Positions 1 to 64,000 are shown, counted from the first letter of the stretch. The stretch is DNA of 64,000 nucleotides from an uncultured Chloroflexia bacterium (GCA_963716815.1 CAVQUM010000003.1:261320-325319); one strand, 5' to 3'. Notes: a model not told the origin generated them from the sequence alone. Numbers and translations: made by a program.

Positions 1-1077
1 GAGCTGGTGGAGATCCAGGAGGCTGGGCCCGGCGACATCGTGGCCCTGGCAGGCCTGCCGGAGATCACCATCGGCGACACCATCACCGACCCGGCCGACC
101 CACGGCCGCTGCCGCGGCTGACCGTCGACGAACCCACCCTGCGCATGACCTTCGGCGTCAACACCTCGCCCATGTCCGGCCGCGAGGGCAGATACCTGAC
201 CTCGCGCCAGATCCGGGCCCGCCTCGAGCGCGAGGTGCTGGGCAACGTCAGCATCGAGTTCCGCCCCACCGGCACGGCCGAGACCTTCGAGGTCCGCGGC
301 CGCGGCGAACTGCAGCTGGCCGTGCTCATCGAGCAGATGCGCCGCGAGGGCTTCGAGCTGCAGGTGTCTCGCCCGGAGGTGTTGCTGCACCGGGTGGACG
401 AGGAGATCCACGAGCCGTACGAGCGGGTGAGCATCGACATCCCGCCCGAGCACATCGGCACCGTCACCGCCTCGCTGGCCGCGCGCCGCGCTCGCGTGCA
501 GCAGATGACCACCGACGCCGACGGCCGCACGCGCCTGGAAGCCATCATGCCCACGCGCGGACTGGTCGGCTACCGCGGTCAGTTCCTGACCGAGACGCGC
601 GGCACGGGCCTCTTGCACCAGATCGGCGAGGGCTACGGGCCGTGGGCCGGCGAGGTCGAGCACCGCACCAGCGGCGTGCTCGTGGCCGACCGCTCCGGCA
701 CCTCCAACGCCTACGGCCTCTTCAACCTGCAGGACCGCGCCACGCTGTTCATCGGCTCGGGCGTGGCCGTGTACGAAGGCATGATCGTGGGTGAGAACTC
801 GCGCCCGGGTGACATGGACGTGAACCCGACCAAGGAGAAGAAGCTGACCAACATCCGCACCCACTCGCACGACGATGCGCTGCGGCTGACGCCGCCTCCG
901 CCGATGACGCTGGAGTCGGCCATCGAGTTCATCGCCGCCGACGAGCTGGTCGAGGTCACGCCCTCGTCGATCCGCCTGCGCAAGCGCCTGCTCTCGGTGC
1001 ACGATCGCCGCCGTGAGCGCGGTCGCGAGGAGGACCGCCGGCGGGCAGCGGAGCGCGAAGCCACCGCAGGGCGCTAG
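1..1077 (+). CDS. typA: Translational GTPase TypA/BipA, C-terminal part; the 5' end lies outside the window
   Basis: The frame is open to the window edge (ORF track 7..1077). It contains 'FEVRGRGELQLAVLIEQMRREGFEL', 'AVYEGMIVGENSR' and 'EKKLTNIRTH', typical of BipA domains III-V and the C-terminal domain. Confidence 0.9.
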   Translation, partial: ELVEIQEAGPGDIVALAGLPEITIGDTITDPADPRPLPRLTVDEPTLRMTFGVNTSPMSGREGRYLTSRQIRARLEREVLGNVSIEFRPTGTAETFEVRGRGELQLAVLIEQMRREGFELQVSRPEVLLHRVDEEIHEPYERVSIDIPPEHIGTVTASLAARRARVQQMTTDADGRTRLEAIMPTRGLVGYRGQFLTETRGTGLLHQIGEGYGPWAGEVEHRTSGVLVADRSGTSNAYGLFNLQDRATLFIGSGVAVYEGMIVGENSRPGDMDVNPTKEKKLTNIRTHSHDDALRLTPPPPMTLESAIEFIAADELVEVTPSSIRLRKRLLSVHDRRRERGREEDRRRAAEREATAGR

Positions 1078-1112
1078 CGGGCACGCTGGCGAGCCCGCCG
1101 TATCATCACGCC

Positions 1113-2288
1113 GTGACCGTCTACCTCGACCATGCAGCCTCCGCGCCGCTGCGTCCCGAAGTGCTGGAGCAGATGCTGCCGCACCTCACCGGCGAGCAGG
1201 CCAACCCGTCTTCACCCCACGGACCCGGCCGGCGTGCCCGAGCCGCCCTCGATGAGGCCCACGAACGCCTGGCCGCGGCCATCGGCGCCGAGCCGCGCGC
1301 GCTCGTCTTCACCGGCGGCGGCACCGAGGCCATCAACCTCGCGGTCAAGGGTGCGGCCTGGGCCGGCAAGGCGGAGGGTCACCGCATCATCACGACCGCG
1401 GTCGAGCACAAGGCCGTGCTGGAGTCGTGCCTGCTGCTGGAGAAGTACGGCTTCGAGGTGCGCAAGCTCGCGGTCGACCGCTACGGACGGGTCGATCCCG
1501 ACGAGCTGACCGCGGCCCTCACCGACAAGACGATCCTCGTGAGCCTGCAGTGGGCCAACAACGAGGTCGGCACGATCCAACCCATCGCGGCACTGATCGA
1601 GCGCGTGCGAGCAGGGTCGTCGGCCCGGGTGCACGTCGACGCGGTGCAGGCTGCCGCCTGGCAGCGGCTCGACATGGAGGCCCTCGATGCGGATCTCGTC
1701 TCCTTCGCCGCGCACAAGGTCGAGGGGCCCAAGGGCGTGGGCGCGCTCTGGATCCGACGCGGGACGGCCATCCTGCCGCAGGTCCACGGCGGCTCACAGG
1801 AGCGCTACCGCCGGGCCGGCACCGAGAACGTCGCCGGAGCGGTCGGTATGGCCGCCGCCTTCAACCTGGCCGCAGCCGAGCGAGCCCAGACGGTCCCGGC
1901 CGTGACCGCCCGTCGTGACCGGCTGCGTGACGTGCTCCTGGACATCGAGGGCGTGGAGCTCACCGGCCATCCGGTCGAGCGCCTGCCCAACTCGCTCTCG
2001 CTCATCGTGCGCGATGCGGGCGGCGACGACATCGTCATCGGCCTCGACCTCGTGGAGGTCGCCTGCTCCACCGGCTCGGCCTGTACCAGCGGCTCCACCG
2101 AACCCTCGCACGTCCTCAGCGCCATGGGCTACCCCCCGGCCGAGGCGCGTGGCTCCCTGCGCCTCTCGCCGGGTCGCACCACCAGCGACGACGACGTCGA
2201 TGCGGTCGCCCGCGTCCTCCCTTCGATCATCGAGCGCGTGCGTCGGGGGCGGGCACGGCTGGCCGCGGCTGGGGAGTCGGGTTCGTGA
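1113..2288 (+). CDS. Cysteine desulfurase (NifS/IscS class V aminotransferase)
   Basis: 391 aa with the PLP-lysine context '[16 protein letters not shown]' and the active-site Cys loop '[10 protein letters not shown]'. It overlaps the downstream mnmA by 4 nt, the classic desulfurase-MnmA pair. Confidence 0.9.
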
Positions 2289-3400
2289 GCGGCGAGCGCG
2301 TCCTGGCCGCGATGTCCGGGGGCGTGGATTCGTCCGCCGCCGCGGCCTTGCTGACCGAAGCCGGGCACGACGTCGTGGGCGTGTGGATGCGCCTGCACGA
2401 CGGCGCCGACAGCTACAGTGCCAGCAACCGCTCCTGCTGTTCGCTCGATGCGGCCGAGGATGCCCGACGCGTGGCCGGACAGCTGGGCATCCCCTTCTAC
2501 GTGCTCAACCTCGAGCGCGAGTTCAGCGAGGGCGTGATGGCGCCGTTCTTCGCGGCCTACCTCGACGGACGCACACCCAGCCCCTGCGTGGAGTGCAACT
2601 CACTGGTCAAGTTCGGGGCGCTCCTCGGGCGGGCCCGCCATCTCTACGCCGCCGACGCGGTGGCCACGGGCCACTACGCCCGCGTCGACCCGGTGGTCGA
2701 GCCCGACGGTCGGACGCGCTATCGGTTGCGTACCGGTCTCGACGAGGAGAAGGACCAGACCTATTTCCTCTACGGTCTCGACCAGGAGCAGCTGGCCCAC
2801 ACCCGCTTCCCGCTGGGCGAGCTGACCAAGCCGGAGGCGCGAGCGGTGGCGCGGCGCCACGGCCTGGTCACGGCCGACAAGCCCGAGAGCCAGGAGATCT
2901 GCTTCGTGCGCGAGGACGACTACCGGGTCGAGCTGGAGCGACGCACGGACTGGCGGCCGACGCCAGGGCCACTCGTCGACGCCGACGGCGAGCACGTCGG
3001 CGAGCACGCCGGCGCGGCGGCCTACACCGTGGGCCAGCGCAGCGGCCTGGGCGTGGCGCTCGGTGAGCGCCAGTACGTCTCGTCCATCGACGCGTCCGCC
3101 AACCTCGTCACGCTGGGACGCCGCGAGGACCTCTATCGCAGCGCCTTCGAGCTCGAGGATGCGGCCTTCATCGACAGCCCACCTCCCGCGCCCTTCCGCG
3201 CACGCGTACGCATCCGCCACCGGGCCGAGCTCGTGCCGGCGACGGTGCTGCGCGTGCCCGAGAGCGACGATCGCTGGCGGGTCGAACTCGAGCGGCCGGC
3301 CTGGGCGCCGGCGCCCGGACAGGCCGCGGTCTTCTACGACGACGAGAACGCCGTCATCGGCGGTGGCCGCATCGGGACCGCCGCCTCGGCCACGGCCTGA
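2285..3400 (+). CDS. mnmA: tRNA-specific 2-thiouridylase MnmA
   Basis: 371 aa with the PP-loop 'AMSGGVDSS', plus 'CVECN' and 'KDQTYFLY'. Confidence 0.93.
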
Positions 3401-3413
3401 GCACGGGCACGAC

Positions 3414-3746
3414 ATGAGCGGCGGTCTGGCCACCTTCGTCCTCGAGCCGGCCTTCGTGCTCTCGCTCCTCGTCGGCGCCTTCCACACCTGCATCTACATC
3501 TTCGTGCGCGGCAACCTGGGCTGGCATGTCCCCGCGGTGCTGCTGGGCGCGGTCACCGGCGCGCTGCTGGGCCAGGCCATCGGGGCGCGTGTCGGCGACG
3601 TCCTGCGCCTGGGCGACTACAGCCTGCTGTGGGCCTCGGCCCTGGCCTGGGTGGGCATCGGCATGGCCATCGTCATCAGCACCCTCGCCACACGACGACC
3701 GGAGGCGACCGAGGAGCACGGCCAGATCCGCCCACGCCGGGGCTGA
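3414..3746 (+). CDS. Small hydrophobic membrane protein (hypothetical)
   Basis: The ATG at 3414 lies inside ORF 3063..3746. The last 110 aa carry 3-4 predicted TM stretches ('FVLEPAFVLSLLVGAF', 'VPAVLLGAVTGALLG', 'LLWASALAWVGIGMAIVI'). Upstream of this ATG the frame is Arg/Pro-rich junk overlapping mnmA. Confidence 0.5.
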   Translation: MSGGLATFVLEPAFVLSLLVGAFHTCIYIFVRGNLGWHVPAVLLGAVTGALLGQAIGARVGDVLRLGDYSLLWASALAWVGIGMAIVISTLATRRPEATEEHGQIRPRRG

Positions 3747-4418
3747 TCAGTCCGCGGCCTGCTCTGCCTCCACCTCGGCGACCGCCTGCTCGTGGGTCTC
3801 GATGGCTGCGTCCACGGTACCCATGCCGATGACCGCCGGCTTGACCGGGATCTCCCTGGCGCGAGTCTTGTCGCGCCATCGCTGGAAGAGGTAGATGCCG
3901 CTTGCGAGAAGCGCCGAGAGCACGAAGCCGATGAGCATGGCCAGCCATGGCTGGTCCTGGATGAGCGCGCCTCCGATGAACCCGGGCAGGGCTGCCTGAA
4001 GGGCCCAGACGACCGCCGCGATGCCGTCGTAGAGGACGAACCGTGGCCAGCTGAAGTGGAGTACGCCGGCACCGATGGCCACGGCCGTGCGACCGCCCGG
4101 GATGAAGCGGCCGATGATGACGAAGAGCCCGCCCCGTCGGTCGAACTGCTCCTGCACGACGTCGAGCTGTGCGGTGTTGCCGCGCAGCACCTTCTCCACC
4201 AACGGCCGGCCTGCCGCCCGACCGATCCAGTAGGCCACGTTGTCGCCCACGAAGGCGCCGAGGCCGGCGGCGATCATGACCCACACGATGTTGAGCTGAC
4301 CTTGGCCTGCGAGCACCGCGGCCGCGGTCACCGTCGCCTCCGCCGGGATGATGGGCACGATCACGTCCAGTGCCGCCATGAAGAAGATGGCGAGGTAGGT
4401 GATCGGCGAATCGGTCAC
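3747..4418 (-). CDS. DedA/SNARE-associated family membrane protein
   Basis: 223 aa with a GTG start. It contains 'VIVPIIPAE', 'GDNVAYWIGR' and 'GRFIPGGRTAVAIGAGV', typical of DedA. Confidence 0.8.
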   Translation of the reverse strand: MTDSPITYLAIFFMAALDVIVPIIPAEATVTAAAVLAGQGQLNIVWVMIAAGLGAFVGDNVAYWIGRAAGRPLVEKVLRGNTAQLDVVQEQFDRRGGLFVIIGRFIPGGRTAVAIGAGVLHFSWPRFVLYDGIAAVVWALQAALPGFIGGALIQDQPWLAMLIGFVLSALLASGIYLFQRWRDKTRAREIPVKPAVIGMGTVDAAIETHEQAVAEVEAEQAAD

Positions 4419-4604
4419 CAGAGCGGTCAGCGAAGTCGATCCACTCGGTCAGCTGGGCGAGGAGGTCAAGGATGCGGTCCACGAGATGGGTAGACTAGCC
4501 TTCCCACGCGCAGGAGGATCCATGAGCCTGGCCGAGCCACCCTCTTCTGCGAACGACATCGCCGCGCTGCGGACGCCCGTCGCTCAGCCGCATACTGTCT
4601 CGCC

Positions 4605-6921
4605 ATGAGCAGCACCCCGGACTCCAACGACACCCAGACGCCGGAGGGCGAAGCGCCGCCACCGGCCGAGCGCACCGAGCTCGAGGAACGCCTGGGCACC
4701 AAGCCACAGAAGCCGGGCCTGGCGCATCGTATCGCCTCGGTCTGGAAGGACGAATACGACACGGCCATGAACTGGCCACGAGGCAAGCGGCATCTGCTCA
4801 TGCGCGGCCTCACCGTCCTCATCGTCAACACCATCGCCCTGCTCCTCGTCGGCGAGTTCATGAACGGCATCCAATGGGTGGGCAGCTTCTGGAGCGTCGT
4901 GCTCAGCGCTGCCCTCGTCACGCTCGTGGCCGGCGGCATCACCTTCGTGGTGCGCCCGGTCGTGTTCGTGGCGCTCGGCATCAACAACGTCATCGTCACC
5001 GCCGTGCTGACGGTCGTCTTCATGGGCCTGACGCTGCTGGTGGCCAGCTGGCTCGTCGAGGGCATCGTCATCGACGGCTTCCTCGTGGCCTTCATCGCCT
5101 CGATCCTCATCGCGGCCATCAACACCGTGCTCGTGGGCATCATCGGGCTCGACGAGGACGAATCGTTCTTCCGCCACTCCATGAAGCGCATGGCTCGCGT
5201 CAGCGGCGACGTCGACGATCGGCCCGGCCCCGGCTTCGTCATCCTCCAGATCGACGGGCTCGCCGAGCCCATCCTGCGCGACGCCCTGCGCACGGGCTAC
5301 ATGCCCTTCCTCAACGACTGGCTGTCCGAGGGCACGCACCGCCTTGGTAAGTACGAGGCGCTGGCGCCCTCGATGACGTCGGCCGGGCCAGGTGGGCATC
5401 CTCCACGGCGTCCAGCCGGGCATCCCGGCCTTCCGCTGGTGGGAGAAGGAACGCAACTACCTCATGGTCTCGAACCATCCCGAGGACGCCTTCGAGATCG
5501 AGCGACGAGCCTCGCAACGAGAGCGACCTGCTGCGCGATGGTGGCGCGAGCATCAGCAACCTCGTGTCCGGTGGCGCCACCCGCGCCATCGCCACCAACA
5601 GCCAGCTGGCGAAGGAGGGCCAGGGGCTGCAGATGAAGTCGTTCAGCATGTTCCTCTACAACCCCTACAACCTCACCCGCGGCATCGCCCAGTTCGTGAC
5701 GGCGGTGATCATCGAGTACTTCCAGGCCCGCCGCCAGCGAGTGCGTGACGTCAAGCCGCGCATCGGGCGGGGCATGCCCTTCCCGTTCCTCAAGGCCAGC
5801 ACCACCACCATCATGCGGGACATGGTCGTGGACCTCATCATCGGCGAGATGGGCCGCGGCACGCCGATCATCTACGCCGACTACCTCGGCTACGACGAGG
5901 TCGCCCACCACGCCGGGCCGGAGCGCCCCGAGTCGATGCAGCAGCTCGACCGCGTCGACCGCATGATGCGCTCCCTTGCGCGCGCCGCCGAGGATGCGCC
6001 GCGCGAGTACCACTTCATCCTCGTCTCCGACCATGGCCAGACCCAGGGCGCACCCTTCGAGGACCGCTACGGCATCAGCCTCGAGGAGCTCACCCGCAGC
6101 CTCATGGAGGGCGACGTCACCTCCCTCGATGCGAGCAACGATGTCGAGGGCTGGGGCCCGGTCAACACGCTTCCTGACCGAGGCCTCGCCGCACACCGGG
6201 CACGACCGGCAGGATCGTCAGCCGCGCGCTGCGCAGCGACACCGAGGACGGCGTCGTGCACATCAACGACGAGGCCGAGGTCAAGGGCGACAAGCAGGAG
6301 GGCGCCGACGAGATCCCCGACCTCATCGTGGCGGCGTCGGGCAATCTCGCCAACATCTACTTCACCGAGGTCCGCGAGCGCGTCAGCCTCGAGGGCATCG
6401 CCAAGCTCCATCCGGAGCTCCTGCCCGGGCTGGTGCGCCACGAGGGCATCGGCTTCATCATGGTCCGCTCCGAGGAGCACGGCCCACTGGTCATCAGCCG
6501 CGACGGCGTGCGCAACCTCGAGACCGACGAGGTCGAGGGCGAGGACCCACTGCGCTGGTACAGCGAGCACACTCCCGCCAACCTCCGCGAGCTCGATTCG
6601 TATCAGCACATCGGCGACATCTTCGTCATCAGCATGTACGACCCCTCCACCGAGGAGGTCGCCCCCTTCGAGCACCAGGTCGGCTCCCATGGCGGCCTCG
6701 GCGGCCTGCAGACCAAGGCCTTCGTGATGTACCCCGCGGCCTTCGCGACGCAGGACAAGACGGTCGACCTGGTCGGCGCGCCGGAGGTCAACCGCAAGAT
6801 CCACGAGTGGATGGACCGGGCCAAGGAGCTCTATGCCGCCGGCGAGACGCCGGAGGCCGCGCTGGTCGAAGAGGAGCAGGAGCTGCCGAGCGTCCTGCGC
6901 ACCGAGTCTGACGCGGCCTGA
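4605..6921 (+). CDS. Membrane-anchored alkaline-phosphatase / nucleotide-pyrophosphatase superfamily protein with a holin-like 4-TM N-terminus; broken by about 4 frame shifts
   Basis: The reading continues across ORFs 4605.., 5392.., 5564.., a short stretch in the 5976 frame, and 6256..6921, with breaks near 5383, 5513, 6175 and 6205. It contains 'PGFVILQIDGLAEPIL', 'GILHGVQPGIPAFRWWEK', 'DYLGYDEVAHHAGP', 'LVSDHGQTQG' and 'QVGSHGGLGG'. Confidence 0.6.
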
Positions 6922-6948
6922 GCCGCAGCGCCGTGGGAGGCGTGACTG

Positions 6949-7861
6949 CTAGCGTGCGACGGTGCCCTTGGGTAGCACCGGCAGGATGAGCATGAACTTG
7001 CCGTCCCGTGCGGGCCACTTCGCGCGCGGGCCGGGCGTAGGGCAGGTAGTCCTGTTTCAATCGACCCACGGGCACGAGTGTGTTGGGCGGGTCCGACGCA
7101 CCCCAGATCGTGCTGACGTAGGGATACCAGGTGTCCTGGATGTAGACGGCCTTGACCGTGAAGTCCTTGCGATAGGCCGGATCGGCCGTGGCGGTGAAGC
7201 CGGACATCACCCAGGAGTGGGCGCCGCGCCAGGTGACCAGGCCCACCGGCTTGCCGGTGAGGCGGATGGCCTGGGCCGCCTTGCGGATGGCGCCGCGACG
7301 GGTCGCCGAGGCCTCGACCACGTAGGGACCGTGCCCGCGCTTGTTGAGCAGCGCCGCCCAGCCGATCAGGTCGATGCCGATGGGTCCCAGCTTGCGCTGG
7401 TTGGGCGAGAGCGACCGACCGCGCTGGTAGAGCTTCTGCTGGAAGGCGGCCGAGCCCTTGGGCTTCCCGGGTTCGAGGATGTTGAGCATGATCGAGGTCG
7501 AGCCGGCCACACACCAGTCCTTGGTGGCCTGGTGCACGAAGTCGCCCTTGCGGTAGAGGTTCATCTCGAACGGCCCGGCGACCGGCCGCGGCTTGAGCCG
7601 GATCACGGTCTTCTGGTCCGTGGCGGCCTTGGCCTGCTTGGTCACGGCCTTGGTCGCCGCCGCCTCGGCTTCGTCCTGCGCTGCCTCGGTCGGGCTCGGC
7701 TTCGGGCTGGGCGTAGCCGCGATCGCCTGGGCGGTCTTCGCCGCCGGTGGTGTGCCCGGCACCCACGTCAGTTGCAGCGAGGTACAGGCACTCACGACGA
7801 GGCCCCCGGCGAGGGCCACGGCGAGCACACGGAGGAGGGGTGTCACGGGTGGAGCGGACAT
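6949..7861 (-). CDS. Putative lipoprotein (hypothetical, Cys-containing hydrolase-like fold possible)
   Basis: Signal peptide plus lipobox-like 'GLVVSAC'. The coding-like sequence runs to about 7030. There a 1-nt shift gives a plausible end '...KWPARDGKFMLILPVLPKGTVAR*' with a stop at 6949..6951. Without the shift the ORF runs on to 6788 and overlaps the convergent upstream gene. Confidence 0.5.
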
Positions 7862-8013
7862 CTGGGGCGCACCCTAGCGGTCGGCTCCGCCGCCCGTCCT
7901 CGAACCTGCAGGAAATCTTCACCGAAGCTCAGTGGAGCATCGTTGACACCGAGCGTATCATCGAGTATCGATAATCGATGGTACGTGCCACCGATCAGCA
8001 CGGAGGAGGGAAC

Positions 8014-8542
8014 ATGTCTCGATCCGTCACGACCGCAGGGGTCCTGGCCCTGGCGCTGGCGCTCTCAGCTTCCACGGCCGCGCTGGCCCAGGAGGGTGAG
8101 CCGACGACGCCCGTGGAGAACCCCAACACCGGGGAGAGTCTCGGACATGCTCATCCCGCAGGCCAACGCCTACGAGACCTACGCCGAGCACATCCGCGTA
8201 CTGAATGATTGCGACTGGCTTGGCCTCATGGCACAGTATCCGGAGGACGCAGAGATCCACCTCGCCGACGGCACCGTGGTCAAGGGACGGCAGGCCATCG
8301 GTGACCTCTTCGCAGGCTTCGTGCTGGACCGTCCGGACGGCAACTGCGGCATGACGTTCACCGAGGAGTCGCGCTTCGAGGTGGGCAACACCGAGAACGT
8401 GCAGTGGGTCGCTGACGCGGACTTCCTCGCGGAGCCGTACCGCGGCTCTGATGCCTACGTGACCGACGGCCAGTACATGGTGGCGATGGTCACGACCTTC
8501 GGCCAGCCGGGAGATACGCTCGTCGACAACGACGCCGAGTAG
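8014..8542 (+). CDS. Secreted SnoaL/NTF2-like protein (hypothetical)
   Basis: The signal peptide 'MSRSVTTAGVLALALALSASTAALAQ' is in frame 1. The body 'ANAYETYAEHIRVLNDCDWLGLMAQYPEDAEIHLADGTVVKGRQAIGDLF' is in frame 2. The apparent frame break is near 8140, with an alternative ATG at 8147. Confidence 0.5.
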
Positions 8543-8560
8543 CCGACGACACGTTCGCCT

Positions 8561-8588
8561 GCCCGCGAGAGCCTCCACTCTCGCGGGC
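8561..8588 (+). terminator. Hairpin, terminator-like
   Basis: Perfect 11-bp stem gcccgcgagag / ctctcgcgggc with a 6-nt loop, 19 nt after the stop at 8542. There is no clear U-tract. Confidence 0.4.
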
Positions 8589-8671
8589 ATCTCCGTGTCG
8601 GGCGCCCGTCGTTCGCTACACTCGCGAGCACATGCCTGACAACGAGAACCGGGCCACTCGCCGAGGCCCGT

Positions 8672-11395
8672 ATGCAACCCCTGTCCACGGACGAGATCCG
8701 CTCGCGCTTCCTGCGCTTCTTCGAGGAGCGCGACCATGAGGTCGTGCCGAGCGCCAGCCTCGTGCCGGCGGGCGACCAGACGTTGCTGTTCACCAACAGC
8801 GGCATGGTCCAGTTCAAGGACGTCTTCCGGGGCGTCGAGCTCGCTCCTACTCGCGCGCCGTCGATTCTCAGCGCTGCTTGCGGGTGGCCGGCAAGCACAA
8901 CGACTTCGAGGAGGTCGGCCGCACGCCGCGGCACCACACCCTCTTCGAGATGCTGGGCAGCTGGTCCTTCGGTGACTACTTCAAGCGCGAGGCCATCCAC
9001 TGGGCCTGGGAGTTCCTGACCGAGGACCTGGGTATCCCGGGCGACCGCCTGGCGGCCACGACCTATACCGACGACGAGGAGTCGTGGGCCATCTGGCGCG
9101 ACGAGATCGGCCTGCCGCCCGAGCGCATGGCGCGCTGGGGTGATGTCGACGGTGGCGACGACCACAACTTCTGGCGCATGGCCGACACCGGCCCGTGCGG
9201 TCCCAACAGCGAGATCCACTTCGACCGCGGGGTCGAGTTCACGCGAGGGTGAGGGCTGCGTGCCCGACCACACCGAGACCTGCCCGCGCTGGCTGGAGAT
9301 CTGGAACCTCGTGTTCATGGAGTTCGACCAGGCGCTCGAGGGGCCACGAACCGAGCTGCCCTTCAAGTCGGTCGACACGGGCATGGGTCTTGAGCGCCTG
9401 GCCTCGGTGCTGCAGGGCGTACCCACCAACTACGACACCGACCTCTTCATCCCCATCCACCAGAAGATGCGCGAGCTGCTCGGGCACGATCCGGAGGCCT
9501 TCGAGAGCGAGCGCTTCAGCTACCAGGTCATCGCCGACCACTCGCGCGCGATCACCTTCCTCATCGCCGACGGCATCCTGCCCGCCAATGAGGGTCGGGG
9601 CTACGTGCTCCGGCGCATCGTGCGCCGTGCCGTGCGGCATGGACGCTTGCTCGGTCGCGAGGAGCCCTTCCTGGCCGAGACCGCGCAAGTCGTCATCGAC
9701 CTCATGGGCGAGGCCTACCCGGTCCTGCGCGAGCGGCGCGACGCCATCATCGGCGCGATCCTGCGCGAGGAGACCGCGTTCGCGCGTACGCTCACCGCGG
9801 GCACCAACCACTTCGAGGAGGCGCTCATCTCGCTCACGAGCGCGGAGCGCGTCGTCGGTCGTTCGGTGGAAGACGTGCCGGCCGATGCCCCGGTGCTCGA
9901 TGGGGTGACGGCCTTCCGCCTGCATGACACGTACGGCTTCCCCATCGATCTCACCGTCGAGCTGGCGGCGGAGTACGGCGTGCGCGTGGACCGCGTCGGC
10001 TTCGAGGCCGCCCTGGCGGAGCAGCGCGAGCGCAGCCGCTCGGGCAAGAAGCAGGACCTGGCCCGGCAGGCCGAGATGATGGCGCTGTTCGATGGCGTCA
10101 AGCGCCGTGTCGGTGACTCGAGATTCCTGGGCTACGAGCAGACGTCCGCGCCCGGTCGTGTCCAGGCCATCGTCCGCGACGGCACGGAGTTCGAGGAGCT
10201 CGAAGCGCGGAGCGACGCCGAAGGCCAGGTCGAGGCCGCAGCGGAGGCGCAGATCGTGCTCGACGAGACACCCTTCTACGCCGAGGGCGGCGGCCAGATC
10301 GGAGACCAGGGCGTGCTCCGCGACGAGGACGGTGCGGTCCTCTTCACCGTCACCGACACCCAGCGGCCGGTGTCCGGGCTGATCGTCCATCACGGACGAC
10401 TCCACGGCCAGATCGGCCGGCGTCAACAGGTGCAGGCGGAGGTCGACCCCAAGCGGCGCGCCCGCACCATGCGCAACCACACCGGCACGCACGTGCTCCA
10501 CCGCGCCCTGCGCAACACCCTTGGCGAAGGTGCCCGCCAGGCCGGATCGCTCGTCACGCCCGACTACCTTCGCTTCGACTACCCCTCCGATCGCGGCCTC
10601 ACGCAGGCGGAGAAGCGGGCCATCGAGGCGGAAGTGCGCCGGGTCATCCGCGAGGACCGGTCGGTCACGCCCGAGCACATGACCATGGCCGAGGCCCAGA
10701 GCGCCGGTGCTGACGCCTTCTTCGACGAGAAGTACGGCGAGACCGTGCGTACGGTGCGCGTCGAGGGCTACAGCCACGAGCTGTGTGGCGGCACACACTG
10801 CCGTGCCACCGGCCAGATCGGCGGCTTCATCATCACCGGCGAACGCTCCATCGGCTCGGGCATGCGCCGCATCGAAGCCGTCACGGGTGAGGCCGCCGAG
10901 GCACTCACGGAGGAGCGCTTCGCGCTGCTCGAGGCGGCCGTCGCCGCGGCCGGGGTGCAGTCGGGCGAACAGCTCGTCTCACGCATCGAAGGCCTCAAGG
11001 AGCAGAAGCGCGAGAGGCGCGCGAGCGGCCTGGTGCCGTCGGCGGGTGCCGCGGCCAAGGCGGCCGAGATCCTGCACAAGGGCGCCTTCGTGTCGATGAC
11101 CGGCGGGTTCCGCTCGATGGAGGAGCTTCGCGCCTGGGCCAAGGAGGTCCGCGCCGCGCTCAAGAGCGGGGTCATCGCCGCGGGTCTCGACGATCCCGAG
11201 AAGCCGCAGCTGTTCGTGACCGTCAGCGACGACCTCATCGAACAGGGCATCGACGCCGGCGAACTGGTGCGCGATGCGGTGGCCGAGGCTGGGGGCAAGG
11301 GCGGGGGCAAGGCCGGCATGGCCCAAGGCAAGGTGCCCGAACCCGCCGCTCTCCAGACGGCCATCGAGAGACTGCGCGAGCGACTCGAAGGGTAG
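8672..11395 (+). CDS. alaS: Alanine--tRNA ligase
   Basis: Contains '[13 protein letters not shown]', '[32 protein letters not shown]', '[12 protein letters not shown]' and '[12 protein letters not shown]...CGGTHC'. Two frame breaks lie near 8845 (cc where ccc is expected) and 9245. Confidence 0.93.
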
Positions 11396-11399
11396 GGCC

Positions 11400-12666
11400 A
11401 TGTCCCTGCTGCAGCGCGTGTTCCGTCGCCCGGCCGGTCCCGCGCCCAACCCTGCCCAGCTCGCGCTCGATATCGGCACCGAATACGCCAAGGCCCTCGT
11501 CTTCGAGTACGCAGATGGCGGCGGCGCGACGGTCACCGGCGTGGGTCGCCGTCGCCAGGGACTGGCCCACATGCAGTCGGGCACGGTCGCGGACATCCCC
11601 GCGGTGGTGCGCAACTGTCGGGCAGCCCTCGACGAGGCCGAGGAGATGTCAGGGCGGCGGGCCGAGAAGGTCATCATCGGCATCGCGGGCGAGCTGGTCA
11701 AGGGCTTCACCACGACACGCACCGTGGAACGGCGGCGGCCCAACAGCTCGGTCACGCACTCGGAGCTGGAGCGGCTACTGGAGGAGATCGAGTCCGATTC
11801 CGCCGCCGAGGCCCAACGCACGATCACCTGGGAGACGGGCCTGCCCAACGTCGACGTGCGCCTGGTCCATGCCGGTGTCGCCTCCGCCGGCATCGACGGC
11901 TATGCCGTCTCCAACCCGGTCGGTTTCCAGGGCCGGCACCTGCGTATCTCGGTCTTCAATGCCTACGCCCCGCTGGTGCACCTCGGAGCACTCGAATTGG
12001 TCGTGGAGCGGTTGGGCCTGCAGCTCATCAAGGTCGTGGCCGAGCCATACGCCGTAGCCCGCTCCATCGCCGGCGAGCAACTGGGCCAGTCGGGCGCGCT
12101 CTTCATCGACGTCGGCGGTGGCACCACGGACGTGGCCCTCGTGCGCTCCGGCTCGGTCGAGGGCACGCGCATGTTCGCCCTCGGCGGTCGCGCCTTCACC
12201 AAGTCACTGGCCGACCGGCTGGACCTCGCCTTCGAGGCTGCCGAGCGCGTCAAGGTGGCCTATGCGCATGGAGAGACGCCGTCGGACGCGGACGAGGTCG
12301 CGGCCATCATCGGCGAGGACATCGCGGTGTGGGCGGCCGGGGTCGAACTCGTGCTGGAGGAGTTCCGCGAGGGCGGCCTGCTGCCCGGCCGCATCGAGCT
12401 GTGTGGCGGCGGGGCCGCTCTACCTGAGATCCGCGCCGCACTCGAGGCCGATGGCTTCGCCGCCAACCTGCCCTTCGCCCGACGGCCGCAGGTCTCGATG
12501 ATGGAGCCCGACATCGGTCACCGAGATCACCGATGCCACCGGCCTGCTCGTGGACCAACAGGACGTGACACCGATGGCGCTGGCCTTCCAGGCCGTCGAA
12601 GCCGCGCAAGAACAGGAGCCGCTGGACGCGGCGCTCACACGCGTGCTCAAGGGCATGCGCGTCTAG
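11400..12666 (+). CDS. Actin-fold ATPase of the FtsA/PilM/MreB type
   Basis: Contains 'LALDIGTEYAKALV', 'GALFIDVGGGTTDVALV', 'FALGGRAFTKSLA' and 'ELCGGGAALPEI'. A frame break near 12512 leads to the C-terminus '...VTEITDATGLLVDQQDVTPMALAFQ...LKGMRV*'. Confidence 0.7.
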
Positions 12667-12752
12667 GGGGCTGCACCTCCCCGCGCCCGGTCGCACGCGC
12701 AGCGTGCCGCCCCCTCGAACGCGGACTCCGCTGGTAGGGCAGACTGCTAGCG

Positions 12753-14270
12753 ATGGCCGTCTGGTACCTGGACAACGACGACGAGATCACCGACGCGGTC
12801 GCGCGCCTGCGGGGCAGCGAAGACGAGCGGGTGGTCTTCGTCGTGCCGCCGGGGTCGCGCATCGCCACCGGACGCATCAACTTCAAACTGCTCGCGCGGG
12901 AGGCCACGACCCGGGGCCTGCGCATGGCCGTGGCCAGCCCTGACGAGCAGGTCCGGGCCATGGCCGCCTCCGCCGGCGTGCTCGCCTGCGCCACACCCGA
13001 CGAGGCCGAAGCAGCCCTCGCTCGCGGCGATGAACCGCCGGCGGCACCAGTACCGGAGCCGGTCGTGGCGGCGTCCGCGAGCGCGCCCACGTCGGGCGAC
13101 GGGTCGGCCCCGCACGGTCTGCTCACGTGGCGCAGCCAACGCCGGCGCTTCGCCACCGCGGCCCTCCTGGCCGTGGTCGTCGTGGCCGCCTTCCTGCTCG
13201 TGACGGTCATGCCCACCGCCGAGATCACCCTGGTCCCGCGCGTGGCCACCGTCGGTCCGCTGGAGGTGCCCGTGGTCGCCTCCGCCGCGACTACCCAGGT
13301 CGACCCCGAGCGTGGCGCCATCCCCGCGACCACGCTAGAGGTCCCGCTCGAGGTCAAGGACACCTATTCCGCCAGCGGCTCCGAGACGACCCAGGTCCCG
13401 GCGGTCGGCACCGTCGTGTTCTCCGCCCTCGACCAGGAGATCGGGCAGGTGATCCCCGAAGGCACTCGCGTGAAGACGATCGACGAGGTCGCCTTCCTCA
13501 CGACCGCGGAGGTGACGCTGCCGCGTTCGGACGGCGTCACCGCCACGGTCACCGCGCCGGTCGAGGCACTGGTGCCCGGCGAAGGGGGCAACGTCGGCGC
13601 GGGCGAGATCTCCCTCGTGCCCGACCTCGCCGGCCAGGGCATCACCGTGAGCAACCCCGAAGCCATGTCAGGCGGGCTCCTGGAGTCGACCCCGCTGGTC
13701 ACCGCGGCCGACTACGTGGCGGCTGAGGCCGAACTGATCAACCGGCTCAACGACGACATGCGCGCCTATCTGCGCGACCCGGTCGGCGCCCCTGCCGGCT
13801 ACACCGTCTACCCTGGGACGGCGACGCTGGGACCCGTGACCCTGGTGCCCACGGAGGACGAGGTCGTGGGTGTCGCGCTGGCCCGCTTCGAGCTGGCCGG
13901 TTCAGCCACCGCACGCGTGCTCGCCGTGGACGAGTCGGCCGTCGACGAGGTCGCCCGAGCGCGCCTCTCGGCGGCCGTCCCGGCGGGACTCGTGCTGCTC
14001 GCCCGGACGGTCGAGATCGGACACGGGGAGGGCAATGCCGACGGGGACACCGTGGCCTACATCGGCACGGCCATCGGGCGCGCGACGCCCGCGATCGACG
14101 TCGAGGCGCTGACGACCCAAGTGGCTGGCCTGCCGGTTTCCGAAGCACAAGCCATACTGGAGGTGCTCGGGACGGCGACCGTGAGCGTCTGGCCCGGGTT
14201 CCTGGGCGATCTGCCGAACGATCGCGAACGCATCAGGCTGGATGTCCTCGAGGCATCCGACACGGAGTGA
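12753..14270 (+). CDS. Hypothetical single-pass membrane protein with a large Val/Thr/Ala-rich extracytoplasmic region
   Basis: 505 aa, intact. It has a soluble N-terminal domain ('VVFVVPPGSRIATGRINFKLL'), one TM ('AALLAVVVVAAFLLVTVM'), then a beta-rich region. I did not recognise a family. Confidence 0.6.
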   Translation: MAVWYLDNDDEITDAVARLRGSEDERVVFVVPPGSRIATGRINFKLLAREATTRGLRMAVASPDEQVRAMAASAGVLACATPDEAEAALARGDEPPAAPVPEPVVAASASAPTSGDGSAPHGLLTWRSQRRRFATAALLAVVVVAAFLLVTVMPTAEITLVPRVATVGPLEVPVVASAATTQVDPERGAIPATTLEVPLEVKDTYSASGSETTQVPAVGTVVFSALDQEIGQVIPEGTRVKTIDEVAFLTTAEVTLPRSDGVTATVTAPVEALVPGEGGNVGAGEISLVPDLAGQGITVSNPEAMSGGLLESTPLVTAADYVAAEAELINRLNDDMRAYLRDPVGAPAGYTVYPGTATLGPVTLVPTEDEVVGVALARFELAGSATARVLAVDESAVDEVARARLSAAVPAGLVLLARTVEIGHGEGNADGDTVAYIGTAIGRATPAIDVEALTTQVAGLPVSEAQAILEVLGTATVSVWPGFLGDLPNDRERIRLDVLEASDTE

Positions 14271-14322
14271 GTTCAACCGACCCCATGACGATCGACACGC
14301 ACCCCCGCGCGCCGAGGTGCCA

Positions 14323-14784
14323 GTGACCGTGCTGCTTGGCATCGACCTCGGCGAACGCCGCATCGGCATCGCCACCGGTGACACGTCCACCGGCTCGGTC
14401 AGACCCCTGCTGACGCTGCGTCGTGGCAGTCCACGGCAGGACGCCGAGGCCCTGTCCCGCATCTGCGCTGAGCGCCACGCCGAGGCCATCGTCGTGGGCC
14501 TGCCCCTGAACATGGACGGCAGCGAGAGCGAACAGTCACAGCGCACGCGCGACTGGGTCATCGCGGTCGCGCCGGCGCTGGACCTACCCGTGTCCATGCG
14601 CGACGAGCGACGATCCAGCAGCGAAGCTGAGGATCGCATGGGTCGCCCTCCGCGAGGGCCCTCCGGCGGTCCGCCGTCGGCGGTGGCGCGTGATGCCTGG
14701 CGTGCCCGCATCGACCGCGAGGCAGCGGCCCAGATCGTCCAGCGCGAGATCGACGCCCGCAGCGAGCTGGGAGTGCACGCATGA
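14323..14784 (+). CDS. ruvX: Holliday-junction resolvase-like RNase RuvX/YqgF
   Basis: GTG start at 14323. It contains 'LLGIDLGERRIGIATGD' and 'IVVGLPLNMDGSES', and sits in the conserved alaS-ruvX-mltG neighbourhood. Confidence 0.85.
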   Translation: MTVLLGIDLGERRIGIATGDTSTGSVRPLLTLRRGSPRQDAEALSRICAERHAEAIVVGLPLNMDGSESEQSQRTRDWVIAVAPALDLPVSMRDERRSSSEAEDRMGRPPRGPSGGPPSAVARDAWRARIDREAAAQIVQREIDARSELGVHA

Positions 14785-16085
14785 GCAGCAGCACGCCTCG
14801 TGACGGTGGCGGCCGCGTCGGCATCGTCGAGAACTGGGAGCTGCGCCAGCGCAGGCGCACCGATGCCAACTCGGGCGCCTTCAAGGGCATGCTCTTCGTG
14901 GTCGTGGCCCTGCTGCTCATCACGGTCGGGGGTTGGTACGCCGCCCGGCCCATGGTCGGCCCCTTCCTGACCGACGCCTTCGAGGAGCATCCGGGCATCA
15001 TCAACTACCCCATCGTGGGCGATCTCGTCGCGACCGAGTTCGCCGATCGGCTCGACGATCCCGCCGGCAACCAGAAGCAGTCAAGTTCGTCATCGAGCCC
15101 GGCCAGAAGGTGGCCGACATCCAGGCCAACCTCGTCGATGCGGGCCTGCTCAGCGACGAGTCCGCGTTCATGTACGCGGTCGTGCGCGACCGCGTCGACC
15201 AGCTGATCAAGCCTGGTACGTACACGCTGGCACCACAGATCACGCCGGCCGGTCTGGCGGCCCGCTTCCAGGCCAACCCTGACCCGCCCACGCCGCTGGT
15301 GACGCTGGACATGCGGCCTGGCCGCCGGCTCGAGCAGACCGTAGCCTACCTCCAGCAGGAGGTGGAGGAGACGGAGCTCAAGGTCGACCCCAAGGAGTTC
15401 CTCAAGCTCGCGCGCAACCCCAACAGCAAGCTGCGCAACCAGTACCCCTTCCTCAAGCAGTCTCCTGCCGGCAGCAGCCTCGAGGGTTTCCTCTACCCGG
15501 GTACGTACGAGGTCCCGATCGACATCACCGCCGAGGAGCTCATCAACCAGATGCTGGGCAAGTTCGACACCCGCGCCGCCAGGTACGTGGGCCAGGCCCA
15601 GAAGAAGAAGGTCGACTTCTGGGACGCGCTGCGCGTCGCCAGCCTCGTGGACCGCGAGGCCAAGGCCGATAGCGACCGGCGCAAGATCGCCGGCGTCTAC
15701 TGGAACCGGCTGGACCCCAAGGTCAACAAGCAGACCGGCGGCCTGCTGCAGGCGGACCCGACGGTGGTCTACGCCACCGATTCGATGGAGCTCAAGGACG
15801 TCGCGGTCAAGGACTGGGACGACTACCTCTTCTGGGACCTGCTTGGCCGTGCCGATTACTCGACCGTGACGGTCGACCCGGAGTACGCCTCGTTCCAGAC
15901 GTACCAGAACACCGGCCTGCCCGACTGGCCCATCGTCGACCCCCTCAGCCAAGTCGATCGAGGCGGCGCTGAACCCGGCCACCGGGTCCAAGCTGCTCTT
16001 CTTCTACGCCTGCGAAGGATCGGACACGCACAACTTCGCCAAGACCTTCAAGCAGCACCAGCGCAACATCAACAAGTGCAGCTAG
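14781..16085 (+). CDS. mltG: Endolytic murein transglycosylase MltG (YceG family)
   Basis: N-terminal TM, then 'LEGFLYPGTYEV', 'ASLVDREAK', 'IAGVYWNRL', 'LQADPTVVYA' and 'YQNTGLPDWPI'. Frame breaks lie near 15080 and in the C5 run 15940..15944. The end '...FFYACEGSDTHNFAKTFKQHQRNINKCS*' is at 16085. Confidence 0.88.
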
Positions 16086-16148
16086 GCGTGGCCTGCGCCT
16101 GAGCGCGCGGCCGCGACCCGTTCCAGCTCAAGGGAGACCACACCACCC

Positions 16149-16707
16149 ATGATCTCAGTCGGAGACCTGCGCCGCGGCATCGTCATCGAGCTCGACGACG
16201 AACTCTGGCAGATCCTCGAGTACCACCACATCAAGATGGCCCGGGGCTCCGCCCAGATCCGCATCAAGCTCAAGAACGTCAAGCGCGGTCAGACCGTCGA
16301 GCGGACCTTCCAGGCCACCGCCAAGTGGCCGCGCGCCATCCTCGACACGCGCCCGGTCCAGTTCCTCTACCAGGACGGCGACGAGTACCACTTCATGGAG
16401 AACGAGACCTACGACCAGTTCCACCTCACGGCGGACCAGTTGGGCGATGCCACCAGCTATCTCATCGAAGGCATGACCCTCGACCGCACCACGTACGAGG
16501 GCGAGACCATCGGCGTGGAGCTGCCCATCTCGGTGGAGCTGAAGGTGGCCGAGACCGAGCCTGGCTTCGCTGGTGACACGCAGTCGGGTGCCAAGAAGCC
16601 GGCCACGCTCGAATCGGGCCTGGTCGTGCAGGTGCCGATCTTCGTGGAGGAGGGTGACACCGTCAAGCGTCGACACGCGCACAGGGGAGTACCAGACCCG
16701 CGTGTAG
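16149..16707 (+). CDS. efp: Elongation factor P
   Basis: Begins 'MISVGDLRRGIVIELDDELWQILEYHHIKMARGSAQIRIKLKNV'. One inserted base near 16668 fuses it to xseA in the raw ORF. The corrected frame ends with the canonical 'GDTVKVDTRTGEYQTRV*'. Confidence 0.9.
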
Positions 16708-16715
16708 CGGACATC

Positions 16716-18077
16716 ATGGAGCCGCGCGGTCTGTGGGACGACGCCTCGCCGCCTCCCGAGCCGAACGAGGCTGTGCAGCCGGCCGGCCCAGCGGTGCTCA
16801 CCGTGGCCGCGGTCAACCGGCTGGTGCGCGACACGATCCGTCGCCAGCCACGCCTCAACCCGGTCTGGGTCGAGGGCGAGATCGGCAACGTCTCGACCAG
16901 CGCCGCGGGGCACGCCTACTTCACGCTCAAGGACGAGCACGCCCAGCTGCGCTGCGTCGTTTTCCGCCAGGAGCGACTGGCCCTGCCCCTGGAGCCCAAG
17001 ACCGGCCTGCGCGTGGTAGCCCAGGGCCGTATCGACATCTTCGAGCAGCAGGGCGCTTACCAGCTCTACGTGGAGACGCTGCAGCCAGCCGGCATGGGCG
17101 ACCTGGCCCAGCGTTACGAGGCACTCAAGGCACGGTTGCAGGCCGAGGGCCTCTTCGATAGCTCACGCAAGCGCCCGTTGCCCACGTGGCCTCGGGTGAT
17201 CGGCGTGGTCACGTCCACTTCGGGAGCGGTGCTCCACGACATCCGCCGCGTGATCGAGCGTCGCTGGCCGCTGACCCGGCTCGTCATCAGCTCCTGCCAG
17301 GTCCAGGGGGCCGGTGCCGAGCGCTCGATCGTGCACGCGCTGGACCGTCTTGGCCGCTGGACCGAGCCCACTTCTGGCCGGCCTGTGGACCTCGTCATCG
17401 TGGCTCGCGGCGGCGGCTCGCTCGAAGACCTGTGGGCCTTCAACGAGGAGGCCGTGGTCCGCGCCATCGCCGGCCATCCCCGCCCGGTCATCGTGGGCGT
17501 GGGACATGAGACCGACGTGACCCTCTCGGAGTTCGCCGGCGACCGCCGCGCCGCGACCCCGTCGGTCGCCGCCGAGCTGGCCGTACCCGATCGCGCCGCC
17601 CAGCGCCACGACCTGCGCGCGCTGGAGGCAGCCCTGGCCACGGGCGCCCGCCGGCGCCTGAGCAGCACACGCAGCTCCCTCGAGGCGGAGCGTCGGGCGC
17701 TGGACACCTTCCGACCCGGGGCCTACCTCGCGAGCGAGCGGGAGCAGGTGGGCCTGTTGCTGGACCGGGCCACGCGCGCGCTCGCCGGGCAGCTGATGCG
17801 AGACCGGTCGGACCTCGCCCTGGGTGGGCAACGGCTGCCGGGCCTGTTGCGGGCGCAGATCACGGACGCGCGCGCGCAACTGACGAGATACGGCGCCGGA
17901 CTCGACGCACTCGACCCGTTCGCGACGCTCGAACGCGGTTATGCCATCGTGCGACGGCCTGACGGACGGGTCGTGCTCGACGCCGCCGCGCAGGCTCCCG
18001 GCGACGCGCTCGAAGTGCGCCTGGCGAAGGGCGCGTTGGACGTCTCGGTCGATACCGTGCGAGACTCCGCGACGTGA
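16716..18077 (+). CDS. xseA: Exodeoxyribonuclease VII large subunit
   Basis: ATG at 16716. It contains 'VWVEGEIGNVSTSAAGHAYFTLKD', 'GRIDIFEQQGAYQLYV', 'IGVVTSTSGAVLHDI' and 'RGGGSLEDLWAFN'. Confidence 0.9.
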   Translation: MEPRGLWDDASPPPEPNEAVQPAGPAVLTVAAVNRLVRDTIRRQPRLNPVWVEGEIGNVSTSAAGHAYFTLKDEHAQLRCVVFRQERLALPLEPKTGLRVVAQGRIDIFEQQGAYQLYVETLQPAGMGDLAQRYEALKARLQAEGLFDSSRKRPLPTWPRVIGVVTSTSGAVLHDIRRVIERRWPLTRLVISSCQVQGAGAERSIVHALDRLGRWTEPTSGRPVDLVIVARGGGSLEDLWAFNEEAVVRAIAGHPRPVIVGVGHETDVTLSEFAGDRRAATPSVAAELAVPDRAAQRHDLRALEAALATGARRRLSSTRSSLEAERRALDTFRPGAYLASEREQVGLLLDRATRALAGQLMRDRSDLALGGQRLPGLLRAQITDARAQLTRYGAGLDALDPFATLERGYAIVRRPDGRVVLDAAAQAPGDALEVRLAKGALDVSVDTVRDSAT

Positions 18078-18382
18078 CAGAGACACGCACACCGAACCCG
18101 GCTGCGGGCGCCGTGGGCCCGGCGGACACGGATGACATCAGCGCACTCACCTTCGACAAGGCCCTCGACGAGCTCCGTGACGTGGTCGCCCGCCTGGAGG
18201 AGGGTGGGCTGCCACTGGAGGAGTCCATCACGCTGTATGAACGCGGCGCCGCCCTGCACGAGCACTGCGGGGCGCTGCTCGACCGGGCTGAGCTGCGCGT
18301 GCAGCGTCTGGTCGACGGTGCCGGCGGAAGCGCGCCGCGCCTCGTGGACCTGCGCCCTGAAGACAGCGACGACGAGGCCTAG
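18074..18382 (+). CDS. xseB: Exodeoxyribonuclease VII small subunit
   Basis: 102 aa with 'FDKALDELRDVVARLEEGGLPLEESITLYERG'. It overlaps xseA by 4 nt. Confidence 0.9.
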   Translation: MTETRTPNPAAGAVGPADTDDISALTFDKALDELRDVVARLEEGGLPLEESITLYERGAALHEHCGALLDRAELRVQRLVDGAGGSAPRLVDLRPEDSDDEA

Positions 18383-18385
18383 GGC

Positions 18386-20366
18386 GTGGTCGCGCTACGC
18401 GAGCTTCGCGGACCGGAGGACCTCAAGGGCATCAGCCACGCCGAGGCCAGGGCGCTCTGCAGCGAGATCCGCTCGGAGATCGATCGAGACGGTGGCCAGC
18501 ACGGGTGGTCATCTGGGCAGCTCGCTGGGCGCGGTCGAGCTGACCGTCGCCCTGCACCGCATCCTCTCGAGCCCGGTGGACCGCATCGTCTGGGATACCG
18601 GCCACCAGGCCTACGCCCACAAGCTGCTCACCGGGCGACTCGACCGCTTCGATACCCTGCGCCAGCTGGGCGGCATCGGCGGCTTCCCGCGGCGCTCGGA
18701 AAGCGAGCACGACGTCATGGACGGCGGCCACGCCGGCACCGGCATCTCCATCGCGGAGGGCCTGGCCCTGGCCCGTGACGCTCGCGGCAGCGACGAGCGC
18801 ATCGCGGTGGTGGTCGGTGACGCAGCCCTCATGAGCGGCCTCTCGCTCGAGGCCCTCAACGACATCGGCCATCGCAAGACGCGCCTGCTCATCCTGCTCA
18901 ACGACAACGAGATGAGCATCAGCCCGTCGGTCGGAGCGGTCAGCGCGTATCTCTCGCGCATCAAGCTCTCCCGCCAGTGGCGCCGTTCGCGGCGCCGTTT
19001 CGACAGCGACGTGGCGCGCGTGCCGCTGATCGGCGGGTTCCTCCTGGAATGGTCCCGGCGCATCCGTCATGCGGTCGTCGACCTGAGCCAGCCGGGTCGG
19101 CTGTTCGAGGACCTGGGTGTGACCTACGTGGGTCCGGTCCCGGGCCACGACCTGGCCGTGCTCGACTCCACGCTGCGCAAGGCCTTCGAAGAAGAGGACA
19201 AGCCCATCATCGTGCACGTGCGCACGCGCAAGGGCTACGGCTACCGCCCCGCGGAAGCGGACAAGATCGGCTTCCACGGTGCCGCCCTGCCGCCCATGCC
19301 CAGCCAAACGATGGCGATGCCTTCGGTCAACGGCTCGGGTCCGTCGGACGGCGAGGCCAAGCCGCCCGCGGAGGAGCGCGCTCAGCCCAAGGGGCCAAAC
19401 TACACCGCGGTCATGGCCGACGAGCTCGTGCGCATCGCGACCGATGACCCGCGCGTCGTCGCCGTCACCGCGGGCATGCCCACCGGCACGGGCATCTCCG
19501 CCTTTGGGCGGCGCTTCCCCGAACGCACCTACGATGTGGGCATCGCCGAGCAGCACGCCATGGCCATGGCTGCCGGCCTGGCCCTTGCCGGACAGCGCCC
19601 CTTCGTCGCGCTCTACTCCACCTTCCTGCAGCGCGCCTTCGACCAGGTCGTCCACGATGTCTGCCAGAACGACACGCCGGTCGTCATCGGCATCGACCGA
19701 GCCGGCCTCGTGGGCGAGGATGGCACCAGCCACCAGGGCATGTTCATGCTCTCGGCCTTGCGTCAGCTGCCCAACCTCGTCCTGGCCGCACCACGTGACG
19801 AGCAGCAGCTGCGGCGCTTGCTGCGCACGGCCTTCGCCCAGGACCACCCCTTCGCCATCCAGTACCCGCGTGACGCCGGCTTCGACCTGCCGGCCGTGGA
19901 CCCCCGACCGCTCGAGATCGGTCGCGGCGAGGTCCTGCGCGAGGGCTCGGACATCCTCATCGTCGGCCTCGGCCCCATCATCGCGCGGGGCCAGGCCGTG
20001 GCCCACGGGCTGAGCGCGGCCGGCTGGTCAGTCGGCCTCCTCGATGCCCGCTTCGTGCGGCCCCTCGACCGGGCGCTCATCCTCGAGCAGGCGCGCGACG
20101 TACAGCTCATCGTCACGCTCGAGGAGAGCGTCCTGCCCGGCGGTTTCGGCTCGGCCGTGCTGGAGGCACTGGCCGACAGCGAGGAGCGGTCGTCATTCGC
20201 CCCGGTCAAGCGCATCGGCCTGCCCGACGGGAAGTTCGTCGACCACGGCTCGGTCTCCGACCTGCGTGCGCTCGTTCGCCTCGACGAGGCCGGGATCTCG
20301 GCCCAGGTCGAGGCAGCCATCGCCGTGCACGGGCTCTCGCCTCGTGGCGCTCCCGTCGAAGCCTGA
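18386..20366 (+). CDS. dxs: 1-deoxy-D-xylulose-5-phosphate synthase
   Basis: Contains 'PEDLKGISHAE...EIRSEI' then 'IETVASTGGHLGSSLGAVELTVALH', plus 'VVGDAALMSG' and 'IAEQHAMAMAAG'. One frame break lies near 18480. Confidence 0.92.
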
Positions 20367-21156
20367 GACCAAGGGCGCCCGCAGGCCCCGGGTGCAACGC
20401 CTCGACCAGCTGCTCGTCGAGCGTGGTCTGGCGCCTTCACGCAGCCGGGCACAGGCGCTGCTCCTGGCCGGTGCCGTGCGCGTCGGCGCGGGTGATGCCG
20501 CCCGCCGGGACCGTCGTGCCGGGGAGCGACTGCCCGTGGACGTCGAGATCGAGGTCGAGACGCCGCCGCGATTCGTCTCGCGCGGTGGCGAGAAGCTGGC
20601 GGGCGCGCTGGAGGCCTTCGCGATCGATCCGGCCGGACGCGCCTGCCTCGACGTGGGCGCTTCGACCGGCGGCTTCACCGACTGCTTGCTGCAGGCCGGC
20701 GCCGTGCGGGTCTACGCCCTCGACGTCGGCCGCGGCCAGTTGGCCCAGGCGCTACGCACCGACCCCCGCGTGATCAGCCTGGAGCGGACGCACGCAGCCC
20801 GTCTGGACCCGGCGGACGCCGATCCACTGGCGCTGCCCGAGGTGGTGAGCCTCGCGGTCGCCGACGTCTCGTTCATCTCACTCACGCGCCTGCTGCGCGG
20901 CGTGGCCGCACACGTTTCGCCCGGTGGTGACATCCTGCCCATGGTGAAACCGCAATTCGAGCTCGGTCCGAGCGAGGTACCCAAGGGCGTGGTGCGTGAC
21001 CCGGCCGCGCGGGCCCGCGCCGTGACCCGCGTGCGGGAGCATGCGCGCGACCTCGGTCTCGAGGTCGTGGCCGAGGTCGAGTCCCCGCTGGTCGGGCCGT
21101 CGGGCAACCACGAGTTCTTCCTGCACCTGCGCGTGCCCCCGGGCGGACTCGCATGA
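20344..21156 (+). CDS. tlyA: TlyA-family rRNA 2'-O-methyltransferase (S4 domain plus FtsJ-like MTase)
   Basis: Contains 'RLDQLLVERGLAPSRSRAQALL', 'FVSRGGEKL' and 'LDVGASTGGFTDCLLQ'. The start is uncertain; I chose the GTG at 20344. Confidence 0.8.
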   Translation: MALPSKPETKGARRPRVQRLDQLLVERGLAPSRSRAQALLLAGAVRVGAGDAARRDRRAGERLPVDVEIEVETPPRFVSRGGEKLAGALEAFAIDPAGRACLDVGASTGGFTDCLLQAGAVRVYALDVGRGQLAQALRTDPRVISLERTHAARLDPADADPLALPEVVSLAVADVSFISLTRLLRGVAAHVSPGGDILPMVKPQFELGPSEVPKGVVRDPAARARAVTRVREHARDLGLEVVAEVESPLVGPSGNHEFFLHLRVPPGGLA

Positions 21157-21989
21157 AACGGCTCGGCTTCGCCTACAACCCCACCTCGGAACAGGCCGTG
21201 GAGCTGCGCGAACGCGCCCTCGGCTGGTGTGACCAGCACGGACTCGAGGCCTGGGCCCGGCCGGCGGTGGAGGCCGGCGACGAGCCGCAGCTGCCGGTCA
21301 CCGAGGCCATCGTCGTGCTCGGCGGTGACGGCACCTTCCTGCGGGCAGCACAGGCCGTGGTCGACGTACGCGTGCCCATCCTCGGTGTCAACGTGGGCAA
21401 GGTCGGCTTCCTCTCCAAGGCCGAGCACCATGGGCTCGAGGACGTGCTGGCTCAGCTGAAGGAGGGCGACTACGAGCTGGAGCCCCGGCTCATGCTGGAG
21501 GTGCGCGTGGTCCGCGTCGATCGGGCGCGCCCCGGCTCGTCATATCGCGCGCTCAACGAAGCGGCGATCGTGCGCGGGCGACACGTGCAGGTCATGCGCC
21601 TGGCCGTGGACGTGGGCGATTCGCGCGTGGCCACCTATGTCTGTGATGGCGTGGTCGTGGCCTCGCCGACCGGCTCCACCGGCTACAGCTTCAGCGCCGG
21701 TGGCCCCATCATCGAGCCCACCAGTCGCAGCATCGTGGTCACGCCCATCGCGGCCTACCTCACGCCCCTGCGTTCGAGCGTGGTCGGACCCCAGCACGTG
21801 GTCACGGCCACGGTCAAGGCCGCGCACGACTGCCTCGTCAGCATCGACGGCCGCGAGGACGTGGCGCTCGAGGTCGGCGACCGCGTGGAGATCCGCGCCT
21901 GCGAGCAGCCCATCACCTTCCTCCAACCGCGTGGCGCGCTGCCGTTCTGGGACCTGCTGCGCCAGAAGGCCACGCTGCTGCCCGACTGA
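21153..21989 (+). CDS. nadK: NAD kinase
   Basis: 278 aa with 'IVVLGGDGTFLRAA', 'GVNVGKVGFL' and 'SPTGSTGYSFSAGGP'. Confidence 0.92.
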   Translation: MKRLGFAYNPTSEQAVELRERALGWCDQHGLEAWARPAVEAGDEPQLPVTEAIVVLGGDGTFLRAAQAVVDVRVPILGVNVGKVGFLSKAEHHGLEDVLAQLKEGDYELEPRLMLEVRVVRVDRARPGSSYRALNEAAIVRGRHVQVMRLAVDVGDSRVATYVCDGVVVASPTGSTGYSFSAGGPIIEPTSRSIVVTPIAAYLTPLRSSVVGPQHVVTATVKAAHDCLVSIDGREDVALEVGDRVEIRACEQPITFLQPRGALPFWDLLRQKATLLPD

Positions 21990-21991
21990 CG

Positions 21992-22936
21992 ATGACGCAC
22001 GACGGTGGTACGGCGGCGAGCACATCCGAGGCCCCGCGCGACCTGGTCGTGGCCATCGACGCGTACGCCGACTACCTCCGCGTCGAGCGCGGCCTGGCCG
22101 CTGCCACCATCCGCGCCTACGACACCGACCTGCGACTCTTCGGCCAGGAGGCTCCTGGCATCGAGCGCTGGTCCAGCTCACCCGACCCGGCACGTGACTA
22201 CCTCGGCGCCATGACCCGGCCGCCGCGCACCCTGCGGCCGAACAGCCTGCGGCGCAAGGCGGCCTCGATCCGTGCCTTCTACCGCTTCTGCTACGCGGAG
22301 GAGCTGATCGAGGCCGACGTCGCCGCGCTCATCGACCTGCCTCGCCAGATGCAGCGGCTGCCCGACACCCTCGACCAGGCAGAGGTCGTGCGCCTGCTCG
22401 AGGCCGCCGGCGGTGATGACCTGCTGGGCCGGCGCGACCGGGCGCTGCTGGAGCTGCTCTATGCCGCGGGGCTGCGCATCAGCGAGGCCCTGCAGCTCGA
22501 TCGCGGGGACCTCGCGGGCCGAGGCTTCGTGCGCGTCATCGGCAAGGGCGACAAGGAGCGACTGGTACCGGTGGGGGACATCGCGGTCGCGGCCGTCGCG
22601 GCCTACCTCGCGGAGCGCGACCGGCTCAGCCACGATGTCGATGAGACCCTGCGGGGTCGTGAGCCGCTCTTCCTCTCGATCCGTGGCCGACGGCTCGAAC
22701 GCATGTCTGCCTGGCGCATCATGCGCGCCGCCGCGCTGCGGGCCGGGTTGAGCGAACGTGTCACGCCGCACACGTTGCGGCATAGTTTCGCTACACACCT
22801 GCTCGAGGGCGGGGCCGACCTGCGCGTGGTGCAGGAACTCCTCGGCCACGCCAGCATCACCACTACCCAGCTGTACACGCACATCACCGGAGAACGCATC
22901 CGCCAGGTCTACGCACGGGCTCACCCGCGCGCCTGA
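21992..22936 (+). CDS. xerD: Tyrosine recombinase XerD/XerC type
   Basis: 314 aa with 'RDRALLELLYAAGLRISE', 'HTLRHSFATHLLEGGADLRVVQELLGHASITTTQLYTH'. It sits in a housekeeping context next to nadK and scpAB. Confidence 0.85.
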   Translation: MTHDGGTAASTSEAPRDLVVAIDAYADYLRVERGLAAATIRAYDTDLRLFGQEAPGIERWSSSPDPARDYLGAMTRPPRTLRPNSLRRKAASIRAFYRFCYAEELIEADVAALIDLPRQMQRLPDTLDQAEVVRLLEAAGGDDLLGRRDRALLELLYAAGLRISEALQLDRGDLAGRGFVRVIGKGDKERLVPVGDIAVAAVAAYLAERDRLSHDVDETLRGREPLFLSIRGRRLERMSAWRIMRAAALRAGLSERVTPHTLRHSFATHLLEGGADLRVVQELLGHASITTTQLYTHITGERIRQVYARAHPRA

Positions 22937-22955
22937 CGGGGAAGGAGAGAGCCGT

Positions 22956-23757
22956 ATGGGAACGTACGCCGAATCGCTGCTCACGCCCGACGAGCGGGTG
23001 CTCCGGCGCGAGCGCCAGCATCCGATCGCGCTCATCGCCGACAGCTGGCCGGCCATCATCGTCTGGGGCATCACCATCGTGCTCATCGTCGCCCGCCTCA
23101 TCGTGCCCGACGATGTCATGGGCCGGAACCTCTTTGGTGACGACACGCTCATCGGCTCGCTGGGCATGGCCGCCACGCTCTTCACCCTGTTGCTGGGCAT
23201 CGCCATCGTGGCCTGGCGTTGGTGGTGGTGGCGGACGCAGGAGTTCCTGGTCACCACCTACCGCCTGGTGTTGGCCTGGGGCGTCATCAACAAGTCGGCG
23301 TCGGACAGCTCGCTGGAGAAGATCAATGACGCCCAACTCGAGATCAGCTGGCTCGGCCGTATCCTCGACTACGGCCACCTCGAGGTGCTCACCGCGGCCC
23401 CGATCCAGGGCGCTGACATGCTCCACCGACTCCACCACGCCAAGGACTTCAAGAAGGCCATGATGACGGCCAAGCACGACCTCCAGACCGGGGGCGGCAA
23501 CGGTGACGATTACGGCGCGTCCGCCAAATCGCCCGCACCCACGCGTGCGCCTGCGTCCTCGCCCGCGGCCCAGGCGACCTACGGCCGAGGCGACCGCCAA
23601 GCGTATCGACGTCTCCGGTGGCGACGACCCGACCAAGGCCGACACGCCCGAAGAGGTCAGCGCTGTGCTCGAGGAGCTGGCCCGCCTGCGCGACGCCGGC
23701 ACCATCAACGCCGAGGAGTACGAGGCCAAGAAGACCGAACTGCTCGGGCGCCTGTGA
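22956..23757 (+). CDS. Membrane protein with a bacterial PH domain (YdbS/YdbT-like) and a C-terminal SHOCT motif
   Basis: RBS ggaaggagag precedes the ATG at 22956. Two TMs are followed by 'EFLVTTYRLVLAWGVINKSASDSSLEKINDAQLE'. After a frame break near 23575 the sequence reads 'VLEELARLRDAGTINAEEYEAKKTELLGRL*'. Confidence 0.65.
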
Positions 23758-23797
23758 TCAGGCAGATCGACGCCTGCGGGCAGACGATTGACGCCTG

Positions 23798-24556
23798 ATG
23801 GACCAGAACACCGTCCAGGCGCTCTTCTCCGCTTTCATCGTGGTGGCGGTGATGCTGCTCGTCGGGTTCCCCGTGCACGAGGCGCTGCACGCGTGGACCG
23901 CGCAACGGCTCGGCGACAACACCGCCCGTTGGATGGGCCGGGTCACGCTCGACCCACGCGCGCACTTCGACCAGACCGGCGGTCTCATCCTGGGCATCAC
24001 CGCGGTGCTCAATGCGCTGGGCGTCTTCGGCCTGCTGTTCGGCTACGCCAAACCCACCCCGGTGAACCCGGCCAACATGCGGCACGGACGCCAGGGCCAT
24101 GCCCTCGTGGCCTTCGCCGGCCCGGCCAGCAATATCGTCATCGCCCTCATCGTGGCGGTCCCGATGCGGGTCGTGCTCAGCTCCTACGACAGCTACCGCT
24201 TCGTCGTCGACAATCCGCTGGGCAGCCTCTTCTGGCAGGTCGGCTCGCTGCTGCTGGTGCTCAACATCCTGCTCTTCATCTTCAACCTCATCCCCATCCC
24301 CCCGCTCGATGGCTGGGCCGTGCTCAAGGGCATCGTGCCCACGCCGACGGCGCGTCAGCTGGAAGACCTCGAGTTCCGCTACGCCAACATGATCCCGATG
24401 CTCTTCTTCGGCGTGTTGCTCGTGATCTGGATCGGCGGGGGCGGCTTCCTGGGTACGCTCATCTACGGCATCGCGCGACCTGCTGCTGGGCATCTGAGGT
24501 GCGTTGGTGGTCGACCAAGGTGCGGCAGACCGCACGCCATCTCCTGGGCCGCGTGA
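23798..24556 (+). CDS. Site-2 protease family (M50) membrane metalloprotease
   Basis: Contains 'HEALHAW' (HExxH) and 'NLIPIPPLDG'. The 3' end is uncertain. A 1-nt shift near 24478 would end it at 24497 ('...IYGIARLLLGI*'), immediately before the next start. Confidence 0.75.
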   Translation: MDQNTVQALFSAFIVVAVMLLVGFPVHEALHAWTAQRLGDNTARWMGRVTLDPRAHFDQTGGLILGITAVLNALGVFGLLFGYAKPTPVNPANMRHGRQGHALVAFAGPASNIVIALIVAVPMRVVLSSYDSYRFVVDNPLGSLFWQVGSLLLVLNILLFIFNLIPIPPLDGWAVLKGIVPTPTARQLEDLEFRYANMIPMLFFGVLLVIWIGGGGFLGTLIYGIARPAAGHLRCVGGRPRCGRPHAISWAA

Positions 24557-24990
24557 GTCCCGCCGAGCGGGCCGGACTTCGCGCCTGGTTGGAGCCACCT
24601 CAGCTGGCGCTCTTCGATTCGATGCATCGTGCCGACCAGCGCCACGGCCTCGACGTCATGGGTCTGCTGCGTGACGAGGGTTTCGACGACCGCGAGCTGC
24701 TGCTGGCGGCGTTGCTGCACGACTGCTCCAAGGGGCCGGAGACGCGCCTGCCGCACCGCGTCGCATGGTCGCTCGCAGAACGCTACGGTGAGGGGGTGCT
24801 GACCGTCCTGGCCAGGCTGCCCGGGTTCGATGCGGCCTTCGAGCGGCTGCGCCGTCACGCCGACGACTCCGCCCGCCTTGCGCTCGAGGCCGGCTGCAGC
24901 GAACGCACCGCCGCACTCATCCGCGAGCAGGCCGCACCTACCGACCCGGCCGCGGGTGCTGCGCTCAGGGCCGCCGATGAGGCATCCTGA
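24499..24990 (+). CDS. HD-domain protein (hypothetical phosphohydrolase)
   Basis: GTG at 24499. It contains 'DQRHGLDV' and 'LLAALLHDCSKG'. Confidence 0.55.
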   Translation: MRWWSTKVRQTARHLLGRVSPAERAGLRAWLEPPQLALFDSMHRADQRHGLDVMGLLRDEGFDDRELLLAALLHDCSKGPETRLPHRVAWSLAERYGEGVLTVLARLPGFDAAFERLRRHADDSARLALEAGCSERTAALIREQAAPTDPAAGAALRAADEAS

Positions 24991-25014
24991 GACCCAGCAT
25001 GGAACGACCCGCCG

Positions 25015-25868
25015 ATGACTGACACGATCGTCCGTCTACCGCAGGCCCGCGAGATCGGGGTCTCGGTGCTGCCGCCGCTGCGCCAGCCCGTGCGTGGCGA
25101 CACCAGCGTCCGCTTCACCGACACCGACCATCCCGACCGTGCGGCCCACGTCGCGGTCGAAGGCTTCGAGGGTCCGCTCGGTCTCTTGCTCGGCCTCATC
25201 GAACAGCGCGAGCTGGACATCCTCGAGGTACCGCTGGGCGACCTCGCGGGAGCCTACCTGGAGGCACTGGCCTCGCTCGACGAGGAGCAGATGTCACACA
25301 TCAGCTCGTTCGTGACCGTCGCCAGCCAGCTCATCCTGGTCAAGAGCCGCGCCATCCTGCCCCGTCCGCCGGTCGTCGCCATCCCCGTGGAGGAGGGCCC
25401 CGACCCGGAGGCGGCCCTGCGCGAGCGACTCATCCTCTACCGCCTCTACCGCGACGCCGGCCGGGACCTCAAGGGTCGGCTCGAGAGCAGCTGGGAGGTC
25501 TTCCGCCGCGAGCCCATCGCGGCAGGAGCCTCGGCCAAGGCCGGCTCGCGGCCGGACGAGGGGCCGCCGCTGGACCCCGCGGTCCTGGTCGAGGCGCTCA
25601 CCCGTACCCTGCACCAGGCACCACCGCCGCCGACGCCACCGGAGGTCGTGCCCCGGCTCGTCACTCTCGAGGAGCGGGCCGCGATCATCCGCGCAGCGCT
25701 GACCGATACGCCCGTGGTCGTGCTGCAGGACCTGCTCGAGGACCTGACCGACCGGGTCGTGGTGACTATCACCTTCCTGGCCATGCTGGAACTGGTCAAG
25801 AACAACGAGCTGTCGGTCGAGCAGGAGCAGCCCTTCGGTCCCATCGTCTGCCGCTCGGTGGCGGCCTC

Positions 25869-25872
<4 letters not shown>
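25015..25872 (+). CDS. scpA: Segregation and condensation protein A
   Basis: 285 aa with 'VEGFEGPLGLLLGLIEQRELDILEVPLGDLAGAYL' and 'ITFLAMLELVKN'. Confidence 0.9.
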
Positions 25873-26583
<711 letters not shown>

Positions 26584-26591
<8 letters not shown>

Positions 26592-27348
26592 ACCGGTCCG
26601 CGTGCAGAAGGCGCTTGCCGATGCCGGCGTGGCCTCCCGTCGTGGAGCGGACGCGTTGGTCGGCGCCGGTCGCGTGACCGTCAACGGCGAGGTCGCGGTC
26701 ACCGGCCAGCGGGTGGACCCTGCGGTCGACGCCCTCGCGGTCGACGGCCGTCCCATCGTGCCCGTCCGCACGCGTACGTACCTCGCGCTGCACAAGCCTG
26801 CCGGCGTGACCAGCACCGTCAGCGACCGTCACGCGGAGCAGACCGTGCTCGACCTGGTGCCGCCGGAACTGCGCGCCACGCGCCTCTACCCGGTCGGGCG
26901 CCTGGACAAGGACTCCGAGGGCCTCATCCTGCTCACCGATGACGGCGACTGGACCCAGGGCCTGCTGCATCCCCGCTACGGGGTCGAGCGGGAGTACGCC
27001 ATCGGCCTGCGCCTGCCGCTGGGGGCCGCCCAGGCGGAGCAGCTCAGCGCCGGTATCGAGCTCGACGAGGGCCTGGCCACGCTGGTCTCGCTGCGCCAGG
27101 CCTCGCGCCTCGAGGGGGCGCGGCTCGAGGGCGCGCGGGAAGCCTCGCTGGCCTGGTACCACGGGGTCCTGACCCAGGGCTGGAAACGACAGCTGCGGCG
27201 CATGTTCGCGGCGGTGGGCACGCCCGTGGAGCGACTCGTGCGCGTGCGCATCGGCACGCTTCGCCTGGGCGACCTCGCACCGGGCGCCGTGCGTCCGCTG
27301 AGCGCCGCCGAACGCGAGCGACTGACCGCGACCAGGAGCGGCCGGTGA
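26584..27348 (+). CDS. rluB: Pseudouridine synthase, RluB/RsuA family, with an S4 domain
   Basis: ATG at 26584. It contains 'VQKALADAGVASRRGADALVGAGRVTVNG' and 'YPVGRLDKDSEGLILLTDDG'. Confidence 0.85.
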
Positions 27349-28032
27349 GCGGTCTGACGGTCGCCCTTGACGGGCCCGGCTCCAGCGGCAAGTCGTCGGT
27401 CGGCGCCGCAGCGGCGGCGCGGCTGGGCTACCGCTTCCTTGACACCGGCGTGGTCTACCGCGCCATCACGCTCGCGGCCGTGGTGCGCGGCATCGAGCCC
27501 ACCGACGGGGAGGCGCTGGCGGCGGTGGTGCCCCAGATCGGGCTGCTGGCCGACGACGCCGGCGCCTTGCGTCGCGTGACGCTGGCCGGCGAGGAGGTCA
27601 CCGGCCGCATCCACGTGCCCGAGGTCGACCGCGACGTCAGCGCGGTCTCGGCCCAGCCGGAGCTACGCGCGGCACTGCTGGACCTGCAGCGCGAGATCGC
27701 CGCGCCGGGTTCGGTCATCCTCGCCGGCCGCGACATCGGGACGGTGGTGCTGCCCGACGCCGATCTGAAGCTGTTCCTGGAGGTCTCTGCCCAGGAGCGG
27801 GCGCGCCGGCGGGCTGAGGAGCGCGGCCTGGACCCGGACTCCGAGGAGGCCGCGCGCATCCTCGCCGAGCTGCAGCGGCGCGACCACCTCGACGGCAGCC
27901 GCAAGGTCGGCACCCATGCGGGTGCCCCACGATGCGGTCATCGTCCGCTCGGATGGCCTCGACTTCGAGCAGGCCGTGGAGCAGGTCGTGGCCATCATCA
28001 GCGAGCGAGCAGGGCAGGGGATAGACACATGA
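27345..28032 (+). CDS. cmk: Cytidylate kinase
   Basis: Contains 'VALDGPGSSGKSS' and 'GRDIGTVVLPDADLKLFL'. After a frame break near 27909 it ends '...DAVIVRSDGLDFEQAVEQVVAIISERAGQGIDT*'. Confidence 0.88.
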
Positions 28033-28709
28033 GCGACGACTTCCAGGCCATGTCGGCATATCCCACGTTCATCGCGGGACTGTGCCGCTTCGGCCTGCAG
28101 GCTATCGGGCGGGTCAAGGTCAAGGGCCTCGACGACCTGCCCCAGGAGGGGCCGCTCATCCTCGCTGCCAACCACATGAGCAACGTGGATCCGCCCTTCA
28201 TCGGCGGCTGGCTGGGCCCGGCGCTCGGCCGACGGCCCACGTTCCTGGCCAAGGAGGCGCTCTTCGGCGGTCCCCTCGGCATGCTCATCCGCTCGCTCGG
28301 GGCCGAGCCGGTGAAGGCCGGCGGCAACGACATCGGCGCCTACCGTGTCGCCAAGCGCATCCTCGACCAGGGCGGCGTGGTGGCCGTCCTGCCCGAGGGC
28401 ACGCGCGCCTTCGACGGCGTCATGGCCGAGCCCAAGCCGGGTGTCTCGATGCTGGCCACGCGCACCGGCACGCCGGTGCTGCCGGTGGGCATCAGCGGCA
28501 CCGACGAGCTCCTCGGCCGCGAGCAGGTGCTGCCCAGGATCGGCAGCCGCATCACCCTGCGGGTCGGCCGCCCGTTCCAGCTGACGATCCCACCGGGCGT
28601 GGACCGGCGCGAAGCCCTGGCCGCCGCTGACGAGGAGCTGATGCGCCGCATCGCGGCGCTCGTGGAACCCCGACACCGTGGCCGCTGGGAGCCCTGGCCC
28701 GAGGCGTAG
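28029..28709 (+). CDS. plsC: 1-acyl-sn-glycerol-3-phosphate acyltransferase family
   Basis: Contains 'ANHMSNVDP' (HX4D) and 'VLPEGTRAF'. Its ATG overlaps the cmk stop (ATGA). Confidence 0.82.
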   Translation: MSDDFQAMSAYPTFIAGLCRFGLQAIGRVKVKGLDDLPQEGPLILAANHMSNVDPPFIGGWLGPALGRRPTFLAKEALFGGPLGMLIRSLGAEPVKAGGNDIGAYRVAKRILDQGGVVAVLPEGTRAFDGVMAEPKPGVSMLATRTGTPVLPVGISGTDELLGREQVLPRIGSRITLRVGRPFQLTIPPGVDRREALAAADEELMRRIAALVEPRHRGRWEPWPEA

Positions 28710-28782
28710 GTCGGTCGCAGGGTTCGGTGCCCACGCGCGGTCGCAGGCCAACTAGTAGCGCCGATGCGATACTTGCGCTCCC

Positions 28783-29730
28783 ATGGGTTCCGTCACCGAG
28801 GTCCGTATCGCTCGCCGCACCGGTTTCTGCTATGGCGTGCGCGAAGCCATCGACGCTGCGCGCCTCAGCGCGGCCGAGGGCAAGACCACGCACACGCTCG
28901 GCCAGGTCGTGCACAACGAGGGCGTCAACGCCAAGCTGCGTGACGAGGGCGTGGTGCCAGTCAAGGCGCTCGCCGAGGTCGAGGACGGGAGCTCGGTCGT
29001 CATCCGCGCCCACGGCGTGACCCCGGAGGTCATGGGCGCGGCGCACGAGCGGGGGCTGGACGTCATCGACGGCACCTGCAGCTGGGTGACCCAGGAGCAG
29101 AAGGAGCTGGCCGCCTTGGTCGAGGAGGGCTACACGGTCGTGCTGTTGGGCACGCCCAACCATCCCGAGGTCGTGGGCCTGCTCGGCTTCGCACCCGACG
29201 CCATCCTCGTCGACGAGGAGGCGGACTGGGGCAGTATCCCCCGACGCAAGCGCATGGCCCTGCTCACGCAGTCGACCCAGCCGCCGTGGAAGTTCGAGCG
29301 GCTCGCCGGCTACCTCACCACCCGTGCGCACGAGCTCAAGATCGTCAACACCGTCTGCCCCGTGACCATCCGCCGGCAGCAGGACACCACGGACCTGGCC
29401 CAAGCCGTGGACCTCGTCGTCGTGGTCGGCGGCCGCAACAGCGCCAACACCCGGGAGCTCACGCGCCTCGTCGGCATCGTCGGCAAGCGCGCGCTGCAGA
29501 TCGAGCACGCGAGCGACTTGGAGGACGCCGACGCGTTCGCGGACGTCGGGCTCGTCGGTGTCACCGGCGGCACGTCGACACCCATCGAAGACCTGCAGGC
29601 CGTGGCCGCACGCATCTACGAGCTCGCGGGCGCGGGCGATACGCCGGCGCGGGCGGCGGAGCTGGCGCGGGCAGCCGTCACCGAGGTCGCCGAGTCGCCC
29701 TACCGCACCAGCTCGCTGGACGCTGCCTGA
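28783..29730 (+). CDS. ispH: 4-hydroxy-3-methylbut-2-enyl diphosphate reductase
   Basis: 315 aa with '[10 protein letters not shown]', 'GQVVHNEGV', 'CSWVTQEQ' and '[14 protein letters not shown]'. Confidence 0.92.
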
Positions 29731-29732
29731 CC

Positions 29733-31349
29733 GTGCCCACCCGCCGTGCCCGCCGTCGTCCCCGCAGCGTCGATCGGGATGCGCCCATCAGCGGCTTGCC
29801 CGTGGTGGCGGTCGTCGGCCGTCCGAACGTAGGCAAGTCCACGCTCTTCAACCGCATCGTGGGCGAACGCAAGGCCATCGTCGAGGATCGCGCGCGCACG
29901 ACGCGGGACCGGCTCTACGGGGTGGCCGAGTGGAACGGCCGACGCTACGTGGTCATCGATACCGGCGGCATGGAGATCGACCCCGGCGACGCCATCGAGG
30001 AACGGGTCCAGGACCAGGCCCGCCTGGCCATCGAGGAGGCCGACGTCATCGTCTTCGTGGTCGATGCCGCGATCGGTCAGACACCGGCCGACCAGGAGGT
30101 GGCCGAGACGCTGCGCCGCGCCGAGGCGCCGGTGATCATGGCCATCAACAAGGCCGACAACGAGAGGCTGGAGTTGCAGGGCCACGAGTTCCTGCAACTG
30201 GGCTGGGAGGACTGGTACGCGGTCAGTGCGCTCCACGGACGCGGCAGCGGCGACCTGCTCGACGCCATCGTGGAGGCTCTGCCGGAGGAATCGTTCGAGG
30301 AGCTCGAGCGCAAGCGGCGTGAGACCCAGGCCGATGAACTCGCGGCGTCGATCGACGAAGGCATCATCCCCGAGGAGCTCGAGGCCGAAGCAGCAGCAGA
30401 AGAGGGCGCGGAGGGCGTGGACCTCACCGGCGGGGCCTGGTTCGATGAGGACGCACCCGTGCCTCGCGTGGCCATCGTGGGCCGGCCCAACGTGGGCAAG
30501 TCATCGCTGCTCAATCAGCTCCTGGGCGAGGAGCGCGCCATCGTCAGCGACATCCCCGGCACCACCCGCGATGCCATCGATACCACGCTCGGGTGGCAGG
30601 GCCACGAGGTGCGACTCGTCGACACCGCCGGCCTGCGCCGGCGGGGCAAGGTGGCCGCAGGACCGGCCGCTGAGCGCTACTCGGCCGTGCGCGCGCTCAA
30701 GGCCATCGGCCGCGCCGACGTCTGCGTCCTCGTGCTCGATGCCCAGGACGGCCTGGCTGCCCAGGACGCTCACGTGGCGGGTTACGTCGTGGACGAAGGC
30801 GTCGGCCTGGTCCTGGCCATCAACAAGTGGGACCTCGTGGAGAAGGACGACAAGACCTTCGAGGAGTACGTCGCCCGCATCCGCCGGCAGGCACCGTTCC
30901 TGCACTTCGCGCCCGTGGTGGCCATCAGCGCCCTCACCGGCCAGCGCGCCGGCCGCGTGCTCGACGAGGCCCTGACCATCGCTGCCGAACGCCGTCGGCG
31001 AGTGCCCACCCCGCGCCTCAACAAGATCCTCTCCGAAGCCGTCGCGCGGCACCAGCCACCCGCGGTCAAGGGTCGCCGGCCGCGCTTCTACTACGCCACC
31101 CAGGCCGCCATCGAACCGCCTACCTTCGTGCTCTTCGCCGCCGATGCACATTCGGTGCACTTCTCGTACGAGCGCTTCCTCGAGAACCGCATCCGCGACG
31201 CCTTCGATTTCGAGGGCACGCCACTGCGCCTCATCTTCCGCGAGCGCTCCAAGGTCCGGCTCGAGCCCAAGAAGCGCAAGACCAAGGTCGCGGCCAAGCC
31301 CAGGGGCAAGAGCAAGCCGACCAAGAAGTCGAAGCGCAAGGGTTCCTGA
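29733..31349 (+). CDS. der: Ribosome-associated GTPase Der/EngA
   Basis: GTG at 29733. It has two G domains ('[13 protein letters not shown]' and '[13 protein letters not shown]'), a KH-like C-terminus and a Lys-rich tail. Confidence 0.92.
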
Positions 31350-32368
31350 TGTCCGCCGGTGGGCCGACGCTCGCCGTCGTCGGCGCGGGCGCCTGGGGCA
31401 CGACACTCGCGACCCTGCTCTCCAAGGCCGCCCCGGTGACACTGCTGGCGCGGGACGAGGCGCACGCGGCCACGCTGCGAGCGGACAGCGAGAACCGGCA
31501 CTACCTGCCGGGCGTGCCGCTCGATGCGCGCATCTCCGTCGTCGCCGAACCGGCCGCACTGGCGGACGCGTCGCAGCTGGTCATCTTCGCGGTGCCCTCG
31601 CGAGCCATGCGCTCGACCGCGGCCGTGCTCGCGCCGTCACTGTCTCCCGACGCGGTGCTGCTGTCCGTCGCCAAGGGCATCGAGGCCGGCACGCTGATGC
31701 GCATGACCGAGGTCATCGCCGCGGAGGTACCGGAAGCGGCCGCGCGCGTGGCGGCACTGTCCGGGCCCAACCTCGCCCTGGAGATCTCGCGCGGGTTGCC
31801 GGCGGCGGCCGTGGTCGCGGCGGTGGACGACGCGGTCAGCCGGCGAGTCGTGGAACTGCTCGGCGGACGCACCTTCCGCCTCTACCGCAACCGCGACCTC
31901 GTCGGCGTCGAGCTGGCGGGCGCGCTCAAGAACATCGTGGCCATCGTGGCCGGTGCCGTCGACGAGCTGGGCGCGGGCGACAACGCCAAGGCCGCCATCA
32001 CCACGCGCGGCCTCGCGGAGGTGACCCGCCTCGGTGCCGCCATGGGCGCCAATCCGCTGACGTTCGCCGGCCTCGCGGGCATCGGCGACATCCTGGCCAC
32101 CTCCACCTCGGCCCTCTCGCGCAACCACCGTCTGGGTGTGGAGCTGGCCTCGGGCCGATCCTGGAGCCAGATCGAGGGTACGCTGCCGGGCGTGGCCGAA
32201 GGTGCCTACACGGTGCAGGCGGCGGTGGCGCTCGCCGAGCGGCACGGCGTAGACCTGCCCATCGCCCGCGAGGTCTACGCGGTGCTCTACGAGGGCAAGG
32301 ATGTCCGCGCCTCGGTCGTCTCGCTGCTCGACCGCGCGTCGAAGGACGAGCTGACCGGAGAGGCATGA
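31349..32368 (+). CDS. gpsA: NAD(P)H-dependent glycerol-3-phosphate dehydrogenase
   Basis: Contains 'VVGAGAWGTTLA', 'GPNLALEI', 'GALKNIVAI' and 'LPGVAEGAYT'. Confidence 0.92.
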   Translation: MSAGGPTLAVVGAGAWGTTLATLLSKAAPVTLLARDEAHAATLRADSENRHYLPGVPLDARISVVAEPAALADASQLVIFAVPSRAMRSTAAVLAPSLSPDAVLLSVAKGIEAGTLMRMTEVIAAEVPEAAARVAALSGPNLALEISRGLPAAAVVAAVDDAVSRRVVELLGGRTFRLYRNRDLVGVELAGALKNIVAIVAGAVDELGAGDNAKAAITTRGLAEVTRLGAAMGANPLTFAGLAGIGDILATSTSALSRNHRLGVELASGRSWSQIEGTLPGVAEGAYTVQAAVALAERHGVDLPIAREVYAVLYEGKDVRASVVSLLDRASKDELTGEA

Positions 32369-33227
32369 GGGTCCATCGTTTCGCCGCACCACTCCTGGCC
32401 GCCGCGCTGGCGGTGACCGCCGTGTCGTGGCCCGCTGCGGCCCAGGACACGGACGCGCCGTTCCCATCGCCGCCGACCGCGCCGTTCGCCGTCCTGCTCG
32501 ACCAGGCTGTCGAGGCCAAGGACGCCACGGAGACGGAGGAGGCTGGTCGAGGGCTGCCGAGGCTGCCGAGGCCAAGGAGACGACTGCGAAGGTCGTGCGC
32601 AAGGGTCGCCGCGCGACCGGGGCCGTGGCCCTGACCTTCGACGACGGCATCAACCGCAGGGCCTGTGCCCGCATCGCCAACGTCCTGCGCGAGCACGATG
32701 TCGTGGGCACCTTCTTCATCAACGGCCAGTGGCTGCAGAAGGCGCCCAACCAGTGGCGGCACATCCTCGAAGGCATGGAGGTGGCCAACCACACCCGCTC
32801 ACATCGCGACCTCACGCGTGAGCCGCATCCGGTGGTCAAGAACCAGATCCGCACCAACCAGTGGATCCACGAGCAGGTGCTGGGCCGGCCCATGCTCAAG
32901 GTCCTGCGGCCGCCGTACGGCGCCTACGGTGAACGCGTCGGACGCATCGCGGCAGCGCTGGGCTACGAGACCATCGCGATGTGGAACGTGGACACCGGCG
33001 ACTGGCGGCCGAGCAGCAAGCCCGGGACCGTCACGCGACGGGCCATCGGCGGACCGCCCGGCTCGATCATCCTCATGCACTGCTCACGCGACGCCACCGT
33101 CAAGGCGCTGCCACGGATCATCAAGCACTACCGCGGTCGTGGCATCGACATCGAGCCGCTGAGCGTGGTCCTCGAGGGCGCACGTGGCGTTGAGGAGGGC
33201 AGCGGCTCGCAGCGCTACGGCAACTGA
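32365..33227 (+). CDS. Secreted polysaccharide deacetylase (NodB homology domain)
   Basis: Signal peptide 'MRVHRFAAPLLAAALAVTAVSWPAAAQ', a frame break near 32548, then 'VALTFDDG', 'ANHTRSHRDL', 'LRPPYGAY' and 'IILMH'. Confidence 0.8.
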
Positions 33228-33360
33228 ACGAGGCCCGAGTCCGCTGCGGTGCGGAGCGGTCGGTTCTGCGCCGGTCCGGTTCCGTACATGTCGCCCATGG
33301 GAAGTCCCGGCCACTTCTGCGACCGTCAGCGGAGACCCGCATCCGCCAAGGAACACGACC

Positions 33361-34175
33361 ATGACCCAGGCAAGTCTGTCGCCGCGCGAGGACCAGGGTG
33401 GGCGCGGAGCCAACGGCTCCGAAGCCGCACTGTGGCTCTTCGGCCTGACCTCGCTCTCGCTCGTCTTTGCCTGCGCTGATGATGCTCGGATTGCTGGCCC
33501 AGGGTGCAGCCGGGGACCCGGCGATCGGTGGCTTCCTGGCCGCGATCGCGGTGGGCATCGCGGCCATCGGCGTGGCCGGGATCGCCTACGTGCTCTCCGT
33601 CGCCAGACGCGCGGGCTACCTCGACTCGGGGATCGTGGCCCGCCCGGCCCGAGCGGTGGAAGCTCCGCCCGAGAACGATGGCTTGCGCGTGGTCGCGGCC
33701 GTCCCGGTCGACCTCGGTCCGGCCAAGCGTCGGGAATTGACTGGATGAGCGGGTCGCCCGCAGCAAGCAGGCACGGGCCATCGCCGCGGCCGAGGAGAAG
33801 CGCCGGAGTGAGCAGTCGCCGGCCGTCAGCGCCCCGCTCCGACCTGCCGCTCCCGTGCGGACACAGGTCATCGCCACGCCTCCCGCGCGGCCAGCTGCCC
33901 ATCCGCCGCAGCCGACCCCGTCGCCGGTGGCCCTCGCTGTGCGCACGCCTTCTCGACCACCCGCTGCGGCGCGCGTGCCGACCCGTCCACCGGTACCCGC
34001 CCGCATGTCGCCCGCACCCGTGCGCCCGACGCCTGCGCCCGTGCGTATGCCCACGCCGATCGTGCGGCCACGGACCCAGGCCGCCCTGTCCCAGATCGCC
34101 AGCGTCAGCACTCGCGCCGGCTGGATGCCCCGCTACCCACGCCCGCTGCCGCCCACGATCGTCCCGAGACGCTGA
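33361..34175 (+). CDS. Hypothetical membrane protein with a charged coil and a Pro-rich tail; reconstruction needs 2 frame shifts
   Basis: The reconstructed reading is 'MTQASL...AALWLFGLTSLSLVF', break near 33465, 'LMMLGLLAQG...FLAAIAVGIAAIGVAGIAYVL', break near 33738, 'LDERVARSKQARAIAAAEEKRRSEQ...PTPSPVALAV...'. It has no homology anchor. Confidence 0.3.
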
Positions 34176-34225
34176 TCCCGCGGAGGACCGGCCGGCGGGA
34201 GGTGCGCTAGACTTCTGGTTCGCGC

Positions 34226-34303
34226 CGGGGCGTGGCGCAGCTTGGTTAGCGCACTTGACTGGGGGTCAAGAGGTCGCTGGTTCGAATCCAGTCGCCCCGA
34301 CCA
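34226..34303 (+). tRNA. tRNA-Pro (anticodon GGG), CCA encoded
   Basis: The cloverleaf can be read directly. The acceptor is CGGGGCG/CGCCCCG, the anticodon stem CTTGA/TCAAG with loop CTGGGGG, the T-loop GGTTCGAATCC, and the 3' end is A-CCA. Confidence 0.92.
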
Positions 34304-34322
34304 CAAATCACTCACGAACTGG

Positions 34323-34344
34323 CCCTCCGAGAGGACTCGGAGGG
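34323..34344. terminator. Hairpin between tRNA-Pro and the convergent - strand operon
   Basis: Perfect 9-bp stem ccctccgag / ctcggaggg with loop agga, followed by tctgtcgtt. Confidence 0.5.
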
Positions 34345-34359
34345 TCTGTCGTTACCCGG

Positions 34360-34381
34360 TGTGTGGGCAGATGTGTGGGCA
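34360..34381. repeat. Two copies of tgtgtgggca at 12-nt spacing
   Basis: ggTGTGTGGGCAgaTGTGTGGGCAac is read directly, about 55 nt downstream of tRNA-Pro. Confidence 0.6.
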
Positions 34382-34434
34382 ACTTCTCCTCGACGAGCCG
34401 GAAATCGGGCATCCACGGCAATACGACCGTGGGC

Positions 34435-34641
34435 CTAGTACTGCGGCAAGCGGCCCTTCTTGATCCGGAAGGCGATGCTGTACGGGATGCCCAGCAGGTA
34501 GCCACCGATGGCCACCACGATGGCCGCCTGGAGCGCCACGATCGTGGCTGCGACAATGACGGCGAACCCGATGACCGGGACGCCGACGACCACGAGGATG
34601 ACAATCCCCACCACGGCTGCGATTACCTCGCCGATGTCCAC
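34435..34641 (-). CDS. Small two-TM membrane protein (hypothetical)
   Basis: 68 aa, almost entirely hydrophobic ('IAAVVGIVILVVVGVPVIGFAVIVAATIVALQAAIVVAIGGYLLG'). Its start lies 2 nt after the upstream stop. Confidence 0.5.
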   Translation of the reverse strand: MDIGEVIAAVVGIVILVVVGVPVIGFAVIVAATIVALQAAIVVAIGGYLLGIPYSIAFRIKKGRLPQY

Positions 34642-34643
34642 GC

Positions 34644-35003
34644 TCAGGACTCGCTCTTTGTGCGGGCATAGCGGGCACGCCTCTTGGCCAGCACCTCGTC
34701 GTGCCAGCGCTTGTCCTTTGGAGATACCTCCAAGCCGAAGGCCAGTCGGTACGAGATGCCCGACCAGCGGCGCTCCTCGGCCAGAGCGATGTAGTCGTAC
34801 TTCTCACGGTGCTCCAGGACCATCCTGCTCATGGCCTGTGACTCGGCAATGCGGGCACGCTCGTCGTCACGGCGCTCGCGCTCAGCCTGCACGTTGAGGG
34901 CGTACTCGGTCGGGCCGCAGTTGCTGCACAGGCAGTCGTCGCTGTGCGGGTTGCCGATGGGGTCCCAGACTCCGTAGGTGTCGATGTCGCAGTCGTCGCT
35001 CAT
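34644..35003 (-). CDS. Hypothetical Cys-rich / charged protein
   Basis: The start is taken at 'MSDDCDIDTYGVWDPIGNPHSDDCLCSNCGP...', followed by a highly charged helix. I did not recognise a family. Confidence 0.4.
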   Translation of the reverse strand: MSDDCDIDTYGVWDPIGNPHSDDCLCSNCGPTEYALNVQAERERRDDERARIAESQAMSRMVLEHREKYDYIALAEERRWSGISYRLAFGLEVSPKDKRWHDEVLAKRRARYARTKSES

Positions 35004-35628
35004 CCGTTCATGATCGCCCGCGAGCGTGACACCTGTGTGGCACGGGTAGAGCCCGTAGGCGATACGCGATGCCCGGCCCGGCAGCCGACCTGCGATCGCC
35101 TGGCGCACCGCCAGATAGCACCCACACCCGCCTCGTCGGGACATCGGCGCGGCGTGCCCTGAGTTTCCGCCCTACCCCCTCCCACCCCCTGGCGTTTCTG
35201 GCGTTGTCTGGGGGCGGGGGATGCGGGTCCCATCCCAGTGGCTACGATTGGTCGTACCGGCGAGTGGGGCTACCTGCTGTCGAGGAGTTCTGCGGGCAGA
35301 ACGATGGTGGTGTGGCACGAGAACGACGACCCGGCGGTCCTGACGGTACCTCCGAACTGGTTCTCGAACCTGGTGCAGACATCGCCCCTGAGGGTGACTG
35401 TCAGTGGCATCGTATTGGCAGGCTGGGTGATGCGCACGAGCTGCAGTCCCGAACTCGTCTACCCGAGTACGTTCTGTCTCCAGCATCTGTTTGCCCGCGA
35501 CCACGCCGACCCTGCGCCGATGGCGACCCCCCACTGAAAGAGCGATGGCTGTGCCCGCAATCCTTGCCCGGTCGTCCATTCCATATCCCTTCAATCGCTG
35601 CCAGTCGTCGTCCCGTCGCCCGGACGAC

Positions 35629-36136
35629 CTACCGGTATCCGGCCTTGCGCATGCGGCGCTGTCGTTCCTGCTCGATGCGCCGCTGACCCTCCAGCGTGCC
35701 GTAGTTGTCACGCAGGAACTGCTTGTATGCGGGGTCCTTGAGGAGTTCGTCGCAATACTCGGACGGGGTTCTGCTTCGCGTGCATGTTGCGGACCATCGC
35801 CTGCACGAGGTCTTGGTTGTTCTTGTAGCCGTGCTTGGTCAGCGTCGGCTGCAACTGCTCATCGAGGAAGGCTTCACGCGCCTGCGGCGAATCCGGGTCC
35901 ATTCCGGTGCGAGCGGTGAACGAGGCGTACTTCCGCTCGATGTCATCCTGCTCGCGCTGTCGCTTCGACTCTTCGGCGAGGATGCTGGGCATCGCTGCGC
36001 TGAGGTTCCGCGAGGCGAGGTCCATGTCGGCCTTGCGTGCGTGGCGGTCGTTGACTCGCTGCTGCCCAGCTGGGCTGTGCGAGTAGAGAATGAAGGCGCC
36101 AGGAAGCACACCTCCGATGACCGAGACGATTTCCAT
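35629..36136 (-). CDS. Hypothetical protein, N-terminal TM plus charged helical region
   Basis: Begins 'MEIVSVIGGVLPGAFILYS...'. After a frame break near 35745 it continues '...SEYCDELLKDPAYKQFLRDNYGTLEGQRRIEQERQRRMRKAGYR*'. Confidence 0.4.
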
Positions 36137-36451
36137 GCGTTGACTCCCGGTGTTCGTGGCGTGGCGCGATGCGCCGACGGATGCTGCAGTCACGCCGCAA
36201 CCGAATGGTCGCTGCCTTCCCGGCGCAGGTCACCTGCACACGCCGGCACGCCGGCACATCGACACGCCCGTCGTTGCCGCAGGCAAGCAGAAACGGACGT
36301 TCGAGGGTGTGGGCACCCGCGCTGGGCGACCTCGTCAGAACGCCGTACGCCCCGCCGTGGCCGTGGGCGGTCAGTCCCCTGCCGTGGGGCTATCGCCGCT
36401 CTCCGTGCGTCGTGGGCAGGCTGGGGAATCGTGAGGGCGTGGCAAGGAAGA

Positions 36452-36476
36452 GGCCCGCCCCTCAGCGGGACGGGCC
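36452..36476 (-). terminator. Hairpin downstream of the 36504..37034 gene
   Basis: ggcccgccc / gggacgggcc (one bulge) with loop ctcagc. On the - strand it is followed by ctcttcctt. Confidence 0.4.
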
Positions 36477-36503
36477 GCAGGCGGCCGAGGCGGCGCGATG
36501 GGG

Positions 36504-37034
36504 TTACTCGGCGGGCGGCTCGACCGGGTCAGGCATGGGAGGTCGCTCACCTTCGAAGATCTGGCCCTCGCATCCTTCAGACGTGCATTGGAGGACGGCG
36601 ACGAGTCCTTCGTAGGCTCCCTCACCGAAGTAGGTGTCCCAGCCGACACCACGCCCGTCAACGTACTGCATCGTCATGGCACCCCCGGTCCAAGCGCCGA
36701 CGGAGTCCTCCATCCGCATCGCGGTCTGGCCCATGAGGCCCCGGCCGTCCCCTTCGCCCGCATAGGAGTTGAAGTTCATGATGCTCTGCTTCACCGCTGG
36801 GAGCCGCGGGTCGCTCCACTCGTAGGTCTCGGTGATGAGCATGCCCCGTCCGTAGTTGACACCACCCTCACTCGTGAACTCCATCTGCGAGTCGTCCCAG
36901 ACCGAGTCGATGACCGTGCCGGTGACAGGCGTGACAAGCACGGCTTCGTTGGCCTCGGACTGGGCCGCAGCGCCAAGACTGCCGGCCAACATCAGGCTGA
37001 CCGCTCCAACCGTGGCCAGTCGCAACGCACGCAT
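36504..37034 (-). CDS. Secreted hypothetical protein
   Basis: 176 aa. RBS aagggggа-like (aagggggac) lies upstream, with signal peptide 'MRALRLATVGAVSLMLAGSLGAAAQS'. The C-terminus is 'GEGAYEGLVAVLQCTSEGCEGQIFEGERPPMPDPVEPPAE'. Confidence 0.6.
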   Translation of the reverse strand: MRALRLATVGAVSLMLAGSLGAAAQSEANEAVLVTPVTGTVIDSVWDDSQMEFTSEGGVNYGRGMLITETYEWSDPRLPAVKQSIMNFNSYAGEGDGRGLMGQTAMRMEDSVGAWTGGAMTMQYVDGRGVGWDTYFGEGAYEGLVAVLQCTSEGCEGQIFEGERPPMPDPVEPPAE

Positions 37035-37221
37035 GCAGGTCCCCCTTCTTTCATGCGGGCCGGGTTCGCTAGTGGCTCAGCACGGTCCATAGCGGCCATG
37101 GTCACGGGGCCGTGCTTCGCAGCCTCCCGCTATCGATGATTCTCCCCCGGCTGGCAAGGATGGAGTAGCCTACATCGGCCACCGCCCGCCCTTCAAGTGG
37201 CATGGCCACCTATGCCGGCAG

Positions 37222-37491
37222 GTGGCGGTTCCACCCACTCAACGAGCCCATCCAGCTCGAAGCCGTCGCCATGGTCGTCACCACGAAGATGGCCGCTGGG
37301 TCGGGACGGGTCGAGGCATCTGGAGCCCAGAGGCCGAGTTCGGCGACCATCTCTGGCTCGTGATGGAGGGTGAGGGCGCCTATGAGGGCCTGACCGCGTA
37401 CCTCACAAACGATATCGCCCATGAGGAGTCCGTCTACCGAGGCTTCATCTGCGCCGACGAGTTGCCATCGTTCCCGGAGCCCGCCGAGTAA
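37222..37491 (+). CDS. C-terminal fragment paralogous to 36504..37034 (possible gene remnant)
   Basis: Shares 'GEGAYEGLTAYL' and a terminal '...PSFPEPAE*' with the neighbour. It has no signal peptide, and the N-terminal part of the ORF is Arg/His junk. Confidence 0.3.
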   Translation: MAVPPTQRAHPARSRRHGRHHEDGRWVGTGRGIWSPEAEFGDHLWLVMEGEGAYEGLTAYLTNDIAHEESVYRGFICADELPSFPEPAE

Positions 37492-37724
37492 CCCTTCGCG
37501 CGACCTCGGCTGCCTGCGGCGCTGGCAGGGGTCCGTCCCGCGAGGGCGGGCCTCCTCCGATGTCTCCGGCTGCCTGAGCCGCGGCACCGGTCGCATCGGG
37601 CTCATGTTCTGGTCGTTGGCTGGAATCTCGTGCCGGTGTGCAGTGCCATCCAGTCAGCACGGGCGCCCATCAGGCGTCCCCGCGATCCATCCCGCCGGGC
37701 CGCCCGGGGTAGCGGGAGGGACCC

Positions 37725-38567
37725 ATGCACGTCTTCTACGTCAAGCGCCTGATGGCAGCGCTCGGCACGGCCGCTCTGGTGGCCAGCGCGATCACGGCCT
37801 CCGCGGCACCGGCTGCGGCCGCGCCCGCCTGTACCTTCACCTTCGACCCTGCCGGTGAGGTGTATCTGCACGGCGTGGTCAAGGCCGGCGATGCGCTCTG
37901 CAGCGGTCCCGGCGACGACTTCGTGATGCAGATGGACGGTGGCGTCTTCATCGGCGGCCGCAGCGACGACGGGGTCGGCTACAGATACGGCGGCCGCTTC
38001 TACGGCAACCTCGGCCATGACAGCATCGGCATCCAATACGGCGGCAAGTTCATCGGCGGCTTCGGGGCTGATCTCGTCCAGGGCCTTGACGGCGGCACCT
38101 TCGAGGGTGGCCCTGGCAACGACCGGATCAATGTGGTCGAGGGCGGCGCCATCTTCGAGGGTGAACTCGGTCAGGACCGCGCCGACTACGTCGCTGTCGG
38201 TGGCCTGTTCCGCGGCGGTCCCGGCGCCGACAGCGTTCGACATTGGATCAAGGGCGTCTTCCGCGGCGGTCCTGGCGCCGACAGCGCGTATGCCGTCCAG
38301 ACGGCAAGCGTATTCTACGGCGGCCTGGGGCAGGACTCGGCCAAGGACGTCTACGGCCGTTTCCTCGGCGGGGCGGCCCCTGACACGGTCGCGACCATGT
38401 CTCCCGGCTCGAAGTTCGTCGACGCCCGCGGCAACGACGCGGTGACCAGCGCCATGTTCGGGGCTACCTTCCACGGTAGCGCCGGCACGGACTCGGCCAA
38501 GGTCTGCCCCGGCCGCGGCAACACGCGCACCGGCGTGGAGGTCGAGACGCCGATCGTCTGCGCCTGA
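37725..38567 (+). CDS. Secreted repeat protein with about 11 tandem 17-18-aa F-x-G-G-x-G-x-D units (beta-roll / RTX-like)
   Basis: RBS gggaggga and signal peptide 'LMAALGTAALVASAITASAAPAAAAP'. Repeats read directly include 'FIGGFGADLVQGLDGGT', 'FEGGPGNDRINVVEGGAI', 'FRGGPGADSVRHWIKGV', 'FRGGPGADSAYAVQTASV' and 'FYGGLGQDSAKDVYGR'. Confidence 0.7.
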   Translation: MHVFYVKRLMAALGTAALVASAITASAAPAAAAPACTFTFDPAGEVYLHGVVKAGDALCSGPGDDFVMQMDGGVFIGGRSDDGVGYRYGGRFYGNLGHDSIGIQYGGKFIGGFGADLVQGLDGGTFEGGPGNDRINVVEGGAIFEGELGQDRADYVAVGGLFRGGPGADSVRHWIKGVFRGGPGADSAYAVQTASVFYGGLGQDSAKDVYGRFLGGAAPDTVATMSPGSKFVDARGNDAVTSAMFGATFHGSAGTDSAKVCPGRGNTRTGVEVETPIVCA

Positions 38568-38611
38568 CCCGAGCCATCCCCAGCACACTGCGTGGCGGTG
38601 ATCGCGAACAC

Positions 38612-38646
38612 GACCAAGACCCTCCTCTCCCGGGAGGGTCTTGGTC
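38612..38646. terminator. Bidirectional terminator-like hairpin between convergent genes
   Basis: Perfect 14-bp stem gaccaagaccctcc / ggagggtcttggtc with a 7-nt loop. Confidence 0.55.
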
Positions 38647-38671
38647 GATCGGGTTTGCGTCGTGGGTGCCG

Positions 38672-38872
38672 CTAGGCGACCTGACGAGCGGAACCCACCG
38701 TTTGGCGCCGTTCTGCGAAGGCTGGGTGGCCGCCAGAAGTCGCGCAACCCTCGGCCCAGGCGTGCGTGCCGTTGCACAGATAGCACCAGGCCGTCGCAGG
38801 TGCCGGCCAGCCGGCCCTGCGCTCCTTCTGCCCGATGGTCCGTCCGTGTTTGCCTGTACCGTTCTTGGCCAT
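38672..38872 (-). CDS. Small hypothetical protein (66 aa) with a C-x2-C...C motif
   Basis: Strong RBS ccGAAGGAGcgcctcATG. The protein is 'MAKNGTGKHGRTIGQKERRAGWPAPATAWCYLCNGTHAWAEGC...'. Confidence 0.45.
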   Translation of the reverse strand: MAKNGTGKHGRTIGQKERRAGWPAPATAWCYLCNGTHAWAEGCATSGGHPAFAERRQTVGSARQVA

Positions 38873-39042
38873 GAGGCGCTCCTTCGGTCGATGACTCGCT
38901 CAGCGTCACCCCGTGCGGGGGGCGTCGTTCGAGAACGATGGTCGCGACCAGGGGCCTCCGGGTCACGGGCGCGTGTCGGCAGACTCGACCGTGCCGGATT
39001 GCAGACAGGCTGCAAGATCATCGCGGCTGTCACATCGTCGGA

Positions 39043-39666
39043 CTACCCGGCCTTGGCACAGGCCTCGGCTGCGGCGTCCAGGTCCACGTCGGTGAGGTTC
39101 CCGACGCCGGCCCACAGCTGGCGTACGGCCTTGCGCATCGGTGCCGGCTCGAGCGTGCGGATGGAACGTCGCACGGCCTTGGCGCCCTGGCGCACCTGGA
39201 TCACGCCCTTCCGCCACTGCTTGTGGACGTCCCTGTAGCACGCCTGCGGCGGATGGTCATCGAGCCACTTGCGCTGCTGCTTCGCCCACGCCGCGACGCT
39301 CACGGCCGCGGCGTCGAGTTTCGTGAGCGAATCGACTCCCTCGTGGTGCTCAGCGAGGGCCCTGAGCTCGATGGCTGCACCTGCGCCGCGTGCCACGAAG
39401 CGCATATAGGAGGTGCCCTTGGGCCTGACTGGACTTGGAGGTTCTGCCGGGGCGCAGATCTGGGGCTCGAGTACCACGACCTGCACGTCCCCGTCGATGA
39501 GGAGCTGCCCCAATTCGGCCGGCGCGAGACCAGCCAGCGACACCTCGCTGGTCAGGCGCACGCACGTGTCCACCGTATCGGCACCGGCATCGTCCTGTGC
39601 CAGCGTGGGTACGGCGAACCCGTGGACCATCAGGGCGATGGACAGGGAAAGGGCGATGGCCTTCAC
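39043..39666 (-). CDS. Secreted hypothetical protein
   Basis: 207 aa with signal peptide 'MKAIALSLSIALMVHGFAVPTLAQ'. I did not recognise a family. Confidence 0.55.
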   Translation of the reverse strand: MKAIALSLSIALMVHGFAVPTLAQDDAGADTVDTCVRLTSEVSLAGLAPAELGQLLIDGDVQVVVLEPQICAPAEPPSPVRPKGTSYMRFVARGAGAAIELRALAEHHEGVDSLTKLDAAAVSVAAWAKQQRKWLDDHPPQACYRDVHKQWRKGVIQVRQGAKAVRRSIRTLEPAPMRKAVRQLWAGVGNLTDVDLDAAAEACAKAG

Positions 39667-39749
39667 GAGGTGCTCCTACAGCGGGTCGAGGACTCCATGA
39701 TGCAGCGGGCGGCCGCGGCCGGAAAGGCCCCGCACGGGACCCGACCGAG

Positions 39750-40175
39750 CTAGGGCACGCGATAGCCGCAGACGAAGCACTCGAACGCCGATGGACGGCG
39801 CCGATGGCGCGCGAGCAGGAGCAGGGCCACGCCCGCGATGAAGAGCGCCATGGAGAGCGCGGACGCGTCGGCCACGTACAGGCCGGCATCACCGAAGAGC
39901 ACGACGAGCACCAGACCGGCGATGCCGATGATGAGTGCGACGAAACCGATGATCATGGTGGCGTCGGCATCGATCCGCACAGCCTGCATACGGTAGCCGC
40001 CGCAGTTGGGGCACTGCACGCCGGCGGGGTCACGGCGCCGTTCGAAGGCTTCGACCGCGGCCTCCCGACGGTGCCGCATCGAACCAGCACCGGCGGCGCC
40101 ACCGAGCGGCGTGCCGCAGCGCACGCAGAACGTGGCCTCCGCGGCGAGCTCGGCACCACAACGACTGCAGAGCAT
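39750..40175 (-). CDS. Zinc-ribbon membrane protein (hypothetical)
   Basis: The start is taken at 'MLCSRCGAELAAEATFCVRCG'. A second 'CPNCGG' and a terminal 'CFVCG' flank two TM segments. Confidence 0.55.
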   Translation of the reverse strand: MLCSRCGAELAAEATFCVRCGTPLGGAAGAGSMRHRREAAVEAFERRRDPAGVQCPNCGGYRMQAVRIDADATMIIGFVALIIGIAGLVLVVLFGDAGLYVADASALSMALFIAGVALLLLARHRRRPSAFECFVCGYRVP

Positions 40176-40347
40176 GGACCAGACCTCCCGCCACAAGGGT
40201 AGGGCAGGCGCAGCCGGGCTGTCGCGTGCCCAACGGCCAGTTCGCGCAGGCGGGAGTACCATCGCTTCGCTGTGCCCGAGCCCGAGAACGACTCCATCGC
40301 TGCGCGCCCCGGCCTCGACGAAGCCCAGCAGCCGGGCCGTCGGCGAC

Positions 40348-41799
40348 ATGCCACCCGCCGAGCTGCGGGCTGCGCTCCACCAAGCCGCCGACCTGGTGGC
40401 CGACTACCTCGAGGGCATCGAGGACTACGCGGTCCTGCCGCCAGTCCGGCCGGGCGAGCTCACCGAGCGCCTCGACGGACCGCCACCCGAAGACCCCGAG
40501 CCGCTGGCCCAGATCATGCGTGACCTCGCGACCGAGGTCGTGCCCAACGTGACCCACTGGCAGAGCCCCAACAACCTGGCCTACTTCAGCTCGAACGCCT
40601 CGGGCATCGGCATCGCGGGTGAGCTGGTCAGCGCCGGGCTCAACGCCAACGCCTTCATCTGGCGTGTCTCGCCGGTCGGCGCCGAGCTCGAGGGCATCAC
40701 CGTCGACTGGCTGCGGCAGGGACTCGGCCTGCCCGACGCATTCGACGGCGTCTTCAACGACACCGCTTCGATCAGCACCCTCTCGGGCCTCGCCTGCGCT
40801 CGTCAGCAGGCCACCGGCGACGCCTCGCAGGCCGGGCTGGGCGCTACTCCACCGCTGCGCTTCTACAGCAGCGGCCAGGCCCACTCCTCGGTCGAACGAG
40901 CGGCCATGATCCTGGGGGTCGGCCGGGAAGGCGTGCGCGCGATCGCTGTCGACGACGAGCTGGCCATGCGCCCCGCAGCGCTGCGCACCGCCATCGCCGA
41001 GGATCGCGCGGCCGGCTCGATCCCGGCGGGCATCGTCGCCACCATCGGCACCACCTCCACCACGGCCGTGGACCCCGTGGACGAGATCGCCGATGTGGCC
41101 CAGGAGCAGGACCTGTGGCTGCACGTCGACGCGGCCTACGCCGGGCCCAGCGCGCTGATCCCCGAGATGCGCCGCTACTTCGCCGGCTGGGAACGGGCCG
41201 ACTCCATCGTGGTCAACCCGCACAAGTGGATGTTCACGCCCTTCGACTGCTCGCTGCTGCTGACGCGCAGGATGGAGACGCTGCGAGACGCGCTCAGCCT
41301 CGTGCCCGAGTACCTGCGCGCGTACGATGGCAAGGACACGGGCCGCGACTACAGTGAGTACGTGCCCCAGCTGGGACGCAAGGCCCGCGGCATCAAGATG
41401 TGGATGCAGCTGCGCTACTTCGGCCTCGCGGGCATCCGCGAGCGCCTCCGGCAGCACATCGCGCTGGCGCAGGAACTGGCCGGCTGGATCGAGGCGGATC
41501 CCGATGCCGAGCTGCTCTTTCCCGTGCCCTTCGGCACCGTCTGCTTCCGGCTTCGTCCGCGCCGCTTCGAGGGCAGGGAAGGGGAGCCGGTGGTAGCCGA
41601 GGCCCTCGACGCGCTCAACGAGGCGGTCATGAACCGGCTCAACGACTCGGGCCAGATCTTCCTCTCGCACACCAGGATCGAGGGCGTCTTCGTGCTGCGC
41701 CTGGTGGTCGGCAACCTCCGCCAGGAGCGGCGCCACGTCGAGCGAGCCTGGCGCTTGCTGCGAGAAGCCGCCCGTGAGCTGGATGATACGAGCGCGTGA
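40348..41799 (+). CDS. PLP-dependent group II decarboxylase (aromatic-L-amino-acid / tyrosine decarboxylase-like)
   Basis: Contains 'THWQSPNNLAYF', 'LWLHVDAAYAG' and 'SIVVNPHKWMFTPFDCS' (PLP lysine). Confidence 0.82.
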   Translation: MPPAELRAALHQAADLVADYLEGIEDYAVLPPVRPGELTERLDGPPPEDPEPLAQIMRDLATEVVPNVTHWQSPNNLAYFSSNASGIGIAGELVSAGLNANAFIWRVSPVGAELEGITVDWLRQGLGLPDAFDGVFNDTASISTLSGLACARQQATGDASQAGLGATPPLRFYSSGQAHSSVERAAMILGVGREGVRAIAVDDELAMRPAALRTAIAEDRAAGSIPAGIVATIGTTSTTAVDPVDEIADVAQEQDLWLHVDAAYAGPSALIPEMRRYFAGWERADSIVVNPHKWMFTPFDCSLLLTRRMETLRDALSLVPEYLRAYDGKDTGRDYSEYVPQLGRKARGIKMWMQLRYFGLAGIRERLRQHIALAQELAGWIEADPDAELLFPVPFGTVCFRLRPRRFEGREGEPVVAEALDALNEAVMNRLNDSGQIFLSHTRIEGVFVLRLVVGNLRQERRHVERAWRLLREAARELDDTSA

Positions 41800-42869
41800 C
41801 CCGCACCGGCGCGATCCGGGCGGGGATGGCAGCCGCGGCGCTGCTCCTGGCCCTCGCGGCGCTGGCCGCTCCCGGGCTTGCACCCTCGGCCTCTGCCCAG
41901 GGCGTCGGAGGCGGGACCTGGACGCCGAGCGGATCGGAAACGACCGTCGAGCGTAGCCGCTTCCTGCTGCCTGGTGATGCCGTCGAGTTCCACACCGTCG
42001 CCACCTGGGACCCGGACCAGTCGCGCGGCCTGTCCGGCTACATCGCCGGCGGCCTGCGCTACACCCACGAGGTCAACGATCGCTCCGGCCGGCTCAACGC
42101 CACCGGCTTCTGGGCCACCAACCATCCCGACCCCGCCTACGATCGGGACGACGACGACGGCGACCGCCGCTGGGAGGAGGCCGAGATCATCGCCGGACCG
42201 TACGCCCCCGAACCGGATACGAGCTACACCACCGTACTCCAGTTCTCGCGCTGGCACCCCAAGCGCGTGAAGGGTGTCTGCACGTGGGCCTGGGACCGCC
42301 GCAAGGGGTCCGCCGAGGTCCTCTCCCAGCTGTCACGGGACCTCTTCGGCGAGTGGCAGGCGGAGCGCTACACGCTGGCCTATGAGACGCTCGACTACGA
42401 GCGCGTGGGCACCGCACCGGAGCTGCCGGCCGCTACCGCCCTCGCTCGCTGTCGCGACGCCGATCCCGGTGCCAACCAGCACGGCTTCGTGGTCACCTTC
42501 GCCCGGCCCCTGGGCTGGGGTGAGCTGCGCGATCTCATCACCGTGGGCAACGCCAAGTGGACCGCCTTCGAAGCCGTGGGCTCGGCTGAGGACGATACGC
42601 TGACGTGGACCTGTGGTGGACCTTGGGACGACGAGCTGCGCCTGGGTCCGTGCAAGACCCTGGGCGTGCGTGTCGACGGCATCAGCGCCGCGGTCGGCTA
42701 CCTCGACGACCACGCCGTCGGCCAGCTGCGCGAGCACGCGGACGTGGCCGCGGTCGATGGCCTGCGCGACTCGCTCACGGGGCTGCTCTTCGACGTCGGT
42801 GGCTTCGGGGTCGAGCGACCGGGCCTCACCATCAACGACCGCTACTGGCAGCTGGTCCTGACCGACTGA
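41796..42869 (+). CDS. Secreted hypothetical protein
   Basis: 357 aa, intact, with signal peptide 'AAAALLLALAALAAPGLAPSASAQ'. It overlaps the decarboxylase stop by 4 nt. I did not recognise a family. Confidence 0.55.
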   Translation: MTRTGAIRAGMAAAALLLALAALAAPGLAPSASAQGVGGGTWTPSGSETTVERSRFLLPGDAVEFHTVATWDPDQSRGLSGYIAGGLRYTHEVNDRSGRLNATGFWATNHPDPAYDRDDDDGDRRWEEAEIIAGPYAPEPDTSYTTVLQFSRWHPKRVKGVCTWAWDRRKGSAEVLSQLSRDLFGEWQAERYTLAYETLDYERVGTAPELPAATALARCRDADPGANQHGFVVTFARPLGWGELRDLITVGNAKWTAFEAVGSAEDDTLTWTCGGPWDDELRLGPCKTLGVRVDGISAAVGYLDDHAVGQLREHADVAAVDGLRDSLTGLLFDVGGFGVERPGLTINDRYWQLVLTD

Positions 42870-42919
42870 CGCTTCCGTGGGAACATGTGTTCCCACACTG
42901 CATGAACGAAGGAGAAGAC

Positions 42920-43362
42920 ATGGCCCAAGTCCGACGAGCAGAAGCGAACTGGAGCGGGGATCCTTGAGCGGTGGGGGCTCGGTCAGCGCCTCGACCAGCG
43001 GGATCTTCAGCGACCAGGCCATCACCTGGCGTGCCCGCACCGAGGCTTCCGAAGGCAAGACCAGCCCCGAGGAGCTGCTCGCGGCTGCCCACGCCTCGTG
43101 CTACTCCATGGCCTTCAGCCACGAGCTGGCCCAGGTCGGCTTCCCCCCCGAGCGCGTCGATGTCACGGTCGAGGTCAGCGCCGACAAGACCGACATCGGC
43201 TGGGCCGTGCGGCGCAGCGCCATCAGCGTGCGGGCGGTGGTACCCGGTGCCGACGAGGCGCTCTTCCTCGAGAAGGCGAACGCGGCCAAGGGTGGCTGCC
43301 CCATCTCGCGCGCCATCAGCGACTCGGTCGAGATCACGCTCGAGGCCACGCTCGAGAGCTAG
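42920..43362 (+). CDS. osmC: OsmC-family peroxiredoxin
   Basis: RBS gaaggag. 'MAQVRRAEANWSGD' is followed by a frame break near 42962, then 'SGGGSVSASTSGIF', 'TSPEELLAAAHASCYSMA' and 'GGCPISRA'. Confidence 0.82.
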
Positions 43363-43557
43363 GCTCACGCCCGGCAGGTGGGCTCACGCCCGGCATGTGC
43401 TTATGAACCCAGGCTAGGAAGTCTTCACATCGCGACAACCCCGGATTCACCCTGCGTTGGGTACAACGGGGGAAACGTCGTCGCCATCCCCCGCGACGAC
43501 CCCGGCCTCGCCGCGTCCTTCCCCGGGACGCGGTCGCCGTCGCTCTGTGAGGTTGGC

Positions 43558-44763
43558 ATGACCACGACCGTTCGAACCATCTCTTCCACCCGTCCACGCA
43601 CGATGCTTGCGCTGGCCGGGGCGCTGTCTCTGAGCGGCCTCGTGGCACTCCCCGGATTCACGCACGCTGCCCGGGGTGACGACGACGTCGTCATCGGTGT
43701 CATCGAGACGGCCTCGCCCGCGGTCGTGACCATCCAGACGCCGCCCGGCGCCTTCGGTGACTTCGACGAGCTGGTGCCAGGGGACATCGAGCTGCCCGAG
43801 GGCGCCGAGCTGCCGGAGGGCTTCGAGATGCCCGAGGGCCTGGGCGACCTGCGCGACCTGCTGCCCGAAGGCTTCGGCCTGCCCCAGGAGTTCGGCTTCG
43901 GCGGCACCGGCTCGGGTGTCGTCATCGATCCCGACGGGCTCATCATCACCAACGGCCACGTCGTGGGCAACGCCGACGAGGTGACGGTCATCCTTGACGA
44001 CGGCACCGTGCTCGACGGCGACGTGGTGGGCGTGGACACGCTCACCGACTTCGCCTTCGTGCAGGTGGAGGGAAGCGACCTGCCGGCCGTGACCCTCGGC
44101 GACTCGTCGACGCTGAAGGTCGGCCAGCTGGCGATCTCCATCGGCAACCCGCTGGGCCGCTTCCCCAGCAGCGCCGCGGTCGGCATCATCAGCGGCCTCG
44201 ACCGCAGCATCAGCGCCTTTGGCCGGAGTCTCGCGACCGACCGCCTGAACCACCTCATCCAGACGGACGCGGCCATCAACTCCGGCAACAGCGGCGGCGC
44301 CCTCTTCGACGGAGACGGTGAGCTCATCGGCATCACCACCGCGGAGGCCGGCCTCAATGACGGCATCGGCTTCGCTCTGCCCATCGACCTGGCCAAGCCC
44401 ATCATCGAGCAGGCACTCGCCGGTGAGGCCATCAGCCGCCCCTACGTGGGCGTGGTCTACACCGCCATCGACGCGCAGGTGGCGAAGGAAGAGGGCCTGC
44501 CCGTGACCGAAGGCGCCTGGATCGGCGGCGACTCGCGCGAGGAGCCGGTCGTGGCCGGCAGCCCCGCCGACGAGGCTGGGCTGCAGGCCGGCGACGTCAT
44601 CATCGCCGTCGACGGCGTGGCGGTCGACCGCAGCAACCCGCTCGACCTGCAGGTCCTGCGCTTCGCGCCCGGCGACGAGGTCACCCTCGACGTCCTGCGG
44701 GGCGAGGACGAGCTGCAGCTGGAGGCCACGCTGGGTACGCGCCCGGCCGACCTCAACGGCTAG
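43558..44763 (+). CDS. HtrA/DegP-type serine protease with a PDZ domain
   Basis: TM anchor plus 'GSGVVIDPDGLIITNGHVV', 'TDAAINSGNSGGALF' and the PDZ motif 'GSPADEAGLQAGDVIIAVDG'. The linker is unusual, 'ELPEGAELPEGFEMPEGLGDLRDLLPEGFGLPQEFGFGG'. Confidence 0.88.
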   Translation: MTTTVRTISSTRPRTMLALAGALSLSGLVALPGFTHAARGDDDVVIGVIETASPAVVTIQTPPGAFGDFDELVPGDIELPEGAELPEGFEMPEGLGDLRDLLPEGFGLPQEFGFGGTGSGVVIDPDGLIITNGHVVGNADEVTVILDDGTVLDGDVVGVDTLTDFAFVQVEGSDLPAVTLGDSSTLKVGQLAISIGNPLGRFPSSAAVGIISGLDRSISAFGRSLATDRLNHLIQTDAAINSGNSGGALFDGDGELIGITTAEAGLNDGIGFALPIDLAKPIIEQALAGEAISRPYVGVVYTAIDAQVAKEEGLPVTEGAWIGGDSREEPVVAGSPADEAGLQAGDVIIAVDGVAVDRSNPLDLQVLRFAPGDEVTLDVLRGEDELQLEATLGTRPADLNG

Positions 44764-44779
44764 CCAGCGATCACTCCCA

Positions 44780-44808
44780 GCGGCCCTGCTCGTCGTCGGC
44801 AGGGCCGC
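44780..44808 (+). terminator. Terminator-like hairpin after the protease gene
   Basis: Perfect 10-bp stem gcggccctgc / gcagggccgc with a 9-nt loop, followed by tt. Confidence 0.45.
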
Positions 44809-44834
44809 TTCCGCATGTCTCGGGCCCTGCTAGC

Positions 44835-45269
44835 ATGACGCGGTCCCGCCGCACAGACCAGAGGAGGCCAGCCGACTCGATGCCGCCCACCGAGAACCTG
44901 CAGCGCGTCCCGCAGGTGGCCCTCGACCGCCTGCTGCACCAGGGGCTGTTCACGACCGGCCTCTTCCTCGAGGTCTCCGAGACGCGCACGCGCCGCCAGT
45001 ACCTGGCCGACCAGATCGGCGTGGACATCACCGACATCGATGACTGGCGAGACGAGGCCCTGCTGCTGAACCTGGCCAACTTCGGACCCGACGAGCAGCG
45101 CATCCTGACCCAGGCCGGACTGATCGGCCTCCGCGATGTCGTCGATCTGGAGGCACAGGACTTCCACGACAAGGTGGCCGAGGCGGCCTACACGCTCGGT
45201 GTCGAGATACCCACGGACCTGACCATCCAGGGTTGGTACGACCAGGCGCTGGTCCTCGCCGAGGGCTAG
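44835..45269 (+). CDS. Hypothetical protein (possible helix-hairpin-helix / DUF4332-like)
   Basis: 144 aa containing 'NFGPDEQRILTQAGLIGLRDVVDL'. The family assignment is tentative. Confidence 0.45.
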   Translation: MTRSRRTDQRRPADSMPPTENLQRVPQVALDRLLHQGLFTTGLFLEVSETRTRRQYLADQIGVDITDIDDWRDEALLLNLANFGPDEQRILTQAGLIGLRDVVDLEAQDFHDKVAEAAYTLGVEIPTDLTIQGWYDQALVLAEG

Positions 45270-45294
45270 TCCCGCGTCCCCCTCACCCGGCATC

Positions 45295-45960
45295 GTGGCC
45301 CGCGTCGGGCTCTTCGCCGGTACCGTCCTGGTGGTCATCGCGGCCGCGGTGCTGCCGTTGCTCACGCCCTGGTTCATCCACTTCGCCCTTGACACGGCCG
45401 ACTCGGCGGGGCGGCTGGGCCTGAGCGCGGCGCAGACCTACGCGCTGTCGGACCGCTCGGTGGAGGAGCTGGTCCTGGGGCCGGGCTCGTTCGAGTTCGC
45501 CGGGCCCGACGGCGAACCCTTCTACGACATCGACGAGCGCGGACACCTCGGCGACGCGCGCGTGCTGCTCTACGTCTTCCTCGTGGCCGGCGGTGTGTCG
45601 CTCATCGGCCTGGCCGCGGCGCTCGTCCGTTGGCCGGCGCGGCGAGTCGCGATCTGGACCGTCATCCGCCGGGCCGGACTGGCCACGGCCGGGGCCACGC
45701 TCGTGCTCGGCGCGGTCTCGCTGCTCGCGTTCGACTCGCTCTTCACGCTCTTCCACCAGCTCTTCTTCCCCGGCGGCAACTGGTCCTTCGACCCGGCCAC
45801 GCAACGGCTGGTGCAGCTCTACCCCTTCGCCTTCTGGCAGATCGCGGCGACCGCGCTGGGCATCCTCGTCTTCGTCCTGGGCATGGCGACCTGGCTCCTG
45901 GGCCGCTGGGCCAGCAGGCGCGACCCGGGCGAACTCACGCCCTCGGCCACATCGGGCTAG
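45295..45960 (+). CDS. Integral membrane protein, TIGR01906/DUF1461 (Lit-like) family
   Basis: 221 aa with 'FTLFHQLFFPGGNWSFDPATQRLVQLYPFAFWQ' and 4 TMs. Confidence 0.65.
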   Translation: MARVGLFAGTVLVVIAAAVLPLLTPWFIHFALDTADSAGRLGLSAAQTYALSDRSVEELVLGPGSFEFAGPDGEPFYDIDERGHLGDARVLLYVFLVAGGVSLIGLAAALVRWPARRVAIWTVIRRAGLATAGATLVLGAVSLLAFDSLFTLFHQLFFPGGNWSFDPATQRLVQLYPFAFWQIAATALGILVFVLGMATWLLGRWASRRDPGELTPSATSG

Positions 45961-45970
45961 GCTCAACGCC

Positions 45971-47249
45971 ATGGCCGGTCACCAACTGCTCCCGCTCGAA
46001 GAAGCTCGCGCGCGCATCCTCGAGGACGTGCTGCCACTTCGCGCCGAGTCGGTGCCCCTGTCCGAGGCCCTGGGCCGAGTGCTGGCCGAAGACGCGACCG
46101 CACTGCTGACGCTGCCGCGATGGGACAACAGCGCCATGGACGGCTATGCCGTGCGCAGCGAGGACGTGGCCGCGGCGACTCTCGCTATGCCGGTGACGTT
46201 GCGCGTGGTGGGCGAGGTCGCGGCTGGCCACGAACCCGAAGGGGCCGTTGGACCCGGCACGGCGATGCGCGTGCTCACCGGCGCGATGATGCCATCGGGC
46301 AGCGACGCGGTGGTGAAGGTGGAGGACACCGATGCTGCCGCCGGCGTGGCGGCGCTGCCCCCGATGGTCGCGGTCCATACCGCGGTCAGGCAGGGCAAGG
46401 ACGTGCGCACCGCCGGCAGCGACATGCGCCAGGGTGACCGGCTGCTGGCCGCCGGCACCAGGGTCACGCCGGCCGTCATCGCCGTGCTCGCCGCCGCCGG
46501 ACATGCGCGCCTCGACCTCCACCGCCGTCCGCGGGTCGGCATCATCGCCACCGGCGACGAGTTGACGCCGCTCGGTCAGCCGCTGGGTCCCGCGTCGATC
46601 CCCGACAGCAACAGCGAATTGATCGACCGCCCAGGTGATCGACGCCGGAGCCGAACCGCTGCGGCTGGGTATCGCCACCGATGATCCTGACTCCGTGCGC
46701 GAGCGGCTGCTCGAGGGGATCCTCACGGCCGACCTCCTGGTCGTCACCGGCGGCGTCTCGGTCGGTGCGCACGACGTGGTCAAGGAGGTCTTCGCCGAGA
46801 TCGGCTCGCTTGACCTCTGGCGCGTGGCCATCCAGCCGGGCAAGCCGCTGGCCTACGGCAGCGCGCCGCGGCCCGACGGCGGCCAGTGCCTGCTCTTCGG
46901 CCTGCCGGGCAACCCGGTCAGCACCTTCGTCACGTTCGAGCTCTTCGTGCGCCCGGTGCTGCGACGCCTGCGCGGCGAGGACCCCGACGGCGGGCGACTC
47001 CGCGTCCGAGCCACGCTCGCCGACCCGGTACGCAAGTCGGCCGGGCGACGAGCCTTCATCAGGGTCTCGCTCGAGGAGGACCCCGGCCTGTCTCCGACCT
47101 GGACGGCACGGCTGGCCGGCGGGCAGGGATCGCACGTACTCTCAGCACTGGCCCTCGCAGATGGGCTGGCAGTCATCCCGGAAGAGACCGACAGTGTCCC
47201 CGCCGGAACGCAAGTGGAGGTCATCAGGCTTGACGCCGAAGTCGCGTGA
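45971..47249 (+). CDS. moeA: Molybdopterin molybdenumtransferase MoeA
   Basis: Contains '[11 protein letters not shown]', '[13 protein letters not shown]', '[12 protein letters not shown]' and 'FGLPGNPVS'. One frame break lies near 46620. Confidence 0.88.
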
Positions 47250-47878
47250 TACCTGGCCCGGTGGGGCCAAGAGCGGGGATCGTTCCAGCCGCAAGGACCG
47301 GCGCCGGCTGAGCCATGTCGACCGCCTGGGCCGTCCACGCATGGTCGACGTCAGCCACAAGCCGGTGAGCGCGCGACGGGCGGTGGCCGAGGCCACGGTC
47401 AAGATGGACCAGGACACGCTCACGCTCGTCATCGACGGCGAGGGGGCCAAGGGCGACGTGCTCAGCGTGGCCGAGCTGGCCGGCATCATGGCCGCCAAGC
47501 GCACCTCGGAACTCATCCCGCTGTGTCACCCGCTGCCGCTGACCGAGATCTCCGGTGGAGATCCAGCCCGAGCGCAAGACCGGCACCTTGATCGTCACCG
47601 CGTCGGCGGCCACCACGGCCCAGACGGGCGTGGAGATGGAGGCCATGACCGCGGCCGCGATCGCAGCCCTGACCATCTACGACATGGTCAAGTCGGCCGA
47701 CCGGTTCGTGACGGTGACGAACGTGCGACTGCTCGAGAAGAGCGGAGGCGCGAGCGGCCACTGGAAGCGACCGGCCCCGGCCGAGCAGCGCGCGGACGAC
47801 GAAGCCAAGCCGGCCCACACCAAGGGCAAACCCGCGGCGGCGCCGACCAAGCGTGCCCGCGCCCCCCGGAAGGGCTGA
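47230..47878 (+). CDS. moaC: Cyclic pyranopterin monophosphate synthase MoaC with a basic Ala/Lys/Pro tail
   Basis: Contains '[10 protein letters not shown]', '[10 protein letters not shown]' and '[21 protein letters not shown]'. A frame break lies near 47557 (tccggtggag where tccgtggag is expected). The start is uncertain, either TTG 47230 or ATG 47341. Confidence 0.85.
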
Positions 47879-47884
47879 GCGATC

Positions 47885-48386
47885 GTGCCCCACGAGAGCC
47901 ATGTGGACGGCCTGCCGGCGCTGGTGCTGACCGTCAGCGATGGCGTCAGCGCGGGCACCCGCGAGGACCGCAGCGGCGAGGTCGTGGCCGAGCGCCTGAC
48001 CGGGCTCGGCTTCGAGGTGCGCCGTGAAGCCGTGGCCGACGAACCCGCTGACATCGCCCGCGTCGTGGCCGCGGCGGCGGACGGCGGTACCCGCCTCGTC
48101 GTCACCTCTGGCGGCACCGGGCTGGGCCCGCGCGACCGCACGCCCGAAGGCGTCACCACCGTCATCGACTACGTCGTGCCGGGCTTCGGCGAGGCCATGC
48201 GCGCCGAGGGCCGGACGCACACGCCGCTGGCGAGCCTCTCACGCTCGTTCGGCGCGGTGCGCAGACAGACGCTGATCCTGTGCCTGCCCGGCAGCCCCCG
48301 CGGCGCCCTCGAATCGCTCGATGCGGTGGACATCGATCCTGGGCCACACGCTCGAGACCCTCGCGGGGCGCACGGCCCACACGTAG
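47885..48386 (+). CDS. mog: Molybdenum cofactor biosynthesis protein MogA/MoaB
   Basis: Contains 'VLTVSDG' and '[13 protein letters not shown]'. A frame break near 48338 gives the end '...[16 protein letters not shown]'. Confidence 0.82.
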
Positions 48387-48408
48387 CGGTGGTGTAACCT
48401 CACGAGCG

Positions 48409-48973
48409 ATGCGCTGTCCGAACTGCGGGACGCTGGACGGCCGAGTCATCGATTCCCGTGATCTCGACGAGTCGACGACCGTCCGACGGCGCCGCGAATG
48501 CTCCGGTTGCCGCTCGCGCTACACCACCTACGAGCGCGTGGAATCTGCGCGTCTGGTAGTGGTCAAGACGGACGGCACGCGCGAGGAGTTCGACCGCGAC
48601 AAGCTCGCCGATGGACTGAAGAAGGCGCTGGTGCGCCGCCCGGTGGGGGCGGGTGCGGCCGACGGGGCCGCGGACGAGATCGAAGCTGCACTGCGCGCCC
48701 AGGGCCTCAACGAGATCCGCCTCACGCGAGATCGGCCAGCTGGCCATGGAGAAGCTGCGCGCGCTCGACCACATCGCCTTCATCCGCTTCATGAGCGTGT
48801 ACCAGTCGTTCGACGACATCGAGCAGCTCAAGCAGGAGGTCGACGCCCTTTACGAGGAGCGCAGCGACCGCGTACCCGGCCAGACGACGCTGCGCCTGGT
48901 CGCGGAAGATGGGGCCATCACGCCCATCGGCCCGCGGGGCACGCCGCGCCGCCGACCGACCAAGCGCAAGTAG
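48409..48973 (+). CDS. nrdR: Transcriptional repressor NrdR
   Basis: Zn ribbon 'MRCPNCG...CSGC' and ATP-cone '[16 protein letters not shown]'. After a frame break near 48722 it reads '[32 protein letters not shown]'. Confidence 0.88.
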
Positions 48974-48981
48974 GGGTTCCC

Positions 48982-50622
48982 ATGAGCGTCCTCGCCGACC
49001 GCGATATCCGTACCGCCATGCAGGAAGGGCGCATCCGCATCGATCCCTTCGACGAGGACTGTCTGCAGCCATCCTCGGTCGACCTCCACCTCGACCGCGA
49101 GTTCCGCGTCTTCCACAACTACCGCTACGCACGCATCGACCCACGCGTGGAGATGCCCGACCTGACCGAGCCGACCGAGGTCGACGGTGACGAGCCGTTC
49201 ATCCTGCATCCGGGCGAGTTCGTGCTGGGCCAGACGCTCGAATGGGTCGAACTGCCCGACGACCTCGTGGCTCGCCTGGAGGGCAAGGCACTCGCGCTCG
49301 ACACGCCGGTGCCAACGCCCAGCGGCTGGCGCAGGATCGGTGACCTGGAGATCGGCGACTACGTCTTCCACGAGAGCGGACGGCCGATCCCGATCATCGA
49401 TGCTACGGATGTGATGCTGGACCGCCCGTGCTATGAGGTCATCTTCTCCGATGGCCAGCGCGTCATCGCCGACGCCTCGCACCAGTGGGTCACCATCGAC
49501 AAGAGCGGACGTCGTCGCGGACGCCAGGTCCGCACGGTTCGCACGACCGCCGAGATCGCCGAATCGGTACGTCGCCAGGGCGAGATGAATCACCACATCC
49601 CTCTCGCGTCGCCAGTGGAGTACCCGCATCGTCTTGACCTGCCGATCGAGCCGTACACCCTCGGTGCCTGGCTCGGCGACGGGACCACGACGACGGCCGA
49701 GATCACCTGCTGTGACGAGGGTGTCCTCGAGCGCATCAGCGGGGACGGCTACACCGTCAGGCGCACTGGCTATGGCACACGCTTGTACCGCATCGGTGGG
49801 ACCGGCAGCACGAGAGACCTGCTGAGCGGTCGATACACTCGCAACGGCTCGCTCTCGAGTGAGCTCCGCAACCTCGGACTGATGAACGGTAAGTTCGTGC
49901 CTCGGCCATACCTGGAGGCGAGCGTCGCGCAGCGGCAGGCACTTCTCGAAGGCCTGATGGACACCGACGGCTTCGTGGACGACGTCGCCGGCCGCTGCGA
50001 ATTCGTCAGCACCAACGAGAGCCTCGCGAACGGCGTGCTGGAGCTTGCCGCGAGCCTCGGCTTCAGGCCGATCAAGTCCGAAGGCCGAGCGATGCTCGAT
50101 GGAGTCGACCACGGCCTCAAGTACCGTGTGAAGTTCACGCCGGATCGACCGGTCTTCGGACTCCAGCGGAAGGTGGCCCGCCAGCGGCCGAGCGACTCGC
50201 GGTTCCACCGCTTCCGGGCGATCGACGCGGTGCGTAAGGTCGCCTCGGTTCCCGTTCGCTGCATCCAAGTGGCCTCGCCCGATGGCGTCTTCCTCGTCTC
50301 GAAGTCGTTCATCCCGACGCACAACAGCTCCCTCGGACGGCTGGGACTGCTCATCCACTCGACCGCGGGGTACGTGGATCCAGGCTGGAAGGGCAACCTC
50401 ACGCTCGAGCTCTCGAACGTGGCCAACCTGCCCATCGCGCTCTACTTCGGGATGCGCATCGGCCAGATCTCGTTCTTCGAGATGTCCAGCCCGGTCGAGC
50501 GGCCATACGGCAGCAAGGGCCTGGGCTCGCGCTACCAGGGACAGCGTTCACCCACCGCCAGCGGCGCCTACCGCGACTTCGAGGACAGCCGCCGCACGAC
50601 CAAGGGAGGCCCGCGCAGCTGA
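48982..50622 (+). CDS. dcd: dCTP deaminase interrupted by an intein
   Basis: The N-extein is '[23 protein letters not shown]...[30 protein letters not shown]'. The C-extein is '[31 protein letters not shown]...'. The exteins join to the conserved G(K/R)SSLGRLG active-site motif. Confidence 0.9.
49288..50325 (+). mobile_element. Intein (346 aa) with a LAGLIDADG homing-endonuclease domain; Ala1 and a class 3 (WCT) signature
   Basis: Block A is '[26 protein letters not shown]'. Block B is '[13 protein letters not shown]'. The LAGLIDADG motifs are '[10 protein letters not shown]' and '[12 protein letters not shown]'. Block F is 'PVRCIQV' and block G is 'FIPTHN|S'. Confidence 0.88.
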
Positions 50623-51484
50623 TGGCCATCGACGCGACCGCCGACTGGCGCAGCGACCTCGGCGGCGGTACCACCATCGCCCTGGTCCAGGCCGGCGTCT
50701 TCACCACCGACGCCGGCACCGATCCTGGGTCCCGTACCGCGCGAGATGTGGGAGCACCTCGTGGAGGACGAGCTCGACGAGCGCCACCGCGTGACGCAGG
50801 CGCTCAACTGCCTGCTGGTGGAGACGCCTGCGGGCCGGGTGCTGGTCGAGACCGGCGTCGGTGAGCGCATGGACGACCACCACAAGGCCCAGCGCGGCGT
50901 GCGCGGGAAGCCCATCCTGCCCTCGCTGCGGGACGGCCGGGTTCGACCCTGACTCGATCGACTACGTGGCCCTCTCGCACCTCCACTTCGACCATGCCGG
51001 CGGCCTGCTCACCACGGCCGGTGAGTACGCCTTTCCCAAGGCGCGCATCGTGGCCCAGGCCGACGAGTGGCGCTTCGCGCTCGACGACAACCCTCGCCTC
51101 ATCGCCTCGTACGAGCAGGCCGAGCTGCGGCTGGCTGAGGCCTGGGCACGCCCCGGTTCGGCCGATGGCGACGAGGAGCTCATGCCCGGTGTCGAGGTGC
51201 GCCGCACGAGTGGTCATTCGGGCGGCCACCAGGCGGTCATCGTGCGCGGCCGCGACGAGACCGTCGCCTTCATCGGCGACCTGTGCATGCGACCGTGGTC
51301 GGCCAACCCCAGGTGGGTCACGTCCTTCGACGACTTTCCCTTGACCTCGGTGGAGGTGAAGGCCGCGCTCTTCGCGGAGGCGGCCGCCGAGGACTGGACG
51401 ATCGTGCTCTCGCACGAGCCGCGCGCACCCGTGGGCAAGCTGCGGCCCTACAAGGACAAGTACCGCTTCGAGTCGATCCTCTAG
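50622..51484 (+). CDS. MBL-fold metallo-hydrolase
   Basis: Contains 'NCLLVETPAGRVLVETG', 'LSHLHFDHAGG' and 'GHSGGHQAV'. Frame breaks lie near 50725 and 50935. The ATG overlaps the dcd stop. Confidence 0.75.
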
Positions 51485-51624
51485 ACGAGCGGCCACCTGG
51501 GCCGTCGGTCGACGCGTGGGCAGATCGGCCGCACAGTGCCGACCGTATCGGAGCACCGACGCGGTCGTCACGAGTTGCCCAGCCTCGTAGCGGCGCAGGA
51601 TCGGTCGAGATGTCGACCACTGCG

Positions 51625-52291
51625 TCAGGGTGTCGCCACCAGCAGTGGCTCGATGAGCTCGGCCGCCGTCTCGCGATCGACCGGGCCGTAGCGCAGGTGG
51701 GCGATCTCGCCCTCGGCGTCGATGAAGACGTGCGTCGGCAACCCGAAGCCACCGTACGTCTCGAAGACCGCGCCGGTGGCGTCGAAGCCGATGGTGTACG
51801 GGAGTGAGTAGCGCTCGGCATACGCCGCCACGTCCGTCGCTGTCGTCTCCTGCACGCTGATCGCGATCATCTCCAGGCCCTCGTCGTGGTAGGTCTGGTA
51901 CGCCTCGCGCAGCACTGGCGTCTCCTCCTGGCAGGGCGGGCACCAGGTAGCGAAGAAGCTCAGCCAGACGGGGCTGCCACGGTGCTCCGCGAGGCTCACG
52001 ACCGCGCCCTCGAGGTCACGCAATGGCTGCGTCTCGCCGTCGACCTCGCCTTCCAGCTCCGGCGCCAGCTGGCCCAGCGGCGAGGCCCGTCGTCCGTTCG
52101 CCGGTCTGGTAGAAGCCCGAGCCGGGCGACACGGGCGCTGGCTCGGGCACGCTGATGGGCGTCGTCAGCAGGGCCAGCCCACCAGCGGCCACGACCAGGA
52201 CGACCACGAGGATCACCAGATGGCGCAGGGTGAACGGACCGATGACCTTCTTCTGCCAGCGTGACGGCGGCGGGGTCGGAGCGTCGGTCAA
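51625..52291 (-). CDS. TlpA/ResA-like thiol:disulfide oxidoreductase (membrane-anchored thioredoxin fold)
   Basis: A TTG start overlaps the ccdA stop. The TM is 'LVILVVVLVVAAGGLALL', a frame break lies near 52078, and the redox motif is 'WLSFFATWCPPCQEE'. Confidence 0.78.
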
Positions 52292-53115
52292 ATCGGAGTC
52301 TCGATCCAGGTGCTGAAGTCGAGCCAGGCGAACTGCTGGGCGAACCAGCCGAGCCAGTCGAAGATGAGCGCCAGGCCGAGCAGGACGATGAGCGCGCCGC
52401 CGGCGATCTCGATGTAGCGGCTGTAGCGCACGAGCGGGCGGGTGATGAGCGGCGCCCGGTCGACCGCGAGCGCGACCACGATGAATGGGATGCCCAGTCC
52501 GAGCGAGTAGGCGACGAGCAGGCCGACGACCTGAGGGCTTGCACCCACCGCGGCCATCATCAGGATGCTGCCCAGGACGGGGCCGATGCAGGGCGTCCAG
52601 CCGACGGCGAAGACGCTGCCGAGGACGAAGCCGCCGAGGAGCCCGCCGCGCCGCTGGCCCGGATCGCCGCCACCGAAGCGCTCGAGTGGCTTCCACGATC
52701 GCGCCAGCGTGCGGAACTGGAACACGCCCATGAGGTTGAGGCCCAGGATCACCAGGATGACGCCGCCGATCTGTCGCAGCAGCGGCATGTGCTCGCGCAG
52801 CGGGCTGGCTGCCTGGTAGATGAGGATGCCCACGACCGTGAAGACGAGCGTGAAGCCGAGCACGAAGGCGAAGGCGTTGGGAATGGCTCGCCAACCGCTC
52901 GCGCGTGGAGGCACGGGTGTCCGTGGGGCCGTGCCGAAACCGCCGTCGACCGCGATCTCACCGACCGCAGCCAGGTTCGTGGCGCCCAGGCCGGCGGGTT
53001 TGGGCGCGGCCACGATGCCAAGCTGGCCCAGGTAGGCCGGCACCACCGGCAGCACGCACGGGGACAGGAAGCTGAGCAGGCCGGCCAGGAGTGCGGCGCC
53101 GAGGGTGACGTCCAC
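52288..53115 (-). CDS. ccdA: Cytochrome c biogenesis protein CcdA (DsbD family)
   Basis: 275 aa with 'FLSPCVLPVVPAYLG' and 'FAVGWTPCIGPVLGSIL'. Confidence 0.88.
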   Translation of the reverse strand: MDVTLGAALLAGLLSFLSPCVLPVVPAYLGQLGIVAAPKPAGLGATNLAAVGEIAVDGGFGTAPRTPVPPRASGWRAIPNAFAFVLGFTLVFTVVGILIYQAASPLREHMPLLRQIGGVILVILGLNLMGVFQFRTLARSWKPLERFGGGDPGQRRGGLLGGFVLGSVFAVGWTPCIGPVLGSILMMAAVGASPQVVGLLVAYSLGLGIPFIVVALAVDRAPLITRPLVRYSRYIEIAGGALIVLLGLALIFDWLGWFAQQFAWLDFSTWIETPI

Positions 53116-53131
53116 GCTCAGGTGCGCCGCA

Positions 53132-53416
53132 TCACTGCGGCGAGGGGAGGGCGTGGGCCAGGAACTCGCGCACCTGACGGCCGCTCGTCACGAGTTCGCT
53201 CTCGACTTCGCCGATGGCGAAGACCGGGATGCGGCGGCGGTAGCGCGACTCCAGCTCAGGGTCGGTGGAGATGTCGACGCGGACCACCTCGACCGGCGGC
53301 AGGCCGGCCCGGGCACGCTCGGCCAGTTCGTCCCGCAGCAGCAGCTCTGCGTCGTCGCACAGGTGGCAGCCAGGACGGCGGTAGATCGTCAGCGTCGGGC
53401 GCACGGTGTCGTTCAT
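53132..53416 (-). CDS. Glutaredoxin-like protein (DUF836 type)
   Basis: 94 aa with 'TIYRRPGCHLCDDA' and 'IPVFAIG'. Confidence 0.7.
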   Translation of the reverse strand: MNDTVRPTLTIYRRPGCHLCDDAELLLRDELAERARAGLPPVEVVRVDISTDPELESRYRRRIPVFAIGEVESELVTSGRQVREFLAHALPSPQ

Positions 53417-53456
53417 GTCAGCGCTGATTCTACGGTGCGCTACGATTCGAGCCCGC

Positions 53457-53532
53457 GCCCCCGTAGCTCAGTGGATAGAGCGGCAGCGTCCTAAGCTGCG
53501 CGTCGGCGGTTCGAATCCGTCCGGGGGCGCCA
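53457..53532 (+). tRNA. tRNA-Arg (anticodon CCT), CCA encoded
   Basis: The acceptor is GCCCCCG/CGGGGGC, the D-arm GTAGCTCAGTGGATAGAGC, the anticodon stem GCAGC/GCTGC with loop GTCCTAA, the T-arm GGCGGTTCGAATCCGTC, and the 3' end is G-CCA. Confidence 0.92.
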
Positions 53533-53605
53533 GCCCATGCCTAACCCATGAGCATGTGCGAAGCGACGGCCGTGTCAAGCCAGGTGTCGATGCTGTTCTT
53601 CTGCC
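53533..53605. repeat. Segment X, copy A: about 73 nt directly 3' of tRNA-Arg, repeated at 57607..57678
   Basis: My hand alignment gives roughly three-quarters identity (gcccatgcctaacccatgagcatgtgcgaagcg... against gctcatacccaacctatgagctgtgcgaggcg...). A conserved 7-bp hairpin lies at its start. Confidence 0.6.
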
Positions 53606-53642
53606 GTCGGCCGCTGGCCGGACTCGGCGCGCTACGGTCAGG

Positions 53643-53853
53643 GAAATCGGAAAAGACTCCTCGCCTCGACCCCTCGTACACATAGAGGTCGGTGCCACGT
53701 GCTTCACTAGCACGGACGCAGACCGGTTCGGGAGAGGAGGGGTATGGATCCGGAGGTCGTGGTGCGAGCGCAACACGGTGACGAGGCCGCGTTCGAGTCG
53801 ATCTCCGTCGCCGGTTACCCGCGCCTCTATCGCATCGCCTACGGCATCCTACG
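53643..53853. repeat. Segment Y, copy A: duplicate of the ECF-sigma upstream region plus its first 37 codons (partner 59773..59983)
   Basis: About 210 nt align by eye with only scattered mismatches, from gaaatcggaaaagactcct to ggcatcct. Similarity stops abruptly at 53853/59983. Confidence 0.8.
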
Positions 53854-53854
53854 A
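53744..53854 (+). pseudogene. 5' fragment of an ECF sigma factor gene (first 37 codons only)
   Basis: 'MDPEVVVRAQHGDEAAFESISVAGYPRLYRIAYGILR' against the intact 'MDREVVVRAQHGDEAAFESITVAAYPRLYRIAYGILR' at 59874. The sequence after it is unrelated and Arg-rich. Confidence 0.75.
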
Positions 53855-53986
53855 CCTCTCGATCGCGTCGGATGGATCGGCCTGGATGGTCGTGCGTCGG
53901 AAGTCCGGGCCGGACGCGACCAGGCCCGACGGCATCTACATCCTCGATCCGGATCGCGCGACGGGTCAGCGCACCGGAGGATGACG

Positions 53987-54805
53987 ATGAAGCGCGTGAT
54001 CACGATGATGCTCCTCGCCATGGCCGTGCTCGCGCCCACGACGACGGCTCAGGACGCGTCCGCGGTCCCAGGCGCCGACGCGGCCACCTCCATACCGGTG
54101 CGCTTCGCGGTCGCCCCGACCGACCCCGCCGACGTCGACGAGCAGCCGTACTCCTTCGCTGAGCTCCAGGAGCGTGCCGACCGCGTCCACCGATCGCTCG
54201 TCGATGCGGGCTACCCGAACGTGGCCACCTCGACCCACATCACCGGCGGCGGGGTCATCCCGGTCTCGGTCCAGCAGATGGGCGATCTCCCGGCCGACCC
54301 CGACGGCGTCCTCGCCTTCGTGCCAGAGGACCTGCGAGCCGATGTCGAGCTCGATGTGACCGTGGCCCCGCCGCGTCCGTCGGCCGAGCCCGGGGCGTGG
54401 GGTCCGCTCGCGGTCGTCTATCGACCGCAGGGCTTCGGTCCGGGTGTCGGGCTGGGTCCGGTGACGCTGCGCATCGGCGACCGTTGTGTCTGGCTTGAGT
54501 CGGCGAACGGGAAGTACGCCACGACCATCGTGTGGGAAGGCAACCACGTCGACTGGCGACCGACCAACCGGCGCATCATCTTCACCGACCGCAAGGGCCG
54601 GACCGTAAGCCTCTCCGATAGGGATCGCATCGAGGGCGGCGGCGTCAGCATCTGGCGGCCCGTGGGCGAGGGGAGCTCTGATCAGCCGCGGGCAGACTCG
54701 ATCCTGGAGGCCATGACCGCCGTGCCCGACGACGATTGGCTACAGGAGCCGCACGCATCGTGTCCGGAGTCACTCTTCTTCGTGACCGAGCTGGAGGTCG
54801 AGTGA
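53987..54805 (+). CDS. Secreted hypothetical protein
   Basis: RBS ggagg lies 6 nt upstream. The signal peptide is 'MKRVITMMLLAMAVLAPTTTAQ', and the 272-aa frame is intact. Confidence 0.55.
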   Translation: MKRVITMMLLAMAVLAPTTTAQDASAVPGADAATSIPVRFAVAPTDPADVDEQPYSFAELQERADRVHRSLVDAGYPNVATSTHITGGGVIPVSVQQMGDLPADPDGVLAFVPEDLRADVELDVTVAPPRPSAEPGAWGPLAVVYRPQGFGPGVGLGPVTLRIGDRCVWLESANGKYATTIVWEGNHVDWRPTNRRIIFTDRKGRTVSLSDRDRIEGGGVSIWRPVGEGSSDQPRADSILEAMTAVPDDDWLQEPHASCPESLFFVTELEVE

Positions 54806-55887
54806 TGCGGCTCTCGATGACCATCGAGTCACACCGGCGCCTTCTCCGCGTCGCTGCGACGACCGCCCTGGTCGTGGCATCCGTGATCGGCGGAAGCGCG
54901 GCCCTCGCCGCGATCGGGCCCGAGCCGACCGAGCCGACCCTGGCGGGCACCTGGTCAAGATCCCGGACGCCCCGTGGGGCACGGTGTTCCCGGCCGCGGC
55001 CTTCACCGGAGAGGAGATGCTCGTCGTCGACCTCGAGAGCGGTCGCACGCCGAACCTACCACCCGGAGAACCGGACCTGGACCCCCACGAGACGGCACCG
55101 AAGGCGTTCGACGGCCTCAGCCCGTCGGTCTGGACCGGCACGGAGCTGCTGGTGTTCGACCGCTACAAGGCCGGCCGTTCCTACGCCTACGACCCCGAGG
55201 CGCGGAGCTGGCGCCGGCTCGCCCCCTCGCCGCTCAAGGAGCGGTGGCATGCGGAGTGGGCTGGCGGGCAGGTCGTGGTCCGCGGACGCACGAAGCTCGA
55301 ATGGGCGGCGTACGACGTGGCGGCCGATACATGGCGGTCGCTGCCGGCCCCGCCCGGCGCCCATCGGTTGTGGAGCGTGCACTGGACCGGCGACACGCTG
55401 CTCGCCGTGGCGGGTGGATACGGGGAGCGCCTTCCCCATGTGGTCGCACTGGACCTCGATACCGATATCTGGGGAAAGCCGATGAAGGGCCCAGCGGACG
55501 GGGCCCCGCGGAACCCGAGTGGATTGGCGACCAGCTCGTCTTCGTCTTCGGGTGGCCGTGGGACGACGAGCCGGTCGCCGACGCGACCTTCGACCTAGCA
55601 AGCGGCGAGTGGACCCTCGTGGACTTCGACTGTCCGATCTTGACCGGCCACGCGTCTTCGACTGGCGAGCTCTTGGTCAGCAGCCACTTCGCCCTCGATC
55701 CGGACACCGGTGTCTGTCAGGCCTTGCCCGACCGTGACCTGTGGGCGGCCTTCACCGAGGACGATGATCGGAGCTGGATCCTCAACCTCTGGACCGGCGA
55801 CCAGTTGCTGTTCTGGTCGGGGCGAACGAGGACACCAGCCCGCCCAAGACCGACGGACTCGCCTTCAGGATCGGCGTGATCCAGTGA
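54805..55887 (+). CDS. Membrane-anchored Kelch/beta-propeller-like repeat protein (paralog of 63086..64000)
   Basis: The ATG overlaps the upstream stop. The TM is 'VAATTALVVASVIGGSAALAA'. It contains 'IPDAPWGTVFPAAAF', 'WTGTELLVFD' and 'YAYDPEARSWRRLAPSPL'. About 3 frame breaks lie near 54950, 55505 and 55825. Confidence 0.5.
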
Positions 55888-55910
55888 TGAAACAGACGAG
55901 GAGGGCGAGT

Positions 55911-57510
55911 ATGGGTCTCGCACTGGCGACTTCCGCGTTGATCATGGCGTCGACGCCCGCCCTCGCCGGTGGGGGCGCGTGGTCCGCCGCGGGCGGCATC
56001 GACGAGTGCGTCGACGCAGGCGCGGAGTTCTTCACCGGTGACCTCCAAGGGGCCAGAGCACGACGTTCTGCTTCACGATGGCGCCGGGGGCGAGGGCCGC
56101 GAACTCCACCTACTTCATGTCCTTCCCTGACACCCGACCGGCATCTGCGCGAGTGATGGCCGCGAACGGCTGCTACCTGGGCGTCGCGATCCCGCAGTGG
56201 GAAGCGAAACGGCGACTCGTCGTCCGCGCTGCCGAGGGCAAGCGAAGGGTCAACGACTACGGCCTGCCCGAGAGGTACGACGGCGAGTTCAGGACGGCGC
56301 GGGCGCGCGTCGACTGCGCACGGGCTGCCAGTGCACCGCCTTCGATCCCGGCCACCCTCCCCGGGTCCGCGGTCGCGGCCGACGAGGCTCCGCTCGATCT
56401 CCTTTCGAAGCTGGAGACCGAGGAGGTCGAGCCTGGCGTGCTTCGCATCGTCTCGGACGGGCACCGTGACCTTTCCGGAGCGACCGCGGCCGATGCGCCC
56501 GAGACCTACGCGGAATACCTCGATACCCACGTCGCGCGCAACCTGGTCGTCGGGCGCGACGGTCGTGTGTGGGTCATCGAGCCTGACCGGCTCTTCCGGC
56601 TCGGGTCGCCAACCGACATCCGATGGCCACAGCCGACCCGACATGTCTCCTTCAACGACCTGGAGGTGTCGCCGGACGGCCGCTTGTGGCGCCTGGTCCC
56701 CATTCGGCGCCTCCAGTCATTCGACGGCGAGACCTGGCGTCGGCACCTCCAGCGCCAGCTCCCGTGGAGCATCGAGATGGAGCCCGACGGCACCCTGTGG
56801 GCTACCTGGACCGAGTCGGGCGTCTGCTTCGAACCCGAGGGCTGCACACCGACCCGGTTGGGACGCCGCGACCGCGAGGGCTGGTCGGTCGTCGACATCC
56901 CGAAGCTCTACCACTACTCCGGGAGCCATCTGGCGGTCACCGGCGACGGCGAGGCCTGGACGTGCTGCAAGCACGACCCACAGAAGCACGGCCCGGGGCT
57001 GCTGCGGTTCGACGGGCGACGCTGGTACGTGGAGCAGCCAGCCACCGGTGTCGATGCGGACATGGTGCTGCGCATGGATGCCGCGGAGGACGGCACCCTC
57101 TGGCTGCGTCGTTCGACATCGGCACTCGAACGCTACCGGGATGGGGTGTGGACGGTCTTCACCGATGCTGACGGCGTCCCGCCACTCGGATACACCGGCA
57201 GTGAGCTGCAGAAGCTGGTGGCCGCGCCGGACGGAGGCGTTTGGGTCGCGCCGGCGGTGTCGACGGGTCATCCCGACGACGAGCTGCGGTGCGACGGCGT
57301 GGCCCACTTCGATGGGTCGATCTGGACCCGCTATCTCCGTGACACCTGCGTCTTCTCGATGGACGTCGCGCCGGACAGATCCTCTGGCTCCAAGCCGCCA
57401 GGGTCGACATCGAGAACATCGACTCGTACCGGCTCGGCGAGACCGTGGAGCCAGTCCAGTCCTACGCCATCAGGCCGGGAGGTGGCAAGCGCTCGGCACC
57501 CGGCGACTGA
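55911..57510 (+). CDS. Secreted protein with two-component-regulator-propeller-like repeats
   Basis: RBS aggagg. The signal peptide is 'MGLALATSALIMASTPALAGG'. The repeats include 'GRDGRVWVIEPDRLFRLG', 'SPDGRLWRLV...FDGETWRR', 'EPDGTLWATW', 'AEDGTLWLRR...YRDGVWTVF' and 'APDGGVWVAP...FDGSIWTRY'. Frame breaks lie near 56050 and 57380. Confidence 0.5.
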
Positions 57511-57535
57511 GCAGGACGAGCAGGCCAGCACGTCG

Positions 57536-57608
57536 ACCCAGCGGGTACCACGCGAGCGGGTCCGACGGTTTGCTTTCCGAGCCCCCGAGTCCGTCCGGGG
57601 GCGCCAGC
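57536..57608. repeat. Right-end segment plus orphan tRNA-Arg 3' end, copy B
   Basis: 57590..57608 (tccgtccgggggcgccagc) is identical to 53516..53534. 57536..57589 aligns with 59692..59743 (acccagcgGgtaccaCgcGagcgg...ggtttgcTttccgAgcccc). Confidence 0.75.
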
Positions 57609-57678
57609 TCATACCCAACCTATGAGCTGTGCGAGGCGTCGGTCGTGTCAAGCCTGGTGCGGATGCGGTCTCCTCGGG
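57607..57678. repeat. Segment X, copy B
   Basis: See 53533..53605. It starts with the perfect hairpin gctcata-cccaacc-tatgagc. Confidence 0.6.
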
Positions 57679-57680
57679 AC

Positions 57681-57708
57681 TTGACGAGCGTAGCAACAAC
57701 TATATCGT
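57681..57708 (+). promoter_or_regulatory. Candidate sigma-70-type promoter giving a leaderless or near-leaderless transcript
   Basis: TTGACG (57681), a 16-nt spacer, then TATCGT (57703). The ATG at 57716 lies 7 nt after the -10 hexamer. This stretch is the most AT-rich in the neighbourhood. Confidence 0.4.
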
Positions 57709-57715
57709 TATCGCA

Positions 57716-58416
57716 ATGGTTGATACTACGCCTCGACCCATGGAGCGCTACCTGACGACGGCACAAGCCGCCAAGCTGCTGGGCGTTCACAGCCGCGAGT
57801 CCGTGCGCTGATCGCGAGTGGCGAGTTGCGTGCGACGAAAGCTGGACACGACTGGAGCGTCATGCGCTCGGACGTCGAGGCACGCGTCGATCGCGACGCC
57901 CCAGGAGGGCGACCCCTATCTCCCGCCTCGGCGTGGGGACTGTTCGAGCTGGCCGACGGTCGCGTCCCCGGTTGGCTGGACCGCCAACAGCGCTGGCGGG
58001 TATCGAAGTTCATCCCCCGCCTCCGTTCCGGTGATCTCAGTGGTCGCTTGGTTCGACGCGCTGTGCGTCGGCCGTTCCACGTCCATCCCGGGGTGATGGA
58101 ACGACTTCGTACGGACAGCGCGCTCATGCTGACCGGCACCTCGGTAAGTGGTCCGCTCCGACTCGGACTCACCGGCGGACCAGACAGTGTCGAGGCCTAC
58201 GTCAGCGAGCGTGATGTCGAGGACGTCGTGCGGCGCTACTTCCTGGAGCCAGCCGACGACGATGCCAACGTCCTCCTGCGCGTCGTCCCGGACCTCGGCT
58301 CATCCTGGCTGTCCCGTGAGGTCGCGCCATCCGCAGCCGTGGCACTCGACCTGCTGGAACACCCGGACCCACGAGCCCGCCAGGCCGGGCGTGATCTGTT
58401 GCGAGCCAAGCCGTGA
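57716..58416 (+). CDS. HTH (excisionase/MerR-like) DNA-binding protein with a C-terminal domain; candidate AbiEi/MenA-like antitoxin
   Basis: Contains 'YLTTAQAAKLLGVHSRESVRALIASGELRATKAGHDWSVMRSDVEARV', with a frame break near 57800. An approximately 170-aa C-terminal domain follows. It overlaps the next gene by 4 nt (GTGA). Confidence 0.55.
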
Positions 58417-59150
58417 CGGATGTCACCGCGCTGCATCCAGTCGACCAGCAGCAGGCTGCCGTCTGGCGGCTGGCGAAGGAGGTGGCGTCGGCGTTCGCCG
58501 GGTTGCCGTTCGTCCTGATCGGCGGCCTGATGGTCCAGCTGCTCGAGGCCGAACGCGGAGTTGTCAGCGGCTTCGCGACCGGCGACATGGATGTCGTCCT
58601 CGACGTCCGCCCTCTAACGGGTGCGACAGCACGTGCCGCAGCCGCGTCGGTGGATGCCGGCTTCGCGCCTGAGCGATACGACGACGACCTGACCTACAGG
58701 TTCGTCCGTGGCGACGACGTCGTGGACCTGCTCGCTCCCGACCATCTCGGTGTCCGGACGAGCATCGTGACCGTGCCGCCCGCCTCGACCCTCCCTGCGC
58801 TCGGAGCCCGCCAGGCGCTGAACCGCCTCCGGACCGTCCGGGTCGATGCCGGAGACGGCGCGTTCGACTTGCCCGTGCCGTCACTGACCGGCGCCATCGT
58901 GCTCAAGGCCAGGGTCGTGGAGAGCGCGGCTGGGCGAGCGAGCCTTCCGAAGCACGAGCGCGACCTAGCCCGACTCCTGGCACTCGTCGAGGACCCGGAC
59001 ACTGAGGCGGCGGGGCTGACCCACAAGGAGCGTGGCTACTTGCGCGCACGTGGCGACATGGCTGACACCCGCCATCGAGCGTGGCGCGGGATCGAGAACC
59101 CACTTGACGGGGTCGCCGCCCTCCGCATCCTCGCGGCCGACCGAGCCTGA
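58413..59150 (+). CDS. Pol-beta-fold nucleotidyltransferase; candidate AbiEii/MenT-like toxin
   Basis: 245 aa, intact. It contains 'FVLIGGLMVQLL...TGDMDVVLD' (G-G ... D-x-D), 'VVDLLAP', 'AIVLKARV' and 'KHERDLARLLAL'. Confidence 0.55.
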   Translation: MTDVTALHPVDQQQAAVWRLAKEVASAFAGLPFVLIGGLMVQLLEAERGVVSGFATGDMDVVLDVRPLTGATARAAAASVDAGFAPERYDDDLTYRFVRGDDVVDLLAPDHLGVRTSIVTVPPASTLPALGARQALNRLRTVRVDAGDGAFDLPVPSLTGAIVLKARVVESAAGRASLPKHERDLARLLALVEDPDTEAAGLTHKERGYLRARGDMADTRHRAWRGIENPLDGVAALRILAADRA

Positions 59151-59277
59151 TCTGGCCTAAGGGCTGATAGCGGCCGAACCTCGACGCGGCCCTCCATGCC
59201 GTAGTGGTTGCGTTCGTCGTCATGCGCATCGCGCCCAGCGGCATGATCGCCGTGATGTCGGTGCTCTTGCTGTTCGC

Positions 59278-59394
59278 ATGATGGCCGGCGTCCTGCGCAT
59301 CGCCATGGTCGTCCTGATGCCTGAGGTCTTCTTGCCGGTCGTGTTCCTGATCATCCACTTCGTCGTGCTCATCATCATCCTCGGCGTGCCTTAG
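59278..59394 (+). CDS. Candidate 38-aa hydrophobic peptide
   Basis: 'MMAGVLRIAMVVLMPEVFLPVVFLIIHFVVLIIILGVP*'. By hand count, wobble positions are G/C in 36 of 38 codons, against about 24 of 38 for the codon-aligned antisense His/Asp-rich ORF 58903..59619. Confidence 0.3.
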   Translation: MMAGVLRIAMVVLMPEVFLPVVFLIIHFVVLIIILGVP

Positions 59395-59691
59395 ATCGCC
59401 GTGCCCGTGGTGATGATCGTACGCGATCCACGTGGTCCCGGTGCCCGTGCTTGTCGCGCCCGTTCTCGTCATAGCCTGCTCTACCGGATCGGCAGCAGCA
59501 GGGCCGGCGCCAGCAGCGTTGGCAGTAGCGGTTGTGGTACCGGCAGCGTCGTCGCCGCCAACCACATCATCGGCGGCGGTGGCTTCGTCATCGCTGTCAC
59601 CAGCAGAAGTCGGCGACATGAGAGTCTGGATAGACCCTCACTGGACGACCGGTTCCGGCGACCTGCGGAGCCGATCTGACGGCTACTCGCT

Positions 59692-59761
59692 ACCCAGCGC
59701 GTACCAAGCCAGCGGTCGGGTGGTTTGCCTTCCGCGCCCCTTCATCCGTCCGGGGGCGCCA
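59692..59761. repeat. Right-end segment plus orphan tRNA-Arg 3' end, copy C
   Basis: 59744..59761 (atccgtccgggggcgcca) is identical to 53515..53532. The upstream 52 nt align with 57536..57589. Confidence 0.75.
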
Positions 59762-59772
59762 TGGCCACGCAC

Positions 59773-59983
59773 GAAATCGGAAAAGACTCCTGGACTCAAC
59801 CCCTCGTGCACATAGAGGTCGGCCGGGCGTGCTTCACTAGCATGGAGACAGACCGGTTCGCAACAGGAGGGGTATGGATCGGGAGGTCGTGGTGCGAGCG
59901 CAACACGGTGACGAGGCCGCATTCGAGTCGATCACCGTCGCTGCCTACCCGCGCCTCTACCGCATCGCCTATGGCATCCTGCG
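59773..59983. repeat. Segment Y, copy C: native ECF-sigma upstream region plus 5' coding end
   Basis: See 53643..53853. Confidence 0.8.
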
Positions 59984-60434
59984 CGAGCACGGTGCCGCCG
60001 ACGATGCTGCCCAGACCGCGCTCGTGGACATCTGGCGCCGCCTCCCACGACTGCGTGGCCCTGAGAAGTTCGACGGTTGGTCGTACCGGCTGCTGGTCCG
60101 CATCTGCTACGCCGAGGCCAAGCGCCGGCCGAAGTGGCTGCCCGGCGAAGCCATCACGCGCTCGGTCGAGCCTCGCGCCGCCGATCCGTTCGGCACCGTG
60201 CTCGACCAGGACCAGCTGGAGCGGGCGTTCGGGGCCCTGACCGTCGACCACCGCGCGGTCATCGTCCTGCGCTACCTGCTGGACCTGCCCCTCGAGCAAG
60301 TGGCGCAGGCGCTCGACATCCCCGTCGGCACGGTCGGCTCGCGACTCCATCGTGCACTCGAGGTCCTGCGCGCGAGCGTCGAGGCTGGCGAACGCACCGC
60401 ACCGCTCGAAGCCAACTCGGAGGGACGCTCATGA
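59874..60434 (+). CDS. ECF-type RNA polymerase sigma-70 family factor
   Basis: 186 aa, intact, with RBS aggagggg. Region 2 is 'AAFESITVAAYPRLYRIAYGIL...AQTALVDIWRRL' and region 4 is 'VIVLRYLLDLPLEQVAQALDIPVGTVGSRLHRA'. Confidence 0.88.
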   Translation: MDREVVVRAQHGDEAAFESITVAAYPRLYRIAYGILREHGAADDAAQTALVDIWRRLPRLRGPEKFDGWSYRLLVRICYAEAKRRPKWLPGEAITRSVEPRAADPFGTVLDQDQLERAFGALTVDHRAVIVLRYLLDLPLEQVAQALDIPVGTVGSRLHRALEVLRASVEAGERTAPLEANSEGRS

Positions 60435-61111
60435 GCGACGAGCTGTTCACCCCGTTCGTGCAGTCCTGGCTCCGCTCGAGCGACCTGGTGCCACCGGAGC
60501 CCCTCGACCGAGCCGACCGCGTGATGGCTCGCGTCCGGTCCACGCGCCAGCTCGGCCGCCACTGGCCACCGGAGGTCTTGGTGACCGAGGTCAAGCCGCC
60601 CACCGACGGAGCCGACTTCGGCGGCCTCCCCGCTCGGGCTCGGCAGGTCCGCTGGCTGCCGAGCCGGTTCTCGGTCGTCATCGCGATGCTCGTCGCGGTG
60701 GTGGCACTGCTGACCGCCAACCTGCTCCTGCTCGACCCGGCACCGATCGAGCAGCGAAGCGTCGTCCCACTCCCGGGAGCCGAGGAATCCGCCGCGCCGG
60801 CCAAGGCCATCGGCTGGATCACCCAACCCGTTCGGCTCGAAGCGGACGCGCTGCGACTCCACCTCGGCGACGCCGTCGCGACGGGCGCAGCCGAAGCCTC
60901 GGTCGAGGGCTCTGGAGACCAGGCTCGCCGGCGAGAGCTGGCAGTCGACTGGCGTGAGAACGACACGTGGTACCAGCTGCAGTTGTACCTCGCTGCCGAC
61001 GACACGCACTGGTGGATCAGCGAGCTCATCACCACCGACGGCACCGAGGCCGGCAACACCGTCACCTTCGATACCGCGTCCCTGCCTCGGATCCGCTCGG
61101 AGACGCGCTGA
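60431..61111 (+). CDS. Single-pass membrane protein translationally coupled to the ECF sigma (candidate anti-sigma factor); it may continue into the next ORF
   Basis: ATGA overlap with the sigma stop. The cytoplasmic N-terminus is 'MSDELFTPFVQSWL' and the TM is 'FSVVIAMLVAVVALLTANLLLL', followed by an extracytoplasmic domain. There is no zf-HC2 motif. Confidence 0.55.
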   Translation: MSDELFTPFVQSWLRSSDLVPPEPLDRADRVMARVRSTRQLGRHWPPEVLVTEVKPPTDGADFGGLPARARQVRWLPSRFSVVIAMLVAVVALLTANLLLLDPAPIEQRSVVPLPGAEESAAPAKAIGWITQPVRLEADALRLHLGDAVATGAAEASVEGSGDQARRRELAVDWRENDTWYQLQLYLAADDTHWWISELITTDGTEAGNTVTFDTASLPRIRSETR

Positions 61112-61192
61112 TCGACGATCTTCGACTCGTGGGCACGCCCGACACCGACAGCACCCTGACCGGGCCGGTCGACCTGGAGTTCGACGGATTCG

Positions 61193-63095
61193 GTGCTCCG
61201 GGCCTTCGAACCCGGCACCGGTGTCGATCGCGTGGCGACGGTGGTCGAGCGCGTGACCGCGACGGGCGACACCGTCGCGCCAGGGGTGCTGCGGGTCGTC
61301 GACGACGGCACGAGCCACGGCCTAGAGAGCGTGTCGCACGTAGCCGTGACCCCCGATGGCCGCGTCTGGGCGGCCACGCCGACCCATCTCTACGAGCTCG
61401 GCGTCGAGGGCGGTCTGCGCGCCATCGACGGTGGACCACAGCGCATCGCCGGCCTCGAGGGCGGCGCGGACGGTCGGCTGCTGGTACCTGCCGATGGTGG
61501 CGGATGGTTGGTCACCGACGGCAAGACCTGGCCGAGCTCGGCCAGGCCGGGGTCGGAGGCGTACAGCGATGCGGCGCTCTCCGCAGATGGCGCGCTCTGG
61601 GGCGTCACCGATGATCCCGTCATGTATGTCGATCGAGCCACCGAGGATGGTGTCTCGACCGCGTTCGGGATGGAGTTCGCCGACCCCTCGGTCGCGGAGC
61701 TCGAGGACAGCCCGAGCGATCGTTCGGTCCTCGCGCTCGCCGACGGCTCGGTGTGGGTCTCGACCGGCCTCGGAGCAGGCCTCGTGCGCTTCGATGGGGC
61801 GGACCCGGAGGCCGGCGGCGTGGGGCACCAGCCGCTCGGCGCCTACGAGGTGGGGCAGCGCGTCCTTGACATCGCGGGCAACGACGACGGGGTGGTCTGG
61901 GCACTCCTCGAGGACTCCGCCGGACAGTATCTCGGGCGTTTCGACGGCTCGACGTGGTCGCTGCATGCCTGGGACGACGTGGTCGCCGGGCTGCCCGTCT
62001 CCACGGCCGGCGGCCGCGGGCGCTCCTGGACGTTCCCGGACGAGATCGGGGCCGTGCTGTCCGATGGTGCAGTGGTCGTCGCGCCCATCGACGTGTACGC
62101 CGACAGCGGCGTATCCGCGCTGCTCCGGTACGACGGCGACGCCTCGACGGTGGCGTTCGACCTTGGGCTCGACGCTGCCGCCGCGACGCCCGATGGTCGC
62201 GCCTGGGCAGCCAGCTGGTCCGGCCTGCACCTGCTCGACCCGGCCCTCTGGCCCGGCGTGGCCGCCGCGACCGGGGCGCCCGACGACCACGTGGCTCCCG
62301 GTCGGCTCGTGCTCGATCTGCGGCCCAGCCGTCGGCTCGAACAAGCCGTGGCCTACCTCCAGCGCCAGACCGAGCAGACCGACCTCGCGCTCGACCCGGA
62401 GGCATTCCTCCGACTGGCTCGTGACCCGAGTGACCACTGGCGCGAGCGCTACCCGTTCCTGCAGGAGGCTCCGGAGGGCAACAGCCTGGAAGGCTTCCTC
62501 GCCTCCGGGACCTACGAGGTGTCGGCGGACATTGCCGCCGAGGACCTCGTCACGCAGATGCTCGAGGAGTGGGACGAACAGATGTCGTGGTACGTCGCGG
62601 AGGCAGACCGGAGAGGTATCGACTTCTACGACGCACTGGTGATCGCCAGTCTCGTCGAGCGCCAGGCCCGCGACGACTCCGACCGCGCGAGGATCGCCGG
62701 CGTCTACTGGAACCGGCTCGACCCCGAGGTCTACGGCGACCAGACCGGTGGCCTGTTGAACGCTGACCCGGCTGTCGTCTACGCCACCGAATTCGATGGC
62801 GCTCGAGGATCTGTCGGTCGCGGACTGGGACGAGCATCGGTTCTGGGAACTGCTCGGCGTCGATGACTACAGCGCCGTCGAGGTCGACCCTGAGTACGCC
62901 TCCTTCCACACCTACCGCTCCACGGGGCTGCCCGACTGGCCCATCGCCACCCCGAGCGCGGCCTCGATGGCGGCGGCGCTGGACCCGGACACCCGCGACG
63001 GCAACCTCTTCTTCTTCGCCTGTCCCGGCTCTGCCACGCACGAATTCGCGCAGACCTTCGAGCAGCACTTGGAGAACACCGCGCGATGCGAGTGA
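61193..63095 (+). CDS. Propeller-repeat domain fused to a C-terminal YceG (MltG-like) domain
   Basis: The repeats include 'TPDGRVWAAT', 'SADGALWGVT', 'LADGSVWVST...VRFDG', 'NDDGVVWALL...GRFDGSTWS' and 'TPDGRAWAAS'. Then come 'LEGFLASGTYEV', 'IASLVERQAR', 'IAGVYWNRL', 'LNADPAVVYA' and 'YRSTGLPDWPI'. A frame break lies near 62790 (gaattcgatg where gaatcgatg is expected). Confidence 0.6.
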
Positions 63096-64000
63096 TCTTG
63101 GCGTTGGCGCTCTCGCTGGTGCTGTCGTCTGCGGCCGTCACGCAGGCGGCAGACCGGCCCACGCCGAACGAGCTGGCCATCTTCTCCGACGACGTCCAGC
63201 GGCAGGTGATGCCCTGGCTCGAACAGCAACCCGAGTACGCAGGTATGTGGCTCGACCGCGACGCAGTCCAGATCGTCGTGAGCCTGACCGACGCGGACCC
63301 CGAGATCATCGCCGGCCTCGATGCCCGGGTCCCCGGTGGCGGCGACGGCTGGCGCCTGGAGGTGCCCGCCTACACCTGGAAGCAACTGAGCCGGGCGACG
63401 CACGAGGCACACAGGATCAGGTCCGGGTTGCCCGGCGCCGGGCGGCTGGAGTCGTCCTGGGTCGATGTCGAGGAGAACCGGGTCGGCCTGCGCTTCGAGC
63501 GCGGCGCCATCAAGCGCGCAGACATGGCGTCGGCCGAACGCAAGTGGGAGCGGGCGCTGGGCGTGCCAAGCCACATCTGGCGCGAGGAGATCGCGCCGTC
63601 GACACCGCACGCCGGCGAGTGGGAAAAGCTGCCCGACGCCCCGTGGGGCGCAGCCAACGCCGTCGCGCTGGCCGTCGATGGGGACATGCTCGTGCTCGAG
63701 CCCGAGACAGGCCGGGTCCTCCGCTACGACACGGACGTCCGCACGTGGAAGCGCGGAGCACGGGCACCGAAGCGCTTCGACTACTGGGCCCCGTGGGTCT
63801 GGACCGGCACGGAGCTGGTCGTGCTCGACGGCCGTCGATCCGCGCGTGTGTTCGCGTACGACCAGGCGGAGGATCACTGGCGTGGACTCCCGCGATCACC
63901 CCTTGACGGGGCGGACCTCGCGGTCTGGGCTGATGGGCGAGTGGTCGTGGCGGACATCGAGACGGAGAGCGAGGTCGACATCGAGCGCTCGCTGGCTGTG
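63086..64000 (+). CDS. Secreted protein with a Kelch/propeller-like C-terminal region; the 3' end lies outside the window
   Basis: ATG at 63086. I checked by hand that 305 codons are open to the window edge. The signal peptide is 'MRVILALALSLVLSSAAVTQA'. 'LPDAPWGAANAVALAV', 'WTGTELVVLD' and 'FAYDQAEDHWRGLPRSPL' parallel 54805..55887. Confidence 0.6.
   Translation, partial: MRVILALALSLVLSSAAVTQAADRPTPNELAIFSDDVQRQVMPWLEQQPEYAGMWLDRDAVQIVVSLTDADPEIIAGLDARVPGGGDGWRLEVPAYTWKQLSRATHEAHRIRSGLPGAGRLESSWVDVEENRVGLRFERGAIKRADMASAERKWERALGVPSHIWREEIAPSTPHAGEWEKLPDAPWGAANAVALAVDGDMLVLEPETGRVLRYDTDVRTWKRGARAPKRFDYWAPWVWTGTELVVLDGRRSARVFAYDQAEDHWRGLPRSPLDGADLAVWADGRVVVADIETESEVDIERSLAV

Follow-up and report, generated by a model that had tools for sequence, protein, structure and literature searches.

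The stretch of DNA that we analysed (64,000 nucleotides; hereafter the window) holds one operon of an uncultured Chloroflexota genome, in which an ECF sigma factor gene is followed by the translationally coupled gene of an 887-amino-acid single-pass membrane protein and by genes for secreted Kelch-like proteins (Table 1). We lean towards a sigma/anti-sigma pair in which the sensor may have taken on a dead lytic transglycosylase to bind either glycan strands or peptidoglycan synthases.

Table 1. Coordinates of the features discussed, counted from the first nucleotide of the window
Feature	Position	Strand	Basis
Conserved non-coding block immediately 5′ of the sigma factor gene, ending in a GGAGGG ribosome-binding site	59773..59873	+	Near-invariant in five loci
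ECF (group IV) sigma factor gene, 186 aa, intact	59874..60434	+	Pfam Sigma70_r2, Sigma70_r4_2, Sigma70_ECF
Single gene for the 887-aa single-pass membrane sensor (anti-sigma-like)	60431..63095	+	GC3 frame profile; gap-free match to P0006
Cytoplasmic N-terminal region, residues 1–80, presumed sigma-binding part	60431..60670	+	Motif conservation
Transmembrane helix, residues 81–101, N-in/C-out	60671..60733	+	Hydrophobic stretch FSVVIAMLVAVVALLTANLLLL, positive-inside charges
Membrane-proximal beta-prism domain, residues 126–262, LAMP-domain-like fold	60806..61216	+	AlphaFold and Foldseek
Indel 1: C run short of one C	61093..61094	+	Restored reading ...SLPRIPLGDAL...
Indel 2: one surplus G (GG, expected G)	61192..61193	+	Corrected reading ...FDGFVLRAFEPG...
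Beta-propeller, Reg_prop/NHL type, about 7 blades, residues 263–612	61217..62266	+	PDGxxW motifs, Pfam, Foldseek
YceG (MltG-like) domain, residues 613–887, predicted inactive	62267..63092	+	Pfam PF02618 positions 71–274
Codon CAG (Gln745) at the catalytic Glu position of MltG	62663..62665	+	Alignment with E. coli MltG (NC_000913.3)
Indel 3: one surplus T (GAATTCG, expected GAATCG)	62792..62793	+	Corrected reading ...VVYATESMALEDL...
Next operon gene, secreted Kelch-like protein, running past the window end	63086..64000	+	Signal-peptide-like N-terminus, weak Kelch_1 match
Housekeeping mltG, paralogue of the fused domain, 434 aa after reconstruction	14781..16085	+	YceG profile split over two frames

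An ECF sigma factor and its membrane partner

The sigma factor matches Sigma70_r2 (E 3.9e-10), Sigma70_r4_2 (E 1.7e-13) and Sigma70_ECF, and passes the NCBIfam sigma70-ECF model TIGR02937 (70.7 bits, cut-off 42.9). Its 186 residues hold sigma2 and sigma4 domains only, as in the ECF class (approximately 170–200 amino acids). All of the specific NCBIfam models for named ECF groups (SigE-Streptomyces, SigW, RpoE and others) scored below their cut-offs, the top match being TIGR02983 SigE-fam_strep at 112.9 bits, under 141.55. Sigma genes at four close orthologous loci encode proteins of 82–93% identity, without gaps. The TGA stop overlaps the ATG of the sensor gene at 60431 (ATGA, 4 nt), and the protein that starts there has one membrane helix, which bears out the initial annotation of an intact ECF sigma gene overlapping a single-pass membrane protein. 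Charges around the helix (4 K/R versus 1 D/E before it, 1 versus 4 after it) place the N-terminus inside, and the AlphaFold model of the orthologue P0001 has its helix at residues 77–97.

The pairing, proposed from the window, extends to 9 of 9 independent loci, in each of which the sigma gene lies directly 5′ of the membrane-protein gene with a 4-nt overlap. These loci include relatives of 27–29% identity that lack YceG, and flanking genes differ among the distant ones. The two proteins diverge together across loci: identity runs from 93% down to 53% for sigma and from 75% down to 27% for the partner. Co-transcription with a membrane partner is thus conserved across divergent genomes, as in sigma/anti-sigma pairs.

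The cytoplasmic region of the sensor carries the motif MSDExFxPxVQSWLRSSDxxPPEPL...TRQLGRHWPPE, which is invariant in close orthologues, still discernible in relatives at 27–29% identity and among the best conserved sensor parts across the family. Neither Pfam (E<=1 or E<=10) nor a family-profile search of the PDB (E<=10) found an anti-sigma domain in this N-terminus. The class I domain (ASDI/zf-HC2), an N-terminal domain of approximately 100 residues (average of 101 in a survey, PMC7406223) that often carries HxxxCxxC, is not seen in the sensor, which has two cysteines, both in the YceG domain. Class II (CnrY-like) anti-sigma factors use a short two-helix sigma-binding segment of under 50 residues. 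AlphaFold places two short helices at residues 8–14 and 26–39 of the sensor, at pLDDT below 50, and these have no sequence similarity to CnrY-like class II segments. The description of the protein as an anti-sigma-like anchor stands for its N-in single-pass layout and conserved pairing, but its N-terminus matches none of the anti-sigma families represented in Pfam or the PDB. The domain searches that had been proposed divide along the same line, with matches to YceG (PF02618) and Reg_prop (PF07494) but to no anti-sigma family.

It is conceivable, if improbable, that the membrane protein is instead a co-transcribed target of the sigma factor, such as a surface propeller or peptidoglycan-binding protein, and that something else controls sigma; the lack of similarity to any known anti-sigma domain and the short cytoplasmic region, predicted at low confidence, would fit such a role. 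Against it stand the strict 4-nt-overlap adjacency in all nine loci, maintained among varied flanks and down to 27% partner identity, the conservation of the cytoplasmic motif, and a layout that the ECF literature treats as canonical for anti-sigma factors, with a short segment inside the cell, a single transmembrane helix and a large ectodomain. On these sequence features, the two proteins probably form a sigma/anti-sigma pair.

One sensor gene with three probable assembly errors

In the assembly, three single-base indels split the sensor gene into ORFs 60431..61111, 61193..62866 and 62796..63095. The initial annotation had noted breaks at about 61085 and 61190, both of which we recovered; a third, at about 62793, lies within a span (62770..62810) that it had marked for resequencing and brings the total to three. 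By GC at third codon positions (GC3), coding is continuous, in frame order 2, 1, 2, 0, with switches at approximately 61090, 61193 and 62793. Three corrections (+C at 61093/4, −G at 61192/3 and −T at 62792/3) give an 887-residue ORF without an internal stop. RIPLG, restored at the first break, agrees with P0001 (ERIPLGQVL); orthologues read DGLVLRAFEPG at the second; and the genome's own MltG reads VVYATDSMELKDV at the equivalent of the third. The corrected sensor aligns with P0006, an intact 887-residue protein from a short-read assembly, over 887/887 residues at 89.9% identity with 0 gaps. Intact orthologues (P0001, P0007 and gene 8001..10649 of L004 among them) have 882, 882, 884 and 887 residues, in keeping with the single polypeptide of about 888 residues that had been predicted if the breaks were errors.

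Two other genes of the window are broken in the same way. The housekeeping mltG requires two single-base fixes, near 15072–15078 and in a C5 run at 15940–15944, to reach a canonical 434 residues (434–439 are typical of the lineage), and efp reads VDTRTGEYQTRV followed by a stop in the +1 frame, being otherwise falsely fused to xseA. For this reason we read the sensor breaks as assembly errors, the condition that the initial annotation had set for a single polypeptide. Related contigs belong to MFD MAGs, which we take to be nanopore assemblies, and L002, from the same project, also carries a fragmented copy of the sensor gene. The three ORFs are almost certainly one gene interrupted by sequencing errors, very probably nanopore assembly errors of the single-base homopolymer type.

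Genuine breaks would make the sensor a decaying pseudogene or three separate genes in this strain, with sigma unregulated or otherwise regulated. The deposited assembly does contain three frame breaks, gene callers gave products of 226 and 557 amino acids, and the surrounding DNA shows rearrangement (a truncated sigma 5′ copy, tRNA remnants), so that decay of the locus is conceivable. We nevertheless regard this as very improbable. The essential or housekeeping genes efp and mltG show the same kind of break; all three sensor indels lie in 2–3-nt homopolymers and are each repaired by one base to orthologue-matching sequence; and outside them the gene has no in-frame stops or other lesions, GC3 at coding level throughout and a dN/dS of 0.22–0.35 with the window copy included.

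A beta-prism and a propeller outside the membrane

The membrane-proximal domain of the sensor has no Pfam family. AlphaFold modelled the homologous segment of P0004 at a pLDDT of 94.3, and the top Foldseek matches of the beta-prism model were LAMP-1/2/3 domains and a V-ATPase Vo accessory subunit (TM 0.53–0.66, query-normalised). Similar beta-prism domains are common to many unannotated secreted proteins.

Propeller repeats had been recognized in the ORF that follows, and three lines of evidence agree: seven PDGxxW-type motifs (residues 309–588), a Reg_prop match (PF07494) of 24.1 bits against a cut-off of 20.4 on the window ORF, and Foldseek matches led by sensor domains from two Bacteroides hybrid two-component systems, BT4663 (4a2l/4a2m) and BT3049. 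The structural matches took in 3v9f as well as NHL domains, the PknD sensor and tectonin, and a family profile search returned many PF07494/PF07495 sensor kinases. Repeated PF07494 blades and a propeller fold place the domain in the Reg_prop type, with moderate AlphaFold confidence.

A YceG domain recruited from MltG

Comparisons of the C-terminal domain used the MltG references E. coli b1097 and PDB 2r1f, 4iiw, 8yq7 and 8yoa. PF02618 matches the intact orthologues at E 2e-38 to 1.5e-39 over profile positions 71–274, Foldseek recovers 4iiw, 8yq7 and 2r1f, and AlphaFold pLDDT is 85–96 outside a lineage-specific insert, all of which identify a YceG fold. Over approximately 275 residues the domain is 58% identical (E 2e-120) to residues 150–433 of the genome's own reconstructed MltG, and its closest relatives are stand-alone MltGs of approximately 436 amino acids (53–64% identity). 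It shares with lineage MltGs the insert of approximately 35 residues and a cysteine pair (Cys864/Cys886), and 79 of the 97 columns that are at least 95% conserved in MltG, including the LEG, DPxVVYA and TGLPDWPI motifs. An MltG proper has an N-terminal transmembrane anchor and then a LysM-like domain; the match here begins at profile position 71 (MltG residue 150), and the propeller ectodomain stands in their place. The fused domain arose by duplication of a lineage mltG, with loss of the membrane anchor and of the LysM-like part. It is the most conserved domain of the sensor (82–86% identity, dN/dS 0.22–0.24) and is under purifying selection.

The YceG module is missing from the 48–50%-identical orthologue at L003 and from all more distant relatives; this distribution makes it an accessory of a propeller sensor that already existed, rather than the core of the module, and dispensable for the basic signalling function. 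The survey of neighbourhoods proposed at the outset thus gave a divided result, with sigma pairing in all nine loci but YceG in only some of them.

A glutamine at the catalytic position

The initial annotation was right to call the C-terminal region a close paralogue of the MltG YceG domain, but the word catalytic does not hold, as Gln occupies the position of the catalytic Glu in six of six fusion sequences. The equivalent residues are E218 in E. coli MltG and E307 in M. abscessus MltG (catalytic Glu307; numbering from PMC11533991, mapped onto the 8yoa alignment). The genome's own MltG (VDREA) and at least 95% of 109 lineage MltGs have Glu. All six fusions come from a narrow clade (sigma 91–93% identical), so this uniformity represents few independent events. 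E218Q is a published inactivating variant of E. coli MltG (PMC8135044), and from the alignment the fused domain is, in all likelihood, catalytically dead.

An active lytic transglycosylase would have to use another acidic residue, for example Glu743, two positions upstream (VERQA), in which case the product would be a membrane-anchored enzyme co-regulated with sigma. The active-site surroundings are mostly kept (the 79 of 97 conserved columns noted above). However, E. coli MltG shares the Glu at −2 (IIEKET) and is still inactivated by E218Q, and the genome's own active MltG has Asp there, so that −2 is not the conserved acid; moreover, Gln is fixed in all of the fusions at a position where the enzymes are at least 95% Glu. 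We consider residual activity distinctly improbable, and the Gln is easier to reconcile with binding or sensing than with catalysis. The inactive E218Q protein still lowers the transpeptidase output of PBP1A/1B in vitro, and PBPs are interaction partners of MltG (PMC8135044); a dead domain can thus keep partner binding. The LysM-like domain has been proposed as the peptidoglycan-binding part of MltG (PMC8135044), and because the fusion lacks it, glycan affinity is not assured.

A possible cell-wall input to sigma

We infer that glycan binding could couple peptidoglycan status to sigma. The N-terminus of the sensor would sequester sigma at the membrane, much as short anti-sigma domains of the class II style do; once the ectodomain responds to its ligand, proteolysis or a change of conformation would set sigma free to drive the operon that encodes it. 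The inactive transglycosylase domain would bind without cleaving, its target being either what MltG acts on (nascent glycan strands, not yet cross-linked, close to the membrane) or what MltG works with (peptidoglycan synthases). Either target would feed the status of cell-wall synthesis into a sensor that ancestrally used the propeller alone. Glycan strands or synthases as the actual input have a little under an even chance.

Alternatively, the protein could be a true anti-sigma sensor in which the dead YceG is a localisation or effector module and not a signal input, making the fusion bifunctional: it might dock the protein at sites of peptidoglycan synthesis, compete with active MltG or modulate PBPs. 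The PBP effects of the E218Q variant and the MltG–PBP interaction (PMC8135044) are compatible with this, as are the strong conservation of the domain and the relatives without YceG, which presumably signal by propeller alone; a single-copy regulatory protein, however, is an unlikely stoichiometric competitor of MltG. We think this role unlikely, and sequence alone cannot separate it from the sensing model.

More specifically for sensing, the Gln-substituted domain might be a dedicated receptor that holds nascent uncross-linked glycan strands without cutting them, such that an imbalance of polymerisation and cross-linking directly activates the ECF sigma; we offer this only tentatively, as rather unlikely. 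If true, this would be the first sigma-factor pathway with a pseudo-lytic-transglycosylase as its sensor, and a natural ‘Rosetta stone’ for reading the status of cell-wall synthesis from outside the membrane. The domain combination had been flagged as unfamiliar, and we found no paper that describes an anti-sigma factor joined to YceG/MltG.

Comparison with described systems

In the σV–RsiV system, an ECF sigma factor is released from a single-pass anti-sigma factor by ligand-triggered regulated proteolysis, RsiV being a receptor for lysozyme (PMC4183432, PMC5014341). As there, translation of the sigma gene is coupled to that of a protein that crosses the membrane once, with its N-terminus inside, and whose large ectodomain is predicted to bind a cell-wall-related ligand directly. 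Unlike RsiV, the sensor has no detectable anti-sigma domain at its N-terminus, its ectodomain (beta-prism, propeller and YceG) is unrelated, and it is presumed to bind glycan strands or synthases of the cell itself instead of a host enzyme.

The polysaccharide-sensing SigI/RsgI systems of Clostridium thermocellum (PMC10328401, PMC6852018, PMC4711584) share with this locus an N-terminal anti-sigma part (presumed here), a transmembrane helix, a conserved membrane-proximal domain and a C-terminal recruited carbohydrate-active sensor module that differs between paralogues. The partner here is an ECF sigma and not SigI, however, and Pfam scans of the sensor gave no match to RsgI_N, so that neither mark of an RsgI-type protein is present. 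The membrane-proximal domain is LAMP-like, with no similarity detected to the RsgI periplasmic domain, and it was a peptidoglycan enzyme that supplied the recruited module, rather than a plant-polysaccharide CBM or glycoside hydrolase.

Compared with MltG, the fused domain has the same fold and lies on the outer side of the membrane, but it has Gln for the catalytic Glu, no anchor or LysM-like domain of its own, and a position at the far end of an ectodomain of approximately 500 residues, which takes it away from the membrane surface. The propeller most resembles that of the Bacteroides heparin sensor BT4663 in both structural and profile matches, and the Reg_prop sensors of that type likewise carry extracytoplasmic modules, in their case glycan-sensing, on a transmembrane signalling protein; they differ in having two propellers rather than one, a Y_Y_Y domain, and a kinase/response regulator rather than a sigma factor as output. 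The catalytically inactive LytM factors EnvC, NlpD and DipM, which are regulators in peptidoglycan remodelling (PMC10336132), provide a parallel for a peptidoglycan hydrolase fold that lost catalysis while selection maintained it for binding or regulation, although those have a LytM fold and activate autolysins whereas the YceG domain sits on a transcription-signalling protein.

Upstream block and downstream genes

The block upstream of the sigma gene is nearly unchanged in five loci, including L003 with its 48%-identical orthologue, and the distant locus L007 is partly similar. Rfam had no family matching the block, which is a candidate autoregulated promoter or leader on the basis of its conservation and position. 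A second copy, 88% identical, lies at 53643–53770. It belongs to a rearranged region in which the sigma 5′ end recurs in truncated form (53643–53883) together with tRNA remnants. Downstream, the start of the Kelch-like gene (63086) overlaps the sensor stop by 10 nt; at L001, five to six Kelch/propeller genes follow one another in the same direction from the orthologous position, several with 4-nt overlaps.

One gene, very probably split by assembly errors

In the window, which has a G+C content of 70%, the assembly divides the sensor gene into three ORFs (see table). The third-codon-position GC signal shows unbroken coding that passes through frames 2, 1, 2 and 0, with shifts near 61090, 61193 and 62793, and three single-base edits, all in short homopolymers, restore a 2664-nt ORF of 887 codons plus stop. 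The restored junctions (SLPRIPLGDAL, DGFVLRAFE and YATESMALEDL) agree with orthologs or the paralog. Intact relatives include P0001 (882 aa, 69% identical), P0007 (884 aa), an 882-aa gene at locus L004 (MAG contig CAVVYR010000007.1, 75% identical) and P0006 (887 aa, from a Logan assembly of a public sequencing run), to which the corrected sensor aligns at 89.9% identity over 887/887 residues with zero gaps. We therefore reject a reading as three separate genes; the single polypeptide of approximately 888 aa, which the initial annotation expected if the breaks are assembly errors, stands.

A true pseudogene could carry such breaks, but the same single-base damage occurs in housekeeping genes, which argues against this reading. 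In mltG, two indels (near 15072-15078 and in the C5 run at 15940-15944) divide the YceG profile match over two frames; after two fixes, the gene encodes 434 aa with the catalytic Glu, and lineage MltGs typically have 434-439 aa. In efp, the loss of the stop codon yields an apparent 642-aa fusion of EF-P and the exonuclease VII large subunit (xseA), whereas the +1 frame holds the canonical EF-P C terminus VDTRTGEYQTRV and then a stop; the fusion is an artefact of one surplus base near 16668. Related contigs are MAGs labelled ‘uncultured Chloroflexia bacterium, MFD...’, which we take to be nanopore assemblies, and the sensor gene copy at L002, from the same project, is also fragmented. Given the intact relatives, the gapless corrected alignment and the equivalent breaks in mltG and efp, the sensor gene is almost certainly intact in the organism, and we reject a pseudogene. 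The case also shows that seeming multi-ORF ‘fusions’ in long-read MAGs should be checked for frameshifts ahead of any interpretation.

A codon-position HMM marks around a dozen other points in the window at which the frame switches on the same strand, the confirmed cases being mltG, efp and the sensor gene. These switches (for example, 5385/5502, 6171, 8843, 12516, 23527, 47554, 50722, 55515 and 57376) have no stop codon at the end and may be further indel errors, and the gene calls of this contig call for caution.

Features of the window discussed in the text (positions in nt)
Feature	Position	Strand	Details
Housekeeping mltG	14781-16085		two single-base indels
Apparent EF-P/xseA fusion	16149-18077		stop of efp lost
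c-di-GMP-II-GAG riboswitch aptamer	37049-37136	-	Rfam
tRNA-Ser(GGA)	50101-50197	-	97 nt, ARAGORN
tRNA-Arg(CCT)	53457-53532		
Copy of sigma upstream block and first ~37-45 sigma codons	53643-53883		53643-53770 versus 59773-59900, 88% identical
Kelch-like gene	54960-55849		between sigma-block copies
515-aa ORF	56078-57625		between sigma-block copies
tRNA 3′-end remnant	57559-57606		
tRNA 3′-end remnant	59714-59761		
ECF sigma gene	59874..60434	+	186 aa; Pfam Sigma70_r2, Sigma70_r4_2, Sigma70_ECF
Sensor gene, first ORF piece	60431..61111	+	ORF listing
Sensor gene, second ORF piece	61193..62866	+	ORF listing
Sensor gene, third ORF piece	62796..63095	+	ORF listing
Beta-prism (residues 126-262)	60806-61216		
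Edit 1	CC at 61093/4	+	one C added
Edit 2	GG at 61192/3	+	one G removed
Edit 3	TT at 62792/3	+	one T removed

Sensor anatomy and pairing with the sigma factor

Residues 1-80 of the sensor carry a motif (MSDExFxPxVQSWLRSSDxxPPEPL...TRQLGRHWPPE) that is unchanged in close orthologs and still discernible in relatives at 27-29% identity. The sole hydrophobic helix follows at residues 81-101 (77-97 in the AlphaFold model of P0001), and its positive-inside charges place the N terminus in the cytoplasm. Beyond it lies a beta-prism, of which a homologous segment modelled alone reached a pLDDT of 94.3. It is without a Pfam entry, and many secreted proteins that lack annotation contain it as well; a fold search returned only LAMP-type domains and a V-ATPase accessory subunit, neighbours that are uninformative on function. 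Residues 263-612 form the propeller recognized in the initial annotation, with seven PDGxxW motifs, Reg_prop matches and profile links to Reg_prop/Y_Y_Y sensor kinases. Its model confidence is moderate, and the top Foldseek matches are the Bacteroides BT4663 and BT3049 sensor domains, NHL propellers and the PknD sensor. As a separate observation, the beta-prism constitutes an unannotated family that includes dozens of secreted metagenome proteins of ~300-350 aa (P0016, P0018, P0026 and others).

The sigma factor passes the general NCBIfam ECF model; every specific NCBIfam model fell under its cut-off and gave no group name (top, TIGR02983, 112.9 bits versus 141.55). Its TGA stop overlaps the sensor ATG at 60431, as first read from the sequence, and a survey of neighbourhoods in related genomes, which the initial annotation had proposed, found the sigma gene directly upstream with a 4-nt overlap in 9/9 independent loci (the window, L001, L002/L005 on one contig, L003, L004 and L006-L010). 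These include five distant relatives (L006-L010), among them loci with different flanking genes. At seven loci this upstream gene encodes a complete ECF sigma of 185-187 aa. At L008 and L010 the contig ends within the gene, and the remaining part matches the sigma C terminus, weakly in L010 (E 6e-8 over 42 residues). Sigma identity declines from 93% to 53% in step with partner identity, which declines from 75% to 27%.

Searches of the N terminus for an anti-sigma domain in Pfam (single sequences and eight family members) and with a family profile against the PDB (E<=10) returned none; the case for a sigma/anti-sigma pair rests on genomic context. This result would suit a co-transcribed membrane partner that is not an anti-sigma factor, but the 4-nt overlap at all nine loci argues against such a partner. 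Short two-helix anti-sigma domains of class II are missed by class I models (PMC7406223). The sensor has the canonical layout of an anti-sigma factor: a short conserved segment on the inner side, one transmembrane helix and a large ectodomain.

A non-coding block of ~85 nt 5′ of the sigma gene is almost unchanged even at the locus of a 48%-identical ortholog, and is a candidate autoregulated promoter. Comparison with distant loci allowed no confident assignment of -35 and -10 elements within it (by eye, L007 is partially similar), and Rfam at gathering thresholds gave no RNA family.

An MltG-derived domain without the catalytic Glu

Residues 613-887 match PF02618 positions 71-274. Their model has a pLDDT of 85-96 outside a lineage-specific insert and matches the structures of Lmo1499 and of MltG from A. 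baumannii and E. coli. An identity of 58% between the domain and residues 150-433 of the genome's own MltG (E 2e-120) bears out the paralogy that had been noticed. The best 120 matches in a search with the domain were all stand-alone MltGs of ~436 aa (53-64% identical), one of them named Candidatus Limnocylindrales; this list omitted even known fusions, and unrelated anti-sigma/YceG fusions may exist elsewhere. The insert (~35 residues) and two cysteines are common to the domain and lineage MltGs. From the identity to the genome's own MltG, the stand-alone relatives, the insert and the cysteines, we conclude that the domain arose by duplication of a lineage mltG, with loss of the cytoplasmic tail, transmembrane helix and LysM-like domain.

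The alignment has 97 columns with conservation of >=95% across 109 lineage MltGs; all five complete fusions keep 79 of these unchanged. One change is clade-wide: ASLVEREA in the enzymes is ASLVERQA in the fusions. E. coli residue 218 (sequence from NC_000913.3), the second Glu of ASIIEKET, aligns with Gln in 6/6 fusion sequences and with Glu in the window's own MltG. The catalytic Glu of M. abscessus MltG, Glu307 (PMC11533991), falls in the same column in an independent mapping that used Tyr392/Phe393/Val394/Phe404 of that study as numbering anchors on the 8yoa alignment, and E218Q is a catalytically inactive control in published work (PMC8135044). Residual activity might be ascribed to the Glu two residues upstream, but E. 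coli has that Glu too, so it should be unable to rescue catalysis, and we reject an active enzyme. What had been annotated as a YceG catalytic domain thus retains the fold and the PF02618 match and has lost the catalytic residue.

Despite this loss, no part of the sensor is better conserved among orthologs than the YceG domain (82-86% amino acid identity, dN/dS 0.22-0.24; propeller, 64-80% and 0.26-0.31; beta-prism, 58-77% and 0.35-0.37). The combination of a lost catalytic Glu, yet the highest conservation and low dN/dS, points to a selected, non-catalytic module and a clear case of an MltG-derived pseudoenzyme.

Distribution and relation to known systems

An exhaustive HMMER pass through 1.84 billion representative proteins with P0004, an ortholog without YceG, found only three proteins at E<=1e-30 and 24 at E<=1e-10; YceG was present in only one 50%-identity cluster (representative, P0003). 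The ortholog at L003 (608 aa) stops directly after the propeller, and relatives of 625-664 aa likewise lack YceG. The initial annotation had held that ECF loci without the fusion would count against its reading; such loci exist. Because these proteins lack the domain and one cluster has it, we conclude that YceG was added recently to a propeller sensor of older date that was coupled to an ECF sigma; so far it is found in a narrow clade of Chloroflexota MAGs from soil.

The pair resembles RsiV-type ECF/anti-sigma pairs with receptor ectodomains (PMC4183432, PMC5014341), although the sensor has no RsiV domain. The closest likeness is to the modular RsgI anti-sigma factors, in which carbohydrate-active modules were recruited as sensors (PMC10328401, PMC6852018), but the sensor lacks an RsgI_N domain and is paired with an ECF sigma, not with SigI. 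By its fold, the C-terminal domain is a member of the YceG family; it is missing two features that define the enzyme MltG, the catalytic Glu and the anchor composed of transmembrane and LysM-like parts. In using a peptidoglycan hydrolase fold that is dead, the sensor recalls the inactive LytM factors (PMC10336132). We found no description of an anti-sigma/YceG fusion in the literature, including the 2021 ECF reclassification paper, in keeping with the initial impression of an unrecognized domain combination.

Proposed mechanism

The locus is one operon with one membrane protein, which carries a dead MltG-derived domain under selection. We infer that the sensor N terminus tethers the sigma factor at the membrane and that a ligand event on the ectodomain would free it, probably via regulated proteolysis, as in RsiV, RseA or RsgI. 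The dead domain may bind the ligands of MltG, either nascent glycan strands or peptidoglycan synthases; the latter are a plausible option, since in vitro the output of PBP1A/1B still changes with E218Q MltG (PMC8135044). Alternatively, the domain could have a localisation or effector role. The sigma output would probably include the downstream run of secreted Kelch/propeller genes. What was first seen in the sequence at this locus is confirmed. The cell-wall-sensing module suggested from it is supported in part, and is sharpened by the Glu-to-Gln change and the evidence for assembly errors.

For most envelope stress pathways (ECF sigma factors and two-component systems), the signal that is sensed is still disputed. 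A dead copy of MltG, an enzyme that recognises nascent glycan strands, on a transmembrane signalling protein is a concrete, testable candidate for a direct sensor of peptidoglycan strands or synthases, a function that we infer throughout. Its significance is limited by this, by the narrow distribution and by the uncultured hosts. Even with hosts that are uncultured Chloroflexota, the small size of the YceG domain (~275 aa) and of the sigma/N-terminus pair allows heterologous tests.

Neighbouring genes and other features

At L001 (12640-21800, equivalent to the window from 63086 onward), five to six co-directional genes follow the sensor, several with 4-nt overlaps, and encode large, functionally unannotated proteins that contain Kelch, BNR-like or propeller repeats. 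This run is likely to be part of the sigma regulon.

Upstream of the operon, the sigma upstream block and the start of the sigma gene occur a second time, after tRNA-Arg(CCT); the ORF of this copy begins MDPEVVVRAQHGDEAAFES and then diverges. Two tRNA 3′-end remnants lie further on, and at L002 the same tRNA stands 210 nt upstream of an intact sigma gene. Between the copies are a gene ~70% identical to the 368-aa Kelch gene that is fifth downstream in the L001/L002 operon, and an ORF that contains PDGxxW repeats and matches Reg_prop weakly; parts of the downstream gene array have therefore been duplicated. The arrangement suggests that part of the region was duplicated in tandem or that islands were inserted at the tRNA-Arg site beside the operon, or possibly it is an assembly artefact of strain mixtures.

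At L007 (3001-5710) and L009 (4920-7923), the sigma/sensor pair adjoins a Fur-family regulator and a CbiMNQO-type cobalt/nickel ECF transporter, a context unlike the Kelch array of the focal clade. Elsewhere in the window, the tRNA-Ser(GGA) call is possibly spurious: it lies opposite a frame-1 coding segment (48933-50605) and has no match to the Rfam tRNA model at the gathering threshold. The riboswitch aptamer scored 50.1 bits against a gathering threshold of 40 (E 6.9e-07).
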